This document shows positions 1 through 64,000 of a stretch of DNA of 64,000 bases, one piece after another (within the stretch, counting starts at the first letter, position 1; each line of letters begins with the position of its first letter). The DNA is from Octopus vulgaris (lineage: Eukaryota). The stretch spans positions 52,452,001 to 52,516,000 of the forward strand of contig OX597826.1 of NCBI GenBank assembly GCA_951406725.2, read 5' to 3'. A model generated the notes under the pieces. The model was not told the DNA's origin and did no database searches. It saw nothing but the letters and a program-made list of their open reading frames with translations. Made by a program: the position numbers and the translations under genes.

Positions 1-330
1 AAGCAACTTCGTAGTTGAAGGAAGAAGACGTTACTAGAACTCTTCTTCATATAGAGAGTACAGGAAATGCAGTGAAGTAGCGTGGCATTACAGTATAAAT
101 AAATGAGGAAATGAATGAAATAATTTATAAACAACAAGAAAATAGATGTGGAACAAACAAAAAGGTCTGGGAATTCTAACGCAGACGTAACTAAATCGAA
201 GACTAATTGACTCACAAAAAGAAAACCGTCTTGTTCAGATTGGATGTTTCACACAGCCTGTAAAATTCAAAAGGCTGATTTCAAGGTAGAGTTATTTTTC
301 CTATATGGTGTTTATAAATATGTGTGTGTG

Positions 331-565
331 GAGGGCACGTGGCCTAGTGGTTAGGCTGTTGTACTCACAATCGCTAGATTGTGGGTTCGATTTCCAGATT
401 GGGCGGCGCGTTATGTTCTTGAGCAAAACACTTCATTTCACGTTGCTCCACCCCACCCTTTTGGAAGAGAGTGGGGGAATATTGGGCTGCTCGCCTAGCC
501 ACCGAGGTGGTGTCTTTTGAAGGCTAAAACAATGCAAAATGCATTCTGACCAGCTATATGTAACA
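331..565 (+). mobile_element. tRNA-derived SINE (family A head)
   Basis: A-box TGGCCTAGTGG and B-box GGTTCGATTTCC, then CTTGAGCAAAACACTTCATTTCACGTTGCTCCA. Related copies at 2457-2710 and 63905-64000. Confidence 0.75.
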
Positions 566-566
566 A

Positions 567-878
567 GTTTTCCGAGCTGCCGTACCTTCGTAATCACCAT
601 TAAACTCATCCAACTCTTTTCGAATCCTCTGCACCGTCCTCGGATTGACATCCAGACACTCTGAAATGTTCGTATTGGAGCTTCCGGTGCAAATGCCAAG
701 CAGTAGAGCATATCTTTTCCAAATTTCTGGGTGAGTGAATTGGGTGATGATGCTATTTTTCTCACAGACGGCGTCCTACTGACCCTACTGAACTGTGTAG
801 TCGACAAAATAAAAAAACAAATGCATGTGCGAAATAAAAGAAAATTTAAATGGCGCCAATTTACCCATCGCACGTTGT
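567..878 (-). mobile_element. 5' fragment of a Tc1/mariner-superfamily transposon (N-terminal HTH of the transposase plus one terminus)
   Basis: Minus strand reads KRYALLLGICTGSSNTNISECLDVNPRTVQRIRKELDEFNGDYEGTAARK, HTH-like. Ends in a TIR-like TACAACGTGCGATGGGTAAATTGGCGCC next to (TA)n. Confidence 0.55.
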
Positions 879-924
879 ATATATATATATATATATATGT
901 ATATTTATATATATATTGTTTCTT

Positions 925-1003
925 TTATTCTTTTATTTGCTTCAGTCATTTGACTGCGGACATGCTGGACAACTGTCTTTAGTCGCGTACACACACAGGC
1001 AGA

Positions 1004-1056
<53 letters not shown>

Positions 1057-1215
1057 GACGGACTTATTTCCGTTTTCGCCTACCAAATCCACTCACAAGG
1101 CTTTAGTCAGTCCACGTCTATGGTAGAAGACATCTGTCTAAGGTGTCACGCAGTGGGACTGAATCCGGAACCATGAAGGTGGAAAGCAAACTTCTTACCA
1201 CACACCCACGCTTAC
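925..1215 (-). mobile_element. tRNA-derived SINE family B, internally deleted, with internal (TA)n
   Basis: Head 1055-1215 matches 21063-21225 in reverse. Tail 925-975 reads (rc) CCAGCATGTCCGCAGTCAAATGACTGAAGC. Confidence 0.8.
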
Positions 1216-1314
1216 GCCTATAATACATAATATATAAATATAATAATAATAATATATATATATAATGTATACGTATATATATGTATGTATATGCATGTAT
1301 ATATATACATACTT

Positions 1315-1367
<53 letters not shown>

Positions 1368-1567
1368 TACATGTATAGAATATAAGGATAAAATCACGTT
1401 AATGATTTTTATCAGGTATAAAGATTTATAGATAATTTATACATTAAAGCGAATCTGCTTTGTACGGTATGTGTAATTATTTGTATCTACATTTCCCGTG
1501 TATTTTTTGACGAAGGAAAAAAGCCTGTTTTTATGGTTTTAATCCAGAAAATGGAACCAATTCACGA

Positions 1568-2430
1568 TTAATATGAAGTTCTGAAACTTTTCAAGAGAAG
1601 ATTCATCTCATTCTTGTTGATGTTTCTATTTGACAAATTTAGGATCTTTGGGTGTGAATGTTCTGTGTGCTCATTAAAGTCTTCTACTGCGTCAGGTCTA
1701 CTGCACGATTGTGGTATTTTCTCCCTAAAAAAGAATTGTATTACTGTGATTCCATTTTCTGTTTCCAAGGTTTTGGTTCCCTCGAAGGTGTGGGGATGTT
1801 TCATGTTCTTTGTACGCATTTCGTTGTCTATAGATTCTGTCTTCTTTCCATCTTCTATGTTTATTAGGCCATTCAGGATATTGTATGGGATTGTTAGTCG
1901 TAAATCATGGGTTTCTTGAGTTTCTGTGATGATTATTCATACTATAGTTTCCGTGTTGCCCGTATTTTACTTGTTTTTCTTTCCATGTATTCATCCGTCT
2001 AGGGTATTTGGTATTATGGGTTAGAGCTTGTCTGTATGTTACTTGTCTTTCCTGTCTTTTTCTCCATGTGTTCCTCCATCTAGGGTATTTGATTTGGGTT
2101 GATGGTTGTCTTCTATATTCCATGTATTTGCTTATTAATGTGCTATGTTTTGGTATTGCATATGTTCTTGGATAACTAGAGGTTCGATACCTTAGTCTGG
2201 TTCCTCTGGGGTCGGTGTCTATGTTTGTTTTTGATTTCCTCGTATTTTTACGTCGATGTGGTTTCGTTTTCATAATACATTTTCTCCATAGTTTTTTCAT
2301 AGTTAGTGAACCACTCCTGTTTTTCTCACATTTGCATGGATTTTTCTTCTTACCGCTTAATGTCTTCTTTCCATAGTTGTAATTTTTCATCTCTTTGTCA
2401 CTTCGTTCGCCAATTTCAGCAAACATAACT
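1568..2430 (-). pseudogene. Probable N-terminal fragment of a Penelope-like element ORF
   Basis: Basic low-complexity region followed by KILNLSNRNINKNEMNLLLK, resembling the NLS..L..L.KG motif that precedes PLE RT domains. Frameshifted. Confidence 0.45.
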
Positions 2431-2456
2431 GCATCAATTGTTTTGACTTTCTCTGG

Positions 2457-2710
2457 AAGACCAGCAGTCGCCCATGCAACCGGCCTCCCCTCTCCGTGCC
2501 ACAAGTGTTATCCAAGGGAAAGGCAAGGGCCGATACAACTTGGCACCTGTGACGTCGCAACTCATTTCTAAATCTGAGTGAACTGGAGCAACGTGAAATA
2601 AAGTGTCTTGCTCAAGAACAAATCACAGACACAGCCCGGTCCGGAATTCGAGCTCACAACTTCACAATCGTAAGTTCGTCGCTCTAACCACTGAGCCATG
2701 CGCCTCCACA
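2457..2710 (-). mobile_element. tRNA-derived SINE family A
   Basis: rc begins GGAGGCGCATGGCTCAGTGGTTAGAGCG...GAGCTCGAATTCC, then TTCTTGAGCAAGACACTTTATTTCACGTTGCTCCAG. Confidence 0.8.
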
Positions 2711-2730
2711 ATATTTTCACAATATTTTTT

Positions 2731-2764
<34 letters not shown>

Positions 2765-2928
2765 AGGATAAGATCGTTAATTTAAAAATAAAATAACGAT
2801 TTTATCAAGTGGTAAAAATGGAAAAAGTAACCTTCATAGGTAATAATTATTAGAATTATAAATATCAAAACGGAGAAAAAACAAAGAGACAAGATGAAAC
2901 TAGTAAAAAAATTACTGGATATATAATT

Positions 2929-2978
<50 letters not shown>

Positions 2979-2985
2979 AATTATA

Positions 2986-3028
<43 letters not shown>

Positions 3029-3099
3029 ATATATATATATATATATAAAGTGAGACTAAGAGAGATAGACAGATAGAGAGAGAGTAACAAAGAGAGACG

Positions 3100-3728
3100 C
3101 ACACACACCCTTCAGACTGCCTCTGACACCCTATTGACCCCCCCATCTACGCACACATGTAAACACATATGCACATACACGGCCACTCCTGCCCGTTCAC
3201 ACGTCAATTACACGCTTGTCACTATAACTGTTGGCCTCTCAGAGCGACATTAACACACAGGCACACAAATCTTGTCACACGCACAGATACTACGACACGC
3301 TCACACATCCTTCTACATGCGCACAGATTCTACCACACACATACACAGATTACTCACACAAACACAAACGCACACACACACACACACTCTCAATGCTACA
3401 CACTCACGCTTCCATACATACAGACGCTACCACAAACACACATACCGACCATCTTCACAATCTCCTGTCCAAGAAAGCACTTTCTCGTCCTCTTTCTACT
3501 TCCGGTCACTTCAGAAATGTAACCGCACGTGAACTATTGACGATTTTCCTCATTATTTCTCCTTATCCTTTGGACTTGCCTGTTTTTTCTGTCTCCGACG
3601 AAGAGCAGTGTTCGAAACCTAAAACGACAACTCTTCCTTCATTAAGCGTCATATTAATACATTGCTTGTTCTACGTCTTCACGTTCGTTTGATTTCTCTT
3701 TTATTCTCTGTGTTTTGAATTGACTTCA
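3100..3728 (+). mobile_element. PLE-type terminal repeat relic (CA-rich body plus degenerate hammerhead at 3590-3629)
   Basis: TGTC-T-CCGACGA-A-GAGC-AGT-GTTC-GAAAC...GACA. Same architecture as the elements at 5420-6770. Confidence 0.5.
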
Positions 3729-3740
3729 TACATACATACA

Positions 3741-3776
<36 letters not shown>

Positions 3777-4973
3777 TATATGCACGTGTATATTGTGTAC
3801 ATGAAAGGGAGTTGTATTTATTCATAAAAGATACTAAAATGAAGAGAAATGAAAGGTGCGGTTATTGTTGCGATATTTGCATTTTATGTGCAATTATATA
3901 ATCCCAACACATATGTCTTCACTTATCGGTAAGTATTCGGTGAAATAATTAATGTTATCGCCCTCGAATATTCTAGCTGTAACTGAACAATAAAGATATC
4001 TCAACTGGCTAGAAGTAACACTCGACGGATTTTTATGGCTACGACAATGACTAATATAAATTGATCGCTGCTATAAAATTATAAACCTACGTTTGGCTCA
4101 GCATAGTTTTAATGTAAGCACAAAATCCTGGCATTAAATCAGCAGCCATACTCCATGACTTATATGAAAGTTGAATATACAAATTTTACGTGAATCTAGG
4201 CTGCTCCAGCAGGTTCATAATATTCGATACCTATACACATACACATCGAGCACTATATTGCCCATAGTCAACACTTGTTTGCTTGGATTTTGTCTCCCTT
4301 TGTTTGACGCTGGATTTTAAGTTTATAGTCTAGTCTGAACAATAATTGTCTGTGTTACTTAAACGCCTTTTTTGACATTACACACACACACTCTCACACA
4401 CACACACAAATACACACACACATACACAAGCACACACTCGCAAGAATTGATATTTGTCTACTTGTGATGATACAACATCTCCCTTTCTCAATTAATCATG
4501 TCCTAAAATACCACAAAAATCCAAAAATTTCTTGAAGCAAAACGTCCATATACGAAGTTCACTTAGGTGTAGCACAAAGTATTCACATAAAAGAATAACA
4601 TGCTGATAGTTGTACTGAGACGGTAATAGAGTAAAACTGTTAATATGGAATATCATAAAGTTGACAGTTTATGACGTCCAAGTGTCTGTCTTCGTTCCCC
4701 GTTTAGTTTCTTTTTGATCTCTCATATTGTTGTTGGGTCAGAGAAGGCTAATTGTTCTACATATATTTAGTGTCTTTTACTTTGCAATAGGCTTTCGTAA
4801 TTTTTCTCATCTTTATGTCTTCTTTTCTCATGATACTGTGAGTATAATATCCTATGTGTTCTACCTACCTTATCTCCGCTAAGTCCCAATTAGATTTAAT
4901 TTCTACTGCGACACAAAAGCAAGAAGTTATGTTGGTAAAGTGACCAAACCTGCCGAATTTCAGTGGGCATTGA

Positions 4974-5039
<66 letters not shown>

Positions 5040-5042
5040 TAT

Positions 5043-5221
5043 AGGGAGAACTCATTAAAAAAACAAAAAACCAAGATAGGTGGTGTAGACAACAAACAGA
5101 TGTATTAGTATAACGCTCGGAAAGTGAAAAAGTCTTTAACCTTTCGGGCCTACGCTCTTCCACAGAAAGGAACACAGAAAGAAACAAGGAGAGAAAATAA
5201 AGAATGTGCAATGGCTAGCGA

Positions 5222-5222
<1 letters not shown>
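5043..5222 (-). mobile_element. Solo PLE-type terminal repeat with hammerhead-like motif (5132-5170)
   Basis: Reverse-complement homolog of 15785-15968. rc motif CCTTT-CTGTGGA-A-GAGCGTAGGCCC-GAAAGGTT-AAAG. Flanked by microsatellites. Confidence 0.7.
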
Positions 5223-5313
<91 letters not shown>

Positions 5314-5419
5314 TATGTATGTATGTATGTATGTGTGTATGTATGTGTGTGTGTGTGTTGAGAACGAGAGAGAGATACATACATAGACAGATAGACATAT
5401 ATATATATATATATATATA

Positions 5420-6768
5420 TAGTCCGAATTTATAGAAAGACAGACAAAAACAGGTATAGGAGTAATAAACAAATGTATTAGTTTGTTGATCGGGAAAATG
5501 GAAAAGTCTTGTACGTTTCGATCCTACGCTCTTCGGCAGAAAGGAATAAGAAGAAATAAATAGAGAAAAAGAATGAAAAAGACGTCTTCATTTCAGTGAT
5601 CCAATATATCGGTGATTGGAAAAAATGCTTTATCATGTGGTGTGTGCACAAGTGTATATATATGTGTGTGCGTGTGTCACCGTGACCAAATAGTATGCAT
5701 GTGTATAGCGTGTATGTATGGGCGAAAGTTATATTTGTCAATGGTTGTTGCGTGTGTTTATGCGTTTTGGGTATGTGTGTGTGTGTGTGTATGTGTGTGT
5801 GTATATATATCGTCTGTGCTCAGGTATTATGTGCCTATGTGGGTGTGATAGTGTGCATGACGGTGTGTGGTCTTTGTACTGAGTTAAAGAGCGTGTGTGA
5901 CTGCTCATATAATGGTATGGGTGGTGAGGCTACACTGTTCGACTCATCACTCACTTCACACACAATTAGATACACACTCCACAACACCTTCACGCTCCAC
6001 ACACACTTCTTGCGCTCACACCTCACACCGTCATTCACACACACACACACAATCTTCAATAGCGTCAACACACATTCCACTATATGAGAAGCCAGACACA
6101 CTGCTTAACTCAATACACACACCAAACACTATCATGCACACTCCCACACCCACACAAACACATAATACCTGAGCACAGACAATATATACACATACACATA
6201 TGCACACACGCAGCATGCATAAGGACACGCAACACACATAAACAAATATAACTTTCGCCCATATATATACACTATACACATGCTCACTATTTCGTCACAG
6301 TAACACACACATACACGGGCACACACCACGTGAAAAAAGCTCACATCAGCTGTTACACCCAACACACACAGACACGCATATTATACACGCACACATGTCA
6401 AATTCACTCGACCCATTCACGCAAACACACACACACACACCATTCTCACCTACACATTTACGTTTCCGCACCTCCTCCTGTTCGGATTAATATGAATTAT
6501 CTCCACTTGATTCAACCCCTCTTTACTATTATCTACCTTTCATTCAATCTCTTTTTTCCCCAATCATTCGTCATGCTGTGCCGCTGAACTCAACACATTT
6601 TTTTTCATTCTGTCTCTCTGCTTATTTTCTTTTGTTCCTTTCTGTTGAAGTGCATAGGCTCGAAACGTAAAAGACACGTTCATATTTCCCAGCGTCAAAC
6701 TAATACATTTGCTTGTTGTTCCTACTCCTGTCTTCGTCTTAGTTTTTCTATGAATTTGAACTATATAT
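5420..6768. mobile_element. Non-coding inverted (fold-back) PLE-type element with outward-facing hammerhead-like motifs
   Basis: 5627-5925 is an inverted homolog of 6065-6340, and 5420-5600 of 6580-6768. Motifs at 5506-5544 (-) and 6637-6675 (+). Confidence 0.7.
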
Positions 6769-7489
6769 CATACGCTCATGTGGTAACCAGTTTCATCTTG
6801 ACTGAACGTCTCACTCTTTGGACTTGCATATCTTTACCACTTTCAGACCTTTCAGGACCTTTCCTCATCCACATACCACCACACGCTCACACCCGGTTAC
6901 CACTAGATCTTTGTAGTCTTTTGGTATCTATCTTCACGGATCTCACTGGTTATTTTTGTTGATACACACACACACACACAAACAAACACATATATATAGA
7001 GAGATAAATACAGATACATTTGTATGTATGTATGTATGTATGTATGTATGTATGTATGTATATGTGTGTGTGTTCGCATGTCTATCTCTCTGAAATCGGA
7101 GCAATGTGGAAAGGCAGCAAACTTCTTACCGGAAAGAGAGAGAGAGAGTAAGAGAGAAAGGGGGAGAGAGAGAAAAGTTTTGCAGTTATTAGACGTGTTA
7201 TATATTGAATGAGGTTTAAGGTGATGATTATCATAATTATTATTTATTTTGTTTATGAGTGGAATCTACAGTGTGGTGCAGATAGTGTACTTAACTATGA
7301 CGATAATTTGTCCAATATTTATGAATCTGAATGCTAATACCACCTGAGGATAATGTCACTAAATAGCATAAGTCATTGAAGTAATAGTAGAGTAGTTGTA
7401 GTAGTAGTATTAGTAGTAGTAGTAGTAGGTTTCATGTCACTGTTTTTTTTTTTTTGAGGTAGCAATGATAACGGGGATAATGGCGTATC

Positions 7490-7662
7490 AAAAATAGTTT
7501 CTTCCATCTTTACGTTCTGACTTCAAATTCCGCCGAAATCGGCTTCACCTTTCCCCCTTTCGTGGTCTATAAAGTAACTACCCAGCTGAGCACTGGGGGC
7601 AATGTAATTGACTTAGTCCCTTCCCCGAGATTTCTGGCCTTGTGCCAAAATTTGAAACCAAT
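7490..7662 (+). mobile_element. SINE family D
   Basis: TTACGTTCTGACTTCAAATTCCGCCG...GGCCTTGTGCCAAAATTTGAAACCA. Homologous to 14365-14580 and 29668-29880. Confidence 0.7.
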
Positions 7663-7691
7663 ATAAAAAAATAGTTGTTATGTTAAAAATA

Positions 7692-7706
7692 CTGCTGCTG
7701 CTGCTG

Positions 7707-7803
<97 letters not shown>

Positions 7804-7818
7804 TAATAATAATAATAA
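7692..7818. repeat. Compound triplet microsatellite (CTG)n(CTA)n(TAA)n
   Basis: Directly visible. Confidence 0.95.
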
Positions 7819-7821
7819 ACA

Positions 7822-8080
7822 ATCTTCTGTCAGTGGTACAAAAGGGATGCCGAAAAGGATCCAAGGGTACCAATGACCACCTTGTGGTAGACAAGGTTGT
7901 AATGAAGAACTATAAACGGTACCAAAAACACTTATGCATGGCCTGGATAGTCTTCAAAAAGGCTTACGACATGTTGCCGCACTCGTGGATTTTGGAAACA
8001 CTCGACAAGTGTGAAATATCTGAGAACGTTTGTGCACCAATTAAGAACAGCATACCTAACTGGAAAACGCGTCTGAAAGA
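7822..8080 (+). pseudogene. Reverse transcriptase fragment of a Dong/R4-type non-LTR retrotransposon
   Basis: QKGCRKGSKGTNDHLVVDK...LCMAWIVFKKAYDMLPHSWI matches R4/Dong RT domains 1-3. Abuts (TAA)n, the known Dong target. Confidence 0.8.
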
Positions 8081-8309
8081 TTTTTCTTATATATATATAT
8101 ACACGCACAAAAAGAATAACCACTCCCAGATGAACCACCACAGCAATATATACGTAAAAATGTAAACACATGGACTGCAATAATTTCTATACAAAAACTG
8201 CAAACCTGTAAAATTTAAATTTTTAAATTTTTAATTTTAATAATATATACACCCATATATATAAAATATGCAGCACACACCACCCCACCAGCAGAAATAA
8301 TGCAATAGA

Positions 8310-9800
8310 AAGTTGCTTGAAACTATCAGATGTCGAAAAATAAAAGTGGTGATGAACGTTACTTTACCTCAGTTTATGAGAGACATGAGTTTCCGAAGAC
8401 ATATGCTGGGCCTTTAAGGGATGACTTCTCGCTCGGCAGTAGTTCAGTAAAGATGCAGACTGACCAGGCAGTAGGAAAGACAAACAATAGCATAAGAGAT
8501 ACAGCTCAAAGCAAAGCAGAACCTAAAGGAAAAAATAATAATAGCGCTGCCAATAAGGAAGAAGCAGCTGGCATCAGCGACTTAAGTGATTTAAGTGAGG
8601 AAGATCAGAAAATTTTAGATGAATTTCAGGAATTAATGACTAAAGAAGCAAGGAAAAGATTGCCAGCATAAAAAGGCACCAACGCAAGGAAGCTGCTAGA
8701 CATAACTAGCAGTTTAGATTCTGTTATCAGTAGGATAGATGCTAAAAATATAGTGAATACTAACTTACTGATCTATGCAGGAGGGTTTTTAGTCACTTGA
8801 AGGTTCGATATCTCACAGGGAAAGACTAAAAAAGAACAAATGTGGAAACGGAGACTACAAACTAACGTGAATATTTGAAAATAGGGTCCGAGTAGAACAG
8901 AAGCCTCGAAACTGAACAAGTTAGGAAACACAAGATGCAAATCTTCCCTCGAGAAAAGATACTTAGTCAAAGAGAAAGGATTCGGGACAGTAATAGAAGA
9001 ATTGTAGCAGCGTATCATAACAGTAGCAGGCAAGCTCTCCAGATATCAGAAAAGAAGAGACCAGTATCAACAGATTAGATTATTTGAGTCAGACCAGAGG
9101 AGGTTTTATAACCAAATAAATAGTGGAGAACGAAGTACTGAAAATGAGAAACCTAATGCAGAGGAAGGTAGAAAGTTCTGGAGTAATATTTGGGATAAAG
9201 TAGTCAGTCATAATGGAGATGCAGTGTAGTTAAAGAAAATTAGGGAAGTAATGAGTGAGAAGCAGCCAGATCTAAGACTAACTGGTGCATTAATGAGGTA
9301 AGAATTACTAAAAATGCTGAATTGGAAAACTAGGATTATAACATAGTGATAAATGGTATGAACATGAACCCAGTAAAATAAGAAATACAAGATGTGAGAT
9401 TTAATACTCAAACTGTTGAAGTTATAGGAGCTAGAATGCTTGATTTAATAGTAGTAGATAAAGAGAATAGAAGGTGCCAGATAATGACTTTACAGTCCGA
9501 AATGAGGAAATAATCAATATGAAGAGTATAGAAAAAATAACAAATTAACAGGACCTAACCATTGAATTGCAGAGACTATGGAAAGTGCGGGTAAAATGTA
9601 TCCCAGTAGTTATAGGTGCGCTGGAAACTATCGCTAAAGATCTGAATAGATGGATAGAGGAAATAGGCATAAAATCCAGTTTGGTACAGCTCCAGAAAAC
9701 AGTCTTATTAGGGACAGCTAGGATACTTAGGAGAGTTCTTGGTATTCAAGGTTACTTGTTGACCGATGCTAAGTTTTTTTCTTTTCTAACAGTGTAATCT
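8310..9800 (+). mobile_element. Internally deleted Dong/R4-type LINE (N-terminal region fused to C-terminal restriction-like endonuclease)
   Basis: QYQQIRLFESDQRRFYNQI...PNAEEGRKFWSNIW at ~9060-9190. ELQRLWKVRVKCIPVVIGALETI...LQKTVLLGTARILRRVL at 9564-9740. Followed by a triplet-repeat tail. ORF 8330-8671 is probably its N-terminus. Confidence 0.75.
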
Positions 9801-9822
9801 ATTGTGTGCATATGTATATACC

Positions 9823-10077
<255 letters not shown>

Positions 10078-10655
10078 TAGGTTTTAGATAGAATAATGTC
10101 AGTAGTAGAGGGAATAGTTGTATTGTTATTGGCAAAGACATGATTGGTAAAGATAAAGATTGTGATTAAATAATCTGTAAGGAGATAATGTGTAAAATAA
10201 GTGGATGTTGTTAGGATCGATAGTTCTATGTAAGAGTTCTATATTAGATCTGTTATGTTCGATTATTTTATTAATTGTAAATCGATGATGATACTTCCAA
10301 GACATCGCAAGTTTGCCTCTTGCTGGTCGTTCTCAAAACGTAAATGCGTATAAAACGCGCGATATAATTTCATAGAGCGCATTGCTGAAACAGCTGAGAT
10401 ATGTTGTTTTGAATAAAATATATGAACGACTTTATAATCTTATTATAAAATTTGAGTGCTAGCGTGAAAGAAGTCACCGTTATATTCCTGTCAACTATTC
10501 GTAATTTAAGCACAAGACCATGGGGTTAGTTGATTACCTGGCTAGCATAATCCTATAAAAGGAGAAACAAATAGTATATATCGTTGCCAGTATGCAAAAG
10601 TGTCGTAAGTCTCCCCAAAAGTTGCTTTTTCAGAAATCTAGTGTGCATATGGATA

Positions 10656-10667
10656 TACTACTACTAG

Positions 10668-10699
<32 letters not shown>

Positions 10700-10753
10700 T
10701 CACCACTACCACCACCACTACCACCACCATCACCACCACCACCACCACCACTA

Positions 10754-10795
<42 letters not shown>

Positions 10796-10903
10796 TTAAC
10801 TACTACTACCACCACCATCACCACCACCACTACCACCACCACTACCACCACCACCACCACCACCACCACCACCACCACCACCACCACCACCACCACCACC
10901 ACT

Positions 10904-10999
<96 letters not shown>
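10656..10999. repeat. Compound (CTA)n/(CCA)n microsatellite
   Basis: Directly visible. Confidence 0.95.
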
Positions 11000-11768
11000 G
11001 TCGTTTTCTGTTCATTCTATTGCAAAATCGTTGTACAACATTTTGACAATTTTTGATAGCTTGGCATTTGAAGCAGCTGGAGATACGATAGTTTGACCAA
11101 AATAACCGGTCATTGCAAGCAAAATTAAATATTGAAAAAAATAAAAACGCATTTGGACATACGACAGTTTCACATAATCGCAACGATATATATGTGTGTG
11201 TAAGTGTGTGTATGTATGTGCATGTGTGTGCGTGTGAGAGAGTGTGGACAAACGAAAGTTTACACACACACACGCACATATATATACGCATACATATACA
11301 TATACATGCTTCTCGTTGTCAGTCTCATCTCTCAGTGTAATCTGATGGAATGATTATACAAGCTGATCTTCTTTCAGCTTAGAATAAATGCGATAATTCA
11401 AAGGATTCATTAATACACCACAACATAAGGTTCTGTATCCCACGTTTTCATTAATTAGGAATATTTCATATTCATAAGATGTTATTCAAAATTATTCTCT
11501 TAATATCTACGAATCTGAAAATTTTAACCTTCCCATTACAAAGTGGATGCTTCTTTAGGTGATACCTTTATGTTTCAGTAACATAAACGTATGACAAATA
11601 CCTGACTAATGAAAATTTAGGGTGCAGAAACGTATCTTGTGATGCATTAATAAGCCTATGGATTTCCATCCGCAAGTTATTTTTGTTATTACTACCTACC
11701 TACATATCCCCTCCTCACACACATGTACAAACTTGTTCCTACCTCAAATATGCTTGGGGCTTATATAG

Positions 11769-12171
11769 AACTAGCAGTATCGCCCGGCGTTGCTCGAGTT
11801 TGTAAGGGAAATAACTATATAAGCATTTTTAGAGAGTTATAGCCAAAAAATAGCAAAAAAAATGCATTAAAAATGGAAAGAAAATTATGGTAAATTTTTT
11901 TTAAATCGTTGACTCATCGTAGACATTTTTAGAGAGTTATATCCTTTATATAATAGCGAAAAAATGCATTAAAATGGAAAAAAATAATTATGGTAATTTT
12001 TTTTTAAATCGTAGACTCATCGTAGACGCGCGCTAATACCCAGAAGGGCTCGATATGAATCACGACTATAAGATACCCGGTTTTGGTTAAACTGCACCGC
12101 AAAATGTGGGAGTAGTTAGGAATCTAAATCGTAGGAGACAGACACACAACCTTACTTTTATATATAAAGAT
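11769..12171. mobile_element. Helentron/DINE-1-like non-autonomous element
   Basis: One end ACTAGCAGTATCGCCCGGCGTTGCTCGAG, other end TTTTATATATAAAGAT, with internal tandem duplications, as in DINE-1/HINE elements. A similar end sits at ~48453. Confidence 0.6.
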
Positions 12172-13204
12172 TAGCCACTCCGTGCTAAATGGAGTATACT
12201 TCGAACATCTTGTCCCTACTTTTCTCATTCCTCTCCATTTAGGAATATCAATTTCAGCATTGTGCTATGATGGGTTTAAGAAATGAAATATGAATAAAAA
12301 GGTAAAAGAACATTAAGTTTATTATGTAATTCTAATTTACAGAAGTTGCTATTAATGGCATGCTAATAATTAATATAATTAGTCACAGTTGTGGTGTGTT
12401 GGTGTGTGTAACTAAGTCATACGACCAGTTCCAGTCAAAATTACTGGGTTTACTTAACTGACTAAATCTACTGAAGTTTGTAACTCAGTATAACCACAAT
12501 CCTATGACTAAAAACACTAAAGGTATAAATGAATAAACAATGGAAGAATACTATATGTAGTATATGTGGCACATGCCATATATATTCGTTATTAGTGACG
12601 GAAGCGGGATTAGTTTATGAGAGTGTACATCTTATTTATCGTGGACATACTGTATAAAGCCACAAAACTGCAGTATTAGTCTTGAGAAATCATATCTTTT
12701 AAATGCTGGGCGTTTTTCGCTGCTATTGACATTTCTGTGTTTTCTAACACTTTACGTAGAAGATATTTTCTCAAGATGAATACAGCAGTATTATCGCTTT
12801 CTTAGAGTATATCCACGTTAAGTAAGATATACAGAACGAGAAACGTTAATCTATATTTTATTTACGGCACGCCACCGTTTAGCGATTAGTTTCAGGACGA
12901 TGACATGAACGCAATGACAGATATCTATCTCTTGTCAGCTCGAAGCGTTCCCTTGTCTGGTATCTAATGCTGGGTAGAGGGATAACCACTCCCAAATGTA
13001 TGCATCCATCACCCAGGTTAAAGAGCGCTTCGAACTGCCTTTGCGTGTTTATATCCATTTGTCTATCGCGATTGGAATTCTTTTTTACCATTTCGAAGAA
13101 ATTAAAATAGCGGTTATAATGCCCTGATAAAGCCCTTGATGAATTGTACCATCATAATGCACAAAAAGATGCACTTTGATAGCGGTGGAAACGTTACGTA
13201 AGCA

Positions 13205-13665
13205 AAAAGTATTTAGGACAAATTATCGGCAGGAATGGACGACGACCGGAGCCGGGTAGGGCAGATGCAATAAGAAATATGCCTTCTCCGTCCAATATAA
13301 CGACCTTAAAAGCTTTTCTAGGTCTAGTAAATTTATTATCAAAATTACATACCAAATATGCATGAATTGATTTTGCTAAAAATAGATGTTACCTAGAATC
13401 GGTCAAGCAAATGTCAAAAGGCGTTTGACGATATTAAGAAAAATATCGATATCGGATTGGACGCTGGCTCATTTCGATCCTGCAGCGGAAATTGTAAGCT
13501 TCTGACGCTTCTGAATACGGTACAGGAGCAGTAATGCTACACAAATATAAAGACGGTAATATGAAGGCAGTAGATCATGCCTCACGTTCTCTGAAAGCAG
13601 TGAAAGCAGCAGAGAAAAAAACCTTAGTGAAACAGAGAAAGAAGCTCAATCGATTATTTTTGTCG
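13205..13665 (+). pseudogene. Gypsy LTR-retrotransposon pol relic (RT end to RNase H)
   Basis: KYLGQIIGRNGRRPEPGRADAIRNMPSPSNITTLKAFLGLVN...LAHFDP...[35 protein letters not shown], with frameshifts. Confidence 0.8.
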
Positions 13666-13699
13666 ATCAATTTTTGGGTCGAAGAAAGGAATATCGGGG

Positions 13700-14062
<363 letters not shown>

Positions 14063-14067
14063 TATAC

Positions 14068-14152
<85 letters not shown>

Positions 14153-14163
14153 CATGTATATAT

Positions 14164-14257
<94 letters not shown>

Positions 14258-14364
14258 TTTGTTTTGGTTCGGAAGAAGGTAGGCTTGGTTAGGGGTACCG
14301 TACATTTTAGTCAATGTACGAAACTTTTGGACCTTGACGCACTTTATGATATCTGCAAATTACT

Positions 14365-14580
14365 GGTTTCAAATTTTGGCACAAGGCCAGCAATTCCGGG
14401 GAAGGTATAAGTCGACAATATCGGCCCCAGTTTTTAACTAGTACTTATTTCACCGACTCCAAAAGGATGAACGGTAAAGCCGACCTCGGCGGAGTTTGAA
14501 ATCTGAGAGTAAAGACGGACGAAATGCCGCTTTGCATTTTGTCCGGCGTGCTATCTATTCCGGCAGCTCGCCGCCTTACT
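14365..14580 (-). mobile_element. SINE family D
   Basis: rc AAGGCGGCGAGCTGCCGGAATAG...GGCCTTGTGCCAAAATTTGAAACCA. Confidence 0.75.
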
Positions 14581-14895
14581 CCTGCTAAATATCAATATAT
14601 ATGTGCGTGTGTGTGTGTATTTGTGTATTTGTGTGTGCGTGTGTGTGCGTGTGTGTGCGTGCGCACGTCTGTGTGTACACACGCGTATGTATGAGTGTGT
14701 GTCTGTGTGTATGTGTTTATGATCATATTTTAATTCCTTCAATAAAACCGAAACTGTATGTTGTACATATTTTACAGAAAACTGAGTGTGCAAATACAAA
14801 GATTGTTCTATGAAAGATAACATGAGAGATGATCCTGTTTGCATCATATTAATATACTTACAAATATACATACATACATACACACACACACACAG

Positions 14896-14953
<58 letters not shown>

Positions 14954-14965
14954 TATGTATATATG

Positions 14966-15008
<43 letters not shown>

Positions 15009-15140
15009 ATGTACATGTGTGTGTGTTTGTGTATAAATACACGCTGTTACACATTCCCTCATACAGACGCATTTAATATTCTAGTCTTCGTTTTCTCAAC
15101 GTGTCTTCCATCCTTCCTTCTGTTTACAAATATAAAGTAT

Positions 15141-15272
<132 letters not shown>

Positions 15273-15735
15273 CATCTATCTATCTATCTATCTAGTTGTC
15301 CATTTATATAACTGTCTCACTCTCTCCTTCTTTCTCTCATACACGTGCTCTCTCTCTCTCTCTCTCTCTCTTTTATTTTCGCCATCAGGTTTGACCTTTT
15401 CTTGTTACCACTCACACTCTCTCACCTCGCTCCTTCATACACACTTCATACACTTATTCTCTTCAGTTGAAATTCATCTTCCTTTCATACCGTATCTTTC
15501 CTTATCTAGGTATTTATCTATCACTCTGTCTATCTACATATTCAAGTGTGTTGAGAAATCATGTGCTTCTCGAACATGCCACGTACGAGGTTGGAAAGGT
15601 TGCTGTTGATTTGTTTTAACGTACGCACGCACGCACACACACACACGCACAAAGGAACACACACACAGGCACACTTACACACGTACACGCAAACATACAC
15701 GGGCACATATCTATACAATATGATGTATAATACAT

Positions 15736-15779
<44 letters not shown>

Positions 15780-15784
15780 CATGA

Positions 15785-16069
<285 letters not shown>

Positions 16070-16212
16070 GTGTGTGTATGTCTATCTATCTGTGTATCTA
16101 TCTATGCATGTCTCTATCTATCTATATATATATATAGTTCATAGATGAGATCAGATATTCTCCGTATAGAATACACTTGTTAGTGCTCAAGAAATATAAA
16201 CTTGAGCAGGTA

Positions 16213-16934
<722 letters not shown>

Positions 16935-17122
16935 GATGAATATGGTACTTAAGTTACACCAGAATTTAGTACGGTATTATCCATACAATTTCAAAATAAG
17001 GTGATTAAAATCGAAATAATTAATGGTCTACTATTGGCTTGCCCCTTTAATTGTCAGCAAACATCTTTATGTATGATTTCCTTTGCCAAATGTCATTATA
17101 TATATATATATATTTATATATA

Positions 17123-17169
<47 letters not shown>

Positions 17170-17204
17170 TCATATATATATATATATATATATATATTAG
17201 TAAA

Positions 17205-19340
17205 GCTATAGGGCCGATCCACTGGACCGTGCAGTGACTGGTTCCATGGTAGATAAATCGGCCTGCAGATTCACCCAGTTCGACATTGACGGCTTCTACT
17301 CTTCCATATCTGAAGGCTCTAACTTTTACTGAGCAATACGCCAAAATTTAGTGATCTTGATATCAGAATTATCATGAATACCAAAAAGTCAATTCTTGTC
17401 CACGACAATTCCTTCTGGGTGAAGAAAGAAGGCGTTCCATTGTTCGATGTCCCTATGGGATCTTTGAGGGGCTGAAATCGCTGACCTCGTCGGGTTATGC
17501 ATCTTTGATACCCGCAAGAGACGTACCCACCCACACAGGTTGGCCTTCTATAGGGACGACAGCCTGGCTATCTCTTGCCATATGAACGGCTACACCATGG
17601 ACAGGTTAAGGAAGGACTTGATAAAAATATTGAAGGAGTCCGGCCTGTCCATAACAATTACCAGCAACCTGACTACGGTCAATTTCTTGGACGTAACCTT
17701 AAACCTTGTTACGTGTAATTATTATATGGAAAGGAAGCCTAACGAAAAAATAGTATACATCTACAAGAGCTCAAGCCATCCCCCCTCCTGTAATTAGAAA
17801 CCTGGCTCAAGGCATTAGCAAACGACTATTTAATCTCTCGGCCAATAGAGAGATCTTTTACAGGGTCGGCCCACCATAACGATGCTTTGGCACGGAACGG
17901 GTTTACTGAGAAGCTCAGTTATGTGGACAACCCCCAAACACCCTCTCCTCACCACCAAAAGGATTAGGAAAAGGAACATTATATGGTATAACCCTCCCTT
18001 TAAACTTAGAAGCTTCCACCAAAGTAGCTTGGGGTTTCCTGTCGTTAAGAAACACTTCCCCAGAGGCCACAAGTATTAGAAACTTTCCAAACCCTCATTA
18101 TGTCAACATCGCACGCATCAACATGCACCCACACCACGCTCAACCCCAACCTGCAACTGACAAAACCCCACTATGTACCGTCTAGAAGGATTCTGCTTCT
18201 CAAGGGCCGTATTATATAGAACTACCCTTACACAATTCGATGGCATTATTGGGCACTATACGGGGATGACAGCCAATGACCTCAAGAGAAGATACTCCCA
18301 GCATATGCACTCGTTCAGATCCAGGGACAGAGAGAACTCTACTTCCCTGTCTCACTTTCTCTGGAAGCTCCATGACCTCCGAGACGAAACACCTTGCATC
18401 AAGTGGACATCATATTCATTCGGCGCGCCTGTCTACCACCTCTGTCCCCGCGAAAAACATATCTTCCATCAACAAGAAATGCGATTTATCTTATTGCTGT
18501 CACTAGCGGTAAGCCCTTCTCGCAAATTTCAAACCTCTGACTGCTGACAACCCGGATATACCCCCTTAGTACCAACTGCTACTCTGCACCAAGGTCACCG
18601 TCACTTACCAACCCCATAAGCAGTACAGCCAATTACCAATCCTCAACACTTACCAGTCTCCAAAGCTTATCAATCCCTAACGTTTACCAATTCCCAACGC
18701 TTTTTATAAGCATGTATATTCATGCATGCATGCGGGTGCGGGTGCGCATGTGTATGCACATACTAATATGCATGCGTGCATGTATGAATACATATGAGTG
18801 AATACGCATGTGTGGATGTATGTTCGTGTGCATGTGTTTGCATGTGTATATGTGCGTCCGCGTGCTTGTCCGTTCATATATATGTGCGTGAGTGTGGGTG
18901 TGTGTGCGCGCCCATGTACAGATATGTACGCCCGCATCAATATAGGCAAGCCAGCAAAACCATATAACCGCGTCTACACAACCACATCTACAACTATATA
19001 CTTGCGCATACCGTTCTTTCCAATCTCCCCTCCAACAATCTGACCGATTTCCTGCCCACCACGCGGTCCATTTCCTGCCCACACCGTGGTTGATTTGTTG
19101 TCCACAACTTGCTCGATTTCTTATTTACTATGCGGTGTTTTCCAACTAACTGTTGTCACTGATATTCGGTTATATCAACAGCAAACCACGACACTAGGTG
19201 ACTTTCCTGAACCAGTCGCAGCCCACCTTTCGGTAATAACAATCAACTTCTTTCATTCAAATTAAAAATGACTGAAGATTAGCATCACACTTGGAAACTC
19301 TCGGAGTACCAAGGAATTTGAATCAAACTGTTTTGATTCA
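17205..19340 (+). mobile_element. Degenerate Penelope-like element (RT plus GIY-YIG; Poseidon-like by motif)
   Basis: FDVPMGS, FYRDDSLAI, VNFLDVTLNL, SSHPP, IIWYNPPF, then AVLYRTT...HYTGMTANDLKRRYSQHMHSF (GIY-YIG). Many stops and frameshifts. CTGAAGA...GAAACTCTCGGAGTA near 19270-19310. Confidence 0.85.
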
Positions 19341-19344
19341 TATA

Positions 19345-19409
<65 letters not shown>

Positions 19410-21062
19410 CCAGAGATAGAGGATGATGGAGAAACAGAGGGTGAGAGAGAGAGAGAAGGGGGGGTGGAGATAGACCTAACTTTAACCATGAGTATCTTGG
19501 CAACATATACGATGCTCTCGCTAAATGCCTTATCGGCCTATACAGTCGCTAATAATTATAGACATTCTCATAGCTTTCCCTGGTGTGACAGCTAGGCAGT
19601 GAGAGATTTACACCAACACTCAACTGATACTGATATTCATCTGAGTTGACTGCAGTAATGTGAAAGGGAATACATTGCTCCAAGTTCCCATGCACTGCCT
19701 GGTCCAGGAACTGAACATATAGAATTATGATCACGACCCGAATATCCTAATCACTTGGTCATGTGCCTTCGTACACTCAGACACAGCCGTGTACAGACAC
19801 ACGTGCACACGTGTACATATATGGATGTAGAAAAATTGTTTAATTATAATACGAAATAACGGTTGCTCTCTACGAACCTGCTTTGGGGTCCCAACACAGA
19901 CTTTGTTCTTCCACCTTTCCAGAACATGCTGCAGGTTTATTACTGGTTGTTTCGGCTTTGGGTATAACGATGCACTATAGGTTTTTTTCTTACACTCTTC
20001 ATATTTTCCTCCGAAGGATCATTAGGGTAACGTTACTCGACGGGAAGGGGTATATCTCGGAGGTAAAGGAGTTTTTTCCAGTTCGTACCGCTACTCCTCC
20101 ACACTGAGAGGTCACAACATCGGCACTATAGACATGTGGTTATAATGTCGCAGGGAAGAATCGCTAGCCAGATTGTTCAAGCCGTGACAACTGACAGAGG
20201 ATGTGCGGTAGACCAAGTGCAAGAAGGGTGGACAATAATATCCACCCATGTGGTCATGCTTACGAATTCAGCAGGTAAGTGTAGTGACGGTTACTTCTGA
20301 TAGGCCCCTGAAGAGGACATTATCGGAGGGTTCTACCACCACAACACTCCCAGAAATAGTGTACGATGATAATGGACGGATGGATAAAGGAAAATATAAC
20401 CATTACTGCTCTTCCATGATTTTGACGCTAAGAGACCATCATCTGGATTTGATTCAAGCAAACATTCGAACGTTTCCTATAAGTGGTTGTTATGTTTTTC
20501 TAATGCAAATGCGATGTCAATAAGCAGTTATGGTATATACACTCTTGGACACACACACACACACACACACACACATGCACGCATACACTGAAACATATAC
20601 ATCGTTCATTAGAGCATTGGATGAATGAACAGGTCTTGGGAGTCCCTTTTGTATTGCATCCTGCTAATGGCCTACTTTTATCAAAAGCATTCAGCTAATT
20701 ATCTTAACCATTTGTTTAGGACTTCCAGGTCTATCATCCTTGTGTATGCGCGCGCGTGTGTGTGTGTGTATGTGTGTGAATGTGTGTGTGTGTATACACA
20801 AATTTTACATATGCACATGCCTAAAATGCAGCTATATCATAGTTTGATATCATTTCTATTCTCTAATTTCCCGTATCTCTTTTTGATAGGGCAATGTTTA
20901 TTAATGACAAAAGCATTTTTGCTCTATTAGCTTTGACATTTACTGAGAACAGTGGATTAAAGAATGATTTCTCGGCTTCTTTACTGAATGGTGACTTTTA
21001 AAACTTATGAGTGAGTAAATGTTATATTTTAATCTATTAATCTTTAGAGAATTATTACTATA

Positions 21063-21577
<515 letters not shown>

Positions 21578-22170
21578 GATAGCTACATCAAAGATAATTT
21601 TGTCTGACGATAAGTGAAACTTTCTTTTTACTTTGATATTTACTAGAATTTTGTAGAAAATAGGAAAGCTGTTTCAACAGGCAAAACGGTTTTCCGTTTG
21701 GTATATTATGTTTAGTCTCAAAAACTGAATATTACTTCTAAAATATCAATGGAGCTGTTACGTATCAGAGAAACTTTAATTGTGAAACATGGTGGTTTAT
21801 TAAATCTTTTCTGAATACGTTTAAATTTTGGCTGTCAGTGGGTGTATCAGAGTTATCAAATTGTTTTTATATAATCCCAAATAGAAAGTTGCTGAATTTA
21901 TTTAAGATGTTTTAAGATCAATATCCTAATGAGTCTAGATATCTGAGAGCACAGAAACGAATTTGACATCATGTTTTAATTATATGTCTCCATCATTTGT
22001 TACTTCTAAGAGTTCTGTTCAAAACATTCAAGATCCTTAATCCATGTGTCCTTATACTGAAGCTTTAGAATGTTCGGTCAGTTGCCAAACTAACAATCTT
22101 GGATGTTCTGAACAGAAATCAAAGCAAAATATACGGTAATGCTTCCAAGCTTTGTTATTTATGTAGTAAG

Positions 22171-22210
<40 letters not shown>

Positions 22211-22499
22211 CACACAAACACACACATATATATGCATACATATATACACACACATATACATATATATACATACATATATATATATATATATGTATATGTG
22301 TGTGTGTGTGTTTATGTGTGTGTGTGTGTTTAAATAGAGGTTAAAATAGCCTCATTAAGAGATAACAATATACAATGAATTACTGGTTCATTACCTATTA
22401 TTTTTTTGTGAATAGTAATATTCATAAAATAATAGGTTTAAGTATAAATCTTGGTTTATAAATATTGAAATAAAAATTCAGAAAATGGAGATTTACATA

Positions 22500-22647
22500 A
22501 CGGTATGTCTTTTCTACTCTTCTGATAAAATTTTGTGCAATATAATGTGCTAATTACTGGAATTTAATTATTTGGTAAAGATCGAAACAGCTGTAAGAGA
22601 ATATGTTGAATTCTTGCAGTTAATAAATTATGTTAATGCTACATCTG

Positions 22648-22652
<5 letters not shown>
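22500..22652 (+). ncRNA. Degenerate hammerhead-like motif (22517-22599) in a PLE-type terminus
   Basis: CTCT-T-CTGATAA...GAAACAGCTGTA-AGAG. Stem I CTCT/AGAG, palindromic stem III ACAGCTGT. Ends at (TA)n. Confidence 0.5.
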
Positions 22653-22723
<71 letters not shown>

Positions 22724-22748
22724 GTATGTGTATATATATATATATATA

Positions 22749-22867
<119 letters not shown>

Positions 22868-23267
22868 ATGTATAAAAATTAAAGTAAAATGTACTGTTGC
22901 TCACCAAGAATGAATGATATTGACTTAAGACGATGGTGATGAAATTAATGAAGATAATGACTGCACAGCAAAGATTTAAACCCCTTCAGGTGACGCCTCT
23001 TCATCAGGTGTTTTAAGATAACTCGTATCTTTGTGCAAGGCTGTCTTGGTGGACTTGAGGCACATTGTGATGGGAAGTTACTGTCGTTGTTTCTTCATGG
23101 TGGTGAGGAGAGTTTCAAATGTCTGCATGGCAGCATCGATGGCATTTTTAAATTGGAGAGACCGAATCATATAAGGTACACTGTATATATACATACATGC
23201 GTTTTTTTTGTGACCTCTGTTAATTTTGCATATTAGTTTCTAATTTATAATTAGCCACCTTTTTAAT

Positions 23268-23348
<81 letters not shown>

Positions 23349-23352
<4 letters not shown>

Positions 23353-26308
23353 GAAATGAAGAAAATGCTGACAAAATAATTTAAGTAAGGGAGAGTGTAT
23401 TTAATTAGGTGAAAGTTCTTTTTACCAGTTGCGCATTTGTTATGTTTATCAAAAGATATTTTTTTAAGATTTGCTTGGTTTCGCGCCTAAAATTTCTTGT
23501 GGACAATGGTCAATACAATTTTGATTGGTCATTATAAAGGGGTCACGTGAATATTTGAAGGGAAGTTGGTGTTGGGGTAAGAAAATAGGCTCCAGAGATG
23601 TTAAAATTTGGCTAGTGTCGCGCCTAAAATTTTTTATTGGTCATAATAAAGAGGTCACGTGGATGTGGTCATAATAGAGAGGTCACGTGAATGTTTAGAA
23701 TGAATGTTGGTGTGGGTGGTGTATGGAGTTTTCGAAAATAGCGTTGTTGAAAATTCTTATTGTTCAGGCTGGTCAGTAGACGTCATGTGGATATTGTAAA
23801 TAGCTTTTTAGCGCATAGTTAAGGAGTGTATTTTCCGCTTGACTGAATTTGAGCTGGATAAGTAAGTTCGTTTCGGACGGGAAGAGCTATATGTATGTAT
23901 GTGTGTGTGCGCACGCGCGCGCGCGCGCGTGTGTGTGTGTGTTTATATGTATGTTGGGGCGCGCGCGCGTGTATATATGTGTGCGTGTGTGGGTACAATT
24001 TTCAATATTTATAGTTCTGCTGGCCTTGTGCCTGTATCGGGAAACAACGTGTTTGTGTGAAGTCAATATTTACAGTGATTTCCAAAAAATAGTGTTGGAT
24101 GTTTTGCACCCGTATCGAATTATGTGTATGTGTGGAACCGTATATTTGCGTGTGTCATAGTGTTAATATCTGGGTAAAAGTGTGTTTAGGGTGTGTGCAG
24201 GTGTAAGTGTGTTTGTTGTGGGTTCGTGTTAGGGGGATGTGTTTAGAAGTGGTCTGTATTTATTAATAAGGTGGGATTCCATGGTTATTCGCTGGGTATG
24301 AGTGGCATTGTCTTTAAATTTGTAGAGGGGAAAATTCAAAAATTGGGATGAAGTTGTGCGGCACAGGTATCAATATGTGCACTAAGTGCTATTTTTCTGT
24401 ATTCCTGTATTTTTATTTGGGATCTGTGGACAGTCATGCGTTGGCGGAGGCTATTTTTAGTTTGGCCTATGTAGTGTTCATTACAGCCCGAGCAAGTTAA
24501 GACATATACTAGGTTTTCTGATGCGCATGTGAAGTTGTGTTTTACTGTGAAACGTTGTCCTTGTTTAAAAAGGAATTCCGGACCTTCTATTAGGTTGATG
24601 CATATACCACAGTTGGGTCTATTGCATTTGTTTACTGTGGGTTTAGTTGTTGTGGTTGGCAGTACTTTGGCATTTGTTAGGATGGTTTTCAATGATTTGG
24701 GTTGCCTTTTGCTCTTTATGATTTCGTGTGTTAGGATTTGGTTCATTCTATGGTCCTTTTTTAATACAGGAATGTTCTGGAGGATGGTGTCAAAAGCTTC
24801 ATTGTTGAGGGGGTTGTGTGTAGAGATGTATGGTAGAGTATGGGGTTTCGATATAACAGGTTTAGGGCGTCTAAGTTCCTGTGTGCTGAGTTTTAGGGTT
24901 CGTTGGATCCCATTGTCAATTAGTGACGTGGGGTAATCCCTGCTTGTTAATGTGTCCTTAAGTTCTTGTAGACGTAAGAGACGGGTGTTTTTATTGGAGA
25001 CTATAGTGCAAATTCTCTTGGCTAAGTTGTAGGGAATGTTAATTTTAACGTGTCTAGGGTGGCATGAATTGAAAGGGAGGTATTGCTTGGAGTCTGTGGG
25101 CTTGTAGTATATGTCTGTTTCTATTTTTTTGTTGTGAATTTTAATGAAGATGTCGAGGAAGGGAATTTGTTGAGGGCTGTATTCAATTGTGAAAAGAATG
25201 TTTGTGTTGAGCCCATTTATAAGGGTGTGAAATTATTTAAGCTTCTCGGCGGTTTCGGGCCAAAGGATGAAGCAGTCATCAAGATATCTCTTCCAGTTCT
25301 TCTCTATGTGTGTGTGGAGAGTGGTGCCAAATTGGTTAAGAACGTTATTATAGAGGGTTATTTCCAGGTGTCCCTGGACACTTTTACCCAGATATTAACA
25401 CCATGACACACGCAAATATATGGTTCCACACATACACATAATTCGATACGGGTGCAAAACATCCAACACTATTTTTTGGAAATCACTGTAAATATTGACT
25501 TTACACAAACACGTTGCTTCCCGATACAGGCACAAGGCCAGCAGAACTATAAATATTGAAAATTGTACCCACACACGCACACATATATACACGCGCGCGC
25601 GCCCCAACATACATATAAACACACACACACACACACACGCGTGCACACATACATACATATAGCTCTTCCTGTCCTAAACGAATTTACTTATCCAGCTCAA
25701 ATTCAGTCAAGCGGAAAATACACTCCTTAACTACGCGCTAAAAAGTTATTTAAAATATCCACATTACGTCTACTGACCAGCCTGAACAATAAGAATTTTC
25801 AACAACGCTATTTTCGAAAACTCCATACACCACCCACATCAACATTCATTCTAAACATTCAAGTGACCTCTCTATTATGACCACATCCACGTGACCTCTT
25901 TATTATGACCAATAAGAAATTTTAGGCGCGACACTAGCCAAATTTTAACATCTCTGGAGCCTATTTTCTTACCCCAACACCAACTTCCATTCAAACATTC
26001 ACCTGACCCCTTTATAATGACCAATCAAAATTTTATTGACCATTGTCCACAAGAAATTTTAGGCGCGAAACCAAGCAAATCTTAAACAACTCTGGAGCCT
26101 CTTTTTTCACATATAAGAGACAGCAAACCCAACATAAAGTCAGATAAGAGAAAAATATCTATCAGAAAGGAACTCTATCTCTCTTAAAAAAATATCTTTT
26201 GATAAGCATAACAAATGCGTAACCGGTAAGAAGAACTTTCACCTAATTAAATACACTCTCCCTTACTTAAATTATTTTGTCAGCATTTTCTTCATTTCCT
26301 TTTTTTAT
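23349..26308 (-). mobile_element. 5'-truncated Penelope-like element (Neptune-like) with ~830-bp inverted terminal repeats
   Basis: 23349-24183 is an inverted copy of 25378-26308; the right arm has an extra ~95 bp. Internal RT and GIY-YIG on the minus strand. Flanked by TA repeats. Confidence 0.9.
24240..25372 (-). pseudogene. PLE reverse transcriptase C-terminus, Zn-linker and GIY-YIG endonuclease
   Basis: WKRYLDDCFILW...IPFLDI...YYKPTDSKQYLPFNSCHP; CNRPNCGIC linker; NLVYVLTCSGCNEHYIGQTKNSLRQRMTVH. In-frame stops present. Confidence 0.9.
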
Positions 26309-26346
26309 ATATCACAACTCGTGTTCCACATCTCCTTTTTTAAATA

Positions 26347-26384
<38 letters not shown>

Positions 26385-27516
26385 AGATATATAGATATCT
26401 ACACTTATGTATATACATACATAAATATATATTTATTTGTATGTATATATATATATATATATTACATACATATGCATGTATGTATATGTATATACTTATG
26501 TGTGTGTCTTCCTCTCTGTGGTTGTTCCCTCACTGTCACTTGACAACCGATGTTTACGTCTCCGTGATTTAGCCGTTCGTCCTAACAGTCCGATAGAGTA
26601 AGCTTCCAAAGAATACATCCTAAGATCACTTTCTTCGACTAAAAATACCTTTAAAGAGTTGTTCCACTCGGACAGATTTTGTATGGCTGAATACCTCTTC
26701 CTAAGTAATACTTTACCATATCCAGATATGTTATATGGCGGATTGGAAACGAAGGACACCTCTTGCATGTCAGTGACACTTGCTTACTACGATTGCCTGT
26801 TGTCAAAGCAAGGTGACAGTAAAGCAATCCCCCCACTTAAACCTATATTTACGTAAAAGTACATATATGCGTATAAATATACATACGTGCATATATACAT
26901 GCAAATATATATACATTCATATATATTATATATATATATATATATAAATATATGAGTAGTTTCGTTTTAGTTATAAGAATATACCATAAGCAAGTATAAA
27001 AAATGGAGATGTTGAAACAGAAATAGATTTATTATAAAACTGGATTCAATGCATACGTATTGCCTTCCCATTACCGCTTGGCAATTGGTGTTGGTTTGTA
27101 CATGTCCCTGTAATTTAACAGTTCGGCAAAGAGACCGATAGAATAGATACTAGGCTTTAAAATAAGTCCTGGGGTCGATTTGTTCAACTGAAATTCTTCA
27201 AAGCGGTACTCTAGCATAGCTGCAATCAATAGACTGAAACAAATAAACAAAGACACACACATATATATCTAGAGTAGATGAAACCACGGCGACTGAAGAA
27301 GGGGTTTTTTCCTTGTGTTATTTGTCCTGTACTCTATTTTTTGTTGTTTAAGAAAAATGTCCAGTTCCTTGGGTTTGTGTCTATGTTTTCGTTTCTCATT
27401 GTGTTCGACGTTTTTTTTGTGTCCTGTACTCATATATGCGTGTATATATACATGTAGAGGTTGGTACGTACATATATGTATATATATATATGCATATGTT
27501 TTATTTATTAATATAT

Positions 27517-27547
<31 letters not shown>

Positions 27548-27566
27548 ATGTATATGTATATGTATG

Positions 27567-27644
<78 letters not shown>

Positions 27645-28243
27645 CATACACACATATATATATATATGTATATACGAATGAATGTATGTATGTATAAGTC
27701 AGTCTCCGCCTTTTCTTTGTAGAAGTTTTATAGTTATGTACTCCAGTAGAAATAAGTGGAAAATCGTTTGGTCGAACGTTAGATTGTTTTTATATATGAC
27801 TTGACATAAATGTGTGTGTATGTATGTGTGTGCGTGCGTGCATTATGTTTGTTCAGCATTATATATTATTAAGGTGGGTCTATTTTATGGAAGACTATAA
27901 ATAAACGACGGTATGATTTGCGAACCAACCCTCTTTAACTCGCCAAAAGTTTACGAATAACGAAGTACTGTATAATGCGTAACACATATAGTTGTAAAAG
28001 TTTCCTGTGGCATGGAGGTCGATACAAGTTCTAGAATGGATCGGTAGGGAAACAGCCATTCGTGGTATATAAATTGTAGATCTGCATTGAATTACTGAGT
28101 GACTTAAAGGAATTAAATTAATAGTCAACATTGTTTTAAAAGAGAAAACGAATACGGAAGCAATTGCTTTATCTCAAAGCTACTTGTAATCCTTGCGCTT
28201 AAAGCATATATCTTCTTTATTATTTATTGCATAACTTTAATTA

Positions 28244-29528
28244 CGAGGGACGTTCAATAAGTAATGCCTCTAACCCACTTGTTTGATCTAGCTGAAATTT
28301 TGCATGTGCAATCATTTATATCTCAATAGAGTAAGTGTCAAATTACAGCTCTGAATTAATTGTAGTGTCTGATTTACAGGCGTTTGAACCGAGTCAAGTG
28401 TGAAATGGAACCTGTTGAGTGTCGAGCAGTGATCCGGTTTTTGTATTTGAAAGGACGCACACCACGGGAGACTTTTCATGAAATGAAAGTAACTTATGGT
28501 GATGATGCCCCATCATATGAACTTGAAAAACGCTGGCATCGTGAATTCAAACATGGTGGGAACTCTGTGGAAACAGCTCCCAGATCTGGTCGCCCCCTTC
28601 TGCCATTGATGAGGCATCTGTCCGTCATGTTGAGTCTGCCATTTTGGAAGATCGACGCATAATTATTCGCCAAATAGCCCATGAGGTCAAGATTAGTACC
28701 GGGTCTGTGGAAACTATCATTCATGACCATTTGCATATGCAAAAGGTGTCTGCCAGATGGATTCCCAGGTTGCTCACGCCTTTCCAGAAGCAAGAACGCG
28801 TCGAGTGCTCGAGGGTGAATTTGGAGATGTGCCAAGAAGATGAGTCAAAATTTTTCAAAAGACTGATTACACAGGAAGAAACCTGGGTCCATCACGATGA
28901 TCCAGAGACCAAAGCCCAGTCAATGCAGTGGAAGCACCGTGACTCACCCCCTCCAAAGAAGGCAAGGGTGCAGCCCTCCGCTGGCAAGGTCATGCTCACA
29001 GTCTTCTGGGAGCAGGACGGAGTAGTGATGACAGATTTCCTGGCAAAGGGTACCACAATTGCAGGAGCCTATTATGCTTCACTTTTGAGGAAATTAAGAG
29101 AGGCTATCAAAATCAAGAGGCGGGACAAGATCAGCAAAGGCATCCTCCTCCTGCAGGACAACGCTCCGGTCCACAACTCGCTTGTCGCCAGATCAGAAGC
29201 ACAAGCGTATGGCTATAAACTCCTCCCCATCCCCCCTACTTTCCTGACCTTGCACCCTCTGATTTTCACCTCTTCTCAATCATGAAGTTGTTTTTGAAAG
29301 GAAAGCGTTTCCCAGATGATGCAGCCTTGATTTCTGAAGTCACGTTGAGGTTGGAGGAACAAGCTGGGTTCTTCTACAAAAACGGTCTCCAGAGCCGCAT
29401 CAAACGATGGGAGAAATGCGTAACTCTGGGTGGTTCCTATGTAGAAAAAGACTAATAACTGTGCCAAGTTTCGTTGCTCTACTGCTATGGGAAGTGGGTC
29501 AGGGGCATTACTTATTGAACGCCTCTCG
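28244..29528 (+). mobile_element. Mariner (D,D34D) transposon, 1285 bp, TA-flanked, probably irritans-like
   Basis: TIRs CGAGGGACGTTCAATAAGTAATGCC / GGCATTACTTATTGAACGCCTCTCG, with TA on both sides. Confidence 0.95.
28405..29455 (+). pseudogene. Mariner transposase pseudogene
   Basis: MEPVECRAVIRFL, RSGRP, WIPRLL, TQEETW (first catalytic D replaced by E), QDNA, PDLAPSDF. Frameshifts near 28600 and 29230. Confidence 0.92.
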
Positions 29529-29667
29529 TATTTACATAAATTATCTAATCATTAATATAAATTGATATATATTATTTGATTGTTACATAACCTTAATCAT
29601 TTATTACATAACTACAAGGTTGCATATATAGTTTTTCTTTTTGTGGCTGCGTGTCAATTATATTCTT

Positions 29668-30420
29668 TTCTACTCTAGGCACAAGGCCCCAAATTTTGGG
29701 GGAGGGGGCCAGTCAATTAGATCGACCCTAGTACGCAACTGGTACTTAATTTATCGACCCCGAGAAGATGAAAGACAAAGTCGACTTCGGTGGAATTTGA
29801 GCTCGGAACATAAGGACAGACGAAATACCGATAAGTATTTCACCCAGTGTCCTAAAGTTTCTGCCAGCTCACCGCTTTAGTGCCTCAATTATATTGATCC
29901 AAGTATTCAACTGATATTTATTTTGTCGACTTCAGATTTGTTTAATAATCCTTTCTTCTATGGGGGAAGGGGCTAGTCAATTACATCGACCCCAGTCCTT
30001 AACTGGTAATTTTTAAATCAAACCCCAAAATTATGAAAAGCAGAGTCGACTTCGGTGGAATTTGAACTCAAACGTAAGGACGAACGAAATGCCGCCAAGC
30101 ATTTTCCAGGAGTACTATCGATTCTGTCAGCTCACCGCCTTAGTTTTTGTTTTAGTAATAACCGTTTCTAGACCAGAATTTTGGGGGAGGGTTTAGTTTA
30201 TTATATGGCTCCTAGTACTTCACTAGTATTTTATTCACCTCAACGAAATTAAAGGCAATGTTGACTGCAAGCAGAAACAATTACCACAAAACATTTTGTC
30301 AGACGCTCTATCGATTCTGCCAATCCACCACTCTACGCTGCTGTAATAATGATTACTGTGTTAATTTAGACACAAAACCAGCAATTTTGGGAGAAGGAGG
30401 TAGTTGGTTGATCGACTCAA
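29668..30420 (-). mobile_element. Tandem cluster of 3-4 SINE family D copies of differing decay
   Basis: Repeated TTTTGGGG(G)AGG...GTCGACTTCGGTGGAATTTGA...CAGCTCACCGC units. Mirrored at 31440-32280. Confidence 0.7.
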
Positions 30421-30449
30421 TTCAATTCAATATATATATATATATATAT

Positions 30450-30795
30450 AATACGGAGATGTACTCGCATAGCAAGTGATTTGATCTGACATCGTGTGCT
30501 GAAACGAAAACAATTGCAGCATGGAAGGTGTTTGTAAGCCATTTAAGAAACATACAAAAGCCGTTCGATTCACTTCAACATTTAAGTTTAATTTGTCAAA
30601 ATATTTTCGTCGCTAAAATCCGCGACCTGTTCACTGACAAAAATACGTGCTGCATCTGATTTTTGTCAGTGAACAGGTCGCGGATTTTAGAGACGAAAAT
30701 ATTTTGACAAATTAAACTTAAATGTTGAAGTTAATCGAACAGCTTTTGTGTGTTTCTTAAATTGCTTAAAAACACCTTCCACGCTGCAATTGTTT
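30450..30795. mobile_element. Short palindromic element (arms ~30508-30645 and ~30659-30795) with hammerhead-topology motifs
   Basis: Near-perfect inverted repeat flanked by (TA)n. Each arm carries TTTGTCA-GTGAACAG-GTCGC-loop-GCGAC-GAAAATATTT-TGACAAA (right arm has GAGAC). Confidence 0.85.
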
Positions 30796-30805
30796 ATATA
30801 TAAAT

Positions 30806-30837
<32 letters not shown>

Positions 30838-32420
30838 CTTCCGCAGTAAACTAAAGTTTAATGCGGAAGATATTTGGCCAAGTTTCCATGTATTAAAAGA
30901 GAACCCAGGGTCACGCATGTTTGAAGTGAACTTTTTAACAAGCCTATGCTTACAGTTGCAAATAATTTTTAATATTGTTGCGTGTTAGTGTACAGGTAAT
31001 GTTAGAAGGTTAGTTGCTGTATGTATGTATGTAAACTAGTGGTTGATAGTGTGTGATCTATGTATTCGCTTTATTGTGTTTTGTTAAACTCTGTGTGAGA
31101 ATTATATTTATTTTCTTTATACAATTATTGTTTTCTTATATCTTTTATATCACTATCGTTTTTAGTGACGTCAGAAGTGTTCTAGTTTTTCTTTTTATTA
31201 TGTTTGTATATTATGAAAATTGTTCGTCCGCTCACCCAACCTCACCTCATATCTCATTCGATTATTGCCATCGATTTTGGCCGTATACTTCAATCAGAAA
31301 TCAATACTTTAATGTCATTACCCAGTTACATCATAACCTATGTGTATCAAAGAATAAAACCATTTTATTAGCGTTAGTACTGAAGCAGGATAGGGAGATA
31401 CCTTCGCAGAATCGATAGAGGTTCAATATGATGTTTTAAAGTGTTGTGTCGGATCTTTACGTCCTGTGTTCAAATCCCGACGAGTCCAATTGACAGCTTT
31501 CTCATTTGGAACGGAGAATTGAATTGAATTGAGTCGATCAACCAACTACCTCCTTCTCCCAAAATTGCTGGTTTTGTGTCTAAATTAACACAGTAATCAT
31601 TATTACAGCAGCGTAGAGTGGTGGATTGGCAGAATCGATAGAGCGTCTGACAAAATGTTTTGTGGTAATTGTTTCTGCTTGCAGTCAACATTGCCTTTAA
31701 TTTCGTTGAGGTGAATAAAATACTAGCGAAGTACTAGGAGCCATATAATAAACTAAACCCTCCCCCAAAATTCTGGTCTAGAAACGGTTATTACTAAAAC
31801 AAAAACTAAGGCGGTGAGCTGACAGAATCGATAGTACTCCTGGAAAATGCTTGGCGGCATTTCGTTCGTCCTTACGTTTGAGTTCAAATTCCACCGAAGT
31901 CGACTCTGCTTTTCATAATTTTGGGGTTTGATTTAAAAATTACCAGTTAAGGACTGGGGTCGATGTAATTGACTAGCCCCTTCCCCCATAGAAGAAAGGA
32001 TTATTAAACAAATCTGAAGTCGACAAAATAAATATCAGTTGAATACTTGGATCAATATAATTGAGGCACTAAAGCGGTGAGCTGGCAGAAACTTTAGGAC
32101 ACTGGGTGAAATACTTATCGGTATTTCGTCTGTCCTTATGTTCCGAGCTCAAATTCCACCGAAGTCGACTTTGTCTTTCATCTTCTCGGGGTCGATAAAT
32201 TAAGTACCAGTTGCGTACTAGGGTCGATCTAATTGACTGGCCCCCTCCCCCAAAATTTGGGGCCTTGTGCCTAGAGTAGAAAAGAATATAATTGACACGC
32301 AGCCACAAAAAGAAAAACTATATATGCAACCTTGTAGTTATGTAATAAATGATTAAGGTTATGTAACAATCAAATAATATATATCAATTTATATTAATGA
32401 TTAGATAATTTATGTAAATA

Positions 32421-33705
32421 CGAGGGGCGTTCAATAAGTAATGCCCCTAACCCACTTCCCATAGCAGTAGAGCAACGAAACTTGGCACAGTTATTAGTCT
32501 TTTTCTACATAGGAACCACCCAGAGTTACGCATTTCTCCCATCGTTTGATGCGGCTCTGGAGACCGTTTTTGTAGAAGAACCCAGCTTGTTCCTCCAACC
32601 TCAACGTGACTTCAGAAATCAAGGCTGCATCATCTGGGAAACGCTTTCCTTTCAAAAACAACTTCATGATTGAGAAGAGGTGAAAATCAGAGGGTGCAAG
32701 GTCAGGAAAGTAGGGGGGATGGGGAGGAGTTTATAGCCATACGCTTGTGCTTCTGATCTGGCGACAAGCGAGTTGTGGACCGGAGCGTTGTCCTGCAGGA
32801 GGAGGATGCCTTTGCTGATCTTGCCCCGCCTCTTGATTTTGATAGCTTCTCTTAATTTCCTCAAAAGTGAAGCATAATTGGCTCCTGCAATTGTGGTACC
32901 CTTTGCCAGGAAATCTGTTATCACTACTCCGTCCTGCTCCCAGAAGACTGTGAGCATGACCTTGCCAGCGGAGGGCTGCACCCTTGCCTTCTTTGGAGGG
33001 GGTGAGTCACGGTGCTTCCACTGCATTGACTGGGCTTTGGTCTCTGGATCATCGTGATGGACCCAGGTTTCTTCCTGTGTAATCAGTCTTTTGAAAAATT
33101 TTGACTCATCTTCTTGGCACATCTCCAAATTCACCCTCGAGCACTCGACGCGTTCTTGCTTCTGGAAAGGCGTGAGCAACCTGGGAATCCATCTGGCAGA
33201 CACCTTTTGCATATGCAAATGGTCATGAATGATAATTTCCACAGACCCGGTACTAATCTTGACCTCATGTGCTATTTGGCGAATAATTATGCGTCGATCT
33301 TCCAAAATGGCAGACTCAACTTGACGGACAGATGCCTCATCAATGGCAGAAGGGGGCGACCAGATCTGGAAGCTGTTTCCACAGAGTTCCCACCATGTTT
33401 GAATTCACGATGCCAGCGTTTTACAAGGTCATATGATGGGGCATCATCACCATAAGTTACTTTCATTTCATGAAAAGTCTCCCGTGGTGTGCGTCCTTTC
33501 AAATACAAAAACCGGATCACTGCTCGACACTCAACAGGTTCCATTTCACACTTGACTCGGTTCAAACACCTGTAAATCAGACACTACAATTAATTCACAG
33601 CTGTAATTTGCCACTTACTCTATAGAGATGTAAATGATTGCACATGCAAAATTTCAGCTAGATCAAACAAGTGGGTCAGAGGCATTACTTATTGAACGTC
33701 CCTCG
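32421..33705 (-). mobile_element. Second mariner copy (transposase pseudogene 32494-33544)
   Basis: Same length, TIRs, frameshifts and flanks as 28244-29528. Confidence 0.95.
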
Positions 33706-34255
33706 TAATTAAAGTTATGCAATAAATAATAAAGAAGATATACGCTTTAAGCGCAAGGATTAAGAGTAGCTTTGAGATAAAGCAATTGCTTCCGTAATCG
33801 TTTTCTCTTTTAAAACAATGTTGACTATTAATTTAATTCCTTTAAGTCTCTCAGTAATTCAATGCAGATCTACAATTTATATACCACGAATGGCTGTTTC
33901 CCTACCGATCCATTCTAGAACTTGTATTGACCTCCAGGCCACAGGAAACTTTTACAACTATATGTGTTACGCATTATACAGCACTTCGTTATTCGTAAAC
34001 TTTTGGCGATTTAAAGAAGGTTGGTTCGCAAATCATACCGTCTTCCATAAAATAGACCCACCTTAATAATGTATAATGCTGAACAAACATAATACACACA
34101 CACACATACATACACACACAATTATGTCAAGTCATATATAAAAACAATCTAACGTTCGACCAAACGATTTTCCACTTATTTCTACTGGAGTACATAACTA
34201 TAAAAATTCTACAAAGAAAAGGCTGATACTGATTTATACATACATACTTTCATTC

Positions 34256-34315
<60 letters not shown>

Positions 34316-34342
34316 ATGTATATATATATATGTGTGTGTGTG

Positions 34343-34388
<46 letters not shown>

Positions 34389-35024
34389 CATACATATACA
34401 TATACATATACATACACACACACACATATTATATATATATATATATATATAATATATTAATAAATAAAACATATGCATATATATATACATATATGTACGT
34501 ACCAACCTCTACATGTATATATACACGCATATATGAGTACAGGACACCCAAAAAAACGTCGAACACAATGAGAAACGAAAACATAGACACAAACCCAAGG
34601 AACTGGACATTTTTGTTAAACAACAAAAAAATAGAGTACAAGACAAATAACACAAGGAAAAAAACCCTTCTTCAGTCGCCATGGTTTCATCTACTCTAGA
34701 TATATATGTGTGTGTCTTTGTTTAATTGTTTCAGTCAATTGATTGCAGCTATGCTAGAGTACCGCTTTGAAGAGTTTCAGTTGAACAAATCGACCCCAGG
34801 AATTATTTTAAAGCCTACTATCTATTCTATCGGTCTCTGTGCCGAACTGTTAAGTTACAGGGACATGTACAAACCAACACCAATTGCCAAGCGGTAATGG
34901 GAAGGCAATACGTGTGCATTGAATCCAGTTTTATAATAAATCTATTTCTGTTTCAACATCTCTCCATTTTTTATACTTGCTCATGGTATATTCTTATACC
35001 TAAAACGAATCTACTCATATATCT

Positions 35025-35231
35025 CTCTTACTCTTTTACTTGTTTCAGTCATTTGACTGTGGCCATGCTGGAGCACCGCCTTTAGTCGAGCAAATCGACC
35101 CCGGGACTTATTCTTTGTAAGCCTAGTACTTATTCTGTCGGTCTCTTTTGCCGAACCGCTAAGTTACGGAGACGTAAACACACCAGCATCGGTTGTCAAG
35201 CGATGTTGGGGGGACAAACACAGACATACAA

Positions 35232-35300
<69 letters not shown>

Positions 35301-35472
35301 CATATATACGACGGGCTTCTTTCAGTTTCCGTCTACCAAATCCACTCACAAGGCATTGGTCGGCCCGGGGCTATAGTAGAAGGCACTTGCCCAACGAGCC
35401 ACGCAGTGGGACTGAACCCTGAACCATGTGGTTGGTAAGCAAGCTACTTACCACACAGCCACTCCTACGCCT
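35025..35472 (-). mobile_element. Young full-length SINE family B, present only in the right arm
   Basis: Complete head, microsatellite, body and tail. Absent at the equivalent TA tract of the left arm (~26920-26950). Confidence 0.85.
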
Positions 35473-35927
35473 ATATATATATGAATGTATATATATTTGT
35501 ATGTATATATGCACGTATGTATATTTATACACATATATGTACTTTTACGTAAATATAGGTTTAAGTGGGGGGATTGCTTTACTGTCACCTTGCTTTGACA
35601 ACAGGCAATCGTAGTAAGCAAGTGTCACTGACATGCAAGAGGTGTCCTTCGTTTCCAATCTGCCATATAACATATCTGGATATGGTAATGTATTACTTAG
35701 GAAGAGATATTCAGCCATACAAAATCTGTCCGAGTGGAACAACTCTTTAAAGATATTTTTAGTCGAAGAAAGTGATCTTAGGATGTATTCTTTGGAAGCT
35801 TACTCTATCGGACTGTTAGGACGAACGGCTAAATCACGGAGACGTAAACATCGGTTGTCAAGTGACAGTGAGGGAACAACCACAGAGAGGAAGACACACA
35901 CATAAGTATATACATATACATGCATAC

Positions 35928-36026
<99 letters not shown>

Positions 36027-36094
36027 TAATATATGTGTATATATATATATGTATATATAAATATATATATATATACATATATAATATATGTGTA

Positions 36095-36140
<46 letters not shown>

Positions 36141-36145
36141 GTGTA

Positions 36146-36236
<91 letters not shown>

Positions 36237-36324
36237 ATATGCCGTCGAAATTATGTGGACGATATCTTCAACCGAGACGGTACAACTTATCTGATTCTTC
36301 GAGTGCTCTAATTCTGTGTATAAG

Positions 36325-36695
36325 GTGCAGGCGTGTCTGTGTGGTAAGAAACATATTTCCCAGCCCCACGGTTTCGGGTTGAGTCTCACTGCGTGTCACC
36401 TTGGGTAGGTGGTTTCTATTATAGCCTAGGGCCGATCAAAGCCTTGAGAGTGGTTTTGGTAGACGGAAACTGAAAGAAACCCGACATATTTATTAATGTA
36501 TAACTATATATGTTTGTATTTGTGTTTGTGTTTCTCACCCCACCATTTCTTGACAACCGATGTCGGTGGGTGAACGTCACCGTAACTTAGCGGTTCAGTA
36601 AAAGCGACCCGTAAAAATAAGTACTAGGCTTACGAAGAATTGGCTACGGGGTCGATTCCTTTGAGGTGGTGCTGAATCGTGTAAAAGAATAAAAG
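36325..36695 (+). mobile_element. Older SINE family B copy
   Basis: GGTGCAGGCGTGTCTGTGTGGTAAG...GGTAGACGGAAACTGAAAGAAACCCG...CGTAACTTAGCGGTTC. Confidence 0.75.
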
Positions 36696-36870
36696 ACTAT
36701 ATTTACTGGATTTTGTCTACATGCATTTATTTTCTTTCATTTTTTTTTGTTTTTTTTTTGATATGCCATTTCCTATCATCTATGAAACTTTCAACATTTT
36801 TGACGACACAATATTGCTACTAATGATAATAATATTCCAGAACCAGATAAAAAGAACAAAAACCCAAATC

Positions 36871-37045
36871 TTAAACAATGAACAGTCACCCCACTTTTAA
36901 TACAAATTTACAGACTATACAAATCCTTTCTTCAGTACGGGAATTTCTAAAGTTTAAACAATGAACAATCACCCCATTTTAATACAAATTTACAAACTAT
37001 ACAAATCGTTGTTAATTACTTTCTTCAGTACGGGAATTTCTAAAG
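36871..37045. repeat. Two-copy tandem duplication (~80-90 bp)
   Basis: TTAAACAATGAACA...TTTCTTCAGTACGGGAATTTCTAAAG occurs twice. Confidence 0.85.
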
Positions 37046-37346
37046 CTTATAATTGTTTTAAAGGTAATACAAGGCCAGTAAAATATCTGTTTTAATGCAT
37101 TTATGTCATCTGCAACAAAACACTTATATATAACTCGTTTGACTTGTTTACTGTAACTAATGAATCCGTCAAATTATTATAACATGTTGCTAAATTTCGT
37201 CATAACAGCAATATATGACCGTCTGCTACGAGGTTGGAGTGCTAAGCAGTAATGTGTACAAATGCAGTTCAAATATTCTTGTGGCACGTACGAACCCTAT
37301 AAGTTTGTGTATATATGCGTAGCATATATATACACACATACCCACA

Positions 37347-37393
<47 letters not shown>

Positions 37394-37399
37394 CAGTTG

Positions 37400-37607
37400 A
37401 CATATTGTTTATTGAAAAATAAAAACCCCAAAATTTTATACGTGCTTAAGTCAGAGATTTTTCAGCGTGTGTGCGCGCAAATGGTACAAACACGCATGTG
37501 TGTGTGTGTACGTGTATGTACCATTTGCGCGCGCACTGGCAAAAAAAATCTCTGACTTAAGCACGTATAAAATTTTGAGGCTTTTACTGTTCAATAAGCT
37601 ATATGTA
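37400..37607. repeat. Palindromic MITE-like element (~85-bp arms)
   Basis: AAAATTTTATACGTGCTTAAGTCAGAGATTTTT...GCGCGCAAATGGTACA versus TGTACCATTTGCGCGC...AAAAATCTCTGACTTAAGCACGTATAAAATTTT. Confidence 0.85.
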
Positions 37608-37859
37608 TATATATATGCATGTATATATGTATGTATGCTTGTATATTTGTGTATGTATATGTTACACGTATATACACAAACATATACCGGATATGGCGCA
37701 AAGGTACGAAGAGAGAAGATTGTTTCCCGTTCACGGTAAAGGCGCGAGTCTGGGTGGTCCCTGTGCAGAGATAGTCCGAGCACAGACAGATGTTGCAGCG
37801 AATGGCTGTTGGAGCGCAAGTAGCGCAAGACGGGGGTGTCATTCCCGAGTGTGATTTCT

Positions 37860-37904
<45 letters not shown>

Positions 37905-37940
37905 TTGTGTGTATGTACGTATATATGTATATATATATAT

Positions 37941-37988
<48 letters not shown>

Positions 37989-38000
37989 TATACACACACT

Positions 38001-38040
<40 letters not shown>

Positions 38041-38165
38041 CATATGGATGTGTATATATATATACGTATATAAGTGTATATTTATATATATATATATGTA
38101 CATAAAGTATAAATATATATATACACACATCTATATGTATATAAGTGTATGTATACATATATATA

Positions 38166-38206
<41 letters not shown>

Positions 38207-38499
38207 AAAAGTCAGAATGTGAAACTTGTGATTATATTTATTCAACCCCTTTTATGAATAGGATTACGACCGTTTCGTAACCATTACATTACACTACATA
38301 ACATTACATACATTCATACACATATACACCTATGGGTATATGTAACCATATATACATATATGGAGATGTGCTCTCTTCTTTCTCCAGTTCAGAGAGGCTT
38401 GGAAACCGAAAGAACTCAGTACAGCTTATGTTACATATGAATAACCATAACTTAGAAATGTGTTGAGGACTGATTTTACTTTAATAAGTTTAACCTCAT

Positions 38500-39150
38500 T
38501 TCATTCCAGTCGCAAATAAACTTTGTTAGTCTCTGTGAAGATATCTTTCATGTAGGCCTTGAACTTCATGTTTCTTATTTCACTACAGCGAAGATAATTA
38601 GTCTTGGAAGAATTCAACAGCTGTTTTTATAAAGAAATATAGACTTCTCATGTAGCTTCCCTTCGACAGCCATAGAGCGTCTGCGAGCACCGACAGATTG
38701 CAGAGCTATTTCTTTTAAACATTCGGCAATTGAGATCATGTGTCTTGATATTTATTAACTCCTGTGATGTCAACACTCAACGATAGGTGCTTTGCAATAA
38801 CATGATGTCAGTGGATTCCACAACTGACCATAAACCCACCAGGTACGAATTGTTTTCAATAAGTTCATGAAGTGATGATGATAATTTCCATCGATAGAGC
38901 CCTGTCCCTTGCGCAGACAAGAATGCTGGCAAGCAGGATGACCTTCTATTTGAAAAAAATTCCAATAACATAAAATGCTGACTTGTCTTGTCTATCTATT
39001 TCCATTTGTTTTGCAAATAATAGCTGTTGACCTAAACTGCCATCTTTCACAAAACGAACATCTTTAACTAAAATCCCAATAAAATATACCAGAAAACACG
39101 AAAGGTGTTCTGGAGATGCTGCCCAGATTTGGTGAGAAATCTGATTCAAA
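38500..39150 (-). pseudogene. Highly decayed hAT (Charlie/Buster-like) transposase
   Basis: VRFVKDGSLGQQLLFAKQME, VPGGFMVSCGIH.HHVIAKHLS (HCxxH motif), LWLSKGSYMRSLYFFIKTAVEFF (RWLSKG motif), across frames. Confidence 0.6.
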
Positions 39151-40344
39151 ATAATTCCTCTGCAGAATTTCGGAATAAATATACAACTTTACATTTCTTC
39201 GACAACTTCTCCGAGTTTATTTTCAGCATCGATGAGGAATCAGAAGAGAAAATGTCTAACTGTCTTTTTTCCCCATCTTCTGCCCATTCTATTTCAGAGT
39301 ACACAATCGGTTGTAATTAGTTTACATTTTAATTTTTTATGAAATAGTTTTTTCTGAATTATTTGTTTAAAAAGAAATAAAATGGAAATACCGATTTGGC
39401 GTAATATTTTTAAAATCTTTCGGGCTCACCCCACCTCACATTTCCGTTTCTGAAGTACTACTTGGTCAGGTGTCTTCCTAAGTGATAGATATTCCAAAAC
39501 ACTCCCAATAAGAATCCGAAGAACTTGTCGAAGAACGTTAAAACAAAGAAAAATATTACGCCGGGTTACACGGTGTGCGAGTTTTTATATACACCTTCAA
39601 TATCAATTTCGAAATTTCTTTAGAATTCAAAAGACAAAAATAAATGGTAGATTTCTAATGTCCACATTTTAAATCAACATTTAAAAAGTATACGAAAACT
39701 CTCAAACATGGAGAAATTTAGGGGAGATTTAAATATATTAAATTACATGTGCATATATTTTGAAAATCCGTAATGATTGAGTTTCTCAGGTGTAAATTTT
39801 AAAAACAAAAACAAATGTCGGAAACATGACAAAGTCAAAAAGAGTGGTGTTAGTTAAATGTTAATGTGCTTCGATTGGACCGCCACTACAGTATGTATAC
39901 GCAGAGTGCTTCTTACGAAATACCAATTTTAAAACGTTATATTATATTAATATATATTTATTATATAATTTAGGTATGTGTGTGTGTGTTGGGGGTCGTA
40001 CGTGTAAGTTTGGTGATAGAAGGTGGGGGAGAGAGACGGTAATTGATAAGCTGCAGACTTGAAATTCTTTGCTCATGAGTCACATACGTAAGACTTCATC
40101 TAATAAATATGTATACACATATGCGTTTATATTCTCTCTCTTTTTCTATCTCTCACTCTCTCTTCCTCTCTCTCACTCTCCCTTTCTCTCTCTCTCTCAC
40201 TCTGTCTGTCTGTCTGTCTCTCTATCCATCAGTCTATCCATCAAGTTATCTGTCACTTCATACATATTCATACACAATACACATACATGCACACATACAC
40301 ATATACTCTCACCGTACACCCACATATATACATACGAATATATA

Positions 40345-40394
<50 letters not shown>

Positions 40395-40850
40395 AGTATG
40401 TATTATATATACATGTATGTATATATGTATATGTATATATATATATGTATTTATATGCATATATATATATGTATATATATGCATTTATATATGTATATAT
40501 ATGTGTGTATGTATATATATATGTATATATGCATTTATGTATAAATATATCTGTGTATATATATATATTCTATCTTGCTCGTATAACACATATTCTTGCG
40601 TCCCTCTAGTATTGTGTTACCTTTCCACACCACACCAATTCTTGCTTCGTTTCTCATCTTTCTCCCAATGATTAATGACTATACAGTTTTGTTCCGAAAA
40701 TAGCCAATCATCTAATACAGGCAGAGGTTCTGTCTGATTTGGAATTACGGAAACCATTTTTTAAAATTCTTTACTTTGCTGCCTTCTCATCACTTCTCTC
40801 TTTCATGGAGTATATCTGTATGTATGTATGTATGTATGTATGTATGTATG

Positions 40851-40884
<34 letters not shown>

Positions 40885-40914
40885 TGTATGTATGTATGTA
40901 TGTGTGTAAGTGTG

Positions 40915-41010
<96 letters not shown>

Positions 41011-41017
41011 AACTTTC

Positions 41018-41088
<71 letters not shown>

Positions 41089-41198
41089 GATATTAATTTT
41101 GTATATTATTATCGAAGGCAACATAAATAGTTGTAATAACATCAACATTAATATAGGTGGTTGCAGGTAAAAAATAGCATTATATAGCTATTGTACTA

Positions 41199-41560
41199 AA
41201 ATTATATTAATCATAAGCACGCACTCATACGTTTACCTGCTAGAAATGACGCATAAATCTATATTTTTTGGTATTAGTATATACGTGGACCGGTTTCTGC
41301 TCTGATATAATAATCTTACTTTCCTCAGCAGGTAATACGTGCTGAGGAAGGTAAAGTTATATCAGGCCAGAAACAGGTCCACGCGTATCCTAATACCCAA
41401 ATATATAGCTTTATGAGGGATTTTTTGCCATCTGTTTCGCCCGGGCACTGTTGATTCTGTTAATATTTTCAGTGTTATTTTCGTGGTTTAAATGTGAGTT
41501 TTAGCTCTTATTTCTAGCAGGTAGATGTATGAGAGCGTCCGTAATGATTAATTTAATTAT
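41199..41560. mobile_element. Palindromic element with back-to-back hammerheads (41284-41332 minus, 41338-41383 plus)
   Basis: Plus: CGTG-CTGAGGA...GAAACAGGTC-CACG. Minus: CCTG-CTGAGGA...GAAACCGGTC-CACG. Outer arms TACCTGCTAGAAAT / ATTTCTAGCAGGTA. Confidence 0.8.
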
Positions 41561-41629
41561 ATGTATATTTATTTATGCATGTATGCATGTATGTATGTAT
41601 GTACACTCTAAAGGCAGATCTTCGAGAAA

Positions 41630-42060
41630 TTGCAGTCTACGCTTGCTTTGTAGACATTGAAAAGCTATTTGACTTAGGAGTCTAGCATAATTGAAACCTC
41701 TTGTTGCAGTGTATCCCTATACAAATGCCCAGGTATTTGTTTTCAGACAAACTGTGTTAAGTCAAGACGTTTCAACTGAGGTGTTAGCCTTTTCATAATT
41801 TTTATAAACTAGATTGACACGTGCAGCCGTTCTCAAAGTGGTATCATATTCGCTAGGTGTAAGATCAATCGACAGATATTTGCAGACGACATGGTGCTAC
41901 TTGGCTCATCAGAAGGTAATCTCCAGCATGCACTGTGGAGTTGTGCAATTTTGTGTTGAGAAGATTGAGACATCGGTCCTCTTAAGTAAGTTTTCCCATG
42001 TTGTTCAACATAGGAACATCACTGAAGCAAGTGGAGTCATATTCACGAATGATGGGAAGT
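41630..42060 (+). pseudogene. Decayed RTE-type LINE RT fragment
   Basis: VYACFVDIEK, FADDMVLLGSSEGNLQHAL, GVIFTNDG. Confidence 0.6.
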
Positions 42061-42376
42061 AGGAGGCTCAACAGTATGCTACAATTGTAGGTGCTGTCAC
42101 AGTAGCGCAACACGATCTTATAGTAGTCACTGCTTTCGAATAAATTGTCTATGTTCGTTCACCAAAATCCCTATGCCTGTGTTATCTCTTATCTTTTATC
42201 TCTATTTGTTTCAGTCACTTAACCGCGGCCATGCTGGGGCACCGCATTGAAGAATGTTTTTAGTTGAATACATCGACCCCTGTACTTATTTTTTGTTAAA
42301 GCCTGGTACATATTCTATCCGTAAACATCAGCAATGGTTGCCAAGCAGTGTGGCGGGACAAGTCACAAGTACAAAG

Positions 42377-42870
<494 letters not shown>

Positions 42871-42889
42871 ATATATATATATATATATA

Positions 42890-43135
42890 TAAAACTTAGA
42901 GATATGTTTCGACCAAAGATTGGTCCAGGCCATATCTAACTTAATAGCACCACCTGATAGGATTATTTGAATCCTGTTTAAGTCAAGTTTTGTTTATGGT
43001 CCATTCAAGTAGTGAGTTTTTGTTGGGTGAGTTGTATCCAATTATGGGTGGCTTATCTGGTATTCCTTGAAGGAATCTATCCAGTCTCCGTTTAAAGTTG
43101 ATGGGATCCTTTTCCTCTTTGATCTCTTTCGGGAC
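42890..43135 (-). mobile_element. 3' end of a CR1-type LINE
   Basis: PKEIKEEKDPINFKRRLDRFLQGIPDKP resembles the C-terminus of the LINE at 50794 (FKMKLDLFLSGIPDEP). Confidence 0.65.
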
Positions 43136-43142
43136 ATATATA

Positions 43143-43302
43143 CGACGGGCTTCTTTCATTTTCCGCTTACCAAATCCACTCACGAGTATTTGGTTGGCCT
43201 GAGGCTATAGTAGAAGATACTTGCCCACGGTCCTATACAATGGGACTGAAACCCGAACCATATGGTTGGGAAGCAAGATACTTACCACAGAGCCAGGCCT
43301 GC
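43143..43302 (-). mobile_element. SINE family B head
   Basis: CGACGGGCTTCTTTCA...TACCAAATCCACTCAC...CTTACCACAGAGCC. Confidence 0.75.
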
Positions 43303-43376
43303 TTTTATATAATATAGATATAATCTTTATTATCATTATTATTTTTATTATTAAAAATAATTTTTAGACTGATTCA

Positions 43377-43675
43377 GTCCAAGCATATTATTTTGGACGG
43401 CCATTTAATTGTAATAAAGTTGGAAACGAAATTAATATGCTTTTCATTCAAACACTGTAAATTACGAAACACTCAGCTGTATATTTCTTTTTATTAGCAG
43501 CGTAAATGTATGGGATGTGGGTGTGTCCAAGCATATTATTTTGGACGGCCATTTAATTGTAATAAAGTTGGAAACGAAATTAATATGCTTTTCCTTCAAA
43601 CACTGTAAATTACGAAACACTCAGCTGTATATTTCTTTTTATTAGCAGCGTAAATGTATGGGATGTGGGTGTGTG
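43377..43675. repeat. Near-perfect ~149-bp tandem duplication
   Basis: GTCCAAGCATATTATTTTGGACGGCC...GGGATGTGGGTGTGT occurs twice. Confidence 0.9.
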
Positions 43676-44859
43676 AATATATGTGTGTATGAAAGAGTGC
43701 GTGGTTATGTAAATCTGGGTATGTAAATCTGTTTTTGTTTCCGTGAGATATGTTAAATTAGTGCAGTGCGATTTGGGACAGTCTTGCAGCCTATTCCTAA
43801 CAGGTCGTTGACTCGAACAGATTGTGTTTTCTTTTAACTGCAAATAACAAATAAATGAATGAAAGCAATTTAGGAAAAGGAAAAAGAAGAGCATACTGCA
43901 ACAACAATTGCATTATGATAACACAGAGAAGGCATTCAAGAATTGCAGTTTGCAACAGTGCCAGATTATTTAACCGTACCAATATAAGCTGCAATAATAT
44001 AGCCGTTGGGGGAAAACAGCAGACATCAAGAGCAAAAACAAAAATACAAAACAAGCAACAGCTGCAATAACTATAACAAGTATGTAAAAAATGATAGCGT
44101 TGGCAATATGCCATTAGTGTGCAATGGTGGTTTTGCAGCTAGCTGCTGCTATATTAGAATTCTCGATGCAGCTCTTGTTTTTGCTTGCTTCTGTTTATAT
44201 TACTTCAGCTGATGCATCTTAGAGAATGCACCGCCGCTTTTTTGTTTGCTTCACTTTTTAAAAGTTGTTTCCATGCAGCTAAATCTCAATTCTTCCAAGT
44301 TGTTGTTTACTCTGAAGTCCTCCCTCGTCGAGTAGACCTATCATTCATATGCATTCCAAGCCGTCATTTTTGTGCATATGTTTATCATTTTTTTGTTTTT
44401 ACCCCATATCATGGACAACATATTTCAATGCATCTTTATCTTTAACCTTTAAACTCGTAGGTTGTGATTTATGGGACTTTTTGTATGCTTTCTCGATCAG
44501 GTCGGTCAGTCACATGGAGGCTCCAATCTGACTGATTGTAACAATGAGTTATTATCAGCTAATTTTGAGTCTTTATTGTTATGGCTGCAAATGTTGTTGT
44601 TAGCTCAAGGTCAGCTCTGATATTGTAGACTTGTTATCGAAGGCATTGCATCACAACCAGACTACATATATTGTTTATAAGGCTGCAAGCAGGCAGATGG
44701 TTTGCGGTATTTCGACCGTCTTTACGTTCTAAGTACACATTTGCCTTTCACAATTGCGGGACTATAGAATAAGTACCCGTTGAACACTGGAATTGATGTA
44801 ATTGTCCAGTTCCCTCTCCTGAAATATCATGTGCAAATAGTAGAAAGGATTATTATTAT

Positions 44860-45660
<801 letters not shown>

Positions 45661-45663
<3 letters not shown>

Positions 45664-46995
45664 TAGTATATTTTTTTATAGCATACTTTCACTTTACTAC
45701 CGAGCGCAGCTCTGTGTGCCTTGGGTATGTGCTGTGATTTGTTGCGATGCTCTGATGGTTACTGTATGGAAAGTGTTCTGCGTAGGATGTGTGCAGTGCC
45801 TAGTAGTGCAATTTTCTGTATGTTATATGTGTTTGTAAGTCCTGGTGTTTTTGTTATGTATTTGTCTGAATATTTTTTTTATCATGCCTAATGCACCTAT
45901 TATGATAGGAATTGTTTCTGATTTTAGATTCCACATTCTGGTTACCTCTATTTCCAGGTCTTTGTATTTTGAAAGTTTCTCCATTTCTTTTAGAGACACG
46001 TTGTCATCTGCTGGTATTGATACATCAATTAGAAAGCATTTTTTTCTTCATGATCTCTGACAACTATATCTGGTCTGTTGGCCTCAATTTCTTTATCTGT
46101 GTGTATTGGGATATCCCAGAGAATGGTTGCTTTCTCGTTTTCTGTGACCTTTTCTGGTGTGTGCCTATACCATCTTTTTTCTGTTGTTATTTCATAATGA
46201 TGGCATAGTTTCCAGTGTATATAGGTCCCAACTCTGTCGTGTCTGTGAATATATTCCTTCTTAGCCAGGACTGGGCAGCCAGAGATAATATGAATTTATT
46301 GTTTCTTGTCCATCTCCACATATTCTGCAGTTACTTGTTATATTTCTTTTCATTACATGTTTTTGGTAATTTCTGGTGAGGAAGCTTTGGTCTTGTGCTG
46401 CAATTAAAAATCCTTCTTTCTCTGCTTTGAGTCCTGAGCTTCTCAACCATTGCTGGGATTTTTCTTTGTCTATTACTTTTGCATTTAGTTTAGCCCAGTA
46501 TTTGCCATGAAGGGACTTTTCTTGCCATCGTTTTATCATGGTTCTTTGGTGTTCTATTTTTAGTTTGGATTTCCTTTGTTTTATAGCTTTTGTTGTTTCT
46601 TCTTCTTCTTCTTCTTCTTCTTCTTCTTCTTCTTCTTCTTCTTCTTCTTCTTCTTCATATTTGTTAGGTGGTATGATTTCTTGTTTGTATTTGTCAGCTT
46701 CCTTAAATACTGAGAACAGTTTTTTGTTTTGCTCGTGTTTTGCCGCTATTTGTATCTGAAGTAGATATTTTTGCAGTCCTATGGTGGTTATTTTATAATA
46801 GTTTTCCAGCTGTATAAGGCCTTTACAACCTTCTATACGTTGTATATATAGCCTTTCTATGTCAGATTTTGGGTGATGCATCCTAGATTCTGTCATTATT
46901 AGTTTTCCTATCTATTTTGGTCAGTTCATTTAGTGTCCAGATAAGGATATTGTAGCTGTAGTTCATTTAGTTTACAGTTAAGGGTATTGTAGCTG
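45661..46995 (-). mobile_element. 5'-truncated Dong/R4-type LINE (RT thumb, CCHC finger, endonuclease)
   Basis: MHHPKSDIERLYI, WQEKSLHGKY, AAQDQSFLTRNY, CRICG..ETIN. (TAA)n on both sides. Confidence 0.85.
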
Positions 46996-47045
<50 letters not shown>

Positions 47046-47645
47046 GGTGATGGGCCGGTAAAATCGTTATAATGTTTAGACGCATTTCTTTTGAACCTTT
47101 ACAATTTAAATAAGAATAAGGCGAGATAAACTTTTCATCCTTTCGGAATCCATGAAAATAACGTACTAGTCAAGCATTGGAGATGATATCATTAATTAAT
47201 TAATTCCTCTGCTATTAACTGCTGGCTAGAGCCAAAACTTGTAACAGTTATTATTGTTAATATTATTATTTTGTTAAGAGAGTTGGCTGTTATTTTAGTG
47301 AGATTTGTCAGCTATTTCTTGTTGATCGAGAAATGACTAGATCCTTCTTATGTGTTAATGTTGCATTAAGCAAGGTGAAAATATAATGCACATTTCATGA
47401 TACAATAGCATCGAACGCATAACCACTTGATTGCATGAAGATTTTTTTAACAATTTGACTAAAACTCTGCCTAAGCTTTCGCAAAATTACAGATTTATAA
47501 CTCCTTTTGGTTACGTACGCAAATGGACGAATACACGGCTGTGTACTGTAGCCTCAGCTTATCTACTGTCTTTTGACTGAAATTTTGTATGTGTGGAATG
47601 TTTGTGTGTGCTTGTTTGTATGTATACATATATAAATATGTATAT

Positions 47646-47684
<39 letters not shown>

Positions 47685-47808
47685 GTATATATACAAATAT
47701 ATACATATATATTATATATATATATGCATATACACATATATATATATATAAAATATTCATACATATACGTACATACGTACCTGCTAAAATGCATGCATGC
47801 ATACTAAT

Positions 47809-47883
<75 letters not shown>

Positions 47884-48099
47884 AATTTCATTACAAACAA
47901 CATGGACCAAATTTCTTCTTAAGAAAAAATATATATTCATATAAATTAGACATTATATCATAAATAGCGATTGCGAAACCGGTCGATACATTAAAATTAT
48001 ATTATAACCATGTAAGTGTGCGTATTTTCCTTTTTTAATTTCTTATATATATACATGTATTGGGTATACATGTAGATGGGTTGGAATTGTGTACAAATT

Positions 48100-48277
48100 C
48101 TATATATTAAGAAAAAGAAAGCAGTCAATATTTGGGTGAAAATCATTCAATTAGCGCTTTACTCTCTTCAAAGGATTGATCATGGCTCATTCATAATGAA
48201 TCCCTTAAAGGGATGAAAGCGCTAATGAAATAGAGTTTATTCAAACCCTGGCTATCTTCTATTTCTTCCTATATATA
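48100..48277. repeat. Small degenerate palindrome with hammerhead-like arms
   Basis: Right arm TTCAT-AATGA-ATCCC-TTAAA-GGGAT-GAAAGCGCTA-ATGAA. Left arm mirrors it (TTAGCGCTTT...). TA flanks. Confidence 0.55.
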
Positions 48278-49036
48278 AAAGAATATGATATTACAAAGGA
48301 ATAAACGATTATCTTGAGAATTTATTAGCTTACATCTGTTTCTGATATAAGATGAAGTGGACTCATCAGCGGTGCCTCGAATATGAAGTGCAATTTAATT
48401 GGGAAAGGAACTACATTTATGCACATATTTCTGTATATATATATATATATATACTACCAGATATACCCGGCGTTTCTCGAGTATATAGCGATGGAACTTA
48501 GAGTAAAAACAATAGCGAAATTATATTTCATATTTCTTAATACGACCGGCAGAAAGTAAATAAGAAATTTTTACGGAAAATAATAAATTCTACGGGCTGA
48601 ATTGAAATTTGTCAGTGAACCAAAGATCCAGAATCGAAGGAACGAGAAAAAAGCCGTTAACAACAGAATAATACAAGACGGTTGCAAAAGTAAAGATAGG
48701 GAAAGTAACTAAGTGTACGGATTTAAGTGAAAGTTTTTTGAAGTTACTTCTGTCAGCGACTTATGATCATACTTTTGTATAGTAAATTATGTATGAAATT
48801 ACTTTCATAAATAATTTTGAACTTCTTTCTGTCAGTAATTTGTCGTTGTAGTTTGTAAATAGAGGTTGAAAACAATAGCGATGGAACTTAGAGTAAAAAC
48901 AATAGCCACTGAAAAATGAAAGTGAAAACAATAGAAAGTGAGCGAGATATATAAATAAAGAGAGAGAGAGTGAGAGAGCTAGTTAGACAAATAAGATAGA
49001 TATAGATTAATAGATACAGAGAGATAGATAGATATA

Positions 49037-49090
<54 letters not shown>

Positions 49091-49472
49091 TACTTAATAC
49101 CAAGCTAACATGGCAGTCCAGGAAAATGGGACGGTATACAGGCATACATCCACACTCCTGCATATACGTATACACATATATATACATATGTTCACACGCA
49201 ACACATACGCAAACACACACACATACACACACACATACACACACACATACACACATACACACACACATATATATATATATAAATCCTCCTATCACACACC
49301 TACAACCGCAGATATACATGTATATGCATATCCGTATAAAAGAAGGGTATGTTTGCATGAAATTTGCTCTTCTGCACCGGACACAGTCCTACACTCATTT
49401 ACATACATACACGTGTACACATATATACACACCACGCACACAAATACACATTTAATATATACATACACACAT

Positions 49473-49579
<107 letters not shown>

Positions 49580-49944
49580 CTCACACACGTACACCTTCGG
49601 GTACGGTTTTGAGCACCCCAACATCACGGATAGAATTCGCACTTTTTCTATGTTCCTGCACAAAATTTCCATGTCTTAACATTTTTTATTGTCTTATATA
49701 TGTTTTTTTACATTTTTCTTTTTTAATTGTGTGAATGTGTACGTGTGTGAGTATATGTATATATATGTATTAAATGTGTATGTGTGTACATATGTACATA
49801 TATGTATATACGTATATGCGGGACTGTGAATGTATGTCTGTACTATATATTCACGTATATTTATATGTATAAATGTCTAAATATATGTGTATGCAAGCGT
49901 ACAGCTATGTGTATATGAAGTTGCGGGCACATATACATACATAC

Positions 49945-49987
<43 letters not shown>

Positions 49988-50307
49988 GTGTGCGTGTGTG
50001 TGTGGATATCTGTATATGTATGAGTACGCACAGGCACATATATGTTTGTGTGTGTATGTGCATGTACATATACATGTTTGTGTACGCATGTAGCCGTTAT
50101 GAACGCAGGAGGTTTTAAGTTTATGTATTGTGAGACTATGGTTGCGTGTATTTTTTATCTTTTATATTCTTTTCTACCTAGTAGAGAAACTTTCCTTTTA
50201 TTCAACGGTTTTTCATAGCGTCCATTGCCATTAATAACCGATGAGAATGGATTATAGCTCTTAGCTCCGGCATTTGAAAAATATGTATGTATGTATGTGT
50301 TTGTGTG

Positions 50308-50350
<43 letters not shown>

Positions 50351-50429
50351 ATGTGTGTGTGTGTATGTGGGTGTGTGTTAAAATAAAAAGAGAGAACAAA
50401 GCCAACGACATTGATAAACAGGAAAGTTA

Positions 50430-50477
50430 GTCTTACAGCTGTTTCTGGGATATCAGGGATACCCCTTCATCAGAGAC
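50430..50477 (-). ncRNA. Minimal type-I hammerhead ribozyme (PLE-type)
   Basis: rc GTCT-CTGATGA-A-GGGGTATC-CCT-GATATCCC-A-GAAAC-AGCT-GTA|AGAC. Canonical core, stems I and II intact, palindromic stem III, GUA cleavage triplet. Confidence 0.75.
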
Positions 50478-50721
50478 GATATGAGATAGTTAAATGGAGA
50501 GAAATATCAGAGTTCAATATTAGAAGTTGTTTTGAAAAAGGAAGCAAGTAAGGAGTATATAGGGAAATTGGAAGATGAATGTAGAAATACAAATAAAAAT
50601 GTATAAAGATGTTATAGCTGCAGTTCCATTATCCAAAGGAAGTTGTGTCTAGAATAAAGGTAATATTAATAAAATAAACATTAGGTAACAGGAAATGTTT
50701 ATATATATATTTTTTATTTAT

Positions 50722-53700
50722 TTATCTAGTTTCAGCTCACAAGCGGTGGCCATGCTGGGGCACCGCCATTTGGTGTTGCTACATGATTTTACTTCACGAA
50801 TGCTTTTTAGCAATTGCCATTTGCTGCATGAGAGAGTTCGATGCAGCTGCCCTCATCTGCACCTCCTGCCGTGAAGTTGGTTCATCTGGGATACCTGACA
50901 AGAAGAGATCCAGCTTCATTTTAAAGACATCTGCATCCACCCCATGCAGGTCTCTTAGGTTCTTCGGGAGGATATTGAAGAGCTGTGGGCCTCGGAAGCC
51001 CGGCCTATCACTGTATATTGTCCTACATCTTGATGGCAAATTTGGAGTACTTGACACTATGCAGTGGCGCCCAGTTCTGGCATTTGTGTAACTCTCGATG
51101 CCAAAGTTTGAGACAAGTCCTTCTAGGATCTTACAGATGTATATTATGGCATATCTTTCTCGCCTACGCTCTAAGGAATAGCGTCTCAATCTCTTGAGTC
51201 TTTCCCAATAGCTTATATGCTGCACAGAGGCTATCTTCTTCGTGTAGCTTCGTTGGATCGCGTCAAGATCTGTGATTAACTTGGCACTGGATGGTGACCA
51301 TAGCTGAGAGCAATAGTCAAAGTGGCTTAGGACAAGTGTCCTCCAGAGGACCATCATGGTTTCCTGGTCTCTTGTTCTGAAGGTTCTAAGAATCCATCCG
51401 GTCAGCCGCCTACATTTCATTGCCAATTTAGCAACATGCACATGAAAGGTTGCATCATCACTCATGTAAATACCCAGGTCTCGCACTGATTGTGCCTCGG
51501 ATTGCAATCCCTCCAGGTCCAGTGTATTTATTGGGTATTGCATTTAGTTTTGCGTGCTGATAGCATAGACCATGAAACTTTTCAGCATTGGACTGCATGC
51601 TATTCTTTTCAGCCCACTTGTATATTTTGTCCAGCTCACATTGCAGGTGCTTAGTGTCTTCAGGGTTCTGTATTGCCTGTGAAACTTTTGTATCATCTGC
51701 ATAACTTGTCATCGTGGTTCTCTGCGTGGCTGAGGGCATGTCTGAGAGGGCCATTATTAACAGTAGTGGTCCCAAAACAGTGCCCTGCGGAACATCGCTA
51801 CTACCACCTGACTTCTATCCTTCAGAAAGTCATGAAGCCACTCTCCCAATTTTCCAACTATGCCAAGATCACGCAGTTTGTGACATAGCATTCCATGATC
51901 GACTTTATCAAAGGCCTTTGCAAAGTCGAGATATATGACTTCCACATTTGAGTGGTTGAGCAGTCGTTTCAGCACCCAGTCATAGTGTTGTAGGAGTTGA
52001 GTTAAGCAGCTTCTTCCTGGTCGGAAACCATGTTGGGTGTCAGGCAGCAAATCATTTTCTTCAAGGAAGGTGATTAGTTTCCTTCTGATTATTAGTTCCA
52101 TGACCTTGCTGATGTGTGAGGTCAGAGAGATAGGTCTGTAGCTCTTTATGAATAGGGCATATTTTACCTTCCTTCAGTTTTCTTGAAAGTTTGCCAGTTG
52201 CAAAGAAGCTCTGAAAGAGGAACTGCAGTGGTCTTGCTAGGACTCTCTAACATACTTTTAGAAGTATTACTGGGAATGCATCTGGGCCAGTAGCTGAGTT
52301 TGTTTTCATTTCATCAATAGCCTTTATTACATCGTCTTCCTTTATATTGATGTAATCAATCATTGCTGCCTCCGATTTTATATCTGCAGTGGTAAAGAAG
52401 TCAGTTGGATTGCTGACTTGAAAATGCCCTAGGGGTGGCGTGAAGATACTCTTGAATTGCTCATTTAGTATTTCACTTACCTTCATTGGATTTCCTGTGA
52501 GTGTGCCATCCTTTTCAAGGAGTAGCGCTATCCTACAGTGCACCGTAGCTGTTTCTTTGGCATACCTGTAGAAAGCTCTGGGGTTAGATTTTATGTTGTC
52601 TATAGCCCAGGCTTCTTTGTCTGCTCTTTCTTTTTCATGGGAGAGTTGCAGACATTTTTCAATTTCCAACAGTTTTATTTTCAGGCGGGACATTTCACTG
52701 CTTTCAATTTGTTTGTTTAGGCGATTTGAAACTTTTGTACGCCGTCTCATTAGAATTTTCCTCTCTCTGGGGATTTTGCTCTTGTGTACAGTGGCCTTTC
52801 TCTCTGGGACACATTTGTAGCATATGGCTTGCATTACAGACATGAATTGTTGAAGTTTCATGTCGATGTCTGGCGAGGATAGACATTCAGGCCAGTTTTG
52901 TTTGAGGATCTCTTTCTCAATTTGTTTGCCTTATGGAAGTTCAAGCTGGAAAGATTCTGAGAGTTTCTTGTAGGCTGCATGTCCATGCTTTCCTTTGGCC
53001 CGTACATGGTCAGCTCTACCATGTTGTGATCCGAGAGTAGTGTCGGTGTCACTTTCACATTATGGATAAGATCCATATTATTTGTGAAGCAGAGATCCAT
53101 AAGAAGTCTCCCATAAGAAGTACACTTATGTGTTGTTCTAATGTGACTAGAACTTCTATTTTTATAAGGCAGTCTTCAAACTTGCCTACATGGCTTGGGG
53201 CATCTGGAGGGCGATATGTAGCACATATAACTACACCAAGTTGCTTTATATGTACAATTAGTGTGTCACACACCGAATTTGAGTATGACAAAAGGACCTG
53301 GGGTGTGAGGTCCTCACGGATGTACATAGCAACTCCTCTATGACTCGTTTCTTTTCTGTCGGTCTGTAGTACAACATACTGTGGTATGTGCATTTCCGCA
53401 TCTGCTATGTCCGGTTTCAGGTGTGTTTCCGTAGGTGCTATGCATAAGGCTTGATTGCATGCAACAAAGTATCTCAAGAACGGGTTTTTTGTCCTGTTAC
53501 TGAGTGTTAGCAGTCCTCTGATGTTCAGGAGGAGCATCGAGGTGAGGTGTATGCTGTTGCCGGCGGTGTCCACCTTGGGCCTATTTGCTGTGGCGGTCTT
53601 GAGTATTGTGGATAGGCCCATCTGCGAGTTTGAGTTTCATGGAGCCAGGTTAGCTGCTGTACAATCTTTTGTGCCATGCACAAAAAAGATTCTTGTTAAG

Positions 53701-54450
53701 CAGCTGCCCTTTCAATAACATGTTGGCGGTTTGTAACACGCACTACATCTGCGTACCTCCGTTTTGGGGCAGATGGTGCGTGGTCCATCTCTTTTCCTTT
53801 TGATAGTTGGTTTCCGACCTGTTTCGTGTTTCTGCGGCAGGGTCCCCGATGTGCAAAACGGCAGCCTGCACCTTCCTCTCAATGCCAGCAGACACCTCTC
53901 AGGTAGAACCTACACACCCGTGTGCGCTGTCTGTTTCCATCCTTTTTGGTACATGGATAGTCAGGTTTACTACTATCCTTGGCTGTTTCAGGTTTTGGTT
54001 TTGTTTGAGTTTTAGTTTTTCCTTCTTTGGCTGTTTCATCTTTTGTTTTTCTTTTAGTTTTTCCTCCTTTTATTTCTATTTTGGCTCTTTCATCTCCATG
54101 GCTTTTGGTGCTGGTAGGAGCACTTGCACTTGGGTTTACTTCCCGGGCAGGTTTCTCACTTGAATCTTGTTCCTGGGTGTCTACCAAGTGGGGGTGACTT
54201 CTTTCATCAGCACCCGCGTCTCCATCCTTGCCTTCTTTACTTTGTTCGTTGTTAAAGATGGCATCAAGCGTACCAATGTGAAACCTTATGAGTGCATAGG
54301 AGCGTATAAACTCCTGATTTTTTCGCTCTATCTGAGCTATTGTCCTTTTATATCCGCTGCTCTTCAGCGCAGCTGTAATTATGTTGTTCAGATTTTATCC
54401 ATCGGCGCATTACCAGGCTCTTAGGAACAACGCAAATTCATTACTTCTCC
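50722..54450 (-). mobile_element. Near full-length decayed CR1-group LINE (CCCH-finger ORF1, APE, RT)
   Basis: VCRFYLRGVCWH; LLLNIRGL...TETHL (APE); QHGFRPGRSCLTQLL, YLDFAKAFDKVDH, YADDT (RT). Many frameshifts. Confidence 0.9.
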
Positions 54451-54764
54451 AGGTTCTGGACATTTTGGATATTTTATTTATTTATCTATCTAATTATATT
54501 TAAAATGTAATAGTGTGATAGAGGGTAGAGAAGAAATATAGAAAGAAAGTGTCTATGTATTTAGAGAGATTGAGAGCTGAGAGAAGATAAGAAGAGAGTA
54601 AGAGAGGAAAGTTCGCGACTATATATTTAGAAAAACTGAGAGGCTGAGAGAGGAAAGATGGTGTGACAGAGAGAAATAGAGAAGTGAAGAGACAAGGAAA
54701 GATTGAACGGCTGAGAGAAGAAAGATGGTGTGATAGAGAGAAAGAAAAGAAAGAGAGGAGGTTA

Positions 54765-54920
54765 CGAAGCTGAAATAGAAAATGAAAGATTATTAACAGG
54801 ATGTAAATTATAAATATATATACCTGACCGTAGCTACAAACGTTTTCTTCTAAACTAAACTAATTGAGACTATACTTCTAATGTTCGCGTCTATATATTT
54901 AGAGAGAATGAGTGGCTGAG

Positions 54921-55001
<81 letters not shown>

Positions 55002-55162
55002 AATTAACAAATAAATATATGCCTATCTAAAATTGAATAATTTTAGAGGGATGTAACGGAGCTGAAACAGAAACCGAAAGATTATTAAAGAATGTAAACT
55101 AAACTTATTGCGACTGTACTTCTAATGTTCGCGTCTATATATTTAGGGGATTGAGGGCTGAG

Positions 55163-55204
<42 letters not shown>

Positions 55205-55334
55205 AACAAATAAATATATGCCTATCTAAAATTGAATAATTTTAGAGAGATGTAACGGAGCTGAAACAGAGACCGAAAGATTATTAAAGAATGTAAACTA
55301 AACTAATTGCGACTATACTTCTAATGTTTGCGTG

Positions 55335-55335
<1 letters not shown>
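54765..55335. repeat. Three tandem ~200-290-bp units with embedded (TA)n, upstream of the LINE
   Basis: GCTGAAA.AGA..CCGAAAGATTATTAA...GACTATACTTCTAATGTTCGCGTCTATATATTTAG repeated. Confidence 0.8.
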
Positions 55336-55390
<55 letters not shown>

Positions 55391-56298
55391 GAGAGAGAGA
55401 GAGAGAGAGAGGTAGAAGAAAGTGAGGAAATGAAGGAATTATTTAATTCTAAACTAACTACGGGGAAATAAACATATGAAATCGAAACAGAAATTGAAAG
55501 AAAGTTTTTCTCAGAATGTAAACAAAGATGGCGTCGTAAATCGTAACTGAGATGTTAGCTTACATTAAAGGAAAATAAAAAATAATAAACAAAAATATGA
55601 AAACAATACTTATCATAAAAGGTACAGTCCAAACCCTCGTGCTTGTACGAAGAAGTTTTGTTTCACAACAGAAAAGAAAACAATTCTTTTTCCTTCTTAA
55701 TTTTGGCTGGAGATAAATTAACGACTTGCCACCACGTGCTTTTTCGGTGAAGATTCTATCATGCGTAACTAACTTTACTGTATTATATTTGGCTTCAAGC
55801 AAAATATATTACGTTTTTAATTAATATATTTTTAATTAATGTATTTTAGTAGACTTTATGAGTTAACAAGTTCTACGTTTTGTTACATTTAGTAGATTAA
55901 TTCGTCGATTTATGAAAACCTTTTTGTTTTTTCACAGAACAAAAGCAAACACGTCTTTCCTCTACGAAAACCGGAATAAATAAATTGAAAATTACAATGA
56001 ATTACGTAGAATGCCTTCATGCATAGCTGAGATGTAGGGAATATATATATATATATATATATATAAAGGCAGCTAAACCGGAACAAATTTAAATGGGGCA
56101 TATCTGAAAATATAATCAGAGGTAATGATAATTTATTTGTGCGTTTAAGCAGTGAATCAGGATTCAGCTCAATATGTTATTAACTTGGCATATTTTAGTA
56201 CTCAGCTCAATAATGTTATTAACTTTATATTTTAGTACTAAATAATAAGACTAATGGAGAAATAACCCTAATTATATATCGAAAATAAAATACGCCAT

Positions 56299-56377
<79 letters not shown>

Positions 56378-56990
56378 CATATATAAGTAACATCGAGTCA
56401 TATAATACCTGTATTAAACAGTTAAGAGGAGGTAATATGATATTTAACAAAAGCTCTTAATTTTCATAAATAATTGTAATATATATCACATAACATGCAT
56501 TTAATTTGGTTGATCAGCTTACATGCAAAATCTAATTTGATACAAAGATTATGATGTCTTAAAGAGTAAGTTAAGTAAATTACATCAAATAAACTAGTTA
56601 GAGTACATTATGAGACATAACATGCTTTCAGTTATGTAGAACAACTTACATGCAAAATGTATAGTTTTGTAGCCGTTATCTCAACATATATTTCTAATCG
56701 GTATATTTTTACTACTTCTGAAGAGATTCATCTTATAATGACATTGATTTTATAAATTAATTATCCAAAGATTTATGAATCAAAACACCTGTCAGAGATA
56801 TTGTCATACTTTATAATTAATAAATAATTTTATTAATTACCTCTCCATTTTCTCCTTATTCTTTAAATATATAAATATATGAACCACAGTTTATATGGTT
56901 ACCTTATAGTTGAATTCTCTATAAATTGGTAACTAACAAGTATTTTCATTGGATTTATGATCCCTTAATGAGGTTTATTACCTTTACTTG

Positions 56991-57052
<62 letters not shown>

Positions 57053-57511
57053 TATATATATGAATACGAAATACGAAAGCAACATGAAATACGAAGACAA
57101 ACTTGGGTATGCGAACAACGAGAGAACCAAATGAAAAACAAGACATGTAATATAAAGAACGACCCTTCATCAGTTGTCGGCTGTCCATCTGCTTCTTGTT
57201 TCGAGCAATGATCGACAATATGAGGCTTCGAAAGCCAGTTGCTCTCGCGAACCAACATAAAACGTGGAGTTTGCGGAGGGTCAAAGTTGGTGATAAAAAC
57301 AGGACAGTGGAGACATACAACAAATCAAAGAAGACAAACATGAAGGGCCGTTAGGCCAGACAAGGTAAAGTAGCGAACGCTGGAGGAATATTGTCCTTGA
57401 TTTCGTGTTGTTTTCGTATTTCATGGTGTTTACGTTTTGTGACGTCTTGTATTCATGTATGCATATATATATCTATATATATATAGGTATGTATGCATAT
57501 ACATATATATG

Positions 57512-57597
<86 letters not shown>

Positions 57598-57599
57598 AG

Positions 57600-57860
57600 C
57601 GTGACCGACCAGGCTATCAGATGTTGTTACACATCACTGGTGACAATGTGCTTCGCATTGTTTTAGCCTCCAAATGACGCCACCTCGCTGGTTAAGCGAG
57701 CAGGCCGACAGAAGAAAGAGTGAGAGAAAGTTGTGGCGAAAGAGTACAGCAGGGATCGCCACCATCACCCTACCGGAGCCTCGTGAAGCTTTAGGTGTTT
57801 TCGCTCAATAAACACACACAACGAGTCCGCTGCCCTAACCACTGTGCCATTGCGCCTCCA
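57600..57860 (-). mobile_element. SINE family C, internally deleted
   Basis: Reverse complement of 61845-62145. Confidence 0.8.
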
Positions 57861-57862
57861 TA

Positions 57863-57965
<103 letters not shown>

Positions 57966-57979
57966 ATGTATATATATAT

Positions 57980-59018
57980 ACATTATATAAAAGGGCTTAG
58001 TAAAATAAATTACTTTGCCGCATACTGAACTCATTAGAAATAGCAGCTAAAAAACTTTTTAAAACTATTTCTAATACTTAAAAAACCTCTCTCATATAGT
58101 GTTTGCTCAACTCAACTCACGAAAGTTTGGGGGTAAAGACATCAAAAAATCAAATGCAAAGGTTATTTGAGAACGTACGTTTCAAGATTAGTCAACACGA
58201 CACTTCTATCATCAGCTCAGAAACTCCTTGGTTTGGATTTGAAAACACTGAAAGTGAGAGCATACTCTTTCGGCATCTCATCGCTTTCGAAGATCTGCTC
58301 GTAACTAACAGTGCCAACAAACTCAAATATGCAAGCGAAGAATTTCTGTTCTCCCTTTCCACCAGCGTGGGTTAAAATCAGCAAACACTATGCTTATTTC
58401 GGTAAAATCCGAAGCATTAATTAGAGGGAGATTAATTATAATTTCAACAATTGAGGGTAAAATTAATTAATTATTAATCAATTTCACCAAGTGTTCAGTA
58501 TGCAAAGGGACCATTTAAGGCGAATTCAAATTATTACATTATATAAAGGGCTTAGTAAAATAAATTATTTGCCGCATATGAACTCATTAGAAATATATAC
58601 TTTTTAAAACTATTTCTAATACTTAAAAAAACCTCTCTCTATAGTGTTTGCTCAACTCAACTCACGAAAGTTTGGGGTAAAGACATCAAAAAATCAAATG
58701 CAAGGTTATTTGAGAACGTACGTTTCAAGATTAGTCAACACGACACTTCTATCATCAGCTCAAATAACCTTTGCATTTGATTTTTTGATGACTTACCAAA
58801 CTTCGTGAGTTGGAAACACTTATGAGAGAGGTTTTCTTTAAGTATTAGAAATAGTTTTAAAAGTTTTTAGCTGCTATTCTTGAGTTCAGTATGAAAGTAA
58901 TTTATTTTACTAACCCTTTATATAATGTAATAATTTGAATTCGCTTAATGGTCCCTTTGCATACTGAACACTTGGTGAAATTGATTAATTTAATTAATTT
59001 TACCCTCAATTGTTGAAA
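57980..59018. mobile_element. Partially tandem plus inverted PLE-type repeat array with two hammerheads (58168-58219 and 58711-58762, minus strand)
   Basis: 57980-58219 is repeated at 58537-58762. 58759-59018 is an inverted copy of ~58441-58714. rc motif TGAG-CTGATGA...GAAACGTACGTT|CTCA. Confidence 0.8.
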
Positions 59019-59029
59019 TCATACGATTG

Positions 59030-61325
59030 GACGCCACGCACCCATTTCCAAGTTAGTTTTATATACACTCCAGGAAAGAAGAAATCTGGAAGGCACCGAA
59101 GAACCTGTAACTTCTACCTGCGGGGCAAATGTTGGCATGTTGAGGGCGGCAAAAACTGCCGGTTCACCCACCCAACACCCCGCCAGAACTTCAGGGGATT
59201 CAAAGAGTAAAAGTTTACCGAGGGAACACAAGAAATGTCTCCCAGGAAAACTTTCAAAAACTAAGTGCGCTCCTCAGATGTTCTGCGCAACGCAGCAGCT
59301 GAGCAAGAGTCTTTTTTATGCATGGCGGAAAGAATTGTCCGGCAGCTAACCTGGCTACACCAAGCACAGAGAAGGAACCCTGCCCACCACTATGCAAGAC
59401 CACCACAGTCAACAGACACGGGATGGCCTCCCCTAACTCCTGCACAGCCGTCACCCCAATACTTTTACTAAATATTGGGGGCCTGTTGCATCAAAATAGA
59501 AACAAAATTTCTTTCCTGAGAGATCTTACTGCATGCAATCAAGCCCTATGCATAGCACTTGTGGAAACTCACCTCAACCTTGATATAGAGGACGCAGAAG
59601 TACACAAGGTTACAATAGAGTGTATTGACATTAGCGAAAAAGATGTCCTACTAGCCATAGATGAAGTCGACACAAACTCAACTGCTGGTCCTGATGGTTT
59701 CCCAGCCATCCTCCTCAAAGCGTGTAAGCATGCCCTGGCAAAACCCCTCAAGATTCTCTTCCAGAGCTTTCTTGCGAATGGCAAACTGCCAAGCAAGCTG
59801 AAGGAGGGAATAATATGCCCAATACATAAAGGGGGAAGTAGAGCAGATGCCAAAGACTATAGGCCTATCTCTCTGACTTCACACATCAGCAAAGTCAAAG
59901 AAAGGATAGTCAGAAAGAAACTAATCGCATTCCTTGAGGAGTAATACCCAGCATGGTTTTCGACCAGGTAGGAGCTGCCTGACCCAGCTCTTACAGCATT
60001 ATGACTGGGTGTTGAGGCAGTTACTCAACAAATCAAATGTGGACGTAATCTACCTTGATTTTGCAAAAGCTTTTGACAAGGTGGATCATGGTATGATATG
60101 CTACAAACCACGTGACCTCAGCATAGCTGGAAAACTTGGAGTGTGGTTGCATGACTTCCTGAAAGATAGGAGTCAGGCAGTAGTGGTTAATGGAGCCACC
60201 TCTATGAACACACAAATAGTGAGCGGTGTTCCACAGGGCACTATCTTGGGACCACTGCTTTTTATAGTGGCCCTCTCAGATATGCCCTCAAATGCCCGGA
60301 TAGCCACTCTGGCCAGCTATGCAGACGATACGAAAGTCTCGCAGAAAATACAGAACCCCAGCGATGTTGCACACCTGCAGCAGGAGTTGGACTCAATCTA
60401 CAGATGGGCTGAGGATAATAATATGCAGTTTAATGCTGAAAAATTCCAGGCCCTGCGCTACCAGCATCCAAAACTGAATATTAAACTTACAGGATACACC
60501 GGTCCACAGGGAATTTCAATCCCAGAACCTAAGTCTGTGAGGGACTTGGGTATCGACATGAGTGATGATACCTCTTTCCAAGTGCACATTACCAGGATGG
60601 CGACAAAGTGCAGACGACTGGCTGGGTGGATCCTAAGAACATTTTCTTTTCTTCTAGTTTCAGATCAGAGCTGCGGCCATGCTGATGCACCGCCGTTTTG
60701 TGCTACATTCGTCCTCAGTCGCCTGGATTACTGCTCACAGTTATGGTCACCCACCAGTGTAAAATTAACAGCAGACCTTGAAGCAATCCAGCGAAGATTC
60801 ACAAAGATCGTCTCTTTGCAACAGCTCAGCTACTGGGAAAGGCTGAAACAGCTGAGACTCTACTCCCTGGAGAGAAGACGGGTGAGGTATGCAGTAATAT
60901 ATGTCTGGAAGATCCTGGAAGGAATTGTGCCAAATTTTGGCATTGTAAGCTACACTAATACTAGAACGGGACGACACTGCATAGTGCCAAAGATCCCAGC
61001 AATGCCATCACGCTTCAGGACCAGCTTCTGTAACAGCTTGGGTTTCAAGGGCCCACAGCTTTTTAATATTCTCCCAAAGAGTCTGAGGAACTAGCACAAA
61101 GTATATGTAGCGGTTTTTAAATCAAAGCTGGACATCTTCCTGTCAAGACTCCCAGATGAACCTACCTCACGGCAAGAGGTGCAAATGAGAGTAGCTGTAT
61201 CAAACCTTCATTCTTCACCAAGTGCCACATATTAGACGAGGTTCGTCGCAATAACAGTGTAGCACAAAACGGCGGTGCATCAGCATGGCCGCAGCTCTGA
61301 TCTGAAACTAGAAGAAAAAAAAAAT
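59030..61325 (+). mobile_element. CR1-group LINE with an internal deletion, related to the 50722-54450 element
   Basis: TCNFYLRGKCWH; ILLLNIGGL..VETHL fused directly to the pre-RT region; RT ORF 59934-61094 with GVPQGTILGPLLF and YADDT; tail GGCGGTGCATCAGCATGGCCGCAG. Confidence 0.9.
59934..61094 (+). pseudogene. LINE reverse transcriptase ORF fragment (386 aa open)
   Basis: Recognisable RT motifs. Frameshifted from the upstream ORF and interrupted by a foreign in-frame segment. Confidence 0.85.
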
Positions 61326-61450
61326 GTAAATGTATATACATTTATAAATACATACATGTATATCTATCTATCTATCTATATATATATATATATACACACA
61401 CATACATGCATACATACATACATACATACATACATACATACATACATACA

Positions 61451-61481
<31 letters not shown>

Positions 61482-61844
61482 TTATCTCATATAAAATCCG
61501 TTCTGTTTGTCTCTGTGTGTGTGTGGCTTCTAGGATCTCGGGCACCCTCCATCTGATTGCGCCCAAATTTGATATATAGATACTGCCGGTATTAGGGCGT
61601 GTACAAGTCTTTAAAAAAATTACAAAAATCGATTCCAGGTGGAATCGATTTTCTTTGGAATAGAAAAAATATCTATCTTCATTCCTTCTTTTGCTGGTGT
61701 ATCAAATTTAGGTTACATCAGTGTTTCTCAAAGGAGAGGCCTATGGGACGGTCGGAAAATGTTGTTTAAATGTTTGACAACTCAGCACCGTCCATTTGGC
61801 GGGGGGCGGGGGGCGTTTTGCTCGTATATATACATATATATATG

Positions 61845-62145
61845 TGGAGGCGCAATGGCCCTGTGGTTAGGGCAGCGGACTCGCGGCCGTAGGATCGCGA
61901 TTTCGATTCCCAGACCGGGCGTTGTGAGTGTTTATTGAGCGAAAACACCTAAAGCTCCACGAGGCTCCGGTAGGGAGATGGTGGCGATCCCTGCTGTACT
62001 CTTTCGCCACAACTTTCTCCCACTTTTTCTTCTGTTGGCCTGCTCGCTTAGCCAGCGGGGTGGCGTCATTTGAAGGCTAAAAAACAATGCGAAGCGCATT
62101 GTGACCAGCGATGTGTAGCAACATCTGATAGCCTCTTGGTCACAG
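61845..62145 (+). mobile_element. SINE family C
   Basis: GGAGGCGCAATGGCCCTGTGGTTAGGGCAGCGGACTCG...ATTTCGATTCCCAGACC. Confidence 0.8.
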
Positions 62146-63904
62146 TGATATACATATATGTATATATATATACACACACATGAATATATCAATCCATATA
62201 TAACGTATATATAACAGATGTTTTCTAGTGAACAACCTAATCCACAGCTGACTCTCCCTCAGTTTTCGTACCTTCTAAAGGTGAAGGGTTGACTGATTGA
62301 TATGTCATTATCGATCACCAGTTTGTATAATGTGAAACAGAAAGGAAATAAAAGCAATGATATTATCGCACACTGACCTCGTTAATTATTTTATTTGATA
62401 TTAATGTTGCGTTGAGTTGTTAATTAGTCTGAATATAGTTGTTTTTTTAATTGTTAACTTACTATATTGACCCCCCATAAGCCGATGTGAAATATGAGAC
62501 TGTTTTCATCTTCATGCACACATGCACACCTGCACGCCTAGGCGGCATATACTCTTCTCCCTCCCACACACGCACAGATATGCACACTCAACCAGTCAGA
62601 GAAATACGCACAGCAGACATGCACATGTATACACACATTCAGACATACGCACTTGCATTTCCCAGATAAGCCCGCACGCTCACACACACACACACGCACA
62701 CCGACACACACCATACACACATGCGCGCACTCACCCGGACATACATACACACACGTATACAAGTATGCAGCGTTCTCCACCGCTAATATTCCCTTTGTAC
62801 TGCACTATTTCTTTCTCTCTATTTCTGTCTTACTTAAGATCTATCATTCTTTTTCTCACTTTCTGTTTACTCTCCCCCTCTATCTATTTCTATCTGTCTG
62901 TCTGTCTGTCTCTGTCTCTCTCTCTCTCTCTCCTGTCACTCTTGCTTCATTTCATTCAGAAAATGAGAGAGAGAGAGGGAAGAAGAAGCGTAAACCAAAG
63001 AGATAGACTGAAAACTAAAGAGAGAAAGCTAAACAGTTACGGTCTGAGAAAAATGTTTATTTTTCTATAATAATCAGCACTAGTATTGCATCTACTGCAC
63101 AGACTTGTTTGTAGTTCACACGTGATTTGGGAAACCGTGATCTGTTATACAGCAACAGTCATGTATATGCATAAGAGTTTTATCTGCCAGTCGCAAGCAT
63201 GCAGTAGATTTGACATATATCAATTTATTATATACATATCTTTTTTTCTCTCTCTCTCTCTCTCTTTTGTAACAAACAGATTCAAAGCTTGTCTTTGTAT
63301 GCTGAATGCATATACAAAGTAGAATATGACCGCCGATGTTACGTTAGGTTCTTTTGATCGTGGATAATGTTCCTATATTTTAAAGACTTGTGTGAAAAAA
63401 GAGTACAGGATTAATACGTTGCGGAATTTAATTGAATAAAAATAGAAGTTGATATTATTAAAAGTATGTGACGCCCACAACTTGTAAAAGCATTTATCTC
63501 TGGCTTTTAGAGGTTAAATGATCGATACCAATCAAATACTGGTATATTGCAAAAAGAAAGTTAAGAAGTAAAGACTTTCCTTGTTTTTAGTTATCCGTTT
63601 GTTCTTCGTGCGATGTTACTCTATCCTGTAAACAATATAATATATTGAATTCAGTTTTGGTGCAAAAGTGGGAAGCCTTTCTTTCTACAAACTAAATTCA
63701 ACTGGAGAGGTAGTTGATAAATGCTTGAAACCAAAATAACACCTTGTATTTATATAACTCATGCTGAAAGGTGATTAATAACTCATACACATAAGCACGT
63801 TGCTCGCGGGAAGCTTATCACGTCTACAGAAAGTGTGAATTCGTGTCACACCTGCTGCCTTCGACATATTTTTGCATGCTATTATTTATAGCTTTATAGG
63901 TGGA

Positions 63905-64000
63905 TGTGTGTGACCATATTGTTGCACTCATAATCGTAAAGTTATGGTTTCGATTTCTGGACCGAGTGGTGCCTTATGTTCATGAGTAAAACATTTCATT
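63905..64000 (+). mobile_element. Decayed SINE family A head, cut by the window end
   Basis: GTTGCACTCATAATCG...GGTTTCGATTTCTGGACC...ATGTTCATGAGTAAAACATTTCATT is similar to 355-440. Confidence 0.55.

Follow-up and report, generated by a model that had tools for sequence, protein, structure and literature searches.

Endonuclease-positive Penelope-like elements insert as units that comprise a partial tandem and, at its 5' end, an overlapping inverted copy that is itself 5'-truncated (PMC3846280; PMC8557442; PMC11167929). Standard features of these elements are (TA)n targets, tails, palindromic joints and inverted 5'-truncated partners with overlaps (PMC3846280; PMC8557442), and in Pen2a from Adineta the inverted pLTR, 37 bp shorter than the direct one, shares a 15-bp overlap with it (PMC3846280; PMC8557442; PMC11167929). 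When a Penelope protein was purified, it nicked both strands of the target and extended them from start sites inside the RNA, which mark the ends of the genomic 'tails' (PMC11167929). Minimal hammerheads cut poorly in vitro, and opposite-strand pairs of hammerheads 100–700 bp apart were noted in Schistosoma in 2014 (PMC4209133). In PMC8557442 and PMC11167929, both the formation of Penelope-like head-to-head insertions and the in vivo cutting by weak minimal hammerheads are treated as open questions. In L1 twin priming, 5' inversions are joined by microcomplementarity and are accompanied by an internal deletion in 66% of cases (10.1101/2024.08.27.596794).

The window analysed here, a stretch of 64,000 nucleotides (64 kb) from Octopus vulgaris, is AT-rich and contains numerous microsatellites, SINEs and LINEs as well as one mariner. 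At positions 57979–59019 it carries a young insertion of a non-coding, hammerhead-bearing repeat of 556 bases. A (TA)n microsatellite (57862..57983), the apparent target, is present on the left side only, and its last bases overlap the element start (a 5-nt match to the template). Copy 1 (57979..58534, minus strand) is a complete 556-bp unit with 34% GC, no ORF of at least 120 aa and a strong predicted fold as a circle. Copy 2 (58535..58762, minus strand) is 5'-truncated, contains deletion-type errors and ends exactly at the upstream arm of hammerhead stem I. The inverted arm (58759..59019, plus strand) runs from the predicted cut site across the tandem junction to unit position 58441; it is made up of unit positions 58171 to 57979 followed by 58534 to 58441, that is, 287 unit bases written as 261, and extends 94 nt beyond the 3' end of the forward copy. 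It mirrors positions 58441–58714 around a 44-nt loop (58715–58758), and the insertion forms a palindrome of about 280 bp with this loop at its centre.

The right flank (59020..61324, plus strand) is an older, 5'-truncated LINE unrelated to the element, with a zinc-finger-like start, an RVT_1 domain and a poly-A end. Its 3' end has a 66-bp inverted copy within the same LINE (60642–60707 vs 61258–61323, 98.5% identical). Insertion of the LINE into the inverted arm was considered and rejected: no remainder of the unit follows the LINE, and the LINE is more decayed. Self-comparison found no remainder of the 556-bp unit elsewhere in the 64-kb window. The trinucleotide CAT at 57981–57983 recurs at 59020–59022; it may be a target duplication, though an uninformative one, as 3 nt are too short to count.

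The motif scan (matches at 58215 and 58758) places a minimal type I hammerhead at 58168..58219 in copy 1 and a hammerhead at 58711..58762 in copy 2, both on the minus strand; the latter holds the 44-nt loop and the first four base pairs of the DNA palindrome. In both copies the minus-strand motif consists of stem I TGAG, the CTGATGA core, an extra U, a 25-nt stem II region, which is weak, GAAA, the palindromic CGTACG (stem III), TT, the predicted cut and the stem I arm CTCA. The stem I arms of copy 1 occupy 58216–58219 and 58168–58171, and the cut is predicted between 58172 and 58171; in copy 2 it is predicted between 58715 and 58714. This layout is that of Penelope-like elements (PMC4209133). 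Rfam gave no match in the 64-kb window at the gathering threshold, and the 19 matches at E up to 10 include no hammerhead family; hence the hammerhead call rests on the motif. The predicted fold has −6.6 kcal/mol (z-score 0.93 against shuffles), below the −5 used as a threshold for retrozymes in the broad sense, although the lowest fold is not the active one, which scores only −1.1. As a dimer the stem III palindrome is predicted to pair at −9.8.

The inversion joint is a 4-nt overlap, stem I itself, common to both arms (58759..58762). After CTCA copy 1 continues as GAAACTCC (58216–58227) and copy 2 as AATAACC (58759–58769), and the first base after the predicted cut is the start of the inverted arm (58759 corresponds to unit position 58171). 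The sequence-only reading had reported this divergence of the two copies, a strand switch at the CTCA/TGAG of stem I, and an inverted segment that begins just 3' of the predicted cut; all of this was confirmed. The inverted arm that it reported is also present, but ends at 59019 and not at 59018.

In its layout, a partial tandem with an inverted 5'-truncated copy at the 5' end, the insertion matches Penelope-like units, and it shares with them the minimal hammerhead (PMC3846280; PMC8557442; PMC11167929); the longer inverted arm and the (TA)n on the left may correspond to their one-sided extension and (TA)n target. It differs from Penelope-like elements in having no ORF with reverse transcriptase (RT) and GIY-YIG and in the length of the extension, 94 nt instead of the 30–40 of a Penelope-type tail, a comparison in which the tandem template leaves the boundary unfixed. 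In the accessible text of these three papers the overlap is not linked to stem I or to the cut site, whereas here it is. The resemblance to animal non-LTR retrozymes lies in the unit: a non-coding, low-GC tandem repeat with a hammerhead in each copy, many copies and a highly self-paired predicted circle (PMC7229834; bioRxiv 10.64898/2026.07.22.740005). However, its 556 bp exceed the 150–450 bp of the retrozymes in PMC7229834, its hammerhead, in which stem I has 4 bp, a U is added behind the core and stem III is palindromic, is of the minimal Penelope type instead of the canonical retrozyme one, and inverted arms, present here, are not described for animal non-LTR retrozymes in the accessible text of the two papers. 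L1 twin-priming inversions have in common with the insertion a forward segment longer than the inverted one, a microcomplementary join and an internal gap (10.1101/2024.08.27.596794); unlike them, it has no poly-A primer site, a tandem template, no clear target duplication and complementary bases that come from a ribozyme stem. In the open-access literature we found no paper in which the position of an inversion joint is linked to either stem I or the cut site, and none that invokes twin priming for Penelope elements.

By its sequence features the 556-bp unit falls among non-LTR retrozymes in the broad definition only (bioRxiv 10.64898/2026.07.22.740005), as two successive copies in tandem both hold a complete minimal type I hammerhead. 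Of the features named by Cervera and de la Pena 2020 it shows a GC content below 45–50%, the absence of any frame of at least 120 aa over 57979–59019 and a highly self-paired monomer, but their definition (150–450 bp, canonical type I hammerhead) excludes it by both length and hammerhead type. It is not an autonomous Penelope element either, given that the insertion lacks an RT and GIY-YIG ORF. The family is apparently an undescribed family of long retrozymes, likely mobilised by a Penelope-like reverse transcriptase. An autonomous partner did not emerge, which counts against twin priming: the Penelope remnant with GIY-YIG at 24336–25232 does not match the 556-bp unit, and four short hammerhead motifs gave 0 matches in the supplement of PMC8557442.

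Four sequencing runs (four studies, two organism labels), represented by contigs, were compared with the 556-bp unit alone. The numbers of matching records were 4037, 9559, 205 and 1567; the unit belongs to a very large, polymorphic, tandem family. The head-to-tail joint from 58534 to 57979 is present in all four runs. Four joints are listed across the four runs, and the inversion at stem I is not among them; as contigs drop rare forms, this falls short of showing its absence, but it lends no support to recurrence. One of the four listed joints does switch strand (58034/58085, in a single run). Depth steps near 58432–58450 occur in every run and were not counted, as similar steps occur elsewhere. 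In a word-based comparison with 24 runs, none of them listed as RNA, no run contained half of the words, and this comparison was not taken as evidence on expression or on the locus. A 21-base pattern of the unit was found 0 times in metagenome contigs. Candidate relatives from public contig collections, retrieved with 19- and 16-base patterns (9 + 2 + 3 loci), were rejected as chance matches: all 14 match over 16–22 bases only and lack a hammerhead core on the upstream side. Of 11 common variable sites, copy 2 and the inverted arm each cover nine; eight of these carry the copy 1 allele in either segment, with one gap each. Since alleles are shared at these sites, all three segments derive from one monomer sequence.

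That the joint was made by pairing of the stem I 4-mer is well supported. The downstream arm of stem I begins at the cut site by definition, and for this reason the inverted arm starts there. We therefore rejected the treatment of the joint at stem I and the arm start at the cut site as two independent coincidences: stem I pairing yields both, and cleavage is not needed. The 556-base unit offers 250 four-base snap-back stems with loops of up to 60 nt, at 152 of its 556 end positions. The use of stem I by pure chance has a probability of about 1 in 250, a value that concerns a single event in a many-copy family, noticed after the fact. CTCA occurs eight times per unit, and a cDNA whose end is the CTCA of the upstream stem I arm has three TGAG partners per unit, all of them matches of 4 bases, the one at the cut site being the nearest. 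A better, 8-base partner at 58322, available to a cDNA ending at the cut site, was not used; this is compatible with a first cDNA that stopped short of it. The sequence of the joint is the same whether one cDNA snapped back or two cDNAs annealed and does not discriminate between them, and a single joint has no power to show either ribozyme cleavage or snap-back.

We favour twin priming, in which two cDNAs of one insertion event were joined via the complementary bases of stem I, with a probability of about one half. The template would be a multimeric or circular RNA. The first cDNA would start at the (TA)n end, extend for 1.4 units and stop at the upstream edge of the hammerhead, ending in CTCA; this stop would coincide with the foot of a long predicted hairpin. 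The second cDNA, for which the other target strand would serve as primer, would begin near unit position 58441 and reach the stem I arm TGAG, its end there being due either to a cut in the RNA, which takes about half of the weight of the scenario, or to a trimmed overhang. The CTCA and TGAG ends could then pair and prime second-strand synthesis on each other.

The hairpin (58218..58348, minus strand) is predicted directly upstream of the hammerhead, and the pairs at its foot include two bases of stem I, the first two. The predicted fold of 58210–58365 has −42.4 kcal/mol, with pair probabilities of 0.89–0.95 at the hairpin foot. It is a candidate pause site for reverse transcription, although a crude pairing score places the stall site no higher than among the top 8.5% of positions. 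The circular fold of the monomer reaches −149.4 kcal/mol, compared with −108.7 ± 5.3 in 30 shuffles, and so is highly self-paired; stem I forms in it with a predicted probability of 0.003. By holding half of stem I, the hairpin might act as an off-switch of the ribozyme in the monomer. The variable sites were also placed on the circular fold (31 sites; 6 rare rows out of 37 left out). Nineteen of the 31 are unpaired, though only 38% of bases are; of the 12 paired ones, nine keep the pair and three break it; a candidate for compensatory change is the pair 58020/58503.

Twin priming is favoured by the match of the layout to Penelope insertion units (PMC8557442, PMC3846280), by the ability of the Penelope protein to nick and extend the two target strands (PMC11167929) and by the like layout, internal gap included, of L1 twin priming (10.1101/2024.08.27.596794). 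The internal gap that it implies would be 221 nt long and would contain the long hairpin. A TA repeat is joined to the unit at 58444 (two records from a single run). This lies 3 nt from where the inverted arm ends on its outer side, which we count in favour of twin priming; against it, this end is known from that one run and is one of the 24 loose ends listed out of 256. The shared alleles in the three segments also tell against twin priming to some extent, for they require both cDNAs to come from one RNA or one source locus. A further argument comes from the Penelope remnant at 23350–26345: its inverted arm has about 37 nt more than the forward one, and copying of the forward arm would be insufficient if these belong to the element, but they may be flank and not tail.

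Among the forms of twin priming, run-off of the second cDNA at a 5' end cut by the ribozyme would be the best account of the flush joint, though as an event we consider it rather unlikely. A similarly doubtful claim is the fuller one that the arm is a complete cDNA of an RNA whose 5' end arose in vivo, through hammerhead cutting in a germ cell, with stem I pre-encoding the join. Against such a cut, ribozyme mutants of an element from Anolis left insertion in vitro unchanged and none of the reads ended at the cut site (PMC11167929); the poor in vitro cutting of minimal hammerheads also speaks against it.

Six other head-to-head units were found in the window by self-comparison and the motif scan. 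None of them joins at the cut site, and the mechanism by which palindromic elements may arise according to the sequence-only reading does not hold for the palindromes of the window in general. The unit at 41239–41430 is a palindrome that keeps two opposite type I hammerheads and has its centre at the upstream stem I edge; its cores are at 41328 (minus) and 41342 (plus), and it belongs to a different family and is old and substitution-rich. The head-to-head centre of 30508–30795 lies inside a hammerhead-like motif, that of 16214–16795 about 60 nt upstream of one. Of the remaining three, one is centred in a Penelope RT frame and two have no recognisable motif. The elements at 30455–30795 and 16214–16795 are palindromes between microsatellites, and each of their arms carries a hammerhead-like half; the former has a one-sided extension of about 53 nt.

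The Penelope remnant (23350–26345) is 5'-truncated and has a YLDD RT motif and a GIY-YIG match (E 1.3e-4, at 24336–25232). The extension of its inverted arm occurs nowhere else in the window, and motif scans found no canonical hammerhead in the remnant. A 102-nt block missing from its forward arm was rejected as proof of a second template, because a short direct repeat bounds the block, which may have been deleted later. Hammerhead-like motifs that belong to other families and stand alone, with no inverted partner, are located at 50473 (minus), near 48370 (minus) and at 22522 (plus). The window also contains a 3.5-kb inverted duplication (26948–30431 and 31518–35022, 96.5% identical, 1.1-kb spacer) with a mariner transposase fragment (Transposase_1, E 9e-24), and older palindromes at 37400–37606 and 48098–48278, the arms of which have no recognisable hammerhead.

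The main alternative, proposed in the sequence-only reading, is that only one cDNA was involved, which halted at the upstream ribozyme edge, folded its last four bases onto the stem I arm 44 nt back and was extended back for about 287 nt before joining the target. We consider it possible and rank it below twin priming. Stem I pairing, the mirror geometry and the shared alleles are all in line with it: the arm is an exact mirror of the preceding DNA, even across the tandem junction, identical alleles in all segments come for free, the stem I TGAG is the nearest of the three partners, and the palindrome at 41239–41430 is a second element centred on the upstream edge of stem I. What did not stand is the joint as its signature, since two annealed cDNAs give the same one. 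Nor is the idea new here: self-priming on an antisense template was proposed in 2013 for Penelope head-to-head palindromes (PMC3846280). Against it, the 4-bp DNA stem has a predicted pair probability of about 0.02 (0.00–0.02 at three lengths) and lies 2.7 kcal/mol above the minimum, and about 250 equally long stems are available per unit. Moreover, a fold-back gives no reason for the arm to end 3 nt from another TA-flanked end, unless a nuclease sets this end, and the Penelope remnant in the window appears to need a second template.

The inverted insertion itself is real with high probability. Compared with copy 1, copy 2 has eight deletion events and one substitution (240 columns), and the inverted arm 16 deletion events and one substitution (290 columns). 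The small deletions described in the sequence-only reading are indeed present in the arm but are not confined to it, and its caveat of a chimeric read is unlikely to apply. That a fold-back or chimeric long read was carried into the consensus would fit the excess of gap events in copy 2 and the arm together (24 vs 2 substitutions), which sets them apart from the three other large inverted repeats of the window (61, 22 and 27 substitutions with 11, 2 and 3 gap events, respectively), and would also fit the stem I joint being missing from the four joints listed for all four runs. Nevertheless we consider such an artefact improbable. In a fold-back read the mirror would continue through copy 1 into the left flank, while the arm stops after 261 nt; the unrelated LINE sequence behind the arm would demand a second chimeric join; and the joint falls on a functional motif. 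A microsatellite-like motif to the left of the element (57961) recurs behind the poly-A end of the LINE (61325), which weakly suggests that the flanks were once contiguous; this pattern was chosen after the fact and has two matches in the window, a looser one having five. Gap-richness is not peculiar to this locus: the old, substitution-rich palindrome at 16214–16795 is also gap-rich in one arm (28 substitutions, 15 gap events), and nanopore reads have been reported to miss bases at real inverted duplications (PMC7229812). The deletions in both arms most likely arose through misreading of a young hairpin that is in fact nearly perfect. For the same reason, arm bases missing in copy 2 were rejected as proof that the arm was not copied from copy 2, both being error-laden.

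Least probable of all is a rearrangement after insertion, in which an array break or stalled fork folded back at the 4-bp inverted repeat and switched to the LINE, the array remainder being deleted: yeast and cancer genomes provide known examples of such inversions at short inverted repeats and the shared alleles fit, but two switches are required, the product is the standard Penelope insertion layout, nothing singles out stem I among the approximately 250 such stems, and the rest of the unit is absent elsewhere in the window.

The insertion is, then, an ordinary product of Penelope-type integration with a known layout, and the link of its joint to stem I is a good hypothesis that a count across the genome could address cheaply; it is no evidence of either cleavage or snap-back. 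In a many-copy family with a fixed landmark, counting of joints in one good assembly could test the origin of head-to-head insertions. If the arm was indeed copied from a ribozyme-cut RNA, a run-off cDNA at the cut would end in TGAG and a cDNA stalled at the hairpin foot in CTCA, sites that the double-hammerhead fold already pairs in RNA. The ribozyme would then template head-to-head insertions, and stem I joints would be a genomic record of in vivo cutting by minimal Penelope-type hammerheads.
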